Positions 1-64,000 of a DNA stretch of 64,000 nucleotides are shown in pieces. The stretch covers positions 50,784 through 114,783 of the forward strand of contig DF237225.1 of the NCBI GenBank assembly GCA_000708835.1, in the 5' to 3' direction. Under the pieces are notes generated by a model, which had not been told where the DNA came from, made no database searches, and saw nothing but the letters and a program-made list of their open reading frames with translations. Position numbers and translations under genes: made by a program. The stretch comes from Klebsormidium nitens. Lineage: Eukaryota > Plantae > Klebsormidiophyceae. Within the stretch, counting starts at the first letter, position 1. Each line of letters begins with the position of its first letter.

Positions 1-3000
1 GCGCAGGATGAAACGACCAACGTAGAGGAAGAGGAGGTGAAAAGCTGGAAGGAACGCCTACGGCAAGCTGACTTGAACGGGGTTGGACGGCGGACGGGGA
101 ATGCCAATGATGGGTGGGCGGAACATTCGGACGGTCGCACGTCCGGACGTGGTCCGAGGCTATGGGTGTTTGTGTCCGTTTCGGACACGCATGGCGTGCA
201 CGGAGATGTCCATGTTCCGGACGGCGACGTCCTTGTCCATGCGGGCGGGTTCTCAAGGAGTGAGTATCAATCTGGATTTTAGGGTTTTATAATGATGGCT
301 TCCTGCATTGTTCAAAGGGGTGTTTACACATCGCATGAAAATCTGCTACAGCTGGCAATAATACAGCTGGCGGAATGGTGGGAACCAATTGTTGTAGACC
401 CCTGTTGCAGGCTCGTGACATTGCTTATTCATTCGTCGATGGAAGAGGTGGTGAGATGAATCTGGAAGGTACTTGCTTCCGCGCACAGATGCATTAGCAA
501 ATCGTACGGCAAAAGCGCACAAATGTGGGATTGTATGAGCGAATCGTAAATGGTTGGCATGATTGTTCGGTCACAATCAAGGCTGTAGCAAGTACCAAGA
601 GGTAGGTCTATATGAGCAACTCGTTGCTCAAAGTAGACAGTCAAATGCCCCCCTGCACGCCATATTGCCACCTTCGATAACACGCATTCTGCATCAAACC
701 TTTGGCATCATAGTTGGCACCGATCCCCAGTGTTTGCCGCCGGGACCCAGCAGAGACTGATTCTGGTTATGATATTGTCGGTGCACGGCAAGTGCTGTTC
801 TCGCCCCTGGGTTGCCTGGTGGCGCCGATAGCCAGGCACCTCTCAGGTGGTGTACTGGCAAAATGACTGTTTTCGAATTTGATCACCAATGTCACAAAAC
901 TTGCCTAGAGCACCTGCTCAATAGGAAAGCTGTCCGATTCTGTGGAAACAAGTCCCGGTCCTGTGTCAAGTGGTCCAAGATACCTTTGTGAAGAGGACCT
1001 CAGTCTTCCATGCGTCTTTGCAGATGGGACTGTGGAGCAGTTGAGGGACTTCAATGATTGGCTGGGCGCTTTTCCCCACAGGTCAGCCGGCCGCTTTGTG
1101 TGTGTTTCATGTCCGGGGTTCCTACCTTGTTTCTCACATAGCGTACCCTTCCTCGTCCTTCATTCTTGTCCAGTTGCGAAGGTGGTACTGTTGAGGATTG
1201 TCTGCTTCTTTTGAATTGTTCGGCTCCAAAGGATTGGAAGAAGGTGCCACCACAGTGTCCGTCCACTGATCTCGCATCAGAAGTTCAAAGGTCAGACAAA
1301 AAGCTTGTTTCTCTGGGTCCACGTATTAGATGCCGATCCTCACGGAAGCGACTGCCGAGAAACGACTGGCAAAAAACGATTTGAAAAAAGTCCAGAAAGA
1401 GGAAAAGAAGGAGCAGCTATGAAAAGCAGTCGTGCCGAATCATTCCTCACTTCTTGGCACTTTGTTCCCGAACCCAGGTACAGAGTTTTGTTCCTCCCTG
1501 GAGTGGCTAACAGTTTGGCAGACAACAAATCGAACGTAGATTAATGTGAGGTGTGGCATTATGTAAAGAGAAAGTAAAAGAGAGAAAAGCGAGTATTGAA
1601 CTACTTCTTTCTCCGGTTACTTTGCTCCGTCCAGGTACAAGATTCTGGTCCCCGGATTGGCAGATCTCGGTCCCGGCTCCGAGTCGCAGCCACGGCTTCG
1701 GGAGCTTCTCTCGCACGCGAACGCGATTCTTGTAGATAGCACGTTCGTCCTCCCCGGGGGGGTGGTCATTTACGGTGCGCCAGCGCCCCCCCCGGGCGAG
1801 GAGGACCTAGGAGGGGGGCCCAGCAAGTGGGATCCCATCCCCCTGAACGTGAGTGCTCCGCAAAAGCACAGTTTATGTCTCTTTTTTCCGTCCGTTCTTT
1901 CCCGTGTTTCTTTGGCGGTTGCGGAAGAATCGCAGTGACAAGCATGGGTCCCCTCGTGAAGAAATTGGGAGGCTTGCTTCAGACGGGTCAGATTGTCCGA
2001 CTTGCTGGTAGTAACCGGATCCTCAGGCGCTTTGGTAGTATGTTGCATAGGCCGGTCTTCAGATAGAGGCCTCTGTCATAGACGCGATGCAGATTCTGAC
2101 TTCGAACAGAGCTTTTAAAAGACAATACTGTTCGTTATCGTCGTCCACTTTCTCTTCTCTGCTTGGTCGCTCACAGCAGCGTTCGCAGCCGTGATCGAAT
2201 CTACATTGGAGCGGCATTCAAACAAAACAACCTTGAAATCTGTGGAAAGTGACTTGACATTTTTGAACTCTCATTGGACACTTCAGACCAGTCATCCCCA
2301 GCAGATATCAGGCTTGAACTACAATATGTGCCCTGAATGACGACCTATGTGGCCTGAATGACGACTGCTAGTACTTCTCAACAACGCGGGACAGTTTTCT
2401 CGGCCCAGCAAAGGAAGTCGCTTCCACCCACGAATTTGAGCTCAGGTGTGCAGCTTTTGTGGCACTATAAGCTTTACAGTCAATCAGATCAATCAATTTC
2501 GTTAAGCTCGACGTCTCAAAAAGAATCCCCCAGTTCAGCGTTCAAAAGGTCAAATCGGCAGATTCTTTTGGCATCAAACCCCGTGATGTCTCTGCAAGTG
2601 GTCCCAACATAAATCCACGGCCTCCGTCCATACAGATCGATGTTTTGGTGACTCAAGGCCCGCGTTATGAGCCGTATGACCCGTCGTCGATTGAGGGGCT
2701 AGTGGGGTCCCCGAAGCTAGCGGAGGCGATAGAAAGGACGAGACCGCGGATGGTGGTTTTTGGGCACGTGCAACATTCATACGGGGTGCTTCGCCAGGTG
2801 AGCACATCAGAGGGATCCCCCCGCTGCACAGCAGACTTTGCAGATCAAGACGACAGGTTCTTACATGTGGACGATGTTCGGGTTTGCTCCTTTGGAGTTT
2901 GCGGTCATTGTTTCTAAGAGCCCGATTCAAGGACACACCTCTTAAAGCCGGTGCGCGCATGAAAGTCATGGGGCGATGTGCAGGTACAACGGCAGTGTTA

Positions 3001-3936
3001 ATGCATTCATCAGATTGTGTGTTGCGCAGACACAAGTACTTGGATCATGGTCAAGGACTGATCGTCTCGTATCGTAGTTGAAAAGAAGAAAGAGTGAACA
3101 AAAAGGACCGAAGTGACATTATTGTGCACTCTTCACGAGTGTCACACATTTCGACCAAGAATTGCAGCCCGTGTCGTCTTTTGAGAAACGGCGTACTAAC
3201 GCCGTTGAGGAAAAGCAAGCCTGTGTCGATCGTCGGCTGCCCTTCTGGTCGTCAGCCGGCGATTCTGGCCTGGAATGATCCTCCATACACCTCGACAATG
3301 CCTTTTTTGCCTCTCGTCGTCATAAGCCCGTGGTGGCTTGGGAAGACGTTCTGCTAGGAGGCTCCGCCAGGAAGTTGGAAAGGGTTTGGGTTTGATTGCA
3401 AGTCGGTCCGACCTCCATATGGCGCAAGGGATCTGGTTTGCATCAGTCTGCAGTTTTCATTAAATGCGTTGACCTTCAAGTTCGCGGGTGTCCTTCACGA
3501 CGGACCCTTCCTCGCACAGTCTCAAGTAGTGGTTGGCAAGGGGCGGGTTTATTGGGTTCGCTGCTCAATTGTTGTGGTGGTTGGAGTCTGACTAGAGCTG
3601 GTTAAGGGTGCTAACGGGGTGCCCGCTCGCTTACAGATGTACTGCCGACGGCGGGGCTGGCTGCGATCCTGCCAGGACGGGTTAGAAGAGGTTTCCCAGG
3701 AAGAGTGGCCGCTTCGAATAGAACAGCCGTCAGAAGAACAGCCTTCGGGCTCTGTATATTTCGTCAACGCCGCGTTCGTTATTCCTAGGGTCGACTCCGA
3801 TGGATCACGGTACGAGGAAAGAAGACAGCCTTTATTGATTGAGCTAGAAGAAGAGGAGGGGCCCGCCGGCATCGGGCTTGCCGCGTGGGTGCACAACCGA
3901 GGTCAAGGGCCCGGTTGGACCGAGCCACTGCAATGA
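1..3936 (+). CDS. Calcineurin-like metallophosphoesterase (MPPED1/2-like), 3' part of gene; exons 1-259, 1024-1081, 1635-1848, 2636-2797, ~3637-3936
   Basis: Spliced translation reads VSVSDTHG...VPDGDVLVHAGGFS...FNDWLGAFPHRYKILVPG...GVVIYGAP...IDVLVTQGP...VFGHVQHSYG...YFVNAA, which is the motif order of MPPED-type phosphoesterases. GT-AG sites and phases (1,2,0,0) are consistent. The frame is open from base 1, so the start lies upstream. The last acceptor is uncertain. Confidence 0.85.
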
Positions 3937-5269
3937 TTACGATACTTACAGTCGTTCCGAGTTCGTCCTTTTGAGTCACTGACTGCCCGCTCTGTTTGAG
4001 ATTTTACTTGGTCTTGTTGATTTGCACTCATCCCACCATGCACAACTGACGGGATGGCTAACAGCGCCCGCGAGCTGCTCCAGGGTTTTTCAATCGTCTA
4101 TAGGAAAGCAATAACCGGTGACTACCGCCGGGCCAAATGCCAAGTCCTGGTTTAATTACGATTCCAGTCTGATTACGGCTTTCAAGTTTGACCATGCGCG
4201 ATAGGGGGAACGCGTATCATAACGCGGCACCCCTATATACTTCGCCATGCGCAATAAATCCTTTCCGATCTTGCATGTCAGCACATCCCGGCCTCTTACA
4301 CATTTGCCGTCAACGTATGCCCATGGCCGCCCGCCCGCCGGGCTATACAAAACTTTGACTGCGCGAGTCGTGTGAACAAAAGATCAACTTCGTGTTCTCA
4401 GTGATCCGGGCCGCTCAACTTGACGTGGGGAATTATCCACAAATAGACAGTTGTGGGCATGCACGAACGATCTAGGTTTAACGCGCCAGGTCATGCATAT
4501 GGGACTAGATCGTGAGTACCCCAACTTAGCTGCGGCCCACAGATTTGAATGACCCGGCGTGGCGTCCAGCTTTCATCGACCGTGCAGTGCACATGCAGAG
4601 TACGATCCGACGGACTCGATATCCAATTTCTGGTCCATCAATGGTGATCGCGGACACACCCAGCGCAAGATCAATTAAGTAAGCACCCGGCATTCGATCG
4701 CGACATACGTGGTAATGCCACACGATCGGTCGATGAAGATTACAAAGCAAATGAAGCTCAATATTCTTTGAATGTCAAGCTCGCGAGGCACAATTAAGCA
4801 GGTTAATACAAAGAGTATGCTTGATTCCATCAGACTGACCATGCAGAAGACAATTCAACATTGACCGTGCATGTTATTGGGGACGGTTCGAGAATCTCCA
4901 TGTACATGGCTCGTGCCAGGCCGAGCGTGTAGCTTCAACTGGTTTTACCTTCCTATTAGCGAAGCGTGAGGTCCTGTATGCGCGCGGCGGCCCATGAGGT
5001 GACTTCAGTCCTGAATCAGTCGTCCTGAACGAACTTAGCATGACTACTGTAGCTATCAAAACGCTTGCACGCATTGCCTCAAACCTCTCTTAGTTCACAA
5101 TAAAACCACCTTCTACAAAGCCGCGCTTTACAGCTCAAACCTTCACATGCCTACAATCTCTCGCGCGCCGCATGACGAAACCTTGTTTCTCGTGGCTTAT
5201 CAAAACCTTCGTTCCTGTGGCAAGTAGTCCACGTGACCGACTAGCCACGTCATATCGCCACGTCATAAC

Positions 5270-8200
5270 TTAAGCCGGTGACGGGGCCGCTGCGCCCTGA
5301 GCGGCGCTCTGACCGGGGCTCGGCGCGCTCGCGCCGTTGGGGATGGGACCGATCGCGTTAGGCGGGAGCGTCGGCGGGTTAACCGTGCTAACCGGGACGG
5401 GTCCCCCGATCGCGACGAGGGGCGCCACGACCTGCACCATTTGCTGAGCCGAGCCGGGCACGATCCTAAAGTTGGACGCATTACCAGTCGGGGGCTTCTC
5501 GACATGGGCCAAGTTTCCGGCGATGTTGTCGGACCCCTGGGCGATGTTGATATAGGGAGTGGTGGCTTGGAGCGTGGAGCTGATATTGTAAAATGGCGTG
5601 GGTGTGAATACGTCGGTGACGTTGGATGCCGGCCCGGTGCCGTTGGCGGCGACGGAGCCGTTGAGCAAGGTGACGTAAGGGGTCGTCAGCTTGAATAGAT
5701 AGTTGCTCGGGTCGGTGGTGGTATTGACGGGTTGGACGATGAACTCTGACGAGCTTTGGTACCGGTAGGTGGCGTTTCCGGAACCGTTCACCTGGAGAAC
5801 GGAAAAGCACAGCACTATTTAGATAAGCTTCGGTGACTCTCGCCACTCCCGTGGTCAATCCAGATGTGCCCAACATCGTACGATAATAGGTCTCAACCTT
5901 GCGGAAGGCAACCGTGGGCCGAAATGAGCAAACCCGTATTAAACGGCGCACAAGGAAAGAGAAGGAATTGATTGTTCGAAGCGGTTTCTTGAGCACAGTA
6001 GATATTACCCCCTCTTTTTATGTCTTGGAATACGTCATATTCTCGCAGCCCTGGGAAATCAGGCTCAACAACGAAACGACCAGGAAACAGCAGTGCGGTG
6101 CCTCGCTTCGATAAAACCGTTATCCTCGAATCGGACGATACTTCCGTCGTCCCAACGGCACAAGGTCGATAAAGAACATTCTCGAACAAGAGGAGGTAGT
6201 GGCGCATTTTCATTCCGAGAGGAGGTTAGTGGCAGTTTTCATTTTGCATTCTTTAAAAAATGACGGTACCCACCACGATGCTGTATTCGCCGGCGTACCC
6301 ACGGAATCCAAACTGGCCGTTGGCGTCGGTAGTTCCCGTCACGTTTTGCGTCCTCCACTCACGGTAATACAGGTCCTCCCACAGCTGGCCCGCGAGGCGG
6401 GGGGAGAAGTCCAGGTTGTATAGGCACTTATTTCCGGAACACGTGCCGTTATTCTGTTCCCAGTCGTCCTCGCCGTTCCAGGTTTGGGACAGCAACATTC
6501 CCTGTACAGCCGATGACGAATCTGAAGGTGAGTTTACGGACACTTGTCAAGGGACAACGTGCCGTTGATCGCTCGCCAGTCCTCCCGCCGGTCCTGGTTT
6601 GCTCTGGCAGCAGCCCGTGCGATAAAGGGGATGATGCAACTATGTCAACAATTGTTCGCACAGGTTCGACAAGATGTTCGACTGTAGAAAAGTACCCGAG
6701 ATGGACAATGAAAGGCAGGATACAGAATGCCTCCACTGACAGATGGTAGAACGGCGAGTCGAGAAAGCCTTAGGTGCTGTCACCTTTTCCGAGGACAGAC
6801 TACGTACCATTGCCTCTCGGGAGCCGTGAGGGCCAGACTATCCTGCCGGTAATAGTAAGGAAAGCGGCAAAACACCGAATTCTTTCACGGCAATACGACA
6901 TTTCTTTCTATAGATCTCACGTCCGGCCCACAGAAACAAACTCAGAGCACTGGGCGTTCCCACATGTAGGCCAATCGCGATGCAAGGCAGACGACACTTG
7001 GACCTTATAATTTTCTGCTTTTGGACTGGCAGGTTCTAGCAATGTTAAAAAGCTCTTCCGGGTCCCTTCAGATTTTTTCAAAGTAAGGATATTTCGGGGG
7101 TTTAGGGTCATCATACAGACTACGGAGCAGATGAAATGCGGGTTTGAGTATCTTGATTGCTGCGAAGCCCCTAAACGTAAAGCATTCCTTCCGTGAAGTG
7201 GATACTTCCGTCTCACCTTGACAGCCGGGTGGGCGAACGCTTCTCTCCAGATCAGCTCCAATGAATCCCTTTGCAGTTGCTCTGAGTAGGGTTCCACTGT
7301 CAACCTGAGGTTGATCTCAGTCATCCAGATGGGGATGCCGAACTGTCCAAGCTTGTCCAGTCCGTAGCGGAAGACGTAGGGTTGGATCTGTGTGAACTGG
7401 CCTTGAGCGGCAAAGGCACTGACTGGGCCTCCCTGCAGAAAAAAAAGAAATTCTTTTGGCAGGTGTGGTTTGCAGTGGGGTTGTCCTATCGTGCTCCGCT
7501 TGAAGAGATACCTGAGCTGACGTTTTGATTCCAGGCTTTTCTTTCCTCTTGCTCTCCACCTTACCTCTGGTGCGGCGCTTGGAAGGGCGTGCGCAGATTG
7601 GACGAGAGAAGTCTAATCGTAGGTGAGGAAAGCGATGTTTCATTGGACTGACAACATGCAAAATGCCTGTCACTCAAATAGGAAACAATCACGTATCGAA
7701 CGAGGGGCCGACCGCAGAAGCGACCAGGAGGAGCGCGCTTCCATTCTCAGCCTTTGAAAAGCCGCTCCGAGCGAGGGCCTTGGATCGAAACGGTCAGACA
7801 ATCAGTAAATCATTCCAGTGATTGATCTCTCCACTGTTCAATGGATCCACGAGCAGGAAGCTTGCAAGGCCACCTTGTAAACCCCACACGTGCCGACTGA
7901 CCTGTTGCCGCAGATACGTCACGAAGTCCATGGCTGCCTCTGGCCACACCGTGCTGTCGTCACACGCCTCGACCATGTTGTAATCGCTCAGGAACGTGAC
8001 AGCTGTCGGGTCCAGGGACTTGGTCACGTTGAAGTACCACGGACGCACGTCGAACCCGAGCTTCTCGTTGAAGTAGCGCTTGTGAATGATCTCGTTGGCA
8101 GGGTCCCATTGTTTGATCGAGTTCTGCGAAGAAGTAAGCCGACTTCAGGATTCAGGGTCTCTCAAAAGCGCATTGTTGGTGTGTTTTCGCGGCCGTCGTT

Positions 8201-11200
8201 GGCTCAGAAGCCAGGTCAGGAAAACCGGACATCGCTTTTGGTGGAGATGTGACAGCGGGTCCTGCAAGCTGAGTCTATAATCAGATTTTCGAAGCTAAGT
8301 CAAAGCTCTTTTATGGCGCAGACGGGGTCAGACTCCTAGTCACAAAGCAGCAAAGCAGATCTCAACGGTTTCCACCTTCTTCCAGAAGAGGACACCCCCT
8401 CCGCTGTTTGCAAGTTTCAACAAACAACCCGCACAACAAACGGCCTGCCTGTCCAAGGAGAACCGTGAATGCGTGTGGCAAAGTGGCGGCCAGTCGCAGC
8501 CGATCCTGGATTGCGTCACATCAGCGTAGGAAAGGGCTGCCGCTTCAAAGTTTTGGAATTACCAATCATATCATAGTTATCTCACGTCATCAGTTGACTG
8601 CACCTTGACTCGCAAGTCAAAAAACACACAAATTGCGTTCCAACAGCAATTTTATAGCGCCAGATCTCTACGACATTGGCATTTGAACACGAGCCCCTAA
8701 CTCTATGGCCCTTCATTTTAGCAAAACTAAAGCTGCTACACTAACACTATAGATCTTACTCATAAAGTCACCCGCTCCCGTACCCACATTAAACCCCCCA
8801 ACTAACCCCACCCGTCCCAGGCTGGTCCGCATACTTTTGCTGAAGCTTACTTTTGCTAGATTGAAGCTTCGTCCAAAACCTTACCTTGAACGGCGTGACG
8901 ACGTCATTCGCGCGGGCCGTCATGTAGCTGAAGAGCTGCACCGGGTCGGTGATTGACGTCAGCCACGGCTGCAGCGTGCCGACGTCATCCCAGAACACGG
9001 TGTGACCACGGACGGAGATGGAGTTGTTGTTGGCGTATTCTTGGAGGGCGACGAGTTTGGTGTACGTCAGATTGTCCTGGCTTGGCTGCATAGAGTACCT
9101 GCGGCGAGTTATAGGGTTAGTTTGGGGGTTTACGATAGGTAGAGACACGGAGCAGGTAGAAGGGTTTTTTACTTTCGTTTGTTGCTTGGGGTCAGAAAGG
9201 TTATCTTGGGATGGCTACATGGAGTACCTGCGGGACGTTACAGATTACTTTGGGGGTTAGAGACGAGAAGCAGGTAGATCTCCCGGAAAGGCTTTCTACT
9301 TTCGTTTCTTGCTTGGTGTACGTAGGGTTATACTGGGATGGCTGCATAGAGTGCCTGCGGAAAATAACAGGGTTAGTTTGGGGGTTTGGCGCTTCAGCAT
9401 CCCCTAACCAGCTGTGGTTGACGTTTCCGAAAGGCAACGCTTGATATGGTGGACGGCTTTAATCAACCCAAATGAATCGGCTCACAATTGCAGCCAGCTT
9501 TGCATAAGCAATTGCAGCCAATTCTTCATAAAGAATTCGTTGCCCCGTGTGGCTCTTCTGAGATTCTAAAACCCTAAAACCCTAAAAAACCATAAAACCC
9601 TTAAAAGTGAATGTCGCTGCGACTTTGCGCAAAGTCTTGTCTCGGGCGACTTCCAGAACGGAGTATCGCCCTGAACGGTCGCTAGGGAAAACGACTTTCC
9701 TCGACGCCTTCCGGATCCGAGAAATAACGGGCCTTACGACACGAGCGCATTCGCGTGAGCAGTCCAACAGTAGCCGCCTCCCCAGAGGATAGATTTTGTA
9801 GTTGCAAACGGCTTTTTTTTACCAAAAAAGAAGACCTACAACTGAAGCAAACTCTCCTTAACCACAAAAGTAACGGCTTACCACTTGAGCGCATTTGCAT
9901 AAGCGGTCCAAGAGTAGCCGTTTCCCAAAAACAACATTTGATGTTCTACTTGTCAGGGTCAAGCCGAACAACTGCAACCGGTTATCAAAAAATCCACAAG
10001 TAACGGGCTTACCACTTGAGCGCATCCGCATAAGCGGTCCAGGAGTAGCCGTTTCCCCACTTGCCGGCAAACCATTCGCGGTATTGCGCGTTGGTGTAGG
10101 CAACGTCTTGGAGATCGTCTCCGAAGGGGAACGTTTGCTGGGTCTGGTTGATAGCCAAGGTTGCGTTAGGAACAGGGTTACCGGCGGCATCCACGACTGT
10201 GATGACGACGTCGCGCTTTCGCACCTGCAAAAGGCCGAGGTCTGGGGCTTAGGTTATGAAACGGGTTCGAAAAATTTGCTTGTTAAGAGTGAAGGCGTCA
10301 GGAACAGGATTGCGATTACACCGTCAACTCAGTCAGGACGTTTTTGATCTGTTTCCTTTATCGGCGGAGCCGGTCAAATCTAGGCGCGTGAAAGCTTTGA
10401 GCACTGGTGGTTGACCCACTCCTACACAGAACGTCCCAGGGGGAGTGCTCCATAGCATTTCAGGGGTGACTGCTGCCAATCTTCCTACGCTTGTTTGAAA
10501 ACCGAAAGAACGAACACATCCATCCTCTACGCGTTCCAAGCCCAGTTCGTTGGAAAGAGAACCCTTGGGGAGGCAGAATATAAGGGCTACAGCTTTGGGC
10601 CAGCCCAATGTCCCACCTGTCAACGACATAAGAATCGACACTCTCTCTGAAAATGATAAAGCAAAACCAGGACTTTCTAGGAGAAGCTCACATAGTCTGT
10701 CCTCTGCCGAACATCGGCCAACCAGCTCGACCGGTTCACTCCCACAACCGCAATGCTGTAAATGTCAATCTCGTAAGGGGGCGACGTCGTGTTTGTCGTC
10801 TGGTTTCCTGGCAGGGCATTCCCGGTGATCTCCACCTTGACGTCGGTCAGAGGCCCGTTGTAAGAGGGTCCGGTCATGCCTCCCAGGACGAGCGTGTAGC
10901 AGTCGGAGTAAACCACGGAAACCATCGCCGCACACTGGACGGACCAACGAGCGGAATAGTCAGAAGACGTGAGCCACTACGGGGGTTCGTACAACGAAAC
11001 AAAAGGAGAAGCAGAGAATACGGGATTGGCGAGCCTCCCCAACTAGGCTGCGCAGGGAGGGCCGAGACTCGATGCCACGGAACAAGCGCCAATGGCTGAG
11101 CTGGAAATTGATCAGAACGGAACTAATAGATTGCACCAACCTTCCAGAACAGACAGTGGTATTCTTGTGTTGGTCAGGCGGACAGAAGAGAGGGGCTTGC

Positions 11201-13676
11201 ATTCAGTGAGACGTAAGTGCTATCCGAAACCCTCTCGAACGAAGAGAGGCGCTCGACTACCGCTGACTTTCAGCGATTGCTGTTCAGATTGAACAATTGG
11301 CTCATTCTCCGGGACTTCCCTGAAAATTATTTGCAGTTACGTACTATACAAAAAATAGCTAGGCAAAGAAGCTACCGGCTCTGAAGCCAGAACATTTCGA
11401 GCCGCATTCAAAAACAGTCTTGTCTGCAAGATGACCTGGTAAATTGCCCGCACGCTTCTTCTCGCTCCGTCAACATGCTGAGTCAAAACCCCGAGGTGGA
11501 ATATCCAAGAGCAAAGGACCTAACGAGGCATCCAAAGGGAAGAGATTCAACGAGACTTCTGTAATCAGGGAAGAAAGTCGCTTGCCTTGAAATCAATGTC
11601 GTTGTAGTTGAACCTCATCCGGATCTTCTCCTTAGTTGAGCCCACAATTTTGACGTATGCGCCAAGCTGCACGAAGAACAAGCAATTCAGCAATCTAGAT
11701 CTGCAATACTTTCAGTTCTTGCATCTTCGAACAACACTTCCAGCAACAGGTGACCTACAGACGGTCCCCAAGAACCATTTCGTACTCCTAACACCCACGA
11801 TAAGACCCTCGTCCCAAAACGACTTCAACAATTCGAATCAACGGAAAAGGGGAGGAGTCCGAAATCCTTCACCCCAGCTGGTCCTCCAAAGTGAGGTCAT
11901 CGTTTTTTGTAATGGAACCGTGCAAAGTTTCCCTTCTTCCATCTATCGTCTTTTTTTCATATTCCCATCTTTCTACATTCAAAACTGCGCCGCTACAAAG
12001 GGTGCACTTTCAGATCGTTCGACTCTCGAGAATCGAGAATTTGGGGTTTTGAATGTTAGACGCCCACCTTGTACAGCGTGCCAATCTGCATCCCGGAGAC
12101 ATTGATCGAAACTCCGTCGGACGGCTTTGTACGGCCCCCGACGGCAATGTACGATCCGTTCCCGCCAACCGACAGAGTCTCCCCGCCATTGAGAGGCTGC
12201 CACGAACCAGGCACGGCCGTGAAGGGGGTCGGACTGTCGACGATGGTGGGACCCGCAATGGTCACGTTCAAAGAGTCGGGACACTGCATTTAAAGGCGTA
12301 CCAGAGGCAGATTTCAGCGCTTGTAGAGTTCGTGTACTCGTCAGGACGACGTACTCTAGGGGCTATAAAAGTAAAGCCTTGCTACTAAGCAGGTGCTGTG
12401 ATTGCGCCCTTCCATGTCGGCTCCTCTTGTTGCAACAACAGATGTGGCCGACCACAGTCAAGTATGATGGATCCTTTGAGCAGCAAATCTGCCTGTAAAA
12501 TTCTGAAGAGTCTGCTTGGCGACACCCTGTTAAAATACTGAAGCGTATGCTCAGCGACACCAAACGGGTTGTTGTATCCCAAGAAGAAATTGGACACTAC
12601 AAGTTGGAAAGAAGTGCACGGCTGTTGCTTTCGCAAAGCTAAGGGCGAAGTAGAAGGGTTCCAAGCATATCGCCGTTGCATTCCAGAAGAAGCAAGTAAT
12701 ACGGCTCTACTGACAATCGTAAGTGCAGACACGGTACGTGGTCTTGCTAACCCGAACGGATCTGTGATTAACAACGGCGACAACTCATTCGAAGGGTATT
12801 GCCAGACAAATCTCGTAACTCGATGACAAGAGCCAGTCTGGTCGAAGTCAAGCCTTTGTGCTCATCTTCACAACCTCTTTCACATTCCGGTTCTGATTGG
12901 TTTGTGAAGCGACAAGAAATATGAAGCCTCTGTCATGCTTTGAAGAAGGCTCAAAGACTTCAAAGCCTCTGCCTTGATGTACTTCCGACCACAAGAGTCA
13001 TTCCAACTTCTTCACGCTTGGAAAAAATGGGGAAGCTGTGCCGTGCAAAATAAATAAATGACGGGCGACTCACGATCTGTGACAGGGGGGGTACAGCCAG
13101 GGTAATCTGCGTGCCAGCAACTGCAATGCACAAGCAGAAAAGTTTAGCAAAGATGTTGGGGAACTGTGTTTGGAAGGGACCATTTCTGCAATGATGCCAT
13201 ATCATGCAATGGATTTGCGTGAGATGGCAAATTTTTTGTTCCAGCGTTTCAGCGAGTCTTGGCCTCATGAATTGAAGCATATCAACAGAGTCTAATCCTG
13301 AAAATTTGTCATTCATATCCCGTCACACAAGCTTATTATCAATTCAACAAGCCTCAGTTTGAGCTCCATACGGGGTTGTTTTACAACGTGTAACAGAGAC
13401 TCGCTTAGCTTCAGGAGAAGAGACTCCAAGCTGCCTTCCAGTAGCTTAAGGGTGCCAGTTCTACATGTGCTTAAAACCTCGGCTAACTGACAACCAAAGC
13501 GATCTCTCCAGTCGGACCTTGTTACCTCGCAGATTTTACGCCATTATATGCAGAGGAGAGGGCCCAGATCGTGGAAACAGTGCAAAGGCCTCACCTGGAG
13601 CCTGAGCTGCCGCAGGCGCATTGGCATTTGGGGCGGCCGCGGGACCTTGGGCAGCGCCCGAGCCAGCAAGGCAACC
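5270..13676 (-). CDS. Plant-type GH10 endo-1,4-beta-xylanase-like protein with N-terminal CBM4_9/CBM22-like module and C-terminal extension; exons 12283-12068, 11666-11586, 10934-10692, 10224-10013, 9098-8885, 8123-7902, 7432-7217, 6501-6274, 5791-5270; possible upstream exon ~13676-13596
   Basis: Motifs VRKRDV..FPFG, ALKW, RGHTVFW, WDPANE (acid/base Glu), WMTEIN (nucleophile Glu), EAFAHPAV and TDANGQFGFRGYAGEY match plant GH10 xylanases. Exon phases fit from 12283 downstream. The 5' end and the link to the 13.6 kb exon are unresolved. Confidence 0.9.
7015..7178 (+). repeat. Interspersed ~150-bp repeat, copy 1 (in GH10 intron)
   Basis: Aligns by eye with 40308-40446 (ctgcttttggactg...ggttctagc...gctcttccggg...ggagcagatg...ttgattgctgcgaagcccctaaacgta). 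Confidence 0.9.
9568..9602 (+). repeat. Short degenerate telomere-like (AAACCCT) intronic tract
   Basis: taaaaccctaaaaccctaaaaaaccataaaaccctt; similar tracts occur in many introns and at 33920-34070. Confidence 0.6.
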
Positions 13677-15859
13677 TGAAAGTGACATCATTCCAACATC
13701 AGCAGGTAGCTTTGTACCATTGAAGGAAATACAAGATATGACTGGCAGTGCTCTGAAGGAAATGACTGGCTGCTTGTAAACCTGGGGAGCTGCGTAATAT
13801 GGTTGACTGAAGAGAGAATTCTGGAGTCCCTGACACGCCACTTGTCTTCAGAATTATGTTGGAACGAAGGAACATAGCGAGTCTCGAGAGTTCACTGCAT
13901 TATACCACTAACATCAATTGAAGCTTATTCCGTCAGCAAAATTACCTCAGTATGCAGTTGATGTTTGCAGCCATACTCGAAAAGATTTGTCCTTTGAATC
14001 AACGACACTGACAGAAAACAGGCCACTGTCCGGATTGCCACTGGCAACCGAAATTAAAAAAAGCGAGAAGGGGCAAACAAAGAGGCCTCTTGCGGAAGCC
14101 TTGCCAAGAACCAACTTGATTGTGAACAAAGGATGGCAGATGCACCAGAGCATTTTGAAAACCACAGGCCCCAATTGAGTGTTCTGCAAACAAAGCGACC
14201 AGAAGCGACAGTGTCTGGGACAGTATGCAAACACCACCAAGAGCAGCTTGTTGAGCAATTGGGAGGAATCCTTCAAGAAAAACCTCTATCAGAAACAGTA
14301 TCTGCAAGTGACTGAGGCCTCTGATGCATGCAGCTGGTGCTGAAACTGTGAAGCAGTATTGCTCAACAAATTTGGGAGAACCTTGGATACCAACAAGCTT
14401 CATCAATCAGTAGCTCAACAAACTGCCAAGACAGAAGGCAAGAGCCTGGGTACTGTTGACCTCTTGCTCCCTTGTCAGACTCTTGGACAGCTTTCCCAAC
14501 AAGCGTTGGGTTGACAAACTCTCTTGCAGAGTATCTTATTCAGTAGTAAGCAATGCCGCAAACCTCCAAGCCCCACACAAGCAAGACTGCAGCAAAATAT
14601 CTTCTACTGAAACTGACGCACAACCTATTGGCTGTACTGCCAGATTCGCAAAGTAAAAATTGGTATCCAAGTTGAGCCGCTCCAGCTCAGAAAACCCCAG
14701 TAATAAGTGGCATTGTGATAAATCCACCAAAAACAGTAGCACTGCTCAATGCGACAAGCGATTTTAGTGCAATACATTAGCGAGCGAGCCAGCAATTGCT
14801 GTCTTACCAAGCAGGACTCCAATGGTACTGCAGAGCAGCACCCAAGACACGCCTTTCTGCGCCATTGCAGCTCACGCTTTTTCGTACAGAGCTGCAATTT
14901 CCTTCCCCGCAAGAAGCTCTGTCGAATGGACACTTTTCTGCAGCCTGCAGCAGGAACGGCCAAGTCGCCTCCTTGGCGAAACTACTGCACGGCTTGCAGA
15001 ACGCACAACGTTTGGGACCCTGCACCAGCTTTGCAGGGTGATTCCACGATTTCGGAACCGGAAATCCTGAGCCGAGGAGTCCCCTGGGCCTCGGCTCCTC
15101 CAGCAAGAGAGGGAGCATGCAATGATGCATGGTGTCCTGCCGCGCCAGCTTGCTTTTCTTGTCATCATTCTTGCCAATGACAGCAGCACAGCTGGCCAGG
15201 GGGATCCACGCATGCTTCTTCTGATGCATGCAGGTGGCATAAGCTCCGGACATGGCGGTACGTATGCTCTAGGACGGCTGTACTGGGACATGTCTTGTGA
15301 CATGTCTTGTGCAGAGCTCTGCTGTTTGGTGCGCTGTTCAGACCTGCCTGAGACTCTAGACTCATGAAATTTGGACTAGAGACATGACCCATGCCATGAT
15401 GCATGCTTTTCTATTAAATGTCAAGAGTGTTTAGGTTAGGTCAATGCCCTATCGCAACCATACCAGTAGTAGTAGCTGCCACACTTAACCGGGTTTTCAA
15501 TCAAGTGTTAGAAAGTCTGATATTGTGCCGAATTTGAAGTCGTGTGAAAAATCTTTTGTACATGTAAGTACGTACCGTGTGATCTACCTAGTGGAGCGGA
15601 GTGGCGTATGAAACGGTCGAAGGACCACACACCTGGCCCCGCTGCTAATAAGCTTGACCACGACGCTTGCTCGAACCGGTGCCGGTTTTCCGGAAACGCC
15701 TATACGGGCTGTACCACCAGTACGTACCGCTGAGGGAGTGCTCTGCTTATGCTTTCAATGCATTCTTCGTGCTCATTGCAGGAACGGCCCTCGATGTGAT
15801 TGGCATCAGTACCTAGGCGCGGCAGCTTGCAGAGCGGCAGGTTGATTTGCTCGAGTGGC

Positions 15860-17900
15860 ATGGCTCTTTCGGAGTTAAGCGAGCACGTCTTGGAGGTCGT
15901 CCTGGGAAAGGTACGGGATGTTCAGGACAGAGACGCATGCTCCTTGGTCTGCCAAGCTTTTCGAAGCGCGGAGCGACAGACACGGCAGCACCTGCGCCTG
16001 CGTTGTACCGGAGGCAGATTCAGCAAGCCCGACATTGCTTCACAGGCATCACATCGCTCGATATTTCCGACGTCCTCCATTGCAAGGGGGAGGATGCGCT
16101 CGTGTACGCGCCTCCCAAGCTCTTGCATCTGGGGCAGTGCTTTCCCAATGTGCGGAGGCTGACTTGCAACTTTGGCCTGAAAAGGTGGATCACAGGCGGG
16201 CTGCCTTTCCTTGGCATCTGGACTACATTGGAAGAGGTGGTCGTCAAGCAGCTCGACCACTCAATTGCGCCGGAGTCGCTGGTCGACTGCATCGGGACAG
16301 GAACCCTAATCATGACTAACCTCAACAGATTGTCGAGCCTTGGGCAGGCCTGGCTGCCCTTGAAAAAGGTCAGCTTTCGGTCATTTTCTCCTTTAGGCGA
16401 CGCGGAACTTCGCCAGCTGGCGGGGGCAGACATTGCGACTGTAGAAGTCCTTCAGTTGGATCTGCACAACCGGTGCTCGCCGGTCCTCCTATGCTGTGCA
16501 ATCTCCGAAGCAATATTTCCAGTGCTGCAGGGTTTGGAGATAGGGGTCGAAACCTAGACTGAGGAGGATGAGAACCTTCCGGACCTTTTCACTGATGACA
16601 GCCTCAGCGCCTTCCTCCATGGTCTGCCTGCGATCAAGTCGTTCAAGCTTGAAATCATGGGGCCATCTTCACTTGGAACCGTCCCCTTAAGCTTGGCGCT
16701 TTCGAGGAGCCTGCGTTCGCTAGAAATTAATCTCATCGGACGTACTTCAGACGGGAAGCCAGATATTGACCTGTCGTCGATTTCGCAGTGCGATGGTCTA
16801 GAGCGCCTTGCGCTATTTGGCATAGGCCACGCAAATGCTAACAAGTTGGGTGCACAGATTCTACCCTTGCTGGAAGGGTGTTCCCTACATAGTTTACCAT
16901 TGGAGGTCTGGCCAGTCCAGCAGGAAGAAATGTACCACGATTGGATTTAAGTGCTAAAATGCTTAGCGGAGGCAGCCCCAAGCACCTTGACTCATCTAAA
17001 AGTCAAAGGACCCTTGCTTGAAGTGGCAGATCCAGGGACAGTCGACCTATTAGCTCCCCTCAGGCTTCTACCCCTCAGTGAGTCTCTGAAGGGATTGGAA
17101 TGTGAGTTTATCCCCTGTGCCGGATCAAGTATTCTTTTTAGAGGTTGGGACTGTCTGAAAGAACTGAATCTGAAGTGGGGCGGGCTTTGTGCTAGCAGCG
17201 GACGAGGTTCGATAGAGGTCACAATCGCTTGCCCCCAATTGAAGAGCCTGAAAGTGCGAGCTCCTACTTTTCTTGGGTTGGATTTTGAGGGCCCCCATGA
17301 ACACCTTGCGACTCTAGATCTTGATATTGGTCATCATGGTATGGGGAGCCGTGAACAGGGGATTGCAAAGCTTCTTCAAGTTGGTGGGAAATATCCGAGG
17401 TCTTGGGTCTGTGACCAGCTTAGCAATTGGAGCCGACTTCTGTTTTAACTTTGAAAGCGATCCAAGGGTTACAATGGCACTTGCTAGCATCTGTTCATTA
17501 AGGTCCTTAAGATTGGGGAATTACTTCGGGTCAGATAGTACCATGTTAAGTGCCCATTTTGCCGCCTTCTCGACCTGCCTGAAGCTGAGGGAGTTGCGTA
17601 TAGTAGATCAGATAGGGAGTCCTCTCTTGGAGTTATTTGGGAAGTTCTACGACCATGCTGGGCTTGAGCTTACCTAGTAAAGTCGGCTGGCGGTTGAACG
17701 AGAAGAGCAATTGAGTTCAATCAAAGTCTTTCGATTTGGTCGGCCGGCTAGGTTTTGATCGATGACTAAGAGACAGACTCAGGTCCTCTACATATGTTGA
17801 AGACTATTACTTGGATGACAACATTGAATGATTTGCTGCATGCATGGGGACAATGTACTCAACTCGAGGAGCATCCATTTGCTTGTCATCCTCTTGTGTC
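15860..17900 (+). pseudogene. Intronless F-box/LRR (TIR1/COI1-type F-box) pseudogene
   Basis: ATG at 15860 gives LSEHVLEVVLGKVRDVQDRDACSLVCQAFRSAERQTRQHLRL, a TIR1/COI1-like F-box. A frameshift near 16010 leads into LRR-like text (CFPNVRRL, LEEVVV, LRSLEI, LERLAL, LKELNL, CPQLKSLKV, LRSLRL). In-frame stops occur at 16555 and 16948, a second frameshift near 17350, and further stops after 17675. Confidence 0.8.
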
Positions 17901-19301
17901 TGTCCGCGTTGCATGATTGTTGCGCGAGCGTTGTCTGGCATTGATGCACTCCCATGAACTAATCCGCGGGTGATCAGACGGTGCACATGTCAATATCATA
18001 GTATACTACCGCATGATGTATACCGATCAATGATAGTCGGATGGCTAGCTAGCAATTAAACGAAAGCATAGCGCGAACGGATTAATTTGATTGTATGTCG
18101 ATGTTGTAGGAAAGCAAAAGACGCACTTTATATGAAGATACTGACAATTTGCATCGAATTCAAAAACCACGATCAAAATCTAATCCGCGATTTATACTAG
18201 TCATTCAATGCCGGGAAAGTATTGGCGTCACTGTCATGCATGCACTTCGATCATGTGACGCCCCGACCATGCATGAAGAAACTCGGAGCTTCCCACCGAC
18301 GAAGGATCTTGATGTTCGACGTACGTTCGCCGAGTCGCTCAATCATACTTCATTTCGCGAATATTGGAGATACAATATATATACAACTAGAGACATGCAA
18401 CAATCACATGTGCGAAATTTAGGTCTTAAACGCATGTCGAAGCTCATGATTGAATTGCACTGAAAGCAGGTTCTCACATGACCGTCCTTAAAGAGGGCGT
18501 ATTCAGACGCATCTGAGATTAGCGACTGGAAACCACAGGATACCGCACTTTCGGTCGCCGCGAATACTTTATGACGTCACTGCTGCAGCGACGTTGACCT
18601 GGATTTTTGCCTCATCAGGGTCGCTGCGACAGCCACGTAGGCTTCTTCAACCCCAACGCCCTCTTTAATGAAGGTCATTGCACGTCGAAGACGGGCGCCT
18701 GCTTGTCATTGTTCCATATATATAGCAATATGGTTAAAGAGCACAAGTTCGGTTCGTCGTACTCAATAAGTAAACCACAATCGACGACATCGTCTACAGA
18801 GGTTTTTTAGTACCTTTTTATCAGCGTTGCCCTATTCTACCATGAGACCCAGACCAACTTAACAAGGAGACAACATCTGAGGTATGGCAACTGTCCACAC
18901 TGCATCGGCCGCTTATGCAGATTGACTGACGACTTCTCAACCGAGCGCCAGGTTTGGAGAAACCCCATGAGCCAATGACTCCACCATGACCTCCGAGTTA
19001 CCTTAAGTTTACTGGGCTTGAATGCTGGTAACTTACATCTAGTGCTCGCGTTGCTAATCCTCAGCCACCATAACTGGAATAGGATAGTAGACGGGACTCA
19101 CAGAGACTTCCTGCGTCCCATAAATACTCATGAAGCATGGCGACCTGCCAGGTCGACGGCCCATTTTTCGTTTCTAACCTTCTCATTGGCGCAACTTTCG
19201 GGCGACTTTAGCGGGCGACTTTAGCGGGCTATGTCAAGCCGATACATTGGAGATTGCTCTCTGCCGCCCACAGATTGAAAGCGCCAAAGACCGCGCTCTG
19301 T

Positions 19302-22300
19302 CTACTTTTGCTTGTCGCGGTGGAGCCCAATGAGCAGCATGAAGGCGCCCCAGCGCGCGAGCACGCCGAAGAAGAGCAGCATAAAGATGCACAGCCCGTA
19401 GTCACTGATGTCGTAGTTGGCCTTCTGGAGAGCCCCGCACCGCGTCAAGAGCCACACCCCGGAATATCTGAGAGACGAGAAAATCGCCGGGTGATGTGAG
19501 GCTTCGTAACTAGTTAGATGCAAGAAGCTGACGAGTGGGAGCAGCTTACAGAACAGCCCACCGAGGGACCAACGGAAGTTCACGGACGAGTGGTTTGTCA
19601 GAATACGAGCCTCCATTGATAACTGCCAACTTTAGAACAACTGCAACTCAGTGAACACGCAGCTTTCATGGGCACGTCGACATAGTCGGTTGGGAAGCAG
19701 AGGCGATATGGCTCTCGGCAAATCAAGCGACACCAGTATCGGTTCGCAGGCAGACGACGGCTCTTTACCTCCATTGAATGCAAACCAAGTCGAAAAAGAT
19801 TGTCATTGTAGAAACTCGTCGTTTCCAGCGCAGAAAAGTAGCTCCAAACATGGCTGCCCTTCAAGCACCTCGTGTCATGGGAAAATGGCCAGCCGAGATT
19901 CTGAAATCAATCTTACCTTCTTGCGTTTGCCAGGACGTACGCCTCGAGGGCCCACCGCGCAAAGCTGAGCGCGTAGAAGACCTTCACAATGCCGCCGGAG
20001 TTGCCCTTGCCCGCAATCACGCTCGCAATGAGCGTCACTACCGCAGCTGCCTGTCAAAAAACATCAGATGTTCCAATAAGGTTACGCAAGGATGATAAAT
20101 CACTTGAGCGGTTGTTAAGCTTGCCTGAGCAGAGACCTAGCCTCATCTAGTCCCGAAGGAAAGGAGGAACCGCTTTAGAGCCGCACTGGCGCACACAAGA
20201 ACGAGCGAGACCTTTCGGCTGAAACTTCCTGCACCTTGTAACGAAGCGTGGTCCAATCTGGTCGCTCGAAATCGACAAGCACTGAAGGTTGGACTACAAA
20301 AGAAGCACTCAAGGTTGGACTAGAAAGAACGACGTTTCTTCAAGCCGCGTTTGACCCAACAATCAAAGCCTCGAAGCACAAACAGAAAGCTTTGAAGTGC
20401 CCGTACAAACCCGGGTCCGCTTAGTCCAGACGTTGGAGCCTCTTCCAAACGACAGCCGAGCTTATATATAGCAAACGAGTCCAACCAAGCTTTGAGGAGG
20501 GGCGCCTCCCCATATTGTGACAGGTAGCATGCGTTTGATCAGCTGGATTCGGGTATTGCCGGGCATATTCGTCGCGTATTCTTCTCCTTGTTCGTAGAAG
20601 GGTTGGGGCAATAGAACGAAGGCGCCTATCATCCCTATTCTTACTTTCCGATTTGATATTTTGGGGGAAGGCGCTTACCAGCTGAGAGGACGAGGGCGGC
20701 ATGAGGGTGGCCAGGACGTAGGAGACTCCAGTGACGCAGTAAACCAGGCAGATGGTCAGCCCGACGTTGCTCACGAATGTGGACCGCGGCTGGAGAGGGA
20801 GACGGGACAAAGCTTGAGTTCTTAAGGTCCATCCTGTGGGTTGGATGTACGCAGAAGCAGGAATTTACAGGGGAATATGGTGATGCGCAGGCAACGATAA
20901 AAAGGAGACGGTCACAGAGAAGAAAATTTGAAGCTGTTGGCAATCATACTCACAATATTTTCAACGGTCTGAGTTCTGGAAGAAGTACACAATGAGATAG
21001 CAAAGACGACATACATGCTGTAGGGGAACAACAAACACGTGTCTGGCAAAATCAACAAGCGGTTGACGTCAATAAACGAAGTGACGTCAGAGGCATATGC
21101 AGGACAAGCACCGACGTTTGTGGATGCATTTTGTAGCTATGCAGCTTGATACCGCCGCAGAATTACCCAGACCTCGAATCAGCTGCCAAGTCTTGAGAAT
21201 ACGCTGCAAATGATCGCCAATCGTCTGCATACGACAGGGGGCTTCCAAGAGGGCTTGCTGAGAAGCGTTCCGGCTTACGTCGTTGAAGAAGTAGAACAGC
21301 GCCATGTAGAAGATAGGCTTCAGGAAGATGTGGGGCCACTGCAGGCAAACGTAAGCAGATTTACAGTTAGCAGCGCAGTTCAAACTTGGGCTTTCGCTCA
21401 CATGGGGCCTTCATTCCAAAACAATTGTCGGAAGCAGGCTGTGCAGCTTGCTAGTACGGAGTAATTGCGACCCTCCATGCAGGCTCAATAAAGGGCAGAA
21501 AATGCTTGACAGGTCATACAGGATTGACCTCTGATTTGAGGCGAATCGCCAGATTGACACCACATCCCAGAAGAACGATACTGCACCCTTGATAAGCATC
21601 CACACTGGATACTAGCCGGCGACTCTCTGAGAACCGTTCAGCTGAGTCGTTGCAAAGTGACGTCAGCGGAGCGGGTGCTCACGTCACTGAGGTCCTTGGC
21701 GAGGAAGTAGGCCAGCTTGTTGATGCCCGAAGCGGACTCGCGGTAGAAGTTGAGCGTGTCCAGGTTGAAGGTGCGCAGCCCGGCGATCATGGCCAGCAGA
21801 GCTGCGCCAAAAGAGGGTTAGGGGTCGGGGTTTACAAAAACAAACTATTGCAATTGTGTCGGGTTGAAATCAAGCGTGTCCAAGTTGAAGGTGCGCAGCC
21901 CAGCGATCATGGCCAGCAGAGCTGCGCCAAAAGAGGGTTAGGGGTCAGGGTTTACGAAAACGAGTCTTCTCGGGTTAAAGTTGAGCTTGTCCAGGTTGAA
22001 GGAGCGCAGCCCCGGCGAACATGCCAGCAGAGCTGCGCCAGAAAAGGGTTAGGGGCCAGGGGTTTATGAGAATCAGGATATGCAGAAATGTTCGGTTATA
22101 GTACGTTGAGCTTGTCCAGGTTAGGTCCGCAGCCCCGCCGCCATCGCCAGCAGAGCAGCGCTGGAGGGGTGCACCGATCGGGGTTTACAAAACTAGGTCA
22201 AGCACTTGCTTCGATTTATGATCTCCTAATCTAAGCACATAAGTCTTCGGGGTGGAACTTGCGGTTTGGGTGCTTGGAACTCAAGGGCCTGTCACTAAAT

Positions 22301-25300
22301 ACTGACAGACCGTTCCACTCAGGAAAGTGCCAAAGCTGATCTTAGCAAAGGGCGTTCGATTCCAAAACCCACAGGTAAAAAGTCATACCGAAAGCGACCC
22401 TATGACGGAAAACTGTCAAGCAGAGGCCGCGAAGGGGATTATCGAGCGTCTGAAGGGGACAATCAAGCGACTACGAGCTCAAGAATCGTTTCTGAAGAAC
22501 GCTAACGGGGCGACATCCGCCACTCACAGACTGCGATGATGGTGTTGGTGTATGCCGTCGGGCCTCCCAGCTTGGAATCGTCGGTGGGGGTCAGCAGGCC
22601 GAGCGCGGCGCCCGTGATGAGGAGGATGACGTAATCCTGGAAGAGCACGCGCATGCTGCGGAACTGCTGCTTGCACAACCTGGAGAGCGGGTTGGGAGCT
22701 GGTTAGGATGTGGGTGAAGAAGTTCGCACGGTTTATAGAGGCAGTCTGCGCCGCGCAAAGAGTGGCTTCACATTCCTACTGTGCTCATGGAAGCAGTTAG
22801 GAAGAAACCGTCGAAATGTAAGACTTGAGAATTTCAGTGAAAGTCGCTTGCAACACATGCAGGGCACGATCACCGAGTTCGATAGCATTGCACTAGCACG
22901 AGCAGCTGAGCAGACTGGCTGAGGTGATCCTATCGGGGTGCCTTTGAGAAAGTAGGTGAGATCTCGCAGATCAGTGCGGATTTACGAAATGGACTGTGAC
23001 AGATTGAGCAAAGCGGCAAAAACAACTTCCAGGCAAACTGGTCAAAGTCCGATATGGGTCCACAAGGTTCTATCAATGGGATGCCTTGACGGTAAAGGGG
23101 CATTAAGTTTCTAGGACTACCTTCTGCGTCGGCAACGCGTGACAAACTTTCGAACCAGCTGGTCTACAGTTGGCAGAGGAGCCGGACGAGACACGCAAGA
23201 GCGCTTTAAAAACTTTGAAAACACCTCTTTCAATCGTCACACACGTACCATGGAGCAAGATCAGCCAAGCGCAAAACTCGGAAAAGCGGACAATACGCAC
23301 CTGGGGAGAGGTGATCAAGAACTGGCGGCCGAAACGAAACGAAGTGCTAGGAGCGCCAGCAAAGCCTGTATCGGCTGCGACAGGTCCTATCCCAAATGAT
23401 ACACATAGTCCTTGGACCAATAAAGATTCAAAAGCGATGGAACTCCGCGAAAGCGGACAAGTACGCACCTGGAGTACATGGTGAAGAACTGGCGCCCGAA
23501 GCCGGGGGTGACGCGGCCGGAGCGGTTCTCCTGTTTGCGGAAGATGTCGGCGAAGTCTTCGAAGTTCTGCCTCCACTTGGCCGACATGTCCTGGATCATC
23601 TTGTTGCCGAAGCTCTCCGCCGCAACGATCGGGTTCTGCAGCGGGAAACAGGGGCGCGTGTCAAGACTGCATCCATCTGCTGTGTTTCGTAATCCTGCGT
23701 CGTAAGTGTTCCAGGAGTGGAAACGCACTCGATTTGGTCTGACCGTTTCACTCTCGAAGGTCTCCGGTTGGAAGCAACTCAATACAGAAGAGAAAGACAA
23801 GGCCAGAAACTGCGAGTGCTAATGTCTCCCTCGGCTGGATGGCCTCCTGATGCATGTTGACACGTCCATTTCCTTCTGTTGCTTGAAAACTGCGGGGTCT
23901 TTGTGGTGTCTTTGATTTATATCTCTCATGGACCATTCCGCTCATGAAGCAGGTATTGGCAGGTCAAAAACGTGGAAACACAAAGGAAAACCGGGTTGGA
24001 AAGCAGCAGAACTTGGCGGGGAAATGTGATGAAAGAGAAGAGAAACCTGCATTGACATGGTCGAAGCGGCGCAGCATCTTGTTGGCCTTGCCACTGCCAG
24101 GGTGCCAGGATGGACACGTCTCTGACGGGAATTCTCACTTGGCCCAAGCGCAATGAAAATTGCGGCGAACCTAGCGGGAAAGGACGGAAACGGAAAAGAA
24201 AAGAAAAAAAACAGAATAAGAGCTGGGTAATAAGTCAGCGGAAACAGCGCACCATCTTGATGTGCTTGCCGGTGCCGGGGTGCAAAATGAATGCGTCATC
24301 CCTGATCGGGATCTCCACCTGGCCGAGGCCCGACTCGGAGCGCCCGGGGCGGCTCTGCGTCTCGAGCCACAGCTCGGGCAGCCGCTTGATATCGAAGTTC
24401 TCCAGAGTGGACGGGACCTCGCCCGCGAGGACGTCCATGTAGTGGTCCGGGGGGTTCACTCTGTCCGGGATCTATGCGAGAGAATTGAACAGATCAGTAT
24501 CAAGAAAGACCTCTATTAATTTGGGTCGTTCTTTCTAGTTGCGGGTCTGAAATGAGTGCAATTTGAAACGAAGAATCGTCAGAATGAGGGGAACCCCGCC
24601 CACGAGCGCATCCATGTAGTGGTCAGCGGGGTTTACTCTGTCCGGGATTTGCACGAATCGATGCATTCGGGTTCTTAAGAAAAAAGTTATCAGGTATCAA
24701 CTTCAAGGCGAGCTTAGGTTATTGGCGGTCTGGAAATAGTGCAGGAAACCGTCAACATGGACAGTACCCTGCCAAGCAAGACCGTTCACGCAACGGTGTG
24801 TCTTGAAAGAGGTGTGGCTAAAACTCAAAACCATCAAGTCACCAGATGAGCAATAAATAAAACCGCATATTAACTTGAAGCTCTTACAATAAAGAATATT
24901 AGGAGGGGCTTGGACTTCATAACAGTCTGGTGCACAGCCAGACTGTTATGGCAGTGGAAGACAAATCAAGACCAACGACCTGCCCAGTGCTTATGAAACG
25001 CGCATAGCTTATGGGCTGCTCACCGCGAAGCCCAGCGATGCGAAGTACTCCTCGGCCTGTCGGACAGGGCCCAGGTACACCACCTTCCCGCCCGGCATGA
25101 GGAACATGACGTCATGGAACATGTGGAAGAGTTTGTACGACGGCTGCGGAGACAAGCGGACATGACGTCAGCTCGCTTGAAGTGGGGGACGAGTCAGTTG
25201 CAAGGTAGGAAAGGGGTCGATAGGTCACTGGAAACCCGCCCAGTCGGAGGTGATGCAGCACTTGGGTAACGCACTGTACTTGTCAAGCTGTGCACTGCCG

Positions 25301-28300
25301 TGGGACATGATGTGTATGTGGAAAAGCATTGCGTGCTAGAAGAAAGCTGACAAGTCCCTGGATGTTGCAATGGGTCAGAGGCAACAGAAACTCAAGTTGC
25401 CAGGGAACGAGGAAACAAGGGACTAAGGAAAGTCTTTCGGCAATGCTTGCCTCCCTTATTGACATGACATGTTCCTAAAGCGGTAAGGCATCTTTATTCG
25501 TGATCCTTTTGGCCAAGATCCTTACCGGGTTGACCGCGTTGACCGAGATCGAAACTTGAGCGAGTAACCCCCTACTAACCCCAGCAAATTTCTGCTTCGA
25601 AAGCGAGAACCCTTGACCCCATAATAAACCCTCCATCGCAAAACTTCCAAGGGGGAGGACATTCTAGTTTGGGAGCGGTGAGTTACCTGATGGAGCACGA
25701 CGCCGATGTTGACACCGCGCAGCGCCTCCTGCCTTAGAGCCTGCGCACAAACTCATGTGGATGAGCAAGATCCGACGGCTGTGGACACAGTCTCTCTATT
25801 CAGCATCATCATCGAGCGAGAAGTTTGCACCGCGGCTCGCATCCGCAGATGCACCTCCGGTGTTCTTTTCAAAGTTCCAACCATACCACGAGATCCGAGA
25901 GATGCAAGCGATTAAAGCGAGTTTGCTCAAGACTGTTCCTTGCAACCACGGAACAAGAAAGTGGCTCCTCGAGCCACGCGGACACCATAAGTGCTTTCTA
26001 GTGCAATGGAGGACAGCTCTTAGCCTCACCTGCAGCACTTTGAAGGAGGACGTGGAATCCAGCCCGCTCGTCGGCTCATCCAGGATCTGCAATGAAAACC
26101 GTGGTTAAGTTCAGAAGCACCAGCCGGGCGCTTCACTTTTTCGCCGGCAAGTCACTAGCACTACAATGAGTTAGAGAGGACGATGCTGCGGAAACGGCAA
26201 CACAGATATGCTGAACACCGTTCTTCATAAAGGCTCCGAGCCTAATCCTCCCAACACAAGGCCGGGACTAGAACATCAGAGGCTCCCTGATGCTTTTGAA
26301 AAGTTGGCAGACAAAAGACAGTCGCGAAGTGATGTAAAGCGCCAAGAAAGGAGCAAACGTCGTCCTCTACAGACAGTCCAGTGGGAAGACAAGTGCAGAT
26401 GCTCTTACCAGCAGGCTGGGGTCAATGACCATCTCCAAGCCGACGTTGACTCGCTTTCGCTGCCCGCCGGAGATCCCGCGCTGCTCCACGGTCCCAACAC
26501 GCGAGTGGCGGATATGGTCGATGCCCAGCGAGATCAGGGTGCGCTCCACAATGAGCACTTTGTTGCGCTTGCTCATGCCACGTGGCAGCCTGCAAGAGGA
26601 CAACACAACTGAGTTGTCGTACGTTTCGTTATCAGTGTCTTGGTTGAACGGTCGGAGATTCGGCATGTGGGGTTGTGGGAGTTTTCCATGAGAACACTGG
26701 TCCCTCCGGTAAACGGGAAGAATGTCACTGGTGACCGATTGCAGTGGTTATGGTGCAACAGACACCGAGGAGCCCTTTCGAAGGATATAGCGATAACGCA
26801 CCAGGATAGATAAGCGCCTTACACCGTCGTCAGAACATATCACAACGAGAAACAGCTACGAGATCCTGCTCAGCAGCCTGTAAGCTTGGAGAAACATCGA
26901 GTATAGCTCGACTAGTATTACTGAACACCATGCTGGTTGGGCCGAGCAATAAACCCAAAGCCAGCGCAACCCCCCTTCTTCGCAGTTGGCACTGAACAAC
27001 AGGTTCTCACCCACAACCAGGTTTCGAAGAAACCCCGCGCTGAGATCGACGATTGAATCTAGCTCCCCAATCAGTCACGCCTCACCCATCTTAGGTAACG
27101 CGAGCGCCCCCACCTGTAGTTGGCGCTGAACCACAGGTTCTCCTCCACGGTCAAGTTTCCATGCACGATGTCGTCCTGTGGCACAAAGCCGATGATGCGC
27201 TTGTATGCCTGGATGTTCCCCGCCTGCCCGTTGATCAGCACCTCGCCCGTCATGTTGCAGTACGTCTCCTTGCCGGCCACTGCAGTGAGGAACATGGACT
27301 TGCCCGCACCAGACGGCCCCTGCATAGATGATCAGCCAAGTAGGCGATTTTGGCTTAGCTCTTGGGATCAAGAGCTGCTTTTTAGTGTTTCAAAGTGTGA
27401 ATTATCGTGTCTTATTTGCAGTTGCCAATGAATGGGCTATGAAAGAGTCTTTAGCGCCTGAATCGTTTGTGTCTTTGTAATATGCATGTCGACGCTCTTT
27501 CCGCAATTAGTTTCTTATTGTTTGTAGGCGCTGTTGGGAAATCAGCCCAAATAGGGCTTCATACTTGGTTGCCAGATGCTATGGAGGGGCCCACTCCTGT
27601 TTCTGCACTCATTCATGCTGTCACAATGGGACCGCAGGTGTATTCTTATTTGCTCGCTGTTCCCCCTTATTCGAATACGCGCCAAATGCTTTGGTTCGCT
27701 CGGATGGCTCGTTTCGGGAGAAGTTTGCTCGTGACCATCGAGTGCCCTTGGGTTGCATCAAAGAATGTTGACGTTGTCCGCTCAGCACCAGGTCTCTCTC
27801 ATCAAATGACCCTGCCCTTGCGAAGTTCCTTGGCTTTTGAGAGCCCTCTTATTTCAGAAAGAACGCTTGATGCACAACAGGTATGTTCCTTGCAGTTGAT
27901 CGCTGCTCAAGAACCCTGAAACCCCCCAACAAAACACGTTCCATAGAACTCTGAACCCTGACTACGACTGCTGAGATGTATCTGGAGCTTCGCAATCCCG
28001 CTGACAGTCGCCTCATACCGCGATCTCCCAAGCCTCCAGAGAGGCCAAACCCAAGGCACTGGAATCAACGGCGTGGGAGTCCTCACCATGACCGCTGTGA
28101 CGCGGCCGGGCTTGAGGATGCCGCTGATGTTGTCGAGCAGCTTGCGGCCGTTGCTCTTGAGAAACAGATTCACCTCGCGGAACTCCAACTCCAGCTGTAT
28201 GCGGATCTTGCGCCCGGCCATCGGGCCCTGCATGACGACAGACAGTTTTGATGAGCGGACAGAATCCACAAAAGCACGCATCTCAGTTTCATCCACGTAT

Positions 28301-31300
28301 CTGCATTTCGCACTCTCTAATGAAAAAGCAGTGTCATGTCCAGTCCTGTCTGATTGCGGACTTGTAATAGTGCCCGACCGTGTTGCTCCGGAGGGGGCGA
28401 AAAAACGACTTCGATGACTCGAGGACCAAGAGATCGAGTCCTCCATGTACTCTGAGAGTGCAGGTAAGACGACGTCAGTGACTCGAGGGGTGCTCAAAGA
28501 ACGCCCTCTCCGCAAGACGACGTCATCCTGGTACTCATTTCCTGTTTCATTGACTCCAATGATTACGGCCTGGGCTGAGGTCCGACTCATTGCCTCACCT
28601 CCTTGTTCAGGATGGTGTCAAAAAGCGACTCGTCGGGAGAGCGCGCCTTGTTTTGCCGCGCGAGCTCCTCGTACACGTCCTCGTAGTCCACCTTCTTGTT
28701 GCGCTTCGTCATCTCAACCGCGGGCGCGGGGGCGGCACCGTAAAGGTCGCCACCCGCTGGGGCTCCGTACAGGTCACCCGCAGCTGCAAAACGATTGGGG
28801 GCTCCGTCAGGTTCAAAACATAGTTCAAAAAAAGAAGCAGTTTTGAAGTGATGTAGAACCAACTTGGGAGTGAAGACAACACCAATTTGGGAGTGAGAAT
28901 AGCACCAATTTTAGCCAAGTTGGAAGTGGAAGAGAGAACCAAGTTGGGAGTGAGAACAGAACCAAGTTGAACCAAGCTGGAAGTGGAGACAGAACAGAGC
29001 TAGGAGTACAGACAGGACCAAGGGTTGCGTACAAAGAACCAGAAGGTGTGAGGGGACATGAAAGCAAGCTGCGAATGGAAACAGCATGTTTGGTTGATTG
29101 AAATCCATCAAGAGCTTGTGAAGGCATTGTGCAACTGAGTTCCTTGCGGCGTTGAAGAAAGTGCTATACAGATGATCGCGTCTGGCCTCAGGATCCATGG
29201 TCTTCCCAATCTGCTCCACGGAAAAACAGACTGCTGGTGACTGGAAGATTATGCAACTTACAGCCAGCCAGATTCAACGCAAGACATTTGTGCCTGCAGC
29301 AAAACCAATGCCGAGAAGCAAAGCATGTGACGCAAGAATGTCAGAGAAAGTGCCCAAGTTGTCAGGCTCACGAGAGGAGGCCTCTACAGGGACGCCGTAC
29401 AGATCGCCGCCGGCACCCGCCATTGGCGGTGCGCCGTATAGATCACTGCCGTTGCCATAAAGGTCGTTGGAGGGCCGCGCGGGGGGATAACCATCTGCTC
29501 AAGAGGACAAGGAACTTACTAGGCGAACGGTGATAACCAAAGTATTCTGGGATAGGCTTGCAAGTGGACAAGAGACACAGCGCTGTTTAGGCATACCGTC
29601 TGTACGAAGGAAAGAGCATCACCCTAGATGGAGGAATCACGGTTGAATGCAGTTTTGACTGCACAAACGACTCTAAAAGCAGGTCACCAGGTTGAGGAGG
29701 CACAAGAAGTAGCTCCTGTTGCTTCCAACCTTTTCAACAGCTGATAACCACCCTTAGTCGAGGCCAACACAACGCTTTACTTGGTTGCAGGAAACACACA
29801 TGAAACCGCACAAACCCATAACAGTACCTGAAGAACAAAAGCGCCCGATCTTTCTTGCTAATGCACACAGCACACTCAGAGCGGGACTACAGTGAAAGGC
29901 GCTTGCTGATACGGGGCTTAACTTAACTGATGTTTTCCGCATCATTCTGCACCACAGTCCACAAATCCTTGACACTTACAGCTGGACCCGGTCCGGCTTC
30001 CCGCTGTGGTTGGCCTGGTAATCCCTAGCTCCTTCTTCTTTTTGCGGTATGCATCGATGAATATGCGTCCCGCACGTTGCCACCGCTCACGAGCAAGCTG
30101 GCGTGCGCGAGCGTGCTGCTCAGAGCGCATGCGGCGCTTCTCGACTTGCTCGAGGCGCCAGTTGGTGATGTAATCAACAAGGTAGTACGTGATTGCAAGC
30201 ACGATCAGTAGGAACACCTTCAGAGGGGCGACAGGGGTTGGTTGGCTGGAAGGACGGGTCACATTCTAAGCACAGGATTTTTCACAAATAGGTGTCTTGT
30301 AGCGCTTCTGAGAAGCCAGGCTAACGTGTCTGCTGTAATCTACTCATGCGCAAGCAAGCACTACGAATCAAACCAGGAAAAATCTGCCAAGAATTGTAAT
30401 GGCTCTGAGGGTCTGGCCCAGGAGTTGGACGCTGATCGGGAACATTGCAAACTCTACAGACACGGCAAAGAGAGGGTTCTCCCCTATCAGGAAGGCTGTT
30501 GGTAGAGGCGGGATACCACCAATAGCGGACGTAAGGCCATGAGATGTGACAATGCTCACGAGAGGCCCAAAGTATGCAACTACCCAAGCCGCGATCTGAA
30601 ATGCTTGCAGTCGTCATGCACAACCAATTGCCAGGGGCCTCAGGAGACATGCTCAAACACTGCGCAGGAACAAGACACTGACCAGGACTGCATCCAGACC
30701 TACGCAAGGAAAGAGAAGGTAGCCGGTGAGTCAACAGCGCCATATCAACCTCATTGGTTTAAATCGACAGCTCGCAGAGGCCATGATTGTGCTGCCAAGC
30801 GGCCAGGGGGCGCCGCAGCGCAAGCAGCCAGGCAAATTCCGGTATCCTTACCACAAAGCCGATGCCGGCCCCCTTGAGATCCTGCTGGAATTCCCCGGCC
30901 GGGCACGACGCGAGCCCCGAGCACTTCTTTGCAACCGTGGTCCCCTTGCGGCAGTAGTAGCCGGCGGGGCACTGAATGCTCGACGTCACGTTGAACTGGC
31001 CTGACGCGAAAGGGCAGTACGCGCCAGCGTCGCAGAAGATGCCGTCTCCTCGGTTTGATCCTGAGGCGGCGTTCCATGTTGAAGCTCCCCCACAACCGAT
31101 GAAATTGACCTGGTTTGGTGGGTCTCCTATTACCCACGGGATGGCCTGATAGGGGTAAGGGACGCAGAAGGGCCTCCCACGGGACGAACCGTCGGGGGGT
31201 GGATTCTGGGCCTTAGGGCAGAAAGCGCCCTTGGGGCAGGCTGAAAAACAAAAGAAAAGGGTTTGGGTTAGGGAGGTCAGGGGTGGTATTGTACTAACGA

Positions 31301-33078
31301 CTGGTTAGGTTTGCGTCCATTCAACAGACTTACGGGCATGGTGCAATGCAAGGGTGACCAGAAGCGAAACGATAGGGTGAAAAAGGAGATTGTATGCATC
31401 GCAATACTCAACTTTCACTTGCTGGATAAGGGGAAAAGGTCTGTTGAGAATGTGGATAGGACTAACCCTAGCTCACTTGCTTAGAGGACTTGGTTAAGAA
31501 CCTGTATCCAGTTAATGCTGCAAGACTGGATTACACCTGAAAATAACGCAGGTCGTCCAAGCTCGTTGTGCACGACGAGACTTACACATATGAGAGCAAA
31601 GTTTTGCACCAATCATACAATCATTCCCTTGACCTCTGTCCAGAGCAATATAGGATGCAATGCAGGAGAGAAGTGGCAATTGCGAGGCGAAGAGTGGCCC
31701 TCGACACTTACGGATCATGCACGCCAGGTTCTCAGGGCAGAAGAAGCCGTCACAGCAAGCATAGGCGTCAAGGCCTGAGGAGTCGGAGACTGCAAGAGCG
31801 TCTACTCTAACCGGCTCCCCCTCATCATCAATCTGGAACCTGGTGTTTTCTGTCCAGGACGCATAACCAGGCGAGCACCCGGCCAGGTAATTTTCTGGAT
31901 CGTTGGGGTCGCAATTCGCGCTGGTTGCAACCTTCCCATCAACGTTGCTGAAGTAGATAGCAAGCTCCGCTTTTGTGCACAGCCTGCCTGCTGTTTTGCT
32001 GGCGGTGGTAGGAGGATTTATAAGAGGCGGACCGTCTAAACGGTTAATCACGGTGTTCTTGTAGCGCGTGGCGCGGCAAACTCTGGGGCTGGGGTCCGTA
32101 GCGTCGAAGCCAAAGGTGTCTTGCTCGTCTTTTTGGCTGCAAACACGAAAGAGGTGGATGGTTTGTTGCTCGTCCAAGATATGCTCGTTCTGTACATCAG
32201 TGGTTGCAGTGTACCATCATGCGTCCTTAGTAGAGAGACGCAATGTGCTGTAGAAGGCACTCCATTGCAAACAGATTATGTCAACCAAGTGCTTCCTGAG
32301 TAGCAAGCAGAATAGCTGGTAAAAAGAGTCACAGCAAATATCAGGTCACAGATAAGAAGCCAAAGCAAGAGCTGGTAAAACAATCCAAGCACGTATGAGG
32401 TCACAAATGAGGAGAGGAGCCAAAGCAATGGAACTGGTAAGAAGAAAACACTCCTCAAAAAACTAGCCTGCTATACAAAGAGGCAAGCAAACCTTTCGCC
32501 TGTCCTCAAGCACTGGCACTGCCGAGAGCAACCACTGCCGAGAGCAACCTGCTTTTCAAGCTTGCATCTTGAACACCTATCATTGAAGTTACGCAGTCAA
32601 GGCGAAACTCCATTTCCCTGACCTGACATTCATTCATAAATTGGAGCCCTCTATCCTTGGCGACGAGCAAAACTCAGACCCAACAGCACTCCGAGAGTGA
32701 TTTGGGAGAATCCTGTCATGATTATCCTTGGAGCAAACCTACAAACCCAATATGAAGTCTGAACGGAAGGAAATGATTGCCTCGTAGTGTGGAAATGTGG
32801 AATGAATTTCGAAATGCAACAGCATTTGCAAACTTACCCATTGGCGACGCAATACGGGAAGAGCTTCTTGAGCTGGTCGCCCAGTTGCTTCCCATAGAGG
32901 TCAGAAAGGCTGGGAGCATTGTTTTGTGAGGTCTGCGCGGACGCCACATCAGTTGCAACGAGCAACAAAGAAAGACAGAGCACCCAGCTCCACGCTCCAA
33001 CGTGCGACGCCATGTCTTCTGCAACTCAAGAAACTCACAACTCCTGCAGGGCCGCTACGCCCAGGACACCATAAATAC
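19302..33078 (-). CDS. Half-size ABCG transporter of the ABCG24/ABCG28 (WBC/NAP12) type with a large Cys-rich N-terminal ectodomain; ~20 exons; 5' end not found
   Basis: Ectodomain motifs [24 protein letters not shown] and [10 protein letters not shown]. Walker A GPSGAGKS (exon 27319-27114), signature ISGGQRKR, Walker [10 protein letters not shown]-loop VLHQ, then [28 protein letters not shown] and C-terminal [11 protein letters not shown]. Exons include 33078-33039, ~32136-31650, 31251-30846, ~30210-29980, 29494-29372, 28783-28599, 28227-28087, ~26590-26410, ~26083-26030, ~25740-25687, ~25147-25024, ~24471-24240, ~23640-23470, ~22680-22534, 21801-21685, ~21342-21270, ~20790-20680, ~20050-19917, ~19471-19302. 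Confidence 0.93.
27340..27696 (+). pseudogene. nad5: NUMT: nuclear copy of a mitochondrial nad5 fragment within an ABCG intron
   Basis: Translates as [22 protein letters not shown]..., then after a frameshift [36 protein letters not shown], then after a second frameshift [23 protein letters not shown]-richer than its flanks. The SAQIGLHTW and VGDFGLALG motifs are nad5-type rather than plastid ndhF (SAQFPLHVW). Confidence 0.92.
28856..29025. repeat. Degenerate ~23-bp minisatellite (accaa(g/t)ttgggagtgagaacaga-like), about 6 units, in ABCG intron
   Basis: Direct inspection of the repeated accaa..ttgg(g/a)agtg units. Confidence 0.8.
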
Positions 33079-34490
33079 CTAAGCACAATCAAGTGAGCAG
33101 GCTTGGTCAGGCCTCAGAACGCCCCTTTCAACTTTAAAGGTCAAGAGTCAAATCCAAAGCTCGCTGCGCCCTGACAGTGAAGAAACGTGCGGCAAAGGTA
33201 GTCCTTTCTCCAGGACCAAGTACTACCTAGTAGTAGTACTTCCTAGCTGGACACCATGTCAAACGGTGGACTTTGCCTGGAAGGGTGCGCCTTCCTCCAG
33301 GACCACAGATTACTAGCTGGCCAGAAACTGTGATGACGTTTACGGTTTGACACTTGCGGAGGGAGTTCCTTGCCGCTTTGCTCAGTGGAAGGTGTGCCGG
33401 TATGTGCCCCAGGGATCTACCCCAGGGGAACAGGACCCTCCCCCGGGGCGTATCACCGGTAGCAGCATCCAGACCCCATGCCCTTGCCCGGTATTACGTG
33501 CCGGGCTGATACCCGAGGGCGTAATGATTATCCGGGGGGGACTTTGCCCCCTGTTCTGCGCCCCGCTCGTCATCCTTTAAATCTTTAAAGGTGCATCGTC
33601 CTCAGCTCTGGAGTCTGAGCTCGTCAATCATGAAAGTCAATCGTACGGATCCGTGGGATTCCGTGCACCTATTTTTAATGCACACATTTATTGATTCCCC
33701 TGTAAATATCAGGTGCGATCGAAAAGGGGTTTGAAATTCGAAACTTCGTGCAGATCCGCGCGAATGAAGACCCGAATTGCTTCTATTGATACACAATATT
33801 AACTGTGAATAACAGGAGCGGGTCTGCGGTCCGCCTGATAAACCAGAGTTGCTGGACGTAGGTACGTAAGTTTACTGGTCTCAACTGCGACGTCATCATG
33901 GTTAGAAGCCTACCTTAAACTAAAACCCTAAGGTCAAGCTGAGAGCAGTAACCCGGTTTCAACGAACCCTAAGGCGTTCCGCCATAGCCCGCCCGCACCC
34001 ACCCTAACCCCCCAACTAACCCCACCAAGATCAGTGGTTTGCCCTCTGGTAACCCTAACATCCCCCGACCACTCCGCCTCCCTGTAATCGAGTAACCGGT
34101 TGACTTTCGTACGGTACCAACCAGTTTTACTTCGGTACAGTACCGTCGCTGTGTAGGCTGTAGGTACCGGTGATGTCACGCTGACGTTGCAGTTGAGACT
34201 AGTAAACTTACGTACTCTGCTGGAGAGGGTTCACATTGGACTTTCGATCAACTTTCGCTTTGTTTTGAGATGTACCCAGATGACGTGTGCTGACGTTGTA
34301 GCAGCGAGTTCTGAAGTTGGGTTCACATTGGGAACACCGCTGTCGAATGCATCATCAGTTTCGGCGGAGACCACGTGTAATCACGTGGATGTACAAAATG
34401 GTACACTTGGTACACTTTGACGTCATAACTTTCGACCGAACTGCGCAAGAGTGATCTGAGCCATTCGATCGCTGAGTCGGACGTCATAAT

Positions 34491-34547
34491 CGTAAAACAT
34501 GTTTTCGAAAGGCGGTCGCCGACCGCCTTTCGAAAACATGTTTTACG
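34491..34547. repeat. Perfect 57-bp palindrome (28-bp arms, 1-nt spacer)
   Basis: cgtaaaacatgttttcgaaaggcggtcg-c-cgaccgcctttcgaaaacatgttttacg; arms checked base by base. Confidence 0.97.
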
Positions 34548-34879
34548 GAGGACATTTTAGTACGTTCTTCGATGCCGAAAGATTTTTGATGTTCGTAATT
34601 TTGACCGTTGCCAAAGCGCGTTCCGGACCATGACGTGTGCTTCCGTCATCGCAGTAACTTCGTGTTTTCGAAGAGGGATAATCTGTTCCGCAAAGTTCAA
34701 TGTGAACCCGCTCCTGGGTTCTAGCCAGGTATCGATGCAAAGACACCAATTCAGTGGTAATTCTGCCGGGCTCTCGAACTTGAAGACACGTTGACGGAAA
34801 CGGTCTGTACGTCATTGACTCTGCGGCTGTCCAATCATTGTATCACGAAATGAGTCACAAGAAGCAGTGTTTACCACGA

Positions 34880-35320
34880 ACCGACTTGCAGTGGTATTGC
34901 GACCGACCAAAATTGAAAGTGACCGACTCCAACGAGTGTGGCCGGCCGCAGGCCGGCTGGAAAGCCGACCACTATGAAGGTGGTCGGCTGCCCAAACCGG
35001 CCTTTTCCTGAGAAGTCGGTCCCAGCCGGGTAGGCCAATAGTGGTCGGTAGGCCTTTTCTCAGACTTTTGGCACTATTTGAACCTTCAGAGACCTTGACA
35101 CTAGGCCAAAGTATGGTGGTAAGGATCGAGTGACTTTTGGGCTGTAGTGTCACACTTAGAACTTGCGGATTAGTGCTCTGGCCAAGCAGGGCCTACTGTC
35201 AGTGGCAGAATTCGCGCCGGGTAACCGACCCAAGAGAGCGCACCCGGCCCACAAAAAACCGACAAAAATGAAGGTGGTCGGCCCGGGCAAACCGACCAAC
35301 GGCCTCTTCCAACCGACTGC
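34880..35320. repeat. Array of 12 CCGAC/GTCGG motifs in mixed orientation; probable DNA-transposon subterminal region
   Basis: Motif at ~34881, 34903, 34923, 34965, 34983, 35015, 35044, 35225, 35259, 35277, 35292, 35313. The longer atgaaggtggtcggc occurs twice. Confidence 0.65.
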
Positions 35321-37986
35321 TTCAATAGGGACCCTCTGGGCAGCCGGCTATCTCAAATCTTCGTGGTAAACACTGTCAAGAAGGCTCGAGCTTCATGAAT
35401 CGTTGGATGCAGGGCCCGATTGCTGATTGACGGCGCCAGCCCGTCTGCTTTTGTCACGTGGTTGGATTCCCAGCTCAGGGACGGATCTCGCGCGCGTAGC
35501 TTTGTTGGACGAGCTATCGGAGACCTCATCAACATGCACTGTGACTGATGCAGGTTGCCTGCAAGCTTCAGAAATTACTGTAGAAAGGAGAAGCGTCGTT
35601 TCCAAGTCTCAAGCTCGGTAACCGAGTCCATTCAAGGTTGATTTAGAGGTTGCAACATCACATACACTCAATTTGTGTGCCATGAGAAGCTTATGGCCAT
35701 GATGTGGCTACGACGCGTAAAAGAGAAGATCATGCAGATCTCACAAGCTAGAGGATGAGCTACATACTTCGAGATTGATCATGAGCCTATACAATGCGCC
35801 GCTGGAAACAAGTTGCCTGGACTTTGGGAAGATAGTCATTGGCGACGCTTTGGACAATTGCCGCTTTCTAAAACTTGACATAATTATGGTACATGATAGG
35901 TTTCGAGCCCTTCGGTGTCCGAGCTTGTTATATAACACAATATTGATTGTTAAATCACTTGCTGATTAATTGGAGGCCATTCAACTGTTGCGAGCCGATC
36001 AAACAGTGCCACCGCACAACACGGTATATGTGAGAACGACTGTCAGTAAGACAAATCCTATGGGCACGTGCACGTTACTGAATTGGCTTTTGAACTACAC
36101 GTACTGGCTTTTGAAAACGGCCGCATGGCCGCTTTGGCAACCTGACGTTCCAATGGCGCACATGCAGTATGTACTAGAAATGATCAAGTGCACGCGGTGA
36201 CAATCAGCTTCGATCCTTGACCAGATGGAAGATTTAGTTGATACAGATATCATAGTACCATGATTGAATCGCAAATTTAACCTCCAAACGCAGTGAGTTC
36301 CTTCAAGAATCAAAGCTACGGTCTGCCACTGGGACAACTTGAAATGCCACTTCTAGTCTGATATTGAACGAGCCTTCGGACGCAACTTGCCAGTTATGCA
36401 GCGAAGGGTTTCTCTCCAAGAGTGATCTCGAACATTTTGGCGGCCCGGCGGCATCATCTTACAAGCACATCCTCAACTCAACAAGTCAGTAAACGAATGT
36501 ATGCATGGCGTGGGCACACGCGCCGGACACACGCATCATCAAATAAGAGGCTTGTGGTCGAGAAACTGTAAGATTCTCTTGGCCTGGCCCGTTTTTCGCG
36601 CGCAGCCAGGACTCATACATATATAGATGCCACGCTCGCTTAGCTTGAGCCCCGCTTCAGCCTCCTCCTCAATCGACGATTGTCCATCGCCGTCTTCGCT
36701 CAACCAAGAAGCCAGGTTCAGGGGAATCTCAGTCGACCTGCGGCCCAGGTAAAACTTCAGTCTGTGTCCGATTTCGTGCTTAGCTGGCCTGCATTGGCAG
36801 AGTCACCACTTCATATCAGTCAGTGGCAATATTTTAAGAAGACTGATGTCAGCGCGCACATAGCATCAGTGCAGATCAAATTGTCCTCTATTTTCAGTCT
36901 GATAATGATGCACCGAGTCTCACTGAAAGCGCCCAAATGCATCCGCAAAAGGCCGCCAGCGTACTTGTAGGTCGGACGCTTTATACCTTAAGAAATGTAA
37001 GCTCAATCTCAATATGATAAGCGTCCACGACCTTTCTGGTATCCCCCGGATTCAGCTGCGCAGGCCAACAGGCTGCCCAAACGTCCAACGGCCTAACACG
37101 TCTTCTGCTTTCAACAGCAGCGGCTCGCCCACTGGTCGAGCTGCAGCGTTCCAACTGCCATACCTGGCTCGTCCTCGCGAAGTGATTAAATAAGATACGC
37201 AGCCCAATCAACCTCATGATCGCAAAGGACGGCGGCCTGACGTCAGCCAATCAGACCAGTTCGTCAGGCACGGAAATTTCCCTGAAAAGCCCCAGAAGCT
37301 CACCTGAACATGATCCAGCTCGCGCTTAGGCACCTCATGTTCCACCGGCCGTACGCTTCCGCCCGCTCAGCAAGGCCCCTCGACTGCGCACACGTCCACC
37401 TTTGAGAAGCGCGCGCGCGCGCTCGTGCGCACGGGGTAGGCAAGCACAGGTGGGAGCTCCCAGGGGTGTGTAGCGAGCGCAGAGGTAGTATGGCACAAGT
37501 CTCTGCATGAAGTAGCCTGGGGGCTGTGAGGGGCTTTGACTTTCAAGGTTTTGTTCAGTCGCTTTGATAATGTTCGAGAGTGCATCAATACCGAAAGTAG
37601 ACCGAATTGAGTTATAAACATCTGTGGATCGAAACGAGCTAGTCTTGTGTGCAGTCTGGTGAGTGTCAGCCAATCCACTTTATCTTTTTACAACAAACAC
37701 TAGTAGGCTAGGTGGCACCAGAGTCGAGGTTTGCGTTGAAGCCATCAGAGTGCCCTGTGACCAAGAACAAATCCACCAACCACCAGACATGTTAATTCCC
37801 GTAAATAGGTGTTGAGAAACCCTTCTCCACCAGGCTGGTTCTCTGTGTACTCAACTTTTGAAACACATATGATAAGCCCCTCGCTTCAACAAGAGCAACC
37901 AGGTTGGTAAACAAACGGCGCTCAAAGAGCAGCTCTTTGCCCCACCTTATCGTCTCTGGAGCTGCCTTGTATCATCTCATAATCCC

Positions 37987-39204
37987 TCAGATCAATGCCG
38001 CTTCCAACGCCTCTTCCGAGAGCTCCGCGTCATCATCCCCCTCGTTCAGCCCCTGACCAGAGTCCCGAACAGCCCCGTTCTCCCGCCGCGCCTTCTGCCC
38101 CGCCCGCCGCCGCGTGTTATACGCGTTGCAGCACGCCTTGCACTTGTCCTGCAACCCGTCCACTGCGGCCCTGTTCCTGTGAAACTCGGCCACCGCTTTC
38201 TCCTCCCCACACTCGATGCAGTGCTTGGGTTGCGTCCGGGCGAGGACCTCCGCATCCCTGTGCCGCCGGTACAGCTGTCGGCGCCTCTCCGAGAAGCACT
38301 GCTTGCAGATCACAGCACGGCCGCGGAGGCGCTTCTTGTCCAGCGCAAACTCGGCCCCCGGCTTTGTTTCCCCACAGCGGTTGCACGGCAGGGGGGTGCT
38401 CTCCGGTGCCGGCAATCGGTCCGGCTGCTGACGCTCCATCTGGCACTTGCAAGCCCGGCAGTAGATTTCGATGCCCTCGGCCTTCCTGATGTTCCGCCCA
38501 AAGTCACGCAGCTCCTTCAGGATCCCACAACGAGCGCAGCTCTTGGCCCGCTCCCAAGACTCCTCGACGTTCAATGATAGGTGGTGCATATCAACGCCAA
38601 CGCGCTCTGCTCGGATAGCCGCTAGGCACGCGCGGCACAGGTCACTCCGCAAGTCGGAGCCGCGCCTCTTCTCAAAGTCGACAATATGTTTGGAGTGAAC
38701 GCAACTGGCGCAAACTTTTGAGCTTGCTTTAGTGGCGCGAGCAAACACACCATCAGGCTCCAGCACTTGGCTGGTTGTCGACTTCTGTCCTAAAGCAACT
38801 GCTTCCTCCTCTGTACGATCAAGCTGCTGACTGATGGTTGAGGCGAAACCTTTGATTCCGTCCCTGCGAAACCTGGCCGCATTTTGCTGGGTGGATATGA
38901 GGCGCACCGAATGAAACCTTAGGCCCACAGGCTGATGAAAGATTCCTACTTTCCGGGGACTGCTGAAGCGAATGCAGATGGCGCTGCCGCTTGATCCGCA
39001 ATTAGATAGCAAAGTTGGATTGCACCAGTATTTGCAGCACTTGGGAAAGGACCTGCGCATCAGACGCGCACCACCAAATGTGGTGGCACTTTTGCAGTAG
39101 GCCTGTGCAGGCATGAGCTTTGCCTTCTGCGAGAAACGGCTTGATTGGACAATGGTGGAGGCCATCCCAAAAGGCGAACGATCAATGCGGCCCGCCATTG
39201 GCAT
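37987..39204 (-). CDS. Intronless protein with four tandem Cys4 zinc ribbons (CxxC-x3-K-x3-(D/E)F-x11/12-CxxC) and a putative N-terminal transit peptide
   Basis: 405-codon open frame. Repeats: CASC..K..DF..CRAC, CARC..K..DF..CRAC, CNRC..K..EF..CKQC, CIEC..K..EF..DGLQDKCKAC. Strong GC3 bias in repeats 2-4. Start codon uncertain (39204 or 39060). Confidence 0.8.
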   Translation of the reverse strand: MPMAGRIDRSPFGMASTIVQSSRFSQKAKLMPAQAYCKSATTFGGARLMRRSFPKCCKYWCNPTLLSNCGSSGSAICIRFSSPRKVGIFHQPVGLRFHSVRLISTQQNAARFRRDGIKGFASTISQQLDRTEEEAVALGQKSTTSQVLEPDGVFARATKASSKVCASCVHSKHIVDFEKRRGSDLRSDLCRACLAAIRAERVGVDMHHLSLNVEESWERAKSCARCGILKELRDFGRNIRKAEGIEIYCRACKCQMERQQPDRLPAPESTPLPCNRCGETKPGAEFALDKKRLRGRAVICKQCFSERRRQLYRRHRDAEVLARTQPKHCIECGEEKAVAEFHRNRAAVDGLQDKCKACCNAYNTRRRAGQKARRENGAVRDSGQGLNEGDDDAELSEEALEAALI

Positions 39205-39563
39205 TTGAGGGAGGCTCTTTCACGACACTTGAAAAGCTGAGCACCTCCCAACTTCAACTTCGTGTTCCAAGCTTTAATATTAGGGTTTCAAACCCTAGAA
39301 GGGGCAGAAAGTGCTTCTTTCTTCTAACGCCAATGGCAGAAGTTGTCACTGTTGTGTGGCCTTGCCTGCCAGCAGCACCAGTGCTTAAACTGGACTGCAC
39401 GTCCAGGTTCTTTAGCTGGCTCCTGCAGGATGCTCTTTTGCTGAGGTTGTTGACAAAATTGCATGGAAGCCGATCAAGCTCTGCCTGAGTGAGGCAGCTT
39501 TCAGCAAATCAGGGCAGGGGGCAATGTGGGGTACCTGTGGGGCGTACACTGAACGATCGTACG

Positions 39564-41578
39564 ATGTTGCGCTTTCCACTATCTCGCCGAGCTCGATGTC
39601 CTTCCTCAGGAGCTCTTTCATATCTCTGGCAGGACGTCTGTGGGGTGGTGCGCTTTCCGGCAGTCACAAATAGCACCTCAGCAGCGAAGACTTCAGACAA
39701 TCTCTTCTGGAGGCCATTCTGTGCTGCCCCTGCTGATGCTCAGACTCGCTTGGACCACGACAAGCGGAACGGTGTTTATACCTTAACCTTCCTGGGTCAA
39801 GGGGAGCATAGAATCAACCCTGCTTTTGTGGCCGAGGTCGAGCGTCAGCTCGACACCGTGCTAGAAAACGAGTCTCCAATTGCTCTGGTGACAGCTAACG
39901 AGGGTAGGTTCTGGTGCAACGGACTGGACATTGACTGGGTGAAGGAAGACCCTAAGATAAGGTTAGAACCAGGGGTTTTGTCGTTGCTCCGATTGGTCAA
40001 AAGGTTTTTGGAGCTGCCAATCCCAACTGTGGCGTCGATCAACGGGCACGCTGCTGGGGGTGGTTTCGTGCTTGCGCTTGCAAATGACTACAGGTGAGAG
40101 GGGGCCAGTCAATCTATCTCATTGCCACAGTATCATTGAGGATGTCGGACTGAAGTCTGTCTTGAAATGACTCCAGCTTCTCCTCTTGAGATAGACTCTC
40201 AGCCTGATGTTTGATCCAAATGTTGGGGCAATTCTCATCTTAGAGATCATATGCGTTCCTTTGGATCCGTTCGTGGTTGTAGTAAACAAGCGCTCAATGC
40301 CAGAAGTGACTGCTTTTGGACTGCCAGGTTCTAGCCATGTTGAAATGCTCTTCCGGGTTCGTTCAGATTCTTTCAATGTGAGGATATTTCAGAGGTTTAG
40401 GGTCATCTACGGAGCAGATGGAATGCGGGTTTGAGTTTCTTGATTGCTGCGAAGCCCCTAAACGTAGCTGAGTGCCTCTGCTGACCCTTGGACATGACTT
40501 CGGGGCTGATTACACCTTGCTTCGTTTCCGGATTAGAGCCCCCGCAGCGCTGTAGCTTCTCTGAGAAACAGGAAAGTGAAGATGAGATCTCATCTTAGTC
40601 ACGCAGTTGTCTGGGGTGCTTCAGTGAAAAGCTCAATCTTCCCTGATTCCATTTCCAGTGTTCTCTGTCATTCTCTTTATTGGCGGTTTCTCATCTTGGC
40701 ACTTCGTTTTGCACAAGGACCTGTGCTGGGCAACTCTGAGCTTCATAAGAGGTCGATTCGCTCTGTTCTGAAGAATGGGGGACGTCAGAAATAGTTCGAA
40801 TCTAACACTGGCAGTGCACAATTAGATCGTATCTGGCAATATAGTTGGCAGTAGCAGTTAATAGGAACCCAATGCAGCTCTATGATGCATCCGCTGCTAC
40901 AGTTGCTGTCGAACAATTTTTGTGGGTCTGTTCTTGGCTCTCTATTGTCAGGCGTCCTCAGACCATTTGCGGCTTTAAATCCTTGTCGAGGTCGGCTGTC
41001 TTGAAGACTTCGAATCGAGCAGGTTGAAGGGCGCTCTTTGATCGCTCTCGAAACCCTTGTGCCACATAAACGCTTGTCAAGGCATGGCATCGGACCCCAG
41101 GTAAGCCCTCGCCTTTAGGCGTGAGTTATCTAGAGAAAATAATGATCTGTATTGTCTCTAATGCATCCCAGTGTGCATTTCCAGGTATATGAGACGGAGT
41201 AAGAGCGTCCTCTACTTAAGCGGGGTCGACATCGGTCTGCCGCACCCCCCCGGCGCGAACGCGCTCCTCCGAAGCAAGATGCGGCCCGAAGTCTACCGGG
41301 ACGCCGTCTTATACGGCATGAAATTCAATGGTGACATGGCCGCGAGTGCAGGTCTGGTGCAGTGCGACCCGCTCGGGGAGATCCCCTGGGATGCTGACGT
41401 TCTCAAACACGCCGAAAAGTTTGCGTCTTTCTTGGCGCGACGGAAGTTTGACAGGGAGGTGTATGGCGCGATGAAACGAGACATGTACAGCGAGGCTCTT
41501 GAGCTTCTCGAGAACGGCGGCATAGGGCAGCTGGGCAGCATGGGGCTGTTTGGGAAGATCCTGAAAGGGGCAGAATAG
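39564..41578 (+). CDS. Enoyl-CoA delta-isomerase (plant ECI1/2/3-like, crotonase superfamily) with N-terminal presequence; exons 39564-40093, 41185-41578
   Basis: GVYTLTF.GQGEHRINP, LVTANEGRFWCNGLD, PTVASINGHAAGGGFVLALANDYR|YMRR..VLYLS.VDIGL match plant ECI proteins. The phase-2 GT-AG intron is consistent. Confidence 0.88.
40308..40446 (+). repeat. Interspersed ~140-bp repeat, copy 2 (in ECI intron)
   Basis: Aligns with 7015-7178. Confidence 0.9.
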
Positions 41579-43815
41579 GAACGATGCTGTACAGTAGTTT
41601 TAACCTGACCCTGTGTTGAGCAACGGGTCCCTAGGTTGCTAAGTCATAACAGCTAGGGGAGTCGGACTCAGCCGTGCCCAGTTGGCAGCCTGAGAGGTTT
41701 TACTAGCCTTTGCCATGATCGACTCGCTCGTGGCTCAGCCTAGCTCGACGAGAAACCACTGAGAGACGAGTGCTCGCGAGTATAGTCCGAAAACAAGCTC
41801 AATCTTGATCGGAAATATGATACCTTCGGCAGGCTTCGACTCGGAATTGTTAGTTTCGAGAGGACAAGCTACGTATGAAAACAAATTGCTGAGAAAAGTA
41901 CGAACCAAGTTGATTACCAGTAGCATACGAAATCAAAACATCCTACAGAGCATGGAATATATGAAGTACCGCTCATGAGCTAGTGTCTAGAGTGTTCAAA
42001 TCAATTCTTTGCCAACTTGCATGGACGGTCAAGGTTGAGTACTGGCCGGGACGGCTGTTCTGTCGGCCGACTTTTGAATTCATGTACTATATGTACGGTA
42101 TTGACTGATTCTAAAATAATCAAACGTCCTTTGGATTACCATGTATACGAGCCTAGCCTGCTGGTTAGATTGAAGTGCACGTTCAACATGGCCGTAATAT
42201 AGATGATACTGGCGGCTGCCATGCATGCAAGATTGTTACTTTTGTGCATTCATTACCCGTCTAGATATCGGACACGATTCTGGTCAGCATATCATTCACC
42301 GGTACGTGTCGGGCAGGATCCTTTATAGCACTCGATCATGCTGTCATATTGTGAATGATGAGCGCAAATCTTCTTGTCGAATCTGGAGATGCACTGATGC
42401 GAGACCAGCCGAGATCGAAGTTCGAGCCTGGTTCCCCCGACACGTACAGGCCAGCCGATCAGACGGCCGCCTCGGCTTGTGCGTACCGTGGACTTAGACA
42501 AGCTAAAGGGCTGCAATGCTGCATGCTGGCGCTCGTTTCTTCTTGCACTGCACAGCTTGCATGCGGCAGCGCATCGGGCCTTCCCTCGCATCAATTTTCC
42601 TACAATGAATGTCCGTTCAAATGAAAGCCAGCGGTACCTTGAATCCGTTTGGCCGGAATTCTTGTGTGCATGATGAAGCCAGGTTACTTTAGTAGCTATT
42701 ACGTACAGCTGGCCGGTCCGAGTGGAACGGCCCCTAACCCGTCAAGACTGTTGTTCAAAGCATTGGATCGACTGTCGAGGCTTCAATCAAATTCGCACGT
42801 GCGTTGGACGTAACGTGGCCCTTTGCCAGAGCTCAATGAGTCACGTGTCAAAGTGGCCGTCAGCAAACGTTTGGGTATTCTTGGACATCTTCAGCAACTC
42901 TGCAACACCCTCGTTGCCTGTCGAAAAATTGCTTCCTCGATGTATTTGACGTTGCACCCTACCTTCTGGGATCGCGTTCACTTCCTCTACACTTCGGATA
43001 GAAGAACCTTTGACTCCAATTTGACTGAACGAAACTACCATTTGACTGGGAGTAAGACGGAACTGTTTGCTAATCAAATCAAACTTGTGCATCCTGGAAG
43101 GAACCTTTGACATGGCAAACGCGATTGACACCTGACCCATGTTACTAGTCTTGCACATTCTACCAATCGTGTTTTTCTCACCCCCGGAATGGGGGAAAGG
43201 AAGGCACCAAGAAGGGACCCCAGAGCACACGATCCGTATTGGCTTGCGTAGTGGGCGTTGCCAGGAGTCGCTTGGATTGCCTCTCTCGTCTAAGTTCTGC
43301 AAACAGGCGCCGCTGCATCAGCTCGAGCCTGACAGAAGATTTGAGACGCTCAGATCGATAACCAATGAGATACATAAGGATGAGAGCACTCCTACGTCCG
43401 ACCTTCTTCTTCTGTACCAAAGTGTTGAGGAGTGTCGACTATGATGCGGCGCTAGATTGTCCAGATAAAGGTATGCGATGCATCGTCTAGAGTACGATCT
43501 CGAGAAGCCTGTGACTAAGAAGACGGCTGCTATAAACGACGAGTCGACACGCCCTTTCATACAAAGACAATTTCTCGGTCCCGACTGAAGCATTGTCTGA
43601 ATTTGATGAAATCTAGAGGACATTTGCTGCCGTCCTGACGTTGGATTGCACCACTTACGTACTACACGAATTGACCCACGTGAAAGCGATTGATGTGCCC
43701 CACCTAAGAATCCTATACAAACGTTCCGTTCGCCAGCATCCCGTTTGGTTGAGTAAGGTTCAACACCTGCCTCACAATCTCAGTCAAACATTACTGCTCC
43801 CTTCATCGTACATCA

Positions 43816-46686
43816 TTATCCTGCCACTTTGAATTTCCCATTCCTACCTTCCCTGTGACAGCTCATGTGGCCCCCAAGGGCCGCCGACTGGAGGAACGTC
43901 AGCCCACAGAAGCGACACGTGTAGGCTGCCGGGCTTTCCACGCCCTTGCCCTCGTTTCTCGGCGCCGGCAAGGCTGGATGCACCGGCTCGCCCCAGGTGC
44001 TGACGTGGCGCTTCTGGGGCAGTCCGCGCCGCAGGTACTCGCCCGCTTCGTCAAAGCCCACGGTTTCTGCGTCCAAAAGAGAAAGGACGTCGGAAACTGT
44101 CCGCAATGCAGCAGTGTAGAGATTACAGCAGTGTAGAGAGGGACTTCTCGGCGCTCGTTTGATGAGAGCGACGCCAAAATCCTCTCTAAAGTGGGGCCGC
44201 ATTCTAGTATGCAAAAATTCGCCCTCGCTTTCATCCGTCGGCAAACGACTCAGGTGTCTGATCGACTTCTCACGGCCGGAATTGGTCAAACGGCTGACAG
44301 CTTGTGCCCGCAATGTCTTTCAATAATAAGACGAACTTCGAAGCATTTTCCTTCCTCGTACTGAAATAATGAAGGGCAGACTTGTTCCTCGAGCGTGCTT
44401 CTGTAGATCTTTCAAAGCTCGAGGCAGGGCTGTGCTGTTTCAGTTTTTGGTTTCAGTGACAGGCAGACCTCCTCAAGCCATTTAAGGACGGCATCTTGCA
44501 AAAAGCCCTCTCTTTGCTGCAAGCTCCAGAGTTCCAGGAACAGCATATTAAACCCCCATTTCTGTGCCTTCGCCTCTGATGATGAACATAGGGGACGCAA
44601 GCTCTGCAGAGACAGGTCAGTGCACTTCACCCACGCTCCACGTTTAATTGTAATTCATGACGGGACTTCAACAAAAGTCCGGCATTCTTTTCAAGCAAAA
44701 AGTGTACGTTCAGATCGGTTTTCACGGGACGTACCGTCCTCAGAAGCGACCCTTCTCTTTACGCTCGCAGAGTGCGGACGCTCCTCTGGCCTTGGCTGCC
44801 CCTCTCGCCATTCCCGACCGGTTCCCGGAAGCTCTTGCTCGGTCACACTTTGTTGCCCACAGCCAAAATCGCGCGTTCGATATTTCTGGGACACGGGAAT
44901 GCTCCCGGACACCTCACCAGCCCTCTCAGGATCCAGACTCCAAGTTCGAAGTAATTCCGGCTCCCTTGCTTCGGGGACCGACGCCCTGCGTGACGCAAGA
45001 CGCGGGCGCGCCCCCGTTAGATCGCCCCGCGTGCTACCGAAGCGCGACGCGGCCGCGTCCTCCGCTTCGCCGCCCGCGCTTTCTATCATCTCATGCTGCG
45101 GGACGGCCCCGTCCTCCAGTGCACCGCGCGCGAGGCTGTCAAACCCGCGCGGCAACGTGCCCGCGGCTTCCAGTCCTCCGCGGCCGCTCTGAGTCTCGGC
45201 CGCGGGCACCGCGCCCGATGGTCGACCGCGCGCGCTCGCGATGTCGCTCGCGGCCGCGCCGTTTTGTGATTGGCCGAGCCGCAGCGCAAAGCTTGGGTAC
45301 TCAGCCGCGGGCGGATTCCAGAGGAGGGGGGTTTGGGTAGGATTCTGGTCCCCGAGAGACAACCGGGCTACTCTCTCATCCTCCCAGGTCGGAATCACCG
45401 GTTCCGAAACACGCCCGTCGTGCACGGATCCCGCTTGCTCTGGAAACAGGCTCAGGGGCTGGACGTCTCTCAAATAATCGCCGTTCCTTTCTTCGCCTCT
45501 TTCTGTTTCCAGGCGACTAGAAATCCGCTGCTGCAGATGATCCGTCGCCACCAAGCCCGGCGCACGCATGGCCTCAAAGTCGGCGGTTCCGCTGGTCGCC
45601 ATTCTCCATCCTTCCGGCGGAACGGATTGGGCCCGCCCTCTGGCCGCAATGCCGAACGTCGCGCCTTCCGTTTCCGCACTGCCTTCCGCTTCCGCTCTCC
45701 AGCCGGATTCGTGTATCCTGTTCCTCTGAGAGGTTTGTATTGTTTCCGCTAGTCTCCCGTTCCCTTCCGCTCTTCTCTCCAATTCCCGCTCCGCTTCCGC
45801 TTCCAGTTCTTCCATCGGAAATTGCAGCGACAGCGAATCTTCTCCACACCTATGCCACGTGACATTCTGCCAGTCACTCTCTGCCCCCTCCGCGCAACGC
45901 TCTGGCGGCCGCGCCGCGCCACTCTCTTCCGAGCCGCGCGCGCACACCGCTGAATCCTTCGTTGGAATCTGGAACCGAAGAGCCGGGTTCGTCCCTACTG
46001 AGGAACCCAGGGAGACAATGGACGGCAGGTTTGAGTAGAACACGTCAGATGACGTCGCAGATGCGGCCATGCTCCATTCACCCGTATCCCTCCCTCGTCG
46101 GCCGCTAGAAAGTACCCCCCAGGGATCGCTGGCCCTGCTAAGCGGCTGCGCGACGCTTGGGTCGGACGGGTCCCAAAAGAAGCCCCGCGAGTTGTCGCCT
46201 CCCAAGGGCTTGTACCTAGGGAAAGTATGCATGGACCGGAGTGCCCGACGCTCCGTGTGATGATGTCGAACAGATTCGAACTTTTCCGCGGGGAAGGTGT
46301 TCGCGCGCGCGTAGATTCCTGACCTGGGAGGGAAGAGAGCTGGGCCGCTTCCCTTGGTTGCCAATTTTGAGGGGCCGGCCCCGTCGTGTTTTGCCGGGGG
46401 AGAGGACCGAGCAGCGCCAGGGGAGGGGGGGGTTGCTTCCAGCTCGGTTGACGAGAATGGCGGATAAAGTTCCAGAACCGGGAGAGATTTTACAGGCCAG
46501 CTGTGCGCGCGTGGATTTGGGTTGACATCCCCCTGGAAACCTTTCTCGATCTCGTTCCTCGGGCGCGAAGCTTTCACAGATTCGGTCCCGGCAGGAAACG
46601 GGGCAAGGACGGACATAGGATCGCTTCGAGCAGCCTCTCGTCTCCAGAGACGAGAGGCCTTCCTTTCTGTTTCACTGAGCCAAGGC
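43816..46686 (-). CDS. Large low-complexity protein with a C-terminal plant-type C2H2 zinc finger; exons ~46686-44708 and 44096-43816, probably more exons upstream (candidate ~47238-47112)
   Basis: A 641-codon ORF with a phase-1 donor at 44707 matches the acceptor at 44097. The last exon encodes YTCRFCGLTFLQSAALGGHMSCH (QALGGH-like). Confidence 0.7.
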
Positions 46687-49526
46687 CTGCAAACGAGAGC
46701 GAGCAGTCAATCCACGGTTTGGCAGGCGCTCTTGAAATAGACGGAGATTCCTGAGGATGAGCGCGGATTTATTAGTCAGTTCCTGCATCCATTCTACAGG
46801 CAGCAGAAATTCTCTATAGGATAAACATCTTTCGAAAAAACCATTGTAAGCGAAGGCCTCAATCTGCTAAGCTGGATAAAGGCACACCTCGAAGGAGACT
46901 CTATGGCTGATTTCTAAATATACTCAAGCATACAATCGTTTTTGGCTTTTTATCATCGTTCTATCTAGACAACAATGAATAGGCACTCATCCAAACTCGA
47001 AATTGATGTGCCTACAGGAAGGCTATTAGTAAGACAAATGAGGGACGTACGCGTCAGTAGGCGTTTCTTCTTCGCCCATCCTGTACGTGGAGTGGCAGTC
47101 AAAACTGCTCACCGACCACTTCTGGTAACTGCAAGAGGAGACACAAGGCTGAATGCACGAGCAAAGACAGTTTCCCGGTTTCCAAGTGCAACCTTCCTTT
47201 GCAGCGCAATCTCTCCCGCAAACTCGATCACTGCACCTTGAAACCTCGGGAGTCAAACTCCTTGAAAGATGGTCATACTTCCTGACAGGAACGAGGTTTA
47301 AGGGATTGGATGGCTTCTACGGTAGAGAACAAATGTCAGCACCTTTTACTTTCCAGGGACCTTTACATTAGGACTTGCGCTCCACCAACTCGATCTTGAA
47401 TTCCTGCTTCTCATTCCTTGAAAGTAAAGGCAAAGAGCTCTCCTCAATGTGTTCTTCCACTTGTACCTCAGGGCTGACGAGGCAATTCCAGAGGAAGCAA
47501 ATCCAATCAGTCAGGTTCTCAGCTGTTTGAAATCTTCGCAGCCCTGTCAAGCTTGTCCCACAGGAGGCGCTATCAATACATCATCCAGGTAAGATGCTGT
47601 CTTCCGCTCTTAAAAAGGAAGGATGCGGTGCTTACCCAAACTTCGACCACCAACCACGCCTGTGATCAGATCCTTGACTTCACCTTGTGTCCCGACTCCA
47701 TTCAACCGTAAATCACCTTCAAGCTCTCCGCTCTGAACGTCGTTCCCTCAGCTGAGCATTCAGAGCCTTCCGTCAGCTCTCGAAATCTCCCGGCTTGCAG
47801 ATCTAATGTCTCCGATGAGGTTGAGAAGCAGCTTCAGACCGTTACAACGAACATGCACAGCCCTACTATGGGATGCTGAGAAGTTCTGCCCGACAGGAAG
47901 CACAGTCAGCTATGGCTTTTGACTTCGTACCCGATACTCCCTTGTTCTCCTGAGAGAATGCTGCAGAAATGTCGCGCGCAGAGCGCCTGACACCTTTCCT
48001 GAGGATCTAGCTATATATGGAAGAGCCGCAAGCCGCATGGATTCAAGGTATCCGAAGTTTACCGAAGATGGCAGCTGTTTCAAAAGTGATTGCACCTACT
48101 ATGCAGTGAACTGATCTCAGAGAGCGCTGATGCAACGCATCATTGAAAATTGAGCTCAGCCTTAATCTAACGAGCCGACGCGCGACGAAGCTAGTTCATG
48201 ACAACACCTTTTGCTTTTTGAATCTCCAAGTGGCGCGAAAGGTGCAAGCTTATCAGGTAATCAGTCACGAGGCTAGGCTACCTGAAACGGCCACTGACGA
48301 TAATTTTGGCCTTTTCACAAGGGACATCGAGACTTCGAATTCGTTGGTTGAAACTAGTAGAACAAACCAGTCACCGACGACGTCTCGTCTTTGACCTCTT
48401 TCACGTCACGTGCGCCGGGCCTCGTGACATGTGCCAAAAGACCCACGACATGCAGCAATGAAAAATGCTCTCAGATGACAAGCACATGAGTGCGCAGGTC
48501 CAGCCCAGAACCAATGATGATGAGATGAGGTATCGAGGTCAGCAGCAGGCCAGTCCAATGTTTTTCGTGCATGCGTCGCCGGACGAGTTGAAGACAGGAG
48601 GGTCGAGAAGACAGGCCGGAGAGGTCCAGCTTGGTCTGCGCTTGAAATCTTCATTGGCGGAGGCCGGAACGGTGAATCTCAAGGGGATCCAAGTCGGGCC
48701 TCCCGGCCACCTGGTGGAGGGCACGCGAGCCCGGGCCACCCGGCCGCCTGCCGCGCCAGACCGGTCAAGCTTCCGCTGCGCTGCGCCAGAAGTAAGCTGT
48801 CGGATCGCACCCCTCGGCCGGAACCGGAGCGTCCCTCAGTTGCGGACACCACAAGACGGTATAATTATTGGACTAGCTAGGCTCGGAGTCGTGGCGCTGC
48901 CAGCCTGGGCCGGACTGGTCTGGATGGCCAGGCCCGTGGGCCACTCGGACACCGTCCGCAAGCGACTCGAGGAGCCTGCTGCACCAAACCCTAGAATTGT
49001 CCGCTGAGAGCGCCAGCCTACCATATGCATGCATTGGCATGAGCATGGGCTCCTTTCACAACATTCTGGAAAGCTAGCGAAGTGAGTTTACATTCACTTC
49101 TTGCTGGCTTTACATTGTTAGCAGTGGCCAATCCTGCATGGCAGCTATGCTTTGCAGAAGCTTTAGTTGACTGATATGTCAGGATGCCAGATCAATCGAG
49201 AAGCTGGAGCTCAAAGTCTAACATTGGGACGTGCCGCATTGACTGGACCTACTAAAGTTCGAACCGCAGTTGGCAGAGCTGCCCGTTCCAGCTCCTCTTT
49301 CGCATTATGAGTGAGAATTGCATTTTCGCACCAGTACATTTTTAGGTGCTCAGGACCCTCACCACAACCTGAAGTTTGCACCTCAGAAGTTGGTTTGCAG
49401 CTTGATAAGAGTGCACCAGCTGCCTCGTCAAAGCTTGAATTTGGATACTACCGAAAAGTGACGCCTGTAATCCAGCTATTGACGCACTCTTGTGGCTCTG
49501 AGATTGGCTGGCCTTCATTTCCATCC

Positions 49527-52500
49527 ATGGAAAAGTCGGGCCAAGCTCACAAGGCACATGGAGCTTCCCTGTTCATCTTTGGCAGCGTCCTGGGAGGAAC
49601 AGGTTTTAAGCCAGGCACTCTATGTAAGTGGAAGCTGGTGGCTGGGCGAGACTGGGTGCTGGTAGCTGGGGCAATCAGCGGGAGCACGCAGTGTGGCATG
49701 CCAGGAGGGGTGAGGTTCCAAAGCTCACTACTGTACCACCTTTTCTTGCCTTCATACAATCCTGAAAGTAGTTTTATCTTTTTAACCTGACTAAGAAAGT
49801 ACAGACAGAGTTCGCTTACAGCTAGTTCCTGATATTGTAAGAAATCTGTGATGCAGCGGTGGTCGCAGCTTTGAGCGGTTTAATCAAGGGTATTATGTCG
49901 AAAGCCCTGCCGAGACGGGTGCTTGATCACTTTCTGTTCCACAAGGAAGTGCTGATTGTGAACTTAGTTCGGCTTCTTTATCTGTTTCATCCTTAGGAGT
50001 CAGATTCCAGCAAAAGTACCCCTTATGACTTTTGAGAACCTATCTTCACAATTACCATCAAGAACGGCATTGATGAAAGGATCTCCGATCGATCAGGGCA
50101 GTGCAGGCTTGTGATGGTTTCGAAAGAATGTTTGCCCTTTGCAACATCTGTTAGAAATGCACAGTATGTACGATCATCCACAGGGGCGGTCATATGTGGC
50201 TAGCTGCAGTGCAGCCACTTCAGGTCCTCCAGAATAATGAGGTGAAAGGAGCCACTTAAATGCGTCCACTTGAACCCGCTAACTTTTTGGGAACTCATGT
50301 TTCAACTCCACTTGAAGCCGTTCTCCTCATCTCTCCCAGAGTCCTCTACTGCCGAACGCCTGTAATTGAGCACAAGCGTGCATGAAGTTAGAGCATTCAC
50401 CAAGGTTCAATGTTTAGCAGGCCGGTCCCAATCCTGAAGCTTTGTGAAAAGGTGATTTGGCAGAATTTCTTAAAAGCTTGCCCTCTCTCGTAGTCGAAAG
50501 TCAGTGCCTTTCGGCCGCAGGACGAGAAAAGCAATGTGAAACCATGAGAGACCTGACCACTAACCCATTTCTTAGGGCCAAAGATGCTGACACATTCCGG
50601 AATCGCTCCCTTGTTAGGGATTATGCACATCTGATCAGACGATGGGTGTCTTTTGCAACTAGGTAGAGGGAGACGATCTGGCGCTCTGGGAGCACCCACT
50701 CAATGTGCACTTCAAGACCCAGACGAGCCAGGGCTGGCCGAAGTTCTGCTTCACAGTCTTCCATCGCAGCCCGTACTTGGGACGGGACGAGTTCCGTGAG
50801 TGAAAGCTTGTGTTTTTCCAAGCTCCTAGCGGTTCAGTTTTTCAAAGACGTGGTACGATCCCATCGGCTCATAAGGTTGAATCAGTGGAAGGAATATGAT
50901 GTGAACAGTCGACTTGTGACACCTTTGTCAATTCAGACGTCCAACACCAAAATCCTTCAAGGTCGTAGAGAGTGACTTTTCCTGTCCGCTGCAATTCCTT
51001 CTCGACGACTCCTTCGTTCAAGTCCAACATGACTAGCTCATTCAGCGGATTGGCGTGATCTTTCTGAACGAGAACTGTAAAAAAAGGACCTGCAAACGGT
51101 ATGATCAGGAAGAAGCGAACAGGGGAATAGTCGGAAGCAAGACATATGCGGTTGGGCATCGTCCGAAGAAGGTGGAGAACAGGACGGAACAGGAACCAAG
51201 AATTGACGTCATATTTGACAGAAACAACGAACCTTCAGAAACAGAGAGACACACAGGATCACAAAAACACAGCAAGACAAGGAGAAAAGAGGCCGATAAC
51301 TGTTTCATGCAAGAAAGTAACGACAGACGGAACTTTGTCTTGAGCAGAGGCTTACGGCATCTGCGCTCTCCCGACCACCGCCGGGGACCACGAGCTGACC
51401 TGTCCGACGTGGCGGCCCAACGACCGGGGGAATCGTCGGGGGGACGAGATCGCGGGCTTCTTCACGGGGAACTTGCCCGAGCTTGCTGATGAGTCCTTTA
51501 TCCACGATCGAGACGAAGCCTTCAGGTGGGTACTTCAATACTTTTGGATCGCTTTTGAAGGGTTGTTTGTCGAGGTGCTGAGCCACGAGTGACAAAGGCC
51601 CCTATGATCATTGTTCTCGCTTAAACTCGTATCGAACGTGATTCGCTTTCAGGTTTTTTTGCGGTGCTTTTGACTTTGACCTCTTGGCTTTGCACATATT
51701 TGAGATCAAGATACTTCCAGTCATTGGCCTTTCAAGCCTCCATGGCAACAAGCACAGCGTTATTCCCTCGATTTGTTATAATGGACTCCGAAGCAATGTA
51801 ATGCGCATTCTCTCGTTACAACACCCTCCGACTTTGCGCAAACCAACTCATTGACCCTGATTCCCTCTCTGCTTGCCACGTGGCAGCGCCTCCATCCAGA
51901 CCGTCGGCATGGGCACGGTCCACCTCCGGCTGAGCCTCCTCTTTAAAGACTTCGACCATTACGCGCCGCTGTCCGGTCTGACACGTGGCGCCTTCTCGAG
52001 CGGCCTGCGCGCCTCGCGCAACTTCACGCGGAGGCGGGTGCGGGAAACCGGGCCTGACGCGGGCCTGACGCAAGAGGGGGCGGGTGCCTCGGGGGACGAA
52101 GCAACCGGGCAGGAGGAGCGGAATTCCGCTTTTCGGTCGCAACGGAAAGGGGAGGTGTCGGAAGGGGAGGAGCGGCGGCGGGCGCAGCTCGCGGACAGAA
52201 TGATTCGGACGGTTACTAGAAATAGGGTTAGGGACACCGACTCCGAAAGGGAGGGAGAGGGGTCTACCTTTGAGTCGAGGCGGCTGTCGAGGTCAGGGTC
52301 ACACAACCGGGCGGGTCTAGAATCGGGTTCGTCGACAGACCGGGTCACCGACAGAGTTACGAACAGGTTTGCGGACCGGTTTGAGACAGACAGGGTCAGC
52401 GAAAGGGTTACAGAGAAAACAACCGAGCGCCGCCAAAGCCGAAGGAGCTCTGACGTCACCTCCGATCGACTCCTCTCACCTGAAAGAGCAGCCGACTCGT

Positions 52501-55041
52501 CGTCCAGCCGAAGACGATCTTCATCCGGGGGGCCAGAGAGCAGGGTGCCCGACCCCCTCGCTTATGGGGAATCTCGCTCCAGGGGGCCAGAAAAGCGGGG
52601 TTCTGACCCTCCCAGCGAAGCCCGCGGAGTGTTCGCGCGACTGGGGCGATGCTTGGCGGAGGAGGGCGCGAGCGCGCGCGCGCTTTTCGAGGGCGCGGAC
52701 GCGGACGCGAGCGGCGCGCTCAGCCGGACGGAGCTGCGGCGGCTCGTGCAGCGGATTTTGCCGGGGGTGTCGGCTCGCGAGCTTCAATACGTTCAGGTCA
52801 GCTCTTTGGGCTTTCCATCTTCTCGGCAGGGCCAGTGGTTTTTGGCTCTTTTTGAATTTGTCAAATGAAAAAGAGCCGTGAAAGAACGTAGGCTTTGCGG
52901 GATCCTCGGCCCGCGAGCTCAGATGCGTTTAGGTGAGCTCTTAGGGGTTTCAGATTTTAGAGCTTTGAAAATCGAATGTTGAAGGATCGAAGCTGAAGCT
53001 GCGAGCGGGGTTTGCGGATTTACAGTGGAGCTACTGTCATTCCTCGCGAGAAACAGGCCGCTAAAGCTTATAGCACCACATCCAAAGCGAAAGCATCGGT
53101 GCGCAGTCCGTAATGCGGGCCAGAGATTCGCGCGTGTGCAAGCGAACCGTCGTCCTCATTCTGATCTGCTGCTGAGCAAACGTGATAAGGCAATCCCCCC
53201 CCACCAAAGATTGATAATGCATTGCGGCCTCAAAGAACCTGCTGCGAGTGCGGCGCCGGACGCGTCAGTTGGCCTTTGGGAAAATGGAATACGAGATTCA
53301 AATCGTAGAACAAACAATGTGCAAGAGCTGCCGATGTCGATTTGCTGAGGCGTTCTCTGCGGACGTCCGCAGCTCATGTTGGACGAGGGCGGCACCGGAC
53401 GCGTCACGTGGCCCGAGTTCGAGGCGCTTGTCCAGGCGTGCGCAAGCAGCGAGCAGGCGTCCCGGCAGCAGATCCGAGTCGGCTCCGCGGAAGCGGACGT
53501 TATGCGGACGCTGGTGAGCTAACATTGGATCGCCTTACGTCTCTGTAGCGCAACCTGCGGATTGGGAATACTCCTTGTAAGCAGCCGGTCCTTGTTCTAG
53601 TACGACCCGCCCGCATTTGCCCCCTGCTTTGGCGGCGGTGATGAAGCGGCAGCCTGAAGGAGTTTTTCAAGGGCGTTGAAGGAGACTCTGCCTGTAAAGC
53701 GAGGGACGCACTGCTCAAGGAGCATTTTAGTTCCGCTGATTATTTGAACTTCCATTCGCCGGTGTGAACTATGTTCCCGAAAGTCGCGGGAAAGCAGGTT
53801 TCGAGATTCCGGACAGCCACTGAGACGACTGCTTTGGGCGCTCGACGCGCTTATGAAGCCGAGATTCTAACGCGCTGCGTTCCCGTCGACATTGACAGCG
53901 TTTCATCGCGTCGGACGACCCGGCCCGTGTGCGCGCGCTGTTCGACCAGTACGACCGAGACAAGAGCGGTTATCTAGACCAGGTCAGCATGCCACGTAGC
54001 CTTTTCAGCTTTCTCTTTGAACGAGATTCGACCATTATGATCGAAACACAAAGCGGTTACCTTGACCGGGTCAGCACGCCACGTTGCCTTTTCAGCTTTC
54101 TATTTAATCGAATGCGACCAGTACGACCGAGACAAGCGCGGTTATCTAGAGCAGGTCAGCATGGCACCACCATCTCCTTCCTTTTCAACCGCTTCTTATA
54201 GCAGCTAAAATTGGTCTTCGGTCCGGTACGCGGCGTTCTTTCGGGGGGGATTCTCCGTTCCGTGCGTCGAAGATGCTTTGGAAGGCACTTTCGGTCAGCG
54301 ATCTCGAAGCGTTTGTGGACTGGCTTTTGCAGACTTGTCAAAAGGAGCACTACGTTGTGCGCTTGAGAGGGATGGTGTGATAGCGCGAAGCGAACGTTGA
54401 CGTTAGCTTATGGAGCGAGCAGCGACGGACGGTCGGCTTCTGTGTGAATACGACGCTTGAAAGTGTTGCTACGATTCCACGCACCTTGTGAGTGGGACGT
54501 CATGCGCTGGCTATTCTCTTCCGATCACATTGTCCTCGACTGGCATTCGAGGGATAGTTTGCGCATCCTTGATTTCCAGTGATCGATTGATGCAAGTCTG
54601 GCCTTGTGACAATATTTGGAAAGGATATGGCTCATCGCCCAAACCTATCCGTTTCGCGGTCTGCCTTCACCCCTCTGAATGCCACGCCTTCCCGGCTGAA
54701 GGCCGATCTGAAGGCCGATCTCCTCGTAGAATCTCTCGAGGAATGTGGGTGCTTTTGAACTCAAAGTGCTCACTCGTTTGCTTTTTATCTTGATTTGCTC
54801 AGAACCTCGAGCCACTTGTAACCCTCGGACTGTTTGGAAAGGCTTTGTCGGGCGTTATTGACCATGCAAATTGAAACGGTTGTTGACGCAGGCGGAGCTA
54901 CTATCAATGATCAGGGACCTGATGCCCCCCATGGACGTCCGAGACCGTCGATTCATCATCGCCAATCTCGCGTTCCGAATGGACGCGGACGGAGACGGGC
55001 GCATTCGATTGGACGAACTGCTTGGAAAGCTCAAGGAATAG
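49527..55041 (+). CDS. B9D2: B9D2/MKSR2-like B9 (C2) domain protein fused through an R/S/E-rich linker to four EF-hands; exons 49527-49709, 50663-50795, 51348-51525, 51887-52796, 53373-53513, 53899-53982, 54892-55041
   Basis: Spliced text: SLFIFGSVLGGTGF...LCKWKLVAGRDW.LVAG...GSTQ; ALWEHPLNVHF.TQTSQGWPKF; AYGICALPTTAGDHELTCPTWRP; IQTVGMGTVHLRLSLLFKDFDHY. This follows B9D2 along its length. EF loops are DADASGALSRTE, DEGGTGRVTWPE, DRDKSGYLDQAE and DADGDGRIRLDE. All exon lengths and phases close correctly. Confidence 0.85.
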
Positions 55042-55869
55042 AGGCCAGATCTGCCGGCTGCATGATTTACGTAGATACACACGATTTGCAGCTCTTATGT
55101 TTGCACAAAACTTTAGATGATAAGACGGCCTTGAAGCATGAAGGGACTTGTACCACTGGTATATCAAGAACAAGGGCAGAATGTCGAATAATTGACCGGT
55201 TCGCTTCTCGGTAGATGTCCTCTCGAGAGATCTAGTCGCAAGGCGCGGCTGGACCGAGGGCAGCTTGACTCCATGGTTTGCAGACCGACTGGAACCTATA
55301 GTCGGTCCCGACTTTCGAGAAGCACGGCTTAGAAATTGCACATGTGCAAAAAGCGTGGGGCAAGTTGCTGCTGTGAGCTGAAGAAGTCGCTTCTTACTTG
55401 ATTCCAAGCTGGGAGTTTGATCGGTAGAATGTATACCCAGAATCAAGTAGACAAGCCAGCTGGCTTATGATGATCTTTGAGTGTCAGTTATTGCTCGATC
55501 TCATGTAAACCTGTGACCAGCCCGGCCGTAAGACATGGATGTAGATACCTGTCTAGTTCGCCGGACAGGACCGTCCGACGAGTCCCGCAAGGACATTTGG
55601 CCGGATCTTATGTACGGTAGTATGGGCCCATGCGAGGCTAGCTCTGTCCATGGATGACGGTGAAGACGGAAGGAGATTCCTCACCGATTTTGCCTTTTGG
55701 GACATGTCATGCAAATCCGAGCAGAACGAGGATAACCGTAGTCACGGCGGGGTGCCGCTGCGGGCCTGAGGTCAGACGGACTGTGAGTGGCTGACTCGAG
55801 TGCCACGCCGCCCGCTGCGGCTCGGTGCGGGTCACGTGCCAGGCAAGCGCAATCTCAGCGGCCCGGCGG

Positions 55870-56060
55870 CACCTAACCATCTGTTGAACGGCATAAAAAG
55901 GGTCCAACCAGATAGCGCCACGTGTCCCCCCGTTTCAGTTAGGCTCGCTGCCGCGCCGCGCCTAGGTCGCCTGGAATGCCCAGGCCGCCGCCAAACCGGG
56001 GCAGCAGAGGGCGCCAGTTTCGGCACCCTAACTGAGTGGGTGTTGTTACCGTCCGATCGT
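55870..56060 (+). repeat. Dispersed repeat with GCCACGTGTCCCCC core, copy A
   Basis: Aligns with 61880-62030 (ggcgccagttt...tgagtgggtg.tgttaccgtc) and 62220-62300 (aaagg.ccaacc..ata.cgccacgtgtccccc...tcgctgccgcgccg). Confidence 0.8.
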
Positions 56061-56605
56061 GGCTGAGTCGGGAGCCGCAATGATACCACCATCGATTAAC
56101 TCTCTTGGTGGTTGTAATTGTATGAAAGCAGGGCACAGAACTGCCCGACCAGCAGTTCTGGAAGCTTACTCGAACTCGGTACTCTAAGGCTTAGCATAAT
56201 ATAGAAAGGAAGAGCGACGCCACGTAAGCAGGATAAGCCGGGAGCAGAAGTTCTTGCATGTGTTAGGCATGTCCTGGGCTCGGATTTTCACCGCCGAAGC
56301 GTTGCGGAACTGTTTGCGGAAAGCGCGGAAACCATGGCGGAGAAGAGCGGAATGCGCGGAGCAAGGCAAAAGCTTGCGGTCCAAGCTTGGATGAAAGAAG
56401 AAGCACGCAAGTTGCAAGTCGTGGAAGCATCATTGGACACAAGCTAATGCGCAGTTTCGTGCAAAAGTAATTACGCGACAAAGTCAGGCCTCGTCGGCGC
56501 TCATGCGCAAGCGCAAGTCTTGAATATAAGAAAGATTGAACTGAGCACGTAAAGATTATTTTCAGTCCCTTTCACAAATGCCACCACATCTCCATAAGCC
56601 ACAGA

Positions 56606-59600
56606 CTATCTAGGCGTAACAAACCTCGAAGCAACCAACACCGTGCTCTGATTGTTCGCAAGTACGTTGGAGGACGAGCTCAGGCTACCCACTAACGGAG
56701 ACGATCCCTCCGAATCCCACAAATCTTCCTCTCTGAAACTCGAATCAACAACTTGTACCAGCGCCAGTTGCGAACCCACGCTTTCCATATTTGGTCTGGC
56801 AGAGGGGTCCGTTCGCAAGCAAGCCAGAGCCACATGAATGTAGTTCCGGGCTTCGTTCACGTCATAATCATTCCCAAGTTTTGGGTCGACCAGCTCCAAT
56901 ATCTTGCCCTCCCTGGTCATGTCTACGGCGATCTTGGAAAGGCGCTCCATTACTCCGGACCTGATCTGGCTCACCACCGGACGCCCGCTCACGAGCTCCA
57001 GGAAGAGCATGCCAAAACTGTACACGTCGCACTTGGGGGTCAAGAAACTCGCCCCACCATGCAGGTACTCTGGGGCCATGTATGGCACCGTCCCCTTGAC
57101 CATGGTAGAAGTCTTCCATCCCGAGTCCTGGACTAAGTGTGCGAGCCCAAAGTCGGCAATGCACGCATTCGCTATCTCGTCATCAGTAAGCAGAACGTTG
57201 GCAGCCTTGATATCCCGATGCACGATGGGTGGCCGGATGTCGTTGTGGAGGTAAATCAGCCCTCTGCAGACGCCGCGCGCAATGTTGATACGGTCAGCCC
57301 ATGACAACACCGGCTCCCCATCTCTCGGATCGTGAAGGCGTCTGTCCAGGCTCCCCCGAACAAAGTGCTCGAACACCAACAGTCTCTCCCCCCTATCCAC
57401 GCACACTCCCAGGAGAGGCACAAGGTTCTTGTGCCGGACCTTGCCAAGAGCCTCGACCTCCGCTTTCCAGGACCTCTCTTCGATGTCTTTGCGGCCAGGC
57501 CTTGACTCCAACCGTTTCACAGCGATGACCGACCCGTCCTCGAGGACACCCTTGTACACGATTCCAAACGACCCCCTTCCAATGATGTTGGTGCCGTTGA
57601 AGCTGTCAGTGCCCTTTTGCAGTTGCTTGAGAGTAAAATGCTCCTGACGAGGTTTGGAGACCGGGTGCTGGGGTGTTGTTTTCCCTAGCGTTTCGTCCTT
57701 GCCCCCTTCCTCCAATGTTGACTGTAGGCTTGACCTACGTTTCTTTTGCCGGTACAGGCAGAATAAGCTCAGGGCTGCAAGGGCCAGAAGAAGAGCTGCT
57801 CCAGCAAGAACCCCGCCTATGACGGGGCCAATAGTACCAGCAGAATCGGGTGTTGCCAAGGCTGCAATGGTTGCACGAGATCAAAAGACATGAGCCACAC
57901 CTGCTGGAGTTTTGCCAAGAATTTCTTAAAGAAAACCTTGTACAACCTCGCCTGAGCAGGCGCCCAGTCAAGTCTTCCATCAGGAGAGGCAAAGGATAGA
58001 AGGTGGCGACTTAGACCAGAACTCGGGTTTTTGCAAACAATTAACATAGTTCTAGCTCTTACATAAGCACAAAGATGCTGCTCTTACCCGGAGCAGGCCC
58101 TGGGATAGGGGCAATAGCAGGGGCAATTGGGCGGGCTGTCCCTGCAAGCACGAGCGAAGCACGACTTACATGTGGTGTGTTACAGGCATATGGAAGTGCT
58201 CATTCCCTCGGATCTCGTGAATTTCAATCAAAGAGGAGCGCTCGAGCAGTGTTGTGCGCTGTCTCTGTGACTAGGTCATAAGGGCTGATGACGCTAGAGC
58301 ACCTTCTTACCCGTGACTGCAACAAGGTTACAGTAATTTAATTCTCAAACGCAGGTCCCATTTTAGGAGTCCAGCAGGATTCTTCAGGAGACTTCGCTAG
58401 GTCACTTGACTCACACATAAGAGCCCAAGACAAGCCCACGCAAAGGAATAGCCGTTTACCTTCTGTAACAAAAACATTGCCAATAACCGGCCCATTCCCC
58501 TCCTGAGTCAAGGACGTGAAGACCAAGGTTGTGGCGGACGCGGTCGCCACGAAGTCAAACACCTTAGGCAGGTAGCCCATCTGCTCCACAGTCGTATTGG
58601 TGATGTCAAAAGTGTAGTTCTGGGTGGCCCCGGCCTTCGAGACCTGGAGCGTTTTGATGGGAGAGCCGGTAGGAGTGCCCGCCAGGTAGAAAGACACGGT
58701 GTAAGAGGACCCAGGCGTTGTGACAAAATTCTGAAAAGACAGAGGGACAAGGGTTCAGTGGTCTACATGTCCGGCCTTCAAGTACTCAACAAAAACTGCG
58801 GCTCTGGAAGCAGACAGAGAGTGACCAGATTTTTGGCTCCAAAAGCGACCGGTTCTTAACTTTTCTCCTATTCACAAGCCTAGTATGACAAACTTTATTT
58901 CCTGCCAGGGAAACTCGCTTCAAAGCTTCTAACTTTGAACCAATGCAGGCAGATCGTCCGAGGAAGTATGGCAACTCCTTGATCTTACACTGACCAAAGC
59001 GATGGCGCTCTCAGCCACTTACCACTGGTTTCCCCCCGACCATCAGACAAGCGAGTGACCGACTCTGTTCCAACTGCTTGTAACAGAGGAGAAGCTTTCA
59101 GACTCTTTGTGTGTCTATGAGAGTCTGTCTTTTTGCCACAGAATTTATGGCAATTGATGGCAATCCAAGAACCGAAGGAACCCATACTAACAGTGCTCGC
59201 AAGTGACTGACCTGCTGAATGGACCCTGCCTCGTTTCCGGAGCAGTCGAGGCTGTACGAGGCACCAGGAGGCGCTTGCCATTGCCTCGCAGAAACATAGT
59301 CAACGGTCCCAGCAGTAATAACCCAGCCAGGAATGACGTCACGTGAGCTGAACGTTGCGTAGCCGCCGGAGTTTAGAGCAGAAAACCCGGGGAGGGCAAA
59401 GTCACCATTTGTGAAGGTAGGATCTGGAGAGGAGCACGGAAGATAAGTAAAGAAAACCAAACAATTGATAATCTGGTGGGGCACTTACAAGGGGGGTTGC
59501 CCTAACCAACTCAAAAGCTTGAAAAAAGCTCCGAAAAATTCCAAGGATTCATCAATGCACCAAGCCCTCCTGCCCAAATTCCGGAATCTTCAACTGCCGG

Positions 59601-60859
59601 CAGTGGTCAAATACGTTGAATGAAAACAAAATGCACAGGCTGCTGGCTTCCTTCCTGTCGAACTTTCCGGAACATGTTTCTCATCATCGGCTTTGGATGG
59701 GTGCTTCCAATCCCCATGGGACATGAGGGATGTCCCTCCACACCAACAGATTACAATTACACAGTAAAGACAAAGGCGGCATATGGGTATGACTGCAACA
59801 GCTCCTGTCACATTTTGCCTCACCAAGTCAAGGGGTTCCCTAAGAGTCAATGTTGGACCTTTTGAACGGCCACGGCCTCAGAGTGCAAGGACTACCTCTT
59901 TCTTCCCGTAGAAAGCTGGTACTTCTCAACCAATGTTCCTAATTCACACAAATGTGACACAAATCTGCTCAACTTAAGTCCATGAGGGCCCCAAATGCTT
60001 CTTGAATAACCTACCGCCGCTTTCCTGAATCTCTCTTTCAGGACCATATGCCTAGAAAGTATGTGCAGGTACTTGCTTCAACACACTTTCCCACCTTATA
60101 ATAGGGTCCGTTCTCCAAGATGTGACCTTCCCTGGACTGATGCATTAAATGCAGTTCACAACTTTCAGATCCTCCTGATCAAAACACCAACTTGTACCTT
60201 TCTTAACCCAATGTATTCAAGTTTGACATCTCTTTAACCGCAGGGACAGAGAAGTGAGTCATGTCTGTGCACGAGAATGCCAACTTTCATTAGTGTCGTC
60301 CCAGTCTTCGCCCCAGGGCTGTCATGGCTCCCGCTGCTAATGGCTATCCTATCTGCTGCACCAAAAAGCCATAATTGAGCTTTTCAAGAGACCTGGACAA
60401 CTAAAGGACGCCAGGATAGGGAACTTACTTGCAATCTGGAGAAGTGACCTGGGGGCAGCAACTGCATGCACATATAAACTGTATTTAACAGAGAATCCAC
60501 ATTCCTTGAGAAGCGGTTTAAATCCCTCACAGGCGGATTTTCTTTTCTGCTTGTCACCCACGATCAGCCAACAATGCGGAAGGGAATTTAGGTAAGATGG
60601 GGCATTTTTTTTTGGATATTTTCAGTCACCTAACACTCTTGCAATCTATTCAATCCTGCCAGATCAAACACATTCAACCTGGTAAAGCTGTGTGTGATCA
60701 TTATGAGGCCCTCACTACAGCGTCAGATACAAACATATGCAGCTCCTCCTCATCACTAGGGTGAGGATTCGTGGCTGTCTGGAGATCTAGCTGCCAAGGC
60801 CACTTACCTGAGGAGCAGACAAGCGCCAGGAGTAATAAAAGTGCAGTGAAGACTGCCAT
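56606..60859 (-). CDS. Receptor-like kinase (RLK/Pelle, RD type): signal peptide, DUF642/choice-of-anchor-C-like ectodomain, Pro/Ala stalk, transmembrane helix, kinase; exons 60859-60808, 59423-59212, 58730-58460, 58141-58088, 57861-56606
   Basis: Signal peptide MAVFTALLLLLALVCSS. Ectodomain NGDF...IPGWVITAGTVDY...WQA..SLD..G.EAGSIQQ.F.TTPG..YTVSFYLAG.P.G.PIKTL. TM VIGGVLAGAALLLALAALSLFCLY followed by RQKKRR. Kinase motifs GRGSFG, VAVK-like IAVK, HRDIKAAN, DFG and APE are intact. Phases 1,0,1,1 are consistent; extra exons in the first intron cannot be excluded. Confidence 0.92.
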
Positions 60860-61162
60860 CAAGCTTGCTTGATAAGCAACTTCTTGGCATTCAGAAGGAG
60901 GAGTGGCGCCAATTGCCTAAAACCGCAGTAGATCGACTGGTCCCTGCAAATTCAACTACAGTTGGAGGGTGGAAGAGATTGTGAGATTTGCCCGCCATAA
61001 TCTGGCCCTGCCGTTGCGAAAAGCAGCTTTGGAGAGGACGGATACCTAACCAAAAACTGAAGCACAAACTCAAATCTGCCAGCACATGATGTCTCTGAGC
61101 GAAATTGCTTCTCGTTTGTAACAGAGGGAGAGCGCTGAAGGTTTCACTGGGTGACCGTGATG

Positions 61163-61812
61163 CAACCCAGACTCACGGCCCGTATCGAGAAAACCTCTCG
61201 TAATGCCATTTCGGTTTTACGAGCAAATCGATAGATCCGTATCGAACAAATTCATCGTATTCGGCGGCGCCGTATTGGAAGATTTGCTCGATACGCAGAA
61301 TGCCGTAATAATCGAGACATTTGCTCGATTTATGGACCGCGGTCCTTCCAGGTCTTCCGTAGTTTCAGGGGACGGGGGCCGGTTCGGACGATCTCCGCCG
61401 TCGATCCAGGGTGACCGCTGCGACCCACAAGATCGGTCCACATGACCGCCAGGATCGCGGTACATAAACGATCCCCTAGACTAGTAGTTTAGGGACCGTG
61501 GCACCCGAGTTGCAACCGGGCCCTCCCTGTGACATTAGGGTCTCGCGGGCAACCTGTGAATAACCGGGCAACCCCCTGGGACAACCGGGCCCTCCCGCCG
61601 TAGGGTTACACCACTGCGAGTGGCAACCGGGCAAGTACTTTCAGTTTTAGTTTGTGCCCGGGGCATAAAAAATTCGAAACTTTTCCCCAACAGGCGCTAC
61701 TTGAAAACGAGCGAGTTGATCGATACCCGGCCGGCCGTATCGAGCAATTTGTTCAATATGCTTCTGCTGGCAATATGAGAGGTTTTCTCTATACGGGCGT
61801 GAGTCTGGGTTG
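61163..61812. mobile_element. MITE / non-autonomous TIR element, 650 bp
   Basis: The left end caacccagactcacggcccgtatcgagaaaacctctcgtaatgcca (61163-61208) is the reverse complement of 61768-61812 with 1 indel and 3 mismatches. Subterminal CGAGCAAAT-like repeats and four internal AACCGGGC motifs are present. No clear TSD. Confidence 0.85.
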
Positions 61813-61879
61813 GCTGATAAAGGTGTCTTGCGGTTCAAAATTGGCTCTAAACTAGACTGTCAGCACACTTTGTGCTTCA

Positions 61880-62550
61880 CCAACCGATGAACGGCACAAA
61901 CGTACCACTCAATTTGCGCCACGTGTCCCCCCCAGCCCGGCAAGAGTGCGACGCGACAGGTCGCTTGGCATGCCCAGCAGGGCGCCAGTTTCCGAACCCG
62001 GATTGAGTGGGTGATGTTACCGTCAAAGAACATTGTACCGGTCGGGGCGTTTTTTTGAGCGGAAATGGGGTTTCGGGGTCGCCGAAGGTGGCCCCGGGGG
62101 CCCTCACGGGGCGAAGCCCCGGGTCAGGGGGGGGCCGAAGGCCCCCTCACCGAAATGAACAGCAAGACCTTGCAATAGGGTTTCAGGCCTCGAAACCCTA
62201 AATGTTAGTACTCCACGATCATTCAATGGCATCAGAAAGGACCAACCGCATAACGCCACGTGTCCCCCGCTTCGATAGGATTCGCTGCCGCGCCGAAAGA
62301 TGGTCGCCCCGAAAGCCTGCAGGTCAGGCCAGAGGTTCGGCCCTGACCACCACAACCAGTTATGAGTTTTGCAGTCCGGACGAACAAGAGTCGCCGTCCG
62401 ACGGCGAGCAGCGCGCAACTAGGCGGTTGCAAAACAAAAGTTCTGCCTGACTCAGCAGCCTGGCTTTGGACAGACTTTGACTGCACAGACTTTTTTTCTG
62501 GAAGAACCCAATCTTAACACGCCAACTCAGCACTGTTTCTGGAAGCACCC
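61880..62550 (+). repeat. Two further copies (B, C) of the GCCACGTGTCCCCC repeat separated by a GC-rich mini-hairpin cluster
   Basis: Similarity to 55870-56170. Hairpins GGGGC-GAA-GCCCC (62108-62120) and GGGGGCC-GAA-GGCCCCC (62130-62146). Confidence 0.75.
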
Positions 62551-62579
62551 AATCTTAGAAGGTTCTAGCTGAGCCTGCC

Positions 62580-62680
62580 CCGGCCACGTGAGCAGGCTGC
62601 AGGCCACGTAAGCAGGCTGCAGGTTTTTCGGACGGTCTGGGCTGGCCGGAATATAAGGTATAAAAGCTCAAAAACTCTCT
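62580..62680 (+). promoter_or_regulatory. Possible promoter: tandem 20-bp GGCCACGT(G/A)AGCAGGCTGCA repeat with G-box cores, followed by TATAAAAG
   Basis: Motifs seen directly; function is inference. Confidence 0.3.
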
Positions 62681-63130
62681 CATTTCATTCATTCCCAAGT
62701 AGAGCACCTACGGTTCTCAACCTCCCAAATCTTGTCGCATTTTCAGTAACACACCGCGAGTTTGGCTTAGTCGCTGACTTTTGGCCGCCGCCGCCGCCGA
62801 TTAGGGGAATTTTTCGGCTCAAAACCGAGCAATGTAGCTAGGCTAGGCTACTGCCAGTGAGTCAGTGAGTCTAGTGAGTCCGATCGAGCCCCCCGCAACG
62901 CGCCGTTTTCCCGAGTCGATTTTTAATACAGACCGTCGATCGCGACAAATTTTATCAATCGACTAGGGGTTTCGGACGCGGCCCCGTCCGACCAGTCTCC
63001 CCAAGTAATATCCGTCGTCGTAAAGACCCGGTGGTAGTCTAAACAGTCAGCTAGATTACGGTCATCATTTTTTCAAGAGGCCACAAGATTCAAACCGAGT
63101 TGCTCGTATGCACGCATAGGATCGCGACGC

Positions 63131-63600
63131 ACATGATGGAGCATGAAGCAGCGAAAGCAACGGGCCGAGACCGGGGCCGAAAACGCAAGCTTAGTGGCGA
63201 GCAAAACGAAGAAGGGGCGACGAGCGAGCAAACAGCAAGTGGTTCCGGAGTAGTGGCCGCGGCTATCAACATCAGAACGCCCGAGACACATGATGCTAAT
63301 GTAAGATTGGCAAGCATTAGGGAACTTAGCATATGCATGCTGATGTGTTCTGCAGGTTGTGAATGACGTATATCGCACGGCACGTGTGAGGGGTGGCTTT
63401 TCTTGACACAATGTGCCATGCTTCAAGTGTACCGAGATCTTGAGGGATCCGCAAGCACCCTTCGAGCTGGCCGCCGGGCGTGTAGTTCAGTGCAGATCTA
63501 GCACGACGCTTTTGAATTATGCTTCTTTGGACGGCCTCAGGCTGCTCGTGGCACTTGTGTGATCTATTGACACGAGTGGCCTTGTGCGGCAAGTCTACCT
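63131..63600 (+). pseudogene. Possible degenerate spliced coding remnant (MMEHEAAK...RGRKRK... then donor at 63301 and acceptor near 63356; stops follow)
   Basis: An NLS-like first exon with GTAAGA donor and TTCTGCAG acceptor, but every downstream frame closes quickly. No family recognised. Confidence 0.25.
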
Positions 63601-64000
63601 TTCTCTCGAAAACACTTTGCTACAACCTGATAAGCGGTTGTGATGAAGGAGATTGCGATTCTGCGTGCAGCAAGTCCTCAGGTCTCAACCGCAACAATCT
63701 CAAACCGCTGCCTAAACGCAGGATTCGGACGATTCGAACAGTTCCGGGAACCAAGCATCATCGTTTGACGGTGATGATTGCGAAGGTGCTGACGACGAGA
63801 CCTCCGAGTCGGACGAAGAGGAAACTGCATCGGACCGGGAGTTGCTGGACGACTGCCCTCAGCAGGTCGACTCTGCGCACGACCACCGTCTTGCGGACCA
63901 AGAAAGAGAGATCAGATCGAGCGACATGGTGAGTTCGACCTGATCCTTGCTGCTCCGTCCTTGCAGGTTCAGTGCTTCTTATGTGGTCAGCCTGAAGCGG

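Follow-up and report, generated by a model that had tools for sequence, protein, structure and literature searches.

Does this locus encode one protein in which a B9 domain of the ciliary transition zone is joined to calcium-binding EF-hands, and what might such a protein do? We analysed a window of 64,000 nucleotides from the alga Klebsormidium nitens, and all coordinates refer to it. With good confidence, we read the locus as one expressed seven-exon gene that combines a B9D2-type B9-C2 domain, a disordered linker and a four-EF-hand module, and we propose that its product is a calcium-responsive MKS-module protein at the flagellar base.

Gene structure and transcript

Seven GT-AG exons at 49527–55041 on the + strand make one frame, from the ATG at 49527 to the TAG at 55039–55041. 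They sum to 1779 nt, or 592 codons and a stop, with no internal stop, and all their borders carry AG acceptors and GT donors. Between the preceding stop near 49308 and the ATG at 49527, there is no earlier in-frame ATG. The parts are listed below with what identifies each.

49400–49526, + strand: 5′ UTR, minimum extent; transcript contigs reach about 360 nt farther upstream
49527–49709, + strand: exon 1, start codon and first B9-C2 strands; donor GT at 49710, Pfam B9-C2, joint 49709/50663 in four runs
50663–50795, + strand: exon 2, middle of B9-C2; AG/GT borders, Pfam B9-C2, joints in transcript contigs
51348–51525, + strand: exon 3, B9-C2 core (AYGICALPTTAGDHELTCPTWRP...); Pfam B9-C2
51887–52796, + strand: exon 4 as a whole; last B9 strands, linker and EF-hand 1
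51887–51968, + strand: first part of exon 4, last B9 strands (GTVHLRLSLLFKDFDHYAP); predicted strands, alignment to relatives
51969–52652, + strand: middle of exon 4, 228-residue linker rich in R, S, G and E; frame without stop, predicted disordered
52161–52235, + strand: basic helix within the linker (…EERRRAQLADRMIRTVTRNRVRD…); helix prediction, conservation
52653–52796, + strand: end of exon 4, EF-hand 1; loop DADASGALSRTE at 52698–52733, Pfam, fold
53373–53513, + strand: exon 5, EF-hand 2 and inter-lobe segment; degenerate loop DEGGTGRVTWPE at 53382–53417, joints 52796/53373 and 53513/53899 in transcripts
53899–53982, + strand: exon 6, EF-hand 3 entering helix and loop residues 1–10 (DRDKSGYLDQ); joint 53982/54892 in transcripts
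54892–55041, + strand: exon 7, end of EF-hand 3, EF-hand 4 and stop; loop DADGDGRIRLDE at 54982–55017
55042–55300, + strand: 3′ UTR, minimum extent; contigs X1 to 55272, X5, X6 and X7 to at least 55300

Four runs, each from a different study, yield transcript contigs in which the six introns are spliced out exactly at the predicted sites. Two contigs, record 1 of X1 (2497 nt) and record 5 of X5 (2603 nt), each cover all the exons with six GT..AG joints, and two further studies (X6 and X7) give the same joints in pieces. At window position 49400, the X1 contig is already at its own position 361 and the X5 contig at 375. Such precise splicing means that the contigs originate from RNA only. They run through the linker, neither ending nor splicing out before it, and have no alternative joint or recurring break within exon 4. 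The locus is a single expressed seven-exon gene with a 592-residue product.

The first-pass annotation, made from the letters alone, had four exons rebuilding a B9D2-like domain and the exon at 51887–52796 staying open through a linker of about 230 residues into the first EF-hand. Both claims hold, as Pfam matches exons 1–3, the last strands lie in exon 4 and the linker counts 228 residues. The fusion was also said to be independent of any guessed splice, and indeed the B9 end, the linker and EF-hand 1 share one exon.

Domains, relatives and origin of the fusion

Pfam and PDB searches were run exon by exon and the fold was predicted for exon 4 alone. Against Pfam B9-C2 (PF07162, cutoff 27 bits), exons 1, 2 and 3 score 27.9, 34.6 and 45.6 bits at profile positions 1–45, 54–89 and 95–147. 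Each passes the cutoff singly and the positions are collinear, so the N-terminus belongs to the B9-C2 family, as the profile check called for at first pass has it. Two strands are predicted at residues 2–6 and 10–14 of exon 4, and its start aligns with the B9 domain end in two relatives (P0003 and P0002). This end (GTVHLRLSLLFKDFDHYAP) is invariant across three genomes, with dN/dS of 0.03–0.13. A word search with the B9 alignment gave no matches, the ESM Atlas gave no usable match to exon 3, and the PDB gave no solved B9 protein by sequence with exon 3 and the B9 profile.

An EF-hand was taken as a helix-loop-helix whose 12-residue loop has D at 1, D/N/S at 3 and 5, G at 6, a hydrophobic residue at 8 and E at 12. 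EF1 (DADASGALSRTE), EF3 (DRDKSGYLDQ|AE) and EF4 (DADGDGRIRLDE) are EF-hands with canonical loops by sequence, and exons 5–7 add EF2–EF4, just as annotated before. The EF3 loop is split by an intron, with ten residues in exon 6 and AE at the start of exon 7. The EF2 loop (DEGGTGRVTWPE) is non-canonical with Gly at 3 and Thr at 5, two ligand positions being lost. It is degenerate in the window and in the related genome L002 but canonical in another, L001 (DEDGNGRVTFSE).

EF1 matches Pfam EF-hand_5/6/1 at residues 264–289 with E of 0.009–0.13 (1.2e-5 in its L001 orthologue, P0047), is predicted as a helix-loop-helix at pLDDT 72–81 in the exon 4 fold and has dN/dS of 0.04–0.16. Exons 5 and 6 match EF-hand_6 (E 0.31 and 6.4e-5) and exon 7 matches EF-hand_7 (E 7e-4). 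Exon by exon, these Pfam matches stay under the gathering score because the exons split the domains. By PDB sequence, exon 7 matches an Entamoeba calcium-binding protein (E 1.5e-6) and calmodulins.

The loops and matches identify the C-terminal part as a calmodulin-like four-EF-hand module; three of its EF-hands are canonical in K. nitens, against all four in L001. Like calmodulin and the Entamoeba protein, it has two EF-hand pairs over about 190 residues and canonical 12-residue loops. Unlike them, it is tethered to another domain and has a degenerate EF2. The similarity is generic, without a closer subfamily.

Three related genomes (L002, L001 and L006) keep all seven exons in unchanged order. 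In L002 (593 aa) and L001 (653 aa), the phases, ATG and TAG all match with no internal stop, and the MEKS start is conserved; exon 1 of L006 aligns over its full length. Exon 1 identity is 90% with L002 and 72% with L001. The DNA aligns with L002 or L001 in exons only, with L002 including the whole of exon 4. The EF loops, EF2 apart, are conserved in the relatives.

The dN/dS values indicate purifying selection on every part measured, that is, all of exon 4. The fusion arose before at least three diverged Klebsormidium-like genomes separated and is not private to this one. The only matches in a word search with exon 4 were three Klebsormidium-like relatives; this genome contributed no protein, the 592 aa being just outside the query's length window. 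Two metagenome scans for more relatives or for a stand-alone donor EF-hand gene found none.

In the tree, exons 1–3 each fall with 99% support within a green-lineage clade that includes UniRef-named B9D2, and the nearest named relatives carry the name B9 domain-containing protein 2. Exon 3 shares 71% identity with Mesostigma viride Mv04018. The closest relatives from the green lineage measure 349–549 aa and carry long low-complexity extensions, which follow or precede the B9 domain. They are Mv04018 (511 aa), Myrmecia bisecta KAK9823440 (349 aa), Scenedesmus KAF6261642 (419 aa), Cymbomonas KAK3240796 (549 aa) and Bryopsis GMH39087 (355 aa).

These homologues, the closest by sequence and tree, share with the K. 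nitens protein the B9 domain and a long, charged, low-complexity extension, although the extension is N-terminal in some, unlike in K. nitens. Even lenient thresholds reveal no EF-hand and no second Pfam domain in any of them; some are automatic gene models that may be incomplete. A word search with the B9 region of the Mesostigma protein found only itself.

Animal-type B9D2 also has a single B9-C2 domain at the extreme N-terminus, but the clusters retrieved are about 167 aa and end with the domain, while the K. nitens protein is longer by about 400 residues of linker and four EF-hands. The earlier description of B9D2 as a single domain of about 175 aa fits the animal-type sequences and fails for the green-lineage relatives. 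This corrects a common assumption, since green-lineage B9D2 in most cases extends beyond a bare domain of 175 residues.

The first-pass annotation left stop-codon loss and gene fusion side by side as origins. Since the green relatives already have long extensions, stop-codon loss by itself is an unlikely origin in this alga. More probably, an EF-hand module was joined to a pre-existing B9D2 tail in the Klebsormidium lineage. The module, found only in the Klebsormidium-like lineage among the retrieved relatives, is the novelty. The literature searched and the other B9 relatives retrieved show no B9D2 fusion with EF-hands.

Possible role at the flagellar base

In animals, B9D2 links MKS1 to B9D1 within the MKS module of the ciliary transition zone. 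B9D2 (MKSR2, stumpy) is a subunit of the MKS1-B9D2-B9D1 complex (PMC7550698; PMC4092220). We propose that the B9 domain anchors the K. nitens protein in the MKS module at the zoospore flagellar base. A calcium rise would shift the conformation or the partners of the tethered EF-hand module, and in this way calcium signals would act on gate function, on the assembly of flagella, or on their shedding or resorption. More speculatively, the conserved basic helix of the linker could be an internal target of the EF-hands, making an intramolecular calcium switch.

In its strongest form, the proposal has a calcium sensor built into the B9 core with the basic helix as its internal target, and a calcium pulse that switches the MKS module. 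The switched module would open the gate, or lead to flagellar shedding or resorption at zoospore settling. This form is tentative and more likely wrong than right. If true, the B9 trio would here have its first calcium-switchable subunit, in a streptophyte line whose land-plant relatives dropped the whole module. The two ligand positions missing from EF2 in this genome count against the role proposed at the flagellar base, as does the loss of all known transition-zone complex proteins in land plants (PMC4092220).

A calmodulin-like module welded to a core MKS-module subunit would offer a direct handle on signalling from calcium to the transition zone, for example in calcium-triggered flagellar loss. 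Moreover, a transition-zone protein lost in mosses and ferns (PMC4092220) is still present, expressed and elaborated in a streptophyte alga, and this retention helps date that loss.

Other proteins of the transition zone are known to carry EF-hands. EF-hand-bearing variants of NPHP1 and NPHP4 have been interpreted as calcium-responsive (PMC3495828), and Paramecium RPGRIP1L bears C-terminal EF-hands (PMC7093003). All three share the lineage-specific EF-hand addition to a C2-domain protein of the transition zone. However, they belong to the NPHP/RPGRIP1L group, another host and module, whereas the K. nitens host belongs to the MKS module's B9 trio. MKS-module proteins of Paramecium control the calcium-triggered ciliary shedding, and deciliation there does not require the RPGRIP1L EF-hands (PMC7093003), so control of shedding is not a necessary function of such modules. 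These known additions, one of them dispensable, limit the interest of ours.

The alga had been called flagellate at first pass, which does not stand: it is a filament, flagellate solely as zoospore (PMC4736243), and its vegetative form is non-flagellate (bioRxiv 10.64898/2026.02.05.698958; PMC4736243). If the RNA runs came from vegetative filaments, the expression would argue for a role outside the flagellum or not limited to it. The fused protein might have been repurposed there for a non-ciliary job, such as a calcium-regulated membrane or centrosome-associated scaffold, with the C2-like B9 domain as a membrane or protein anchor only. This we regard as unlikely, although the spliced transcript occurs in runs from at least four studies.

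Zoospore formation may have been under way in some of the sequenced cultures. Flagellar genes often have low basal transcription, and the B9 domain is strongly constrained by purifying selection and groups with ordinary green-algal B9D2. A preprint makes the case that this alga reuses intraflagellar-transport proteins away from flagella (bioRxiv 10.64898/2026.02.05.698958), and the loss of the whole transition-zone set in land plants shows the module to be evolutionarily labile in streptophytes (PMC4092220). Yet, transition-zone complex proteins are reported solely from ciliated organisms (PMC4092220). We keep the flagellar base as the proposed site.

B9 domain type and continuity of exon 4

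MKS1 has a long N-terminal region, then the B9 domain, then a short C-terminal tail. In the K. nitens protein, the B9 domain begins at about residue 15 without the MKS1-type N-terminal region (about 300 residues in MKS1), the placement expected of the B9D2 group. Exons 1 and 2 match B9D2-type proteins at 30–40 bits (E 1e-5 to 1e-8) but the MKS1 fragment P0027 at a non-significant 14–15 bits (E above 6). For these two reasons, identity with MKS1 is rejected. Within a comparison set of B9D2-type proteins and one MKS1 fragment, B9D1 being outside it, the sequence assigns the domain to the B9D2 type rather than the MKS1 type.

A diverged MKS1 or B9D1 paralogue, which would take a different position in the complex, is improbable. 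Exon 3 alone does score 48.5 bits against a fish MKS1 fragment, equal to its score against B9D2-type proteins, MKS1 likewise has a tail behind its B9 domain, and the comparisons included no B9D1 sequence. However, the onset of the domain and the scores of exons 1 and 2 speak otherwise, the closest named relatives are B9D2, and nothing named B9D1 is among the matches to exon 3. The domain end (GTVHL…FD.Y) presumably also resembles that of human B9D2.

The linker joining this B9D2-type domain to EF1 has R45, S35, G23, E23 and others over its 228 residues, is 62–66% G+C with low complexity, and has pLDDT under 50 over most of its length in the exon 4 fold. Exon 4 is open over 303 codons, and the linker has no stop in its frame versus 4 and 9 in the other two. 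Its dN/dS is 0.22, 0.35 and 0.46 in three pairwise comparisons. With L002 it keeps 85% nucleotide identity, while the introns are unalignable. The length changes in L002 and L001 all keep the frame, a 46-codon duplication included.

That two neighbouring genes, B9D2 and EF-hand, had overlapping transcripts merged by the assembler, with the open linker a by-product of G+C-rich, T-poor sequence, is very improbable: contigs are no proof of a single molecule, an in-frame Met (…ADRMIRT…) lies within the low-complexity linker and the database search gave no full-length public protein of this genome (its length falling just outside the search window), but the frame, the dN/dS and the frame-keeping length changes all oppose it, as do the uninterrupted exon 4 in three further genomes (the introns of the two compared being unalignable to the window), the lack of room for a terminator, a promoter and a second 5′ UTR, and the unbroken contigs over exon 4. 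A chance open frame or a chimeric contig was likewise rejected on the linker dN/dS, the stops in the other frames and the conservation in three genomes.

In the single gene, the linker of about 230 residues is fast-evolving and charged, is predicted to be disordered and contains one conserved basic helix. The helix is predicted at exon-4 residues 92–116 with pLDDT of about 64 and has the pattern M-x3-V-x4-V with three Arg. Its R104–R113 stretch is almost invariant in three genomes, and the 46-residue module that carries it is duplicated in L001.

Exon structure and transcripts

The gene starts at an ATG at 49527 on the + strand and ends with TAG, and seven exons are read from the window sequence.

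49527-49709, + strand: exon 1, ATG and start of the B9-C2 domain
50663-50795, + strand: exon 2, B9-C2 domain
51348-51525, + strand: exon 3, B9-C2 domain
51887-52796, + strand: exon 4, last B9 strands, linker and EF1
53373-53513, + strand: exon 5, EF2
53899-53982, + strand: exon 6, EF3 with its loop interrupted by intron 6
54892-55041, + strand: exon 7, rest of the EF3 loop, EF4 and TAG

All six introns have GT at the 5′ end and AG at the 3′ end. The exons sum to 1779 nt, or 592 codons plus TAG, with no internal stop. The first-pass annotation had claimed a B9D2-like domain fused to four EF-hands by stop-codon loss or gene fusion; its exon coordinates proved identical to the base on re-check. 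Its observation of a fused gene is confirmed, and its interpretation is partly supported.

Parts of the stretch occur in each of 16 public runs from six studies, and the contigs of four runs, one per study, were placed on 49400-55300. A contig of 2497 nt from run X1 and one of 2603 nt from run X5 each cross all six introns exactly at the predicted sites, and runs X6 and X7 give identical joints in shorter contigs. The runs are not recorded as RNA; the introns are removed at GT..AG and therefore the contigs are RNA-derived. The contigs of the four runs showed no further splice joint over this region, nor any recurrent break within exon 4. A transcript ending or spliced before the linker, which had been named as one case against the fusion, is not seen; the X1 and X5 contigs pass through exon 4.

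Some runs also have short unspliced contigs of low depth within introns 3, 5 and 6 (51591-51843, 53565-53762 and 54042-54830); all four runs have such contigs in intron 6, overlapping ones being common to three. Their source may be pre-mRNA, retained introns or carried-over DNA. The transcript contigs also reach about 360 nt upstream of 49400, giving a 5′ UTR of at least ~490 nt if the contig is collinear with the genome. Directly upstream, a G+C-rich (63%) stretch with a 180-codon open frame (48465-49007) may belong to the UTR, to an exon further upstream or to a separate gene.

Word searches with B9 words (281-894 aa) or exon 4 words (184-584 aa) did not retrieve a full-length product from the K. 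nitens genome, and in the public annotation the gene may be absent, split or modelled differently.

Conservation and probable B9D2 identity

Assembled contigs are no proof of a single molecule, so evolutionary support was sought. A word search with exon 4 as the query found three relatives.

Relatives carrying the same gene, with identity to the window
L002: Logan run; product of 593 aa; 86-96% by exon
L001: JGI metagenome; product of 653 aa; 72-86% in the domain exons, 46% in exon 4
L006: JGI metagenome; close relative of L001

L002 and L001 share the seven exons, phases, ATG and TAG of the window with no internal stops, and L006 keeps all seven exons in order. DNA alignment of the window with L002 or L001 is confined to exons, the introns being unalignable, and exon 4 is alignable in full with L002 (85% over 992 nt). 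By the Nei-Gojobori method the linker has a dN/dS of 0.22-0.46, EF1 one of 0.04-0.16 and the B9 end one of 0.03-0.13. Every length change preserves the frame, including an in-frame tandem duplication in L001 exon 4 (about 5075-5275) of a 46-residue linker module with the conserved RMIRTATRNR helix. Taken together, the shared exons, the aligned exon 4, the low dN/dS and the frame-keeping length changes leave, in practice, no room for a frame that is open by chance or for a merger of two genes.

Upstream on the - strand lies a 641-codon open frame (44691-46616), whose 5′ part aligns with the start of L002 at 68% nucleotide identity; the gene order is therefore kept in L002.

Scanned exon by exon against Pfam B9-C2 (PF07162, cutoff 27 bits), exons 1, 2 and 3 score 27.9, 34.6 and 45.6 bits over profile positions 1-45, 54-89 and 95-147, respectively. 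The final B9 strands GTVHLRLSLLFKDFDHYAP stand at the exon 4 start and align with the domain end in relatives. The N-terminal B9 domain claimed at first reading thus holds in the profile search, with each of exons 1-3 above the cutoff.

With exon 3 as the query, an exhaustive HMMER search returned 45 matches. The best full-length match is Mesostigma viride Mv04018 (71% identity), which fits a streptophyte affinity; other best ones are P0003 from an intron-less alga, Cymbomonas, Myrmecia bisecta, Bryopsis and Scenedesmus, and UniRef names two of the best full-length matches B9 domain-containing protein 2. As separate rows in a quick maximum-likelihood tree, exons 1-3 each fall within a 99%-supported clade of these green-lineage proteins. 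By itself, exon 3 cannot tell B9D2-type proteins from an MKS1 fragment of a fish. Exons 1 and 2 can, scoring 30-40 bits against the former and a nonsignificant 14-15 bits against the latter. A sequence search of the PDB found no solved B9 structure. B9D2 orthology is likely but not closed, the comparison being with B9D2-type proteins and the MKS1 fragment.

The tail, the linker and the EF-hand module

The green-lineage B9D2 relatives (P0002, P0003, P0009, P0031, P0037, P0050 and P0051) are 349-549 aa long and bear long charged low-complexity extensions, mostly C-terminal. On these sequences, the long-tailed B9D2 is the normal green-algal state and therefore a stop-codon loss private to K. nitens, as earlier proposed, is unlikely. 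Several of the homologues also have a G-G-L-S/T motif and then basic residues immediately after the B9 domain.

No EF-hand or any second Pfam domain was found in these relatives even at lenient thresholds. The apparent addition is the EF-hand module, seen in only four Klebsormidium-like genomes (the window, L001, L002 and L006). Its absence from B9D2 elsewhere is moderately, not strongly, supported because it is based on a 58-residue query, 45 matches and automatic gene models, among which the Mesostigma model has an apparently unreliable end. None of the six papers mentioning both 'B9D2' and 'EF-hand' describes such a fusion, so the concern that these are documented as common finds no instance there.

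The exon 4 linker has 228 residues, mainly R, S, G, E, T, A and D. It is open, with 4 and 9 stops in its two alternative frames, and agrees with the claimed stop-free passage of ~230 aa from the last B9 strand to EF1. In a fold predicted from a three-sequence alignment, 211 of the 303 exon 4 residues have pLDDT <50. The model has a pair of short strands at its start, a single helix at residues 92-116 (52161-52235, pLDDT about 64) and EF1 as helix-loop-helix (pLDDT 72-81). The predicted helix coincides with the linker's sole strongly conserved island in the three-genome alignment, …ADRMIRTVTRNR.R.TDSE…. It is basic with hydrophobic residues spaced 1-5-10, a pattern that we take to recall calmodulin targets, and one idea is that it may serve as a calmodulin-type target of the EF module.

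The loops of EF1 DADASGALSRTE, EF3 DRDKSGYLDQAE and EF4 DADGDGRIRLDE all read as canonical, as first described. In the window, positions 3 and 5 of the EF2 loop DEGGTGRVTWPE are no longer ligands. Since L001 has a fully canonical EF2 (DEDGNGRVTFSE), the loop has decayed recently in the window and L002. The exon-by-exon Pfam EF-hand scores are weak because the domains are split between exons. Exon 7 alone matches Entamoeba CaBP among PDB sequences (E 1.5e-6), and calmodulins also match.

Within intron 6 (region 53943-54167) are two repeat copies of the exon 6 3′ end and donor site, 54115-54167 against 53943-53995 (94% identity) and 54052-54111 against 53965-54024 (87%). The GT is preserved in them, as is part of the sequence encoding the EF3 loop. 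Similar copies of the exon 5 acceptor and exon 4 donor regions occur in L002 intron 4.

Proposed role

Klebsormidium is a non-flagellate filament for which biflagellate zoospores are possible, and its genome has ciliary genes (PMC4736243; bioRxiv 10.64898/2026.02.05.698958). Most likely, we infer, the B9 domain would hold the protein at the flagellar base of zoospores, as part of the MKS module, and the flexible linker would give the calmodulin-like module enough reach to contact neighbours or the helix inside the linker. These contacts would change with calcium, which would thereby tune flagellar gating, assembly or loss. The main rival is a role of the fused protein outside flagella, in the filaments.

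EF-hands have already been published on NPHP1 and NPHP4 (PMC3495828) and on Paramecium RPGRIP1L, where deciliation is possible without them (PMC7093003).

Follow-up and report, generated by a model that had tools for sequence, protein, structure and literature searches.

A receptor-like kinase with a DUF642 ectodomain in the streptophyte alga Klebsormidium nitens

The DUF642 family of spermatophytes consists of secreted proteins of about 370 residues, which contain two tandem domains with the motifs NGxFExxP and CGPVxD, are encoded by three exons and have neither a TM helix nor a kinase (PMC6651502). Interactions with pectin methylesterases and with polysaccharides of the wall have been reported for these proteins (PMC6651502, PMC13516882), and DUF642 wall proteins have been called exclusive to spermatophytes (PMC6651502). 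The ectodomains described for the receptor-like kinases (RLKs) of Klebsormidium comprise only LRR, Pro-rich, extensin and C-Lec types (PMC10868138). DUF642-kinases of ferns and of Taxus chinensis (A0AA38CBH3) are mentioned in a 2025 paper (PMC12512272).

The gene described here is located in a 64,000-nucleotide stretch of contig DF237225.1 of K. nitens (the window) and encodes a protein of 625 residues, P0001, which NCBI already names 'DUF642 containing protein kinase superfamily protein [Klebsormidium nitens]'. The first-pass annotation of the window, made from the DNA letters alone, held that DUF642 is not known among the catalogued RLK ectodomains. This agrees with the review PMC10868138, from which the domain is absent, but not with the NCBI name, with the presence of a K. 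nitens paralog (P0008) or with PMC12512272. The DUF642-kinase architecture is already known in the public record, and the value of the gene is that of an annotated but unstudied receptor kinase. A literature search returned nothing relevant on DUF642 in combination with Klebsormidium, or on DUF642 in combination with horizontal gene transfer. The expressed gene and its paralog show that both the published list of RLK ectodomains (PMC10868138) and the statement that the family is exclusive to spermatophytes (PMC6651502) are incomplete.

Gene model and transcripts

P0001 is identical to the translation of a joined coding sequence of six exons and 1,878 nucleotides, which runs on the minus strand from 60859 to 56606 (Table 1). 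The two DUF642 exons (59423-59212 and 58730-58460), the ATG at 60859 and the kinase reading frame ending at 56606 had been placed correctly by the first-pass annotation, which overlooked only the 33-nucleotide exon 2. The order of parts that it had proposed (signal peptide, DUF642 domain, Pro/Ala stalk, TM helix and RD kinase) is that of the coding sequence of P0001, with Pfam matches to DUF642 and to the kinase. All five introns are of the GT..AG type, with phases 1, 1, 0, 1 and 1. The DUF642 module is flanked by phase-1 introns, as had been predicted, and is in addition interrupted by a phase-0 intron.

Table 1. Features of the DUF642-kinase gene (positions are those of the window)
Feature	Positions	Strand	Content	Phase and transcript data
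Exon 1	60808..60859	-	Start codon and signal peptide MAVFTALLLLLALVCSS	Ends in phase 1; joint 60808/60461 in runs X1, X15 and X19
Exon 2	60429..60461	-	33-nt mini-exon (VAAPRSLLQIA) between signal peptide and domain	Phase 1 to 1
Exon 3	59212..59423	-	N-terminal half of DUF642, Pfam positions 3-70 of the profile, with an NCBIfam match	Starts in phase 1, ends in phase 0; spliced joints on both sides
Exon 4	58460..58730	-	C-terminal half of DUF642, Pfam positions 72-156 of the profile, with an NCBIfam match	Ends in phase 1
Exon 5	58088..58141	-	Pro/Ala-rich stalk GTARPIAPAIAPIPGPAP	Phase 1 to 1
Exon 6	56606..57861	-	TM helix IGPVIGGVLAGAALLLALAALSLFCLY, then RQKKRR, juxtamembrane part, RD protein kinase (residues 299-572), Ser-rich tail, stop codon
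3' UTR	56455..56605	-	Poly(A) site near 56455	X20 contig ends there with a T-run loose end, + strand

Spliced contigs from four public runs skip all the introns, at the joints 60808/60461, 60429/59423, 59212/58730, 58460/58141 and 58088/57861. The runs are represented by Logan contigs, whose RNA nature is only guessed; they were taken as RNA because of the splice joints and the ratio of exon to intron depth, the exons of run X1 being covered about 400-fold and the introns 2- to 27-fold. The intron that precedes the stalk exon is removed in all four runs. Contigs of X1 and X19 extend to 56490-56495 in the 3' UTR, and at the other end the transcript runs on upstream of 60950 as 5' UTR. The gene is transcribed and its mRNA is spliced, and the splice junctions that had been proposed between the DUF642 exons and the kinase exon are found in contigs from the four runs.

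It is highly improbable that the gene model is a chimera, in which a DUF642 gene was wrongly joined to a kinase gene, or that the domain is a bacterial contaminant. One X20 contig retains the intron between stalk and kinase. This form has a predicted stop after eight codons and would yield a kinase-free, secreted DUF642 protein. In L001/L004, the algal homolog closest to the domain, the 9.3 kb that follow contain no kinase. Both observations speak for a chimera. Exons 4, 5 and 6, however, are chained in a single contig (X15 record 9), as are exons 3, 4 and 5 (X19 record 17). Runs X1 and X15 both contain the stalk-kinase joint 57861/58088, and in X1 the joint depth of 376-434 is about equal to the exon depth, compared with 27 for the retained stalk-kinase intron. 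Contamination is difficult to reconcile with a domain that is cut by a spliceosomal intron and is situated on a 115-kb algal scaffold. Both the chimeric model and contamination were ruled out by the spliced contigs.

Ectodomain and kinase

The protein contains a single DUF642 stretch, which belongs to the Pfam family (PF04862) over the whole profile (positions 3-156 of 157). The score is 69.4 bits with the whole protein and 73.8 bits with residues 28-190 (E 4e-19 to 2e-20), the gathering cut-off being 27 bits. The NCBIfam profile of the choice-of-anchor C domain, TIGR04362, is matched at positions 3-157 of 157 with 113.5 bits (E 1e-32), below its curated cut-off of 120; paralog P0008 scores 94.1 bits. 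Of the two assignments suggested by the first-pass annotation, that to PF04862 therefore holds (69-74 against 27 bits) and that to TIGR04362 falls short of the threshold. The domain is followed not by a prokaryotic sorting anchor (PEP-CTERM or the like), but by the stalk, the TM helix and the kinase.

The spermatophyte motifs NGxFExxP and CGPVxD are represented in P0001 by NGDFALPG and NGPVIGN, in which Glu is changed to Ala, Cys to Asn and Asp to Gly. The Glu of NGxF-E and the Asp of GPxx-D form a coupled pair, found as E and D in 52 of 58 sequences. P0001 has A and G at these sites, and so does its closest relative, the L001 homolog of another alga, as read from the translation. The pair has been lost from both proteins, and a metal or contact site formed by these residues is probably absent.

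The AlphaFold2 model of the ectodomain (pLDDT 94.3, pTM 0.90) is all-beta, with 11 strands. The fold predicted, with high confidence, is a CBM-like beta-jelly roll of the galactose-binding-like superfamily. Foldseek matched it to CBM61, CBM4-2, CBM16, CBM35, a porphyran-binding CBM and the HpiC1 cyclases (E 1e-7 to 1e-5, TM score 0.55-0.64), the sequence identity to the matched CBMs being 11-16%. In the Atlas structure search, the TM score was 0.88-0.91 to bacterial choice-of-anchor C domains and 0.84 to streptophyte DUF642 domains. A sequence search of the PDB with the ectodomain found no solved relative. The jelly-roll fold is present also in non-lectin proteins, such as the HpiC1 cyclases and Cry toxin domains returned by Foldseek, which counts against a glycan receptor.

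The kinase is matched by the profiles Pkinase (151 bits) and PK_Tyr_Ser-Thr (138 bits), and its sequence shows the catalytic motifs GRGSFG, VIAVKRL, VHRDIKAAN, ADFG and YMAPE. A pseudokinase is ruled out as far as this complete set of motifs can indicate. The TM helix, a hydrophobic stretch of 27 residues followed by RQKKRR, and the signal peptide were both identified by eye. The predicted layout is that of an RLK, with a signal peptide, an ectodomain, one TM helix and a cytosolic kinase carrying the catalytic motifs.

The best kinase relatives outside Klebsormidium, among the 120 listed, are plant RLKs of the LRR-VIII-2, PERK, CRK and CrRLK1L types, with 35-45% identity; the fern and Taxus DUF642-kinases are found neither among these 120 nor among the best 150 relatives of the domain. 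In the kinase tree the Klebsormidium sequences form a clade with support of 100/100, which joins the CRK/LRR-VIII-2/CRPK1 group (82/87). Within the clade, P0001 groups with the LRR-RLKs P0003 and P0005 (100/99), apart from P0008. The kinase is a member of a Klebsormidium-specific RLK/Pelle clade, in which LRR ectodomains are found in its close paralogs and DUF642 recurs in a more distant paralog. P0003 is 68% identical to P0001 from the TM helix on, and the homology begins at that helix.

There is no intron at the boundary between ectodomain and TM helix in P0003. A simple swap at an intron shared with the LRR paralogs is for that reason not supported, and the P0003 gene does not fix how, or in which direction, the ectodomains were exchanged.

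The gene is likely to be an ordinary, expressed K. nitens RLK, whose DUF642 jelly-roll ectodomain binds a glycan and was joined to a TM-kinase by module shuffling within the algal lineage. The structural model makes glycan sensing by the ectodomain plausible. The ligand, a polysaccharide or a glycoconjugate, would belong either to the wall of the alga itself or to microbes on that wall. As in wall-sensing and lectin-type RLKs, binding or clustering would be signalled across the membrane and so reach the kinase. If the ligand is a wall polymer, the protein would be a wall sensor that arose early and independently in a streptophyte alga of land surfaces, and the polymer would be the first ligand assigned to the choice-of-anchor C domains, a large family in bacteria.

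A pattern-recognition receptor, which perceives microbial surface glycans or bacterial exopolysaccharides and not the algal wall, is unlikely, although the ectodomain is of a kind that bacteria display on their own surface and its CBM-like fold resembles modules for diverse glycans. The kinase clade, too, is nearest to land-plant kinases of the LRR-VIII-2, CRK and CRPK1 types (DLSV), many of which act in biotic stress. The spermatophyte DUF642 proteins, on the other hand, are reported to act on the pectin status of the plant itself (PMC13516882).

Origin of the domain

The search for relatives of the ectodomain among 1.84 billion representatives gave 4,214 sequences. Among the best 150 of these, the checkable ones are bacterial choice-of-anchor C proteins, save for one algal fragment, and all 150 lack a kinase. 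The bacterial signs are PEP-CTERM tails, the name 'choice-of-anchor C' and provenance from MAGs of Alpha- and Gammaproteobacteria. The ectodomain is 38-44% identical to loci of Kitasatospora, Streptomyces and alphaproteobacteria, and up to 51% identical to P0153. A profile built from two-domain relatives retrieved, among 120 matches listed, only bacterial choice-of-anchor C and no plant DUF642, and when the ectodomain region of the full-length protein was used in a word-index search, P0001 itself was the sole match. The proposal of the first-pass annotation that the ectodomain is nearer to bacterial choice-of-anchor C than to plant DUF642 is borne out by the checkable relatives and by the profile scores (113.5 bits for TIGR04362 against 74 bits for Pfam DUF642). 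The Atlas also contains a giant-virus cluster that combines PAN, DUF642 and WSC. Viral contigs scanned with the ectodomain gave no match.

These bacterial relatives, identities and scores are the evidence for the horizontal transfer suggested by the first-pass annotation, by which the domain would have come from bacteria into the Klebsormidium lineage or an early streptophyte, gained introns and been shuffled onto the kinase and other genes. The wall proteins described in the plant literature as exclusive to spermatophytes (PMC6651502) would mean a patchy eukaryotic distribution, which points in the same direction. Such a transfer is nevertheless rather unlikely. A quick tree of 59 domains, which contained no plant, fern or other algal DUF642, is a star in which the algal copies are neither united nor separated. 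Streptophyte DUF642 clusters rank first (0.96) in the Atlas feature search, and a faster divergence of the spermatophyte proteins from a shared ancestor would give the same scores. Moreover, the intron positions of the module and their phases (1-0-1, a phase-0 intron with phase-1 flanks) are the same in three algal genes, P0001, P0008 and the L001 homolog, which are 39-72% identical. Since the module introns are conserved in three such diverged genes, any transfer would have been old and single.

A bolder version of the transfer assumes a single uptake. An early streptophyte or klebsormidiophyte would have acquired the domain from soil or freshwater bacteria; after intron gain it would have become a mobile phase-1 exon cassette, now carried in Klebsormidium by RLK kinases, by giant wall proteins and by channel-like proteins, and the DUF642 proteins that regulate pectin in seed plants would descend from it. 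This scenario is doubtful; if true, it would overturn the spermatophyte exclusivity of the DUF642 family. In the favoured reading, that of an ordinary algal RLK, an intron-bearing, phase-1-bounded DUF642 module would have been shuffled onto a TM-kinase unit inside the algal lineage.

Comparison with described systems

The bacterial choice-of-anchor C proteins (TIGR04362) have the same full-length domain, with 38-51% identity to that of P0001 and a common core of W, D, W, S-D, Q, Y, K, M and G-P. A PEP-CTERM-like tail is present in 20 of 57 short relatives. P0001 differs in that the prokaryotic anchor is replaced by a stalk, a TM helix and a eukaryotic kinase, in its spliceosomal introns and in the loss of the E/D pair.

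The spermatophyte DUF642 proteins (BIIDXI, TEEBE, DGR2 and OsDFOT1) belong to the same Pfam family and are likewise secreted or extracellular. With its one domain, different motifs and fusion to a kinase, P0001 lies outside the definition of that family. According to PMC12512272, the fern and Taxus DUF642-kinases likewise combine both Pfam domains within a single protein. Paralog P0008 has the same order of DUF642, stalk, TM helix and kinase as P0001, and the same position of the intron within the domain. Its ectodomain, however, is 39% identical and retains the E/D pair, its kinase is 56% identical and occupies another place in the clade, and its annotated model has no signal peptide.

Among the RLKs known to bind carbohydrates, the malectin/CrRLK1L proteins, the LRR-VIII-2 proteins with malectin, the lectin RLKs and the WAKs share with P0001 a sugar-binding-type beta-sandwich outside the cell and an RLK/Pelle kinase inside. 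The ectodomain family is DUF642 in P0001, whereas it is malectin, legume-lectin, B-lectin or EGF in these receptors.

Structure and transcripts of the gene

The six exons of the minus-strand gene for the receptor-like kinase P0001, when joined, comprise 1,878 nt, and their translation is identical to the protein (625 aa) at every residue. Each of the five introns is of the GT..AG type, and their phases are 1, 1, 0, 1 and 1. The first-pass annotation had placed the domain and kinase exons correctly; its sole omission was the short second exon.

Exons of the DUF642 receptor-like kinase gene in window coordinates
Feature	Position	Strand	Basis
Exon 1	60859-60808	minus	CDS reconstruction
Exon 2, 33 nt	60461-60429	minus	CDS reconstruction
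Exon 3, DUF642 part	59423-59212	minus	CDS reconstruction, Pfam match
Exon 4, DUF642 part	58730-58460	minus	CDS reconstruction, Pfam match
Exon 5, 54 nt, Pro/Ala stalk	58141-58088	minus	CDS reconstruction
Exon 6, kinase	57861-56606	minus	CDS reconstruction

The two domain exons cover positions 3-70 and 72-156 of the Pfam DUF642 profile (157 positions). Joined, they score 69-74 bits, over the cut-off of 27. With TIGR04362, the bacterial subfamily model of choice-of-anchor C, the score is higher (113.5 bits), although below the curated cut-off of 120. For the kinase, the Pkinase score is 151 bits. The motifs GRGSFG, VIAVKRL, HRDIKAAN, ADFG and YMAPE are readable, so that the kinase is of the RD type and its set of catalytic motifs is complete. 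Upstream of it lie the stalk, on its separate exon, and a hydrophobic stretch with RQKKRR after it. The architecture read earlier from the DNA, a DUF642 ectodomain, stalk, TM helix and kinase, is right.

At least half of the window's sampled words are present in each of 18 public runs from six studies. Four of these runs, in the form of Logan contigs guessed to be RNA, were aligned to the gene; what their contigs leave out is precisely the five introns (CT..AC on the plus strand). Exons 3-4-5 are chained in one contig of run X19 and exons 4-5-6 in one contig of run X15. The depth in run X1 is about 400 in exons versus 2-27 in introns, and a contig that ends near 56455 with a T-run indicates the poly(A) site. 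Since the contigs chain the DUF642 exons through to the kinase exon, both are joined in the mRNA; the junction on which the earlier reading had been made to depend is thus present in spliced contigs, including the X15 chain. Intron 5 (57862-58087) is retained in one contig of run X20, and its depth in X1 is 27 versus about 446 for the exon. The retaining form has a stop after eight codons and would yield a secreted DUF642 protein devoid of the TM helix and the kinase. It is a minor form, probably due to splicing noise.

The ectodomain and its relatives

A HMMER search of the ectodomain against 1.84 billion representatives (E up to 0.001) found 4,214 relatives. None of the best 150 of these carries a kinase. 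The named proteins among the best 150 are 'choice-of-anchor C' proteins from bacteria or MAGs, and many of the short ones have PEP-CTERM-like tails. The best single-domain match in this set, P0153, is 51% identical to the ectodomain; its kin from Sphingomonadaceae and other Alphaproteobacteria, Kitasatospora and Streptomyces are 38-44% identical to the algal domain over the full length. The profile scores and the match list support the earlier impression that the domain is more bacterial than plant-like in look.

The sole algal match among the best 150 of the 4,214 is the fragment P0179/P0272, encoded on a metagenome contig from a related alga (L001:6217-7277, on the same contig as L004:10217-11277), the closest homolog of the two domain exons. 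It has two exons, with 72% identity to exon 3 and 64% to exon 4 of the P0001 gene, with which it has in common the acceptor, a phase-0 intron after 'IQQ' and the phase-1 donor. No kinase was found within 9.3 kb downstream, where ORFs with many N-glycosylation sites and Pro/Thr repeats are located; the contig houses the same DUF642 module in a different gene. In the gene of P0008, a K. nitens paralog with both DUF642 and kinase, an intron likewise follows 'IQQ', here with a GC donor, and the module is flanked in phase 1. The shared intron sites indicate that the module and its introns predate the divergence of the three genes. The annotated model of P0008 begins with 'MAAD' and has no signal peptide (L003:1801-2004 and upstream); the contig ends 1.25 kb upstream. 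Because the DUF642 exon of P0008 has a phase-1 acceptor, upstream exons are probably missing from this model.

The AlphaFold2 model of the ectodomain, built with 58 aligned sequences, is all-beta (pLDDT 94.3, pTM 0.90). Its Foldseek matches are carbohydrate-binding modules (CBM61 with galactotriose, CBM4-2, CBM16, CBM35 and a porphyran-binding CBM) as well as HpiC1-type cyclases (TM 0.55-0.64, identity 11-16%); no solved structure of a close relative was found. Judged by its fold and by analogy, P0001 would most likely be a receptor that senses glycans or the wall. Two conserved residues, Glu in NGxFE and Asp in GPxxD, co-vary in the family: both are present in 52 of the 58 sequences, and both are lost in five of the other six. 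The two residues may form one site, perhaps of the structural metal type known from many CBM jelly rolls. P0008 keeps both. In P0001 the two positions (residues 38 and 183, in exons 3 and 4) are occupied by Ala and Gly, as they are in the homolog on L001, and P0001 would be a receptor that lacks the putative site.

Origin of the domain and exchange of ectodomains

Horizontal acquisition from bacteria, put forward as a possibility by the first-pass annotation, would accord with how bacterial the domain looks in its profile scores and match list. A tree of 59 DUF642 domains, in which P0001, P0008 and the L001 homolog are the only members from algae or plants, is a star without resolution; P0001 and the L001 homolog form a pair (SH-aLRT 99) and P0008 is on a long branch. 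An Atlas feature search ranks streptophyte DUF642 clusters first (0.96); the Atlas structure search puts bacterial clusters first (TM 0.91 versus 0.84). Among the matches listed, word-index searches for further relatives brought up nothing beyond the query and bacterial sequences. An old transfer appears rather unlikely, though it is compatible with the data; vertical descent accompanied by rapid divergence of the seed-plant family fits them as well. The Atlas also holds a Nucleocytoviricota cluster of proteins of about 1,000 aa that combine PAN, DUF642 and WSC, with a structural TM of 0.78 to the ectodomain; a scan of viral contigs found no close viral relative.

A tree built from 31 kinase domains unites all Klebsormidium-type kinases in one clade (support 100/100), which adjoins a land-plant group made up of CRK, LRR-VIII-2 and CRPK1. 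Inside the Klebsormidium clade, the P0001 kinase clusters with the LRR-RLKs P0003 and P0005 (100/99), apart from P0008. Homology between P0001 and P0003 (68% identity) sets in at the TM helix, and their upstream parts are unrelated. This pattern indicates that ectodomains were exchanged within a lineage-specific expansion of kinases. The first 663 codons of P0003 (L005:1262-3250) contain no intron, versus five introns in the DUF642 gene. At the ectodomain/TM boundary P0003 has no intron, and a simple swap at a shared intron is not supported.

Comparison with known DUF642 kinases

The kinase ORF, used as a query, matched P0001 itself, on a 115-kb scaffold, under the NCBI and UniRef title 'DUF642 containing protein kinase superfamily protein [Klebsormidium nitens]', and P0008 (636 aa) as a second K. 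nitens protein with both domains. No paper that combines 'DUF642' with 'Klebsormidium' was found in the searchable literature: the architecture is annotated in this alga, yet it is without discussion. The DUF642 family has been described as exclusive to spermatophytes (PMC6651502). In a 2025 paper, DUF642 was noted in fern RLK/RLPs that had been left unclassified, and attention was drawn to a Taxus DUF642-kinase in InterPro (PMC12512272). The novelty of the architecture was overstated at first, as P0001 already bears this name in NCBI and the same pair of domains has been noted elsewhere (PMC12512272).
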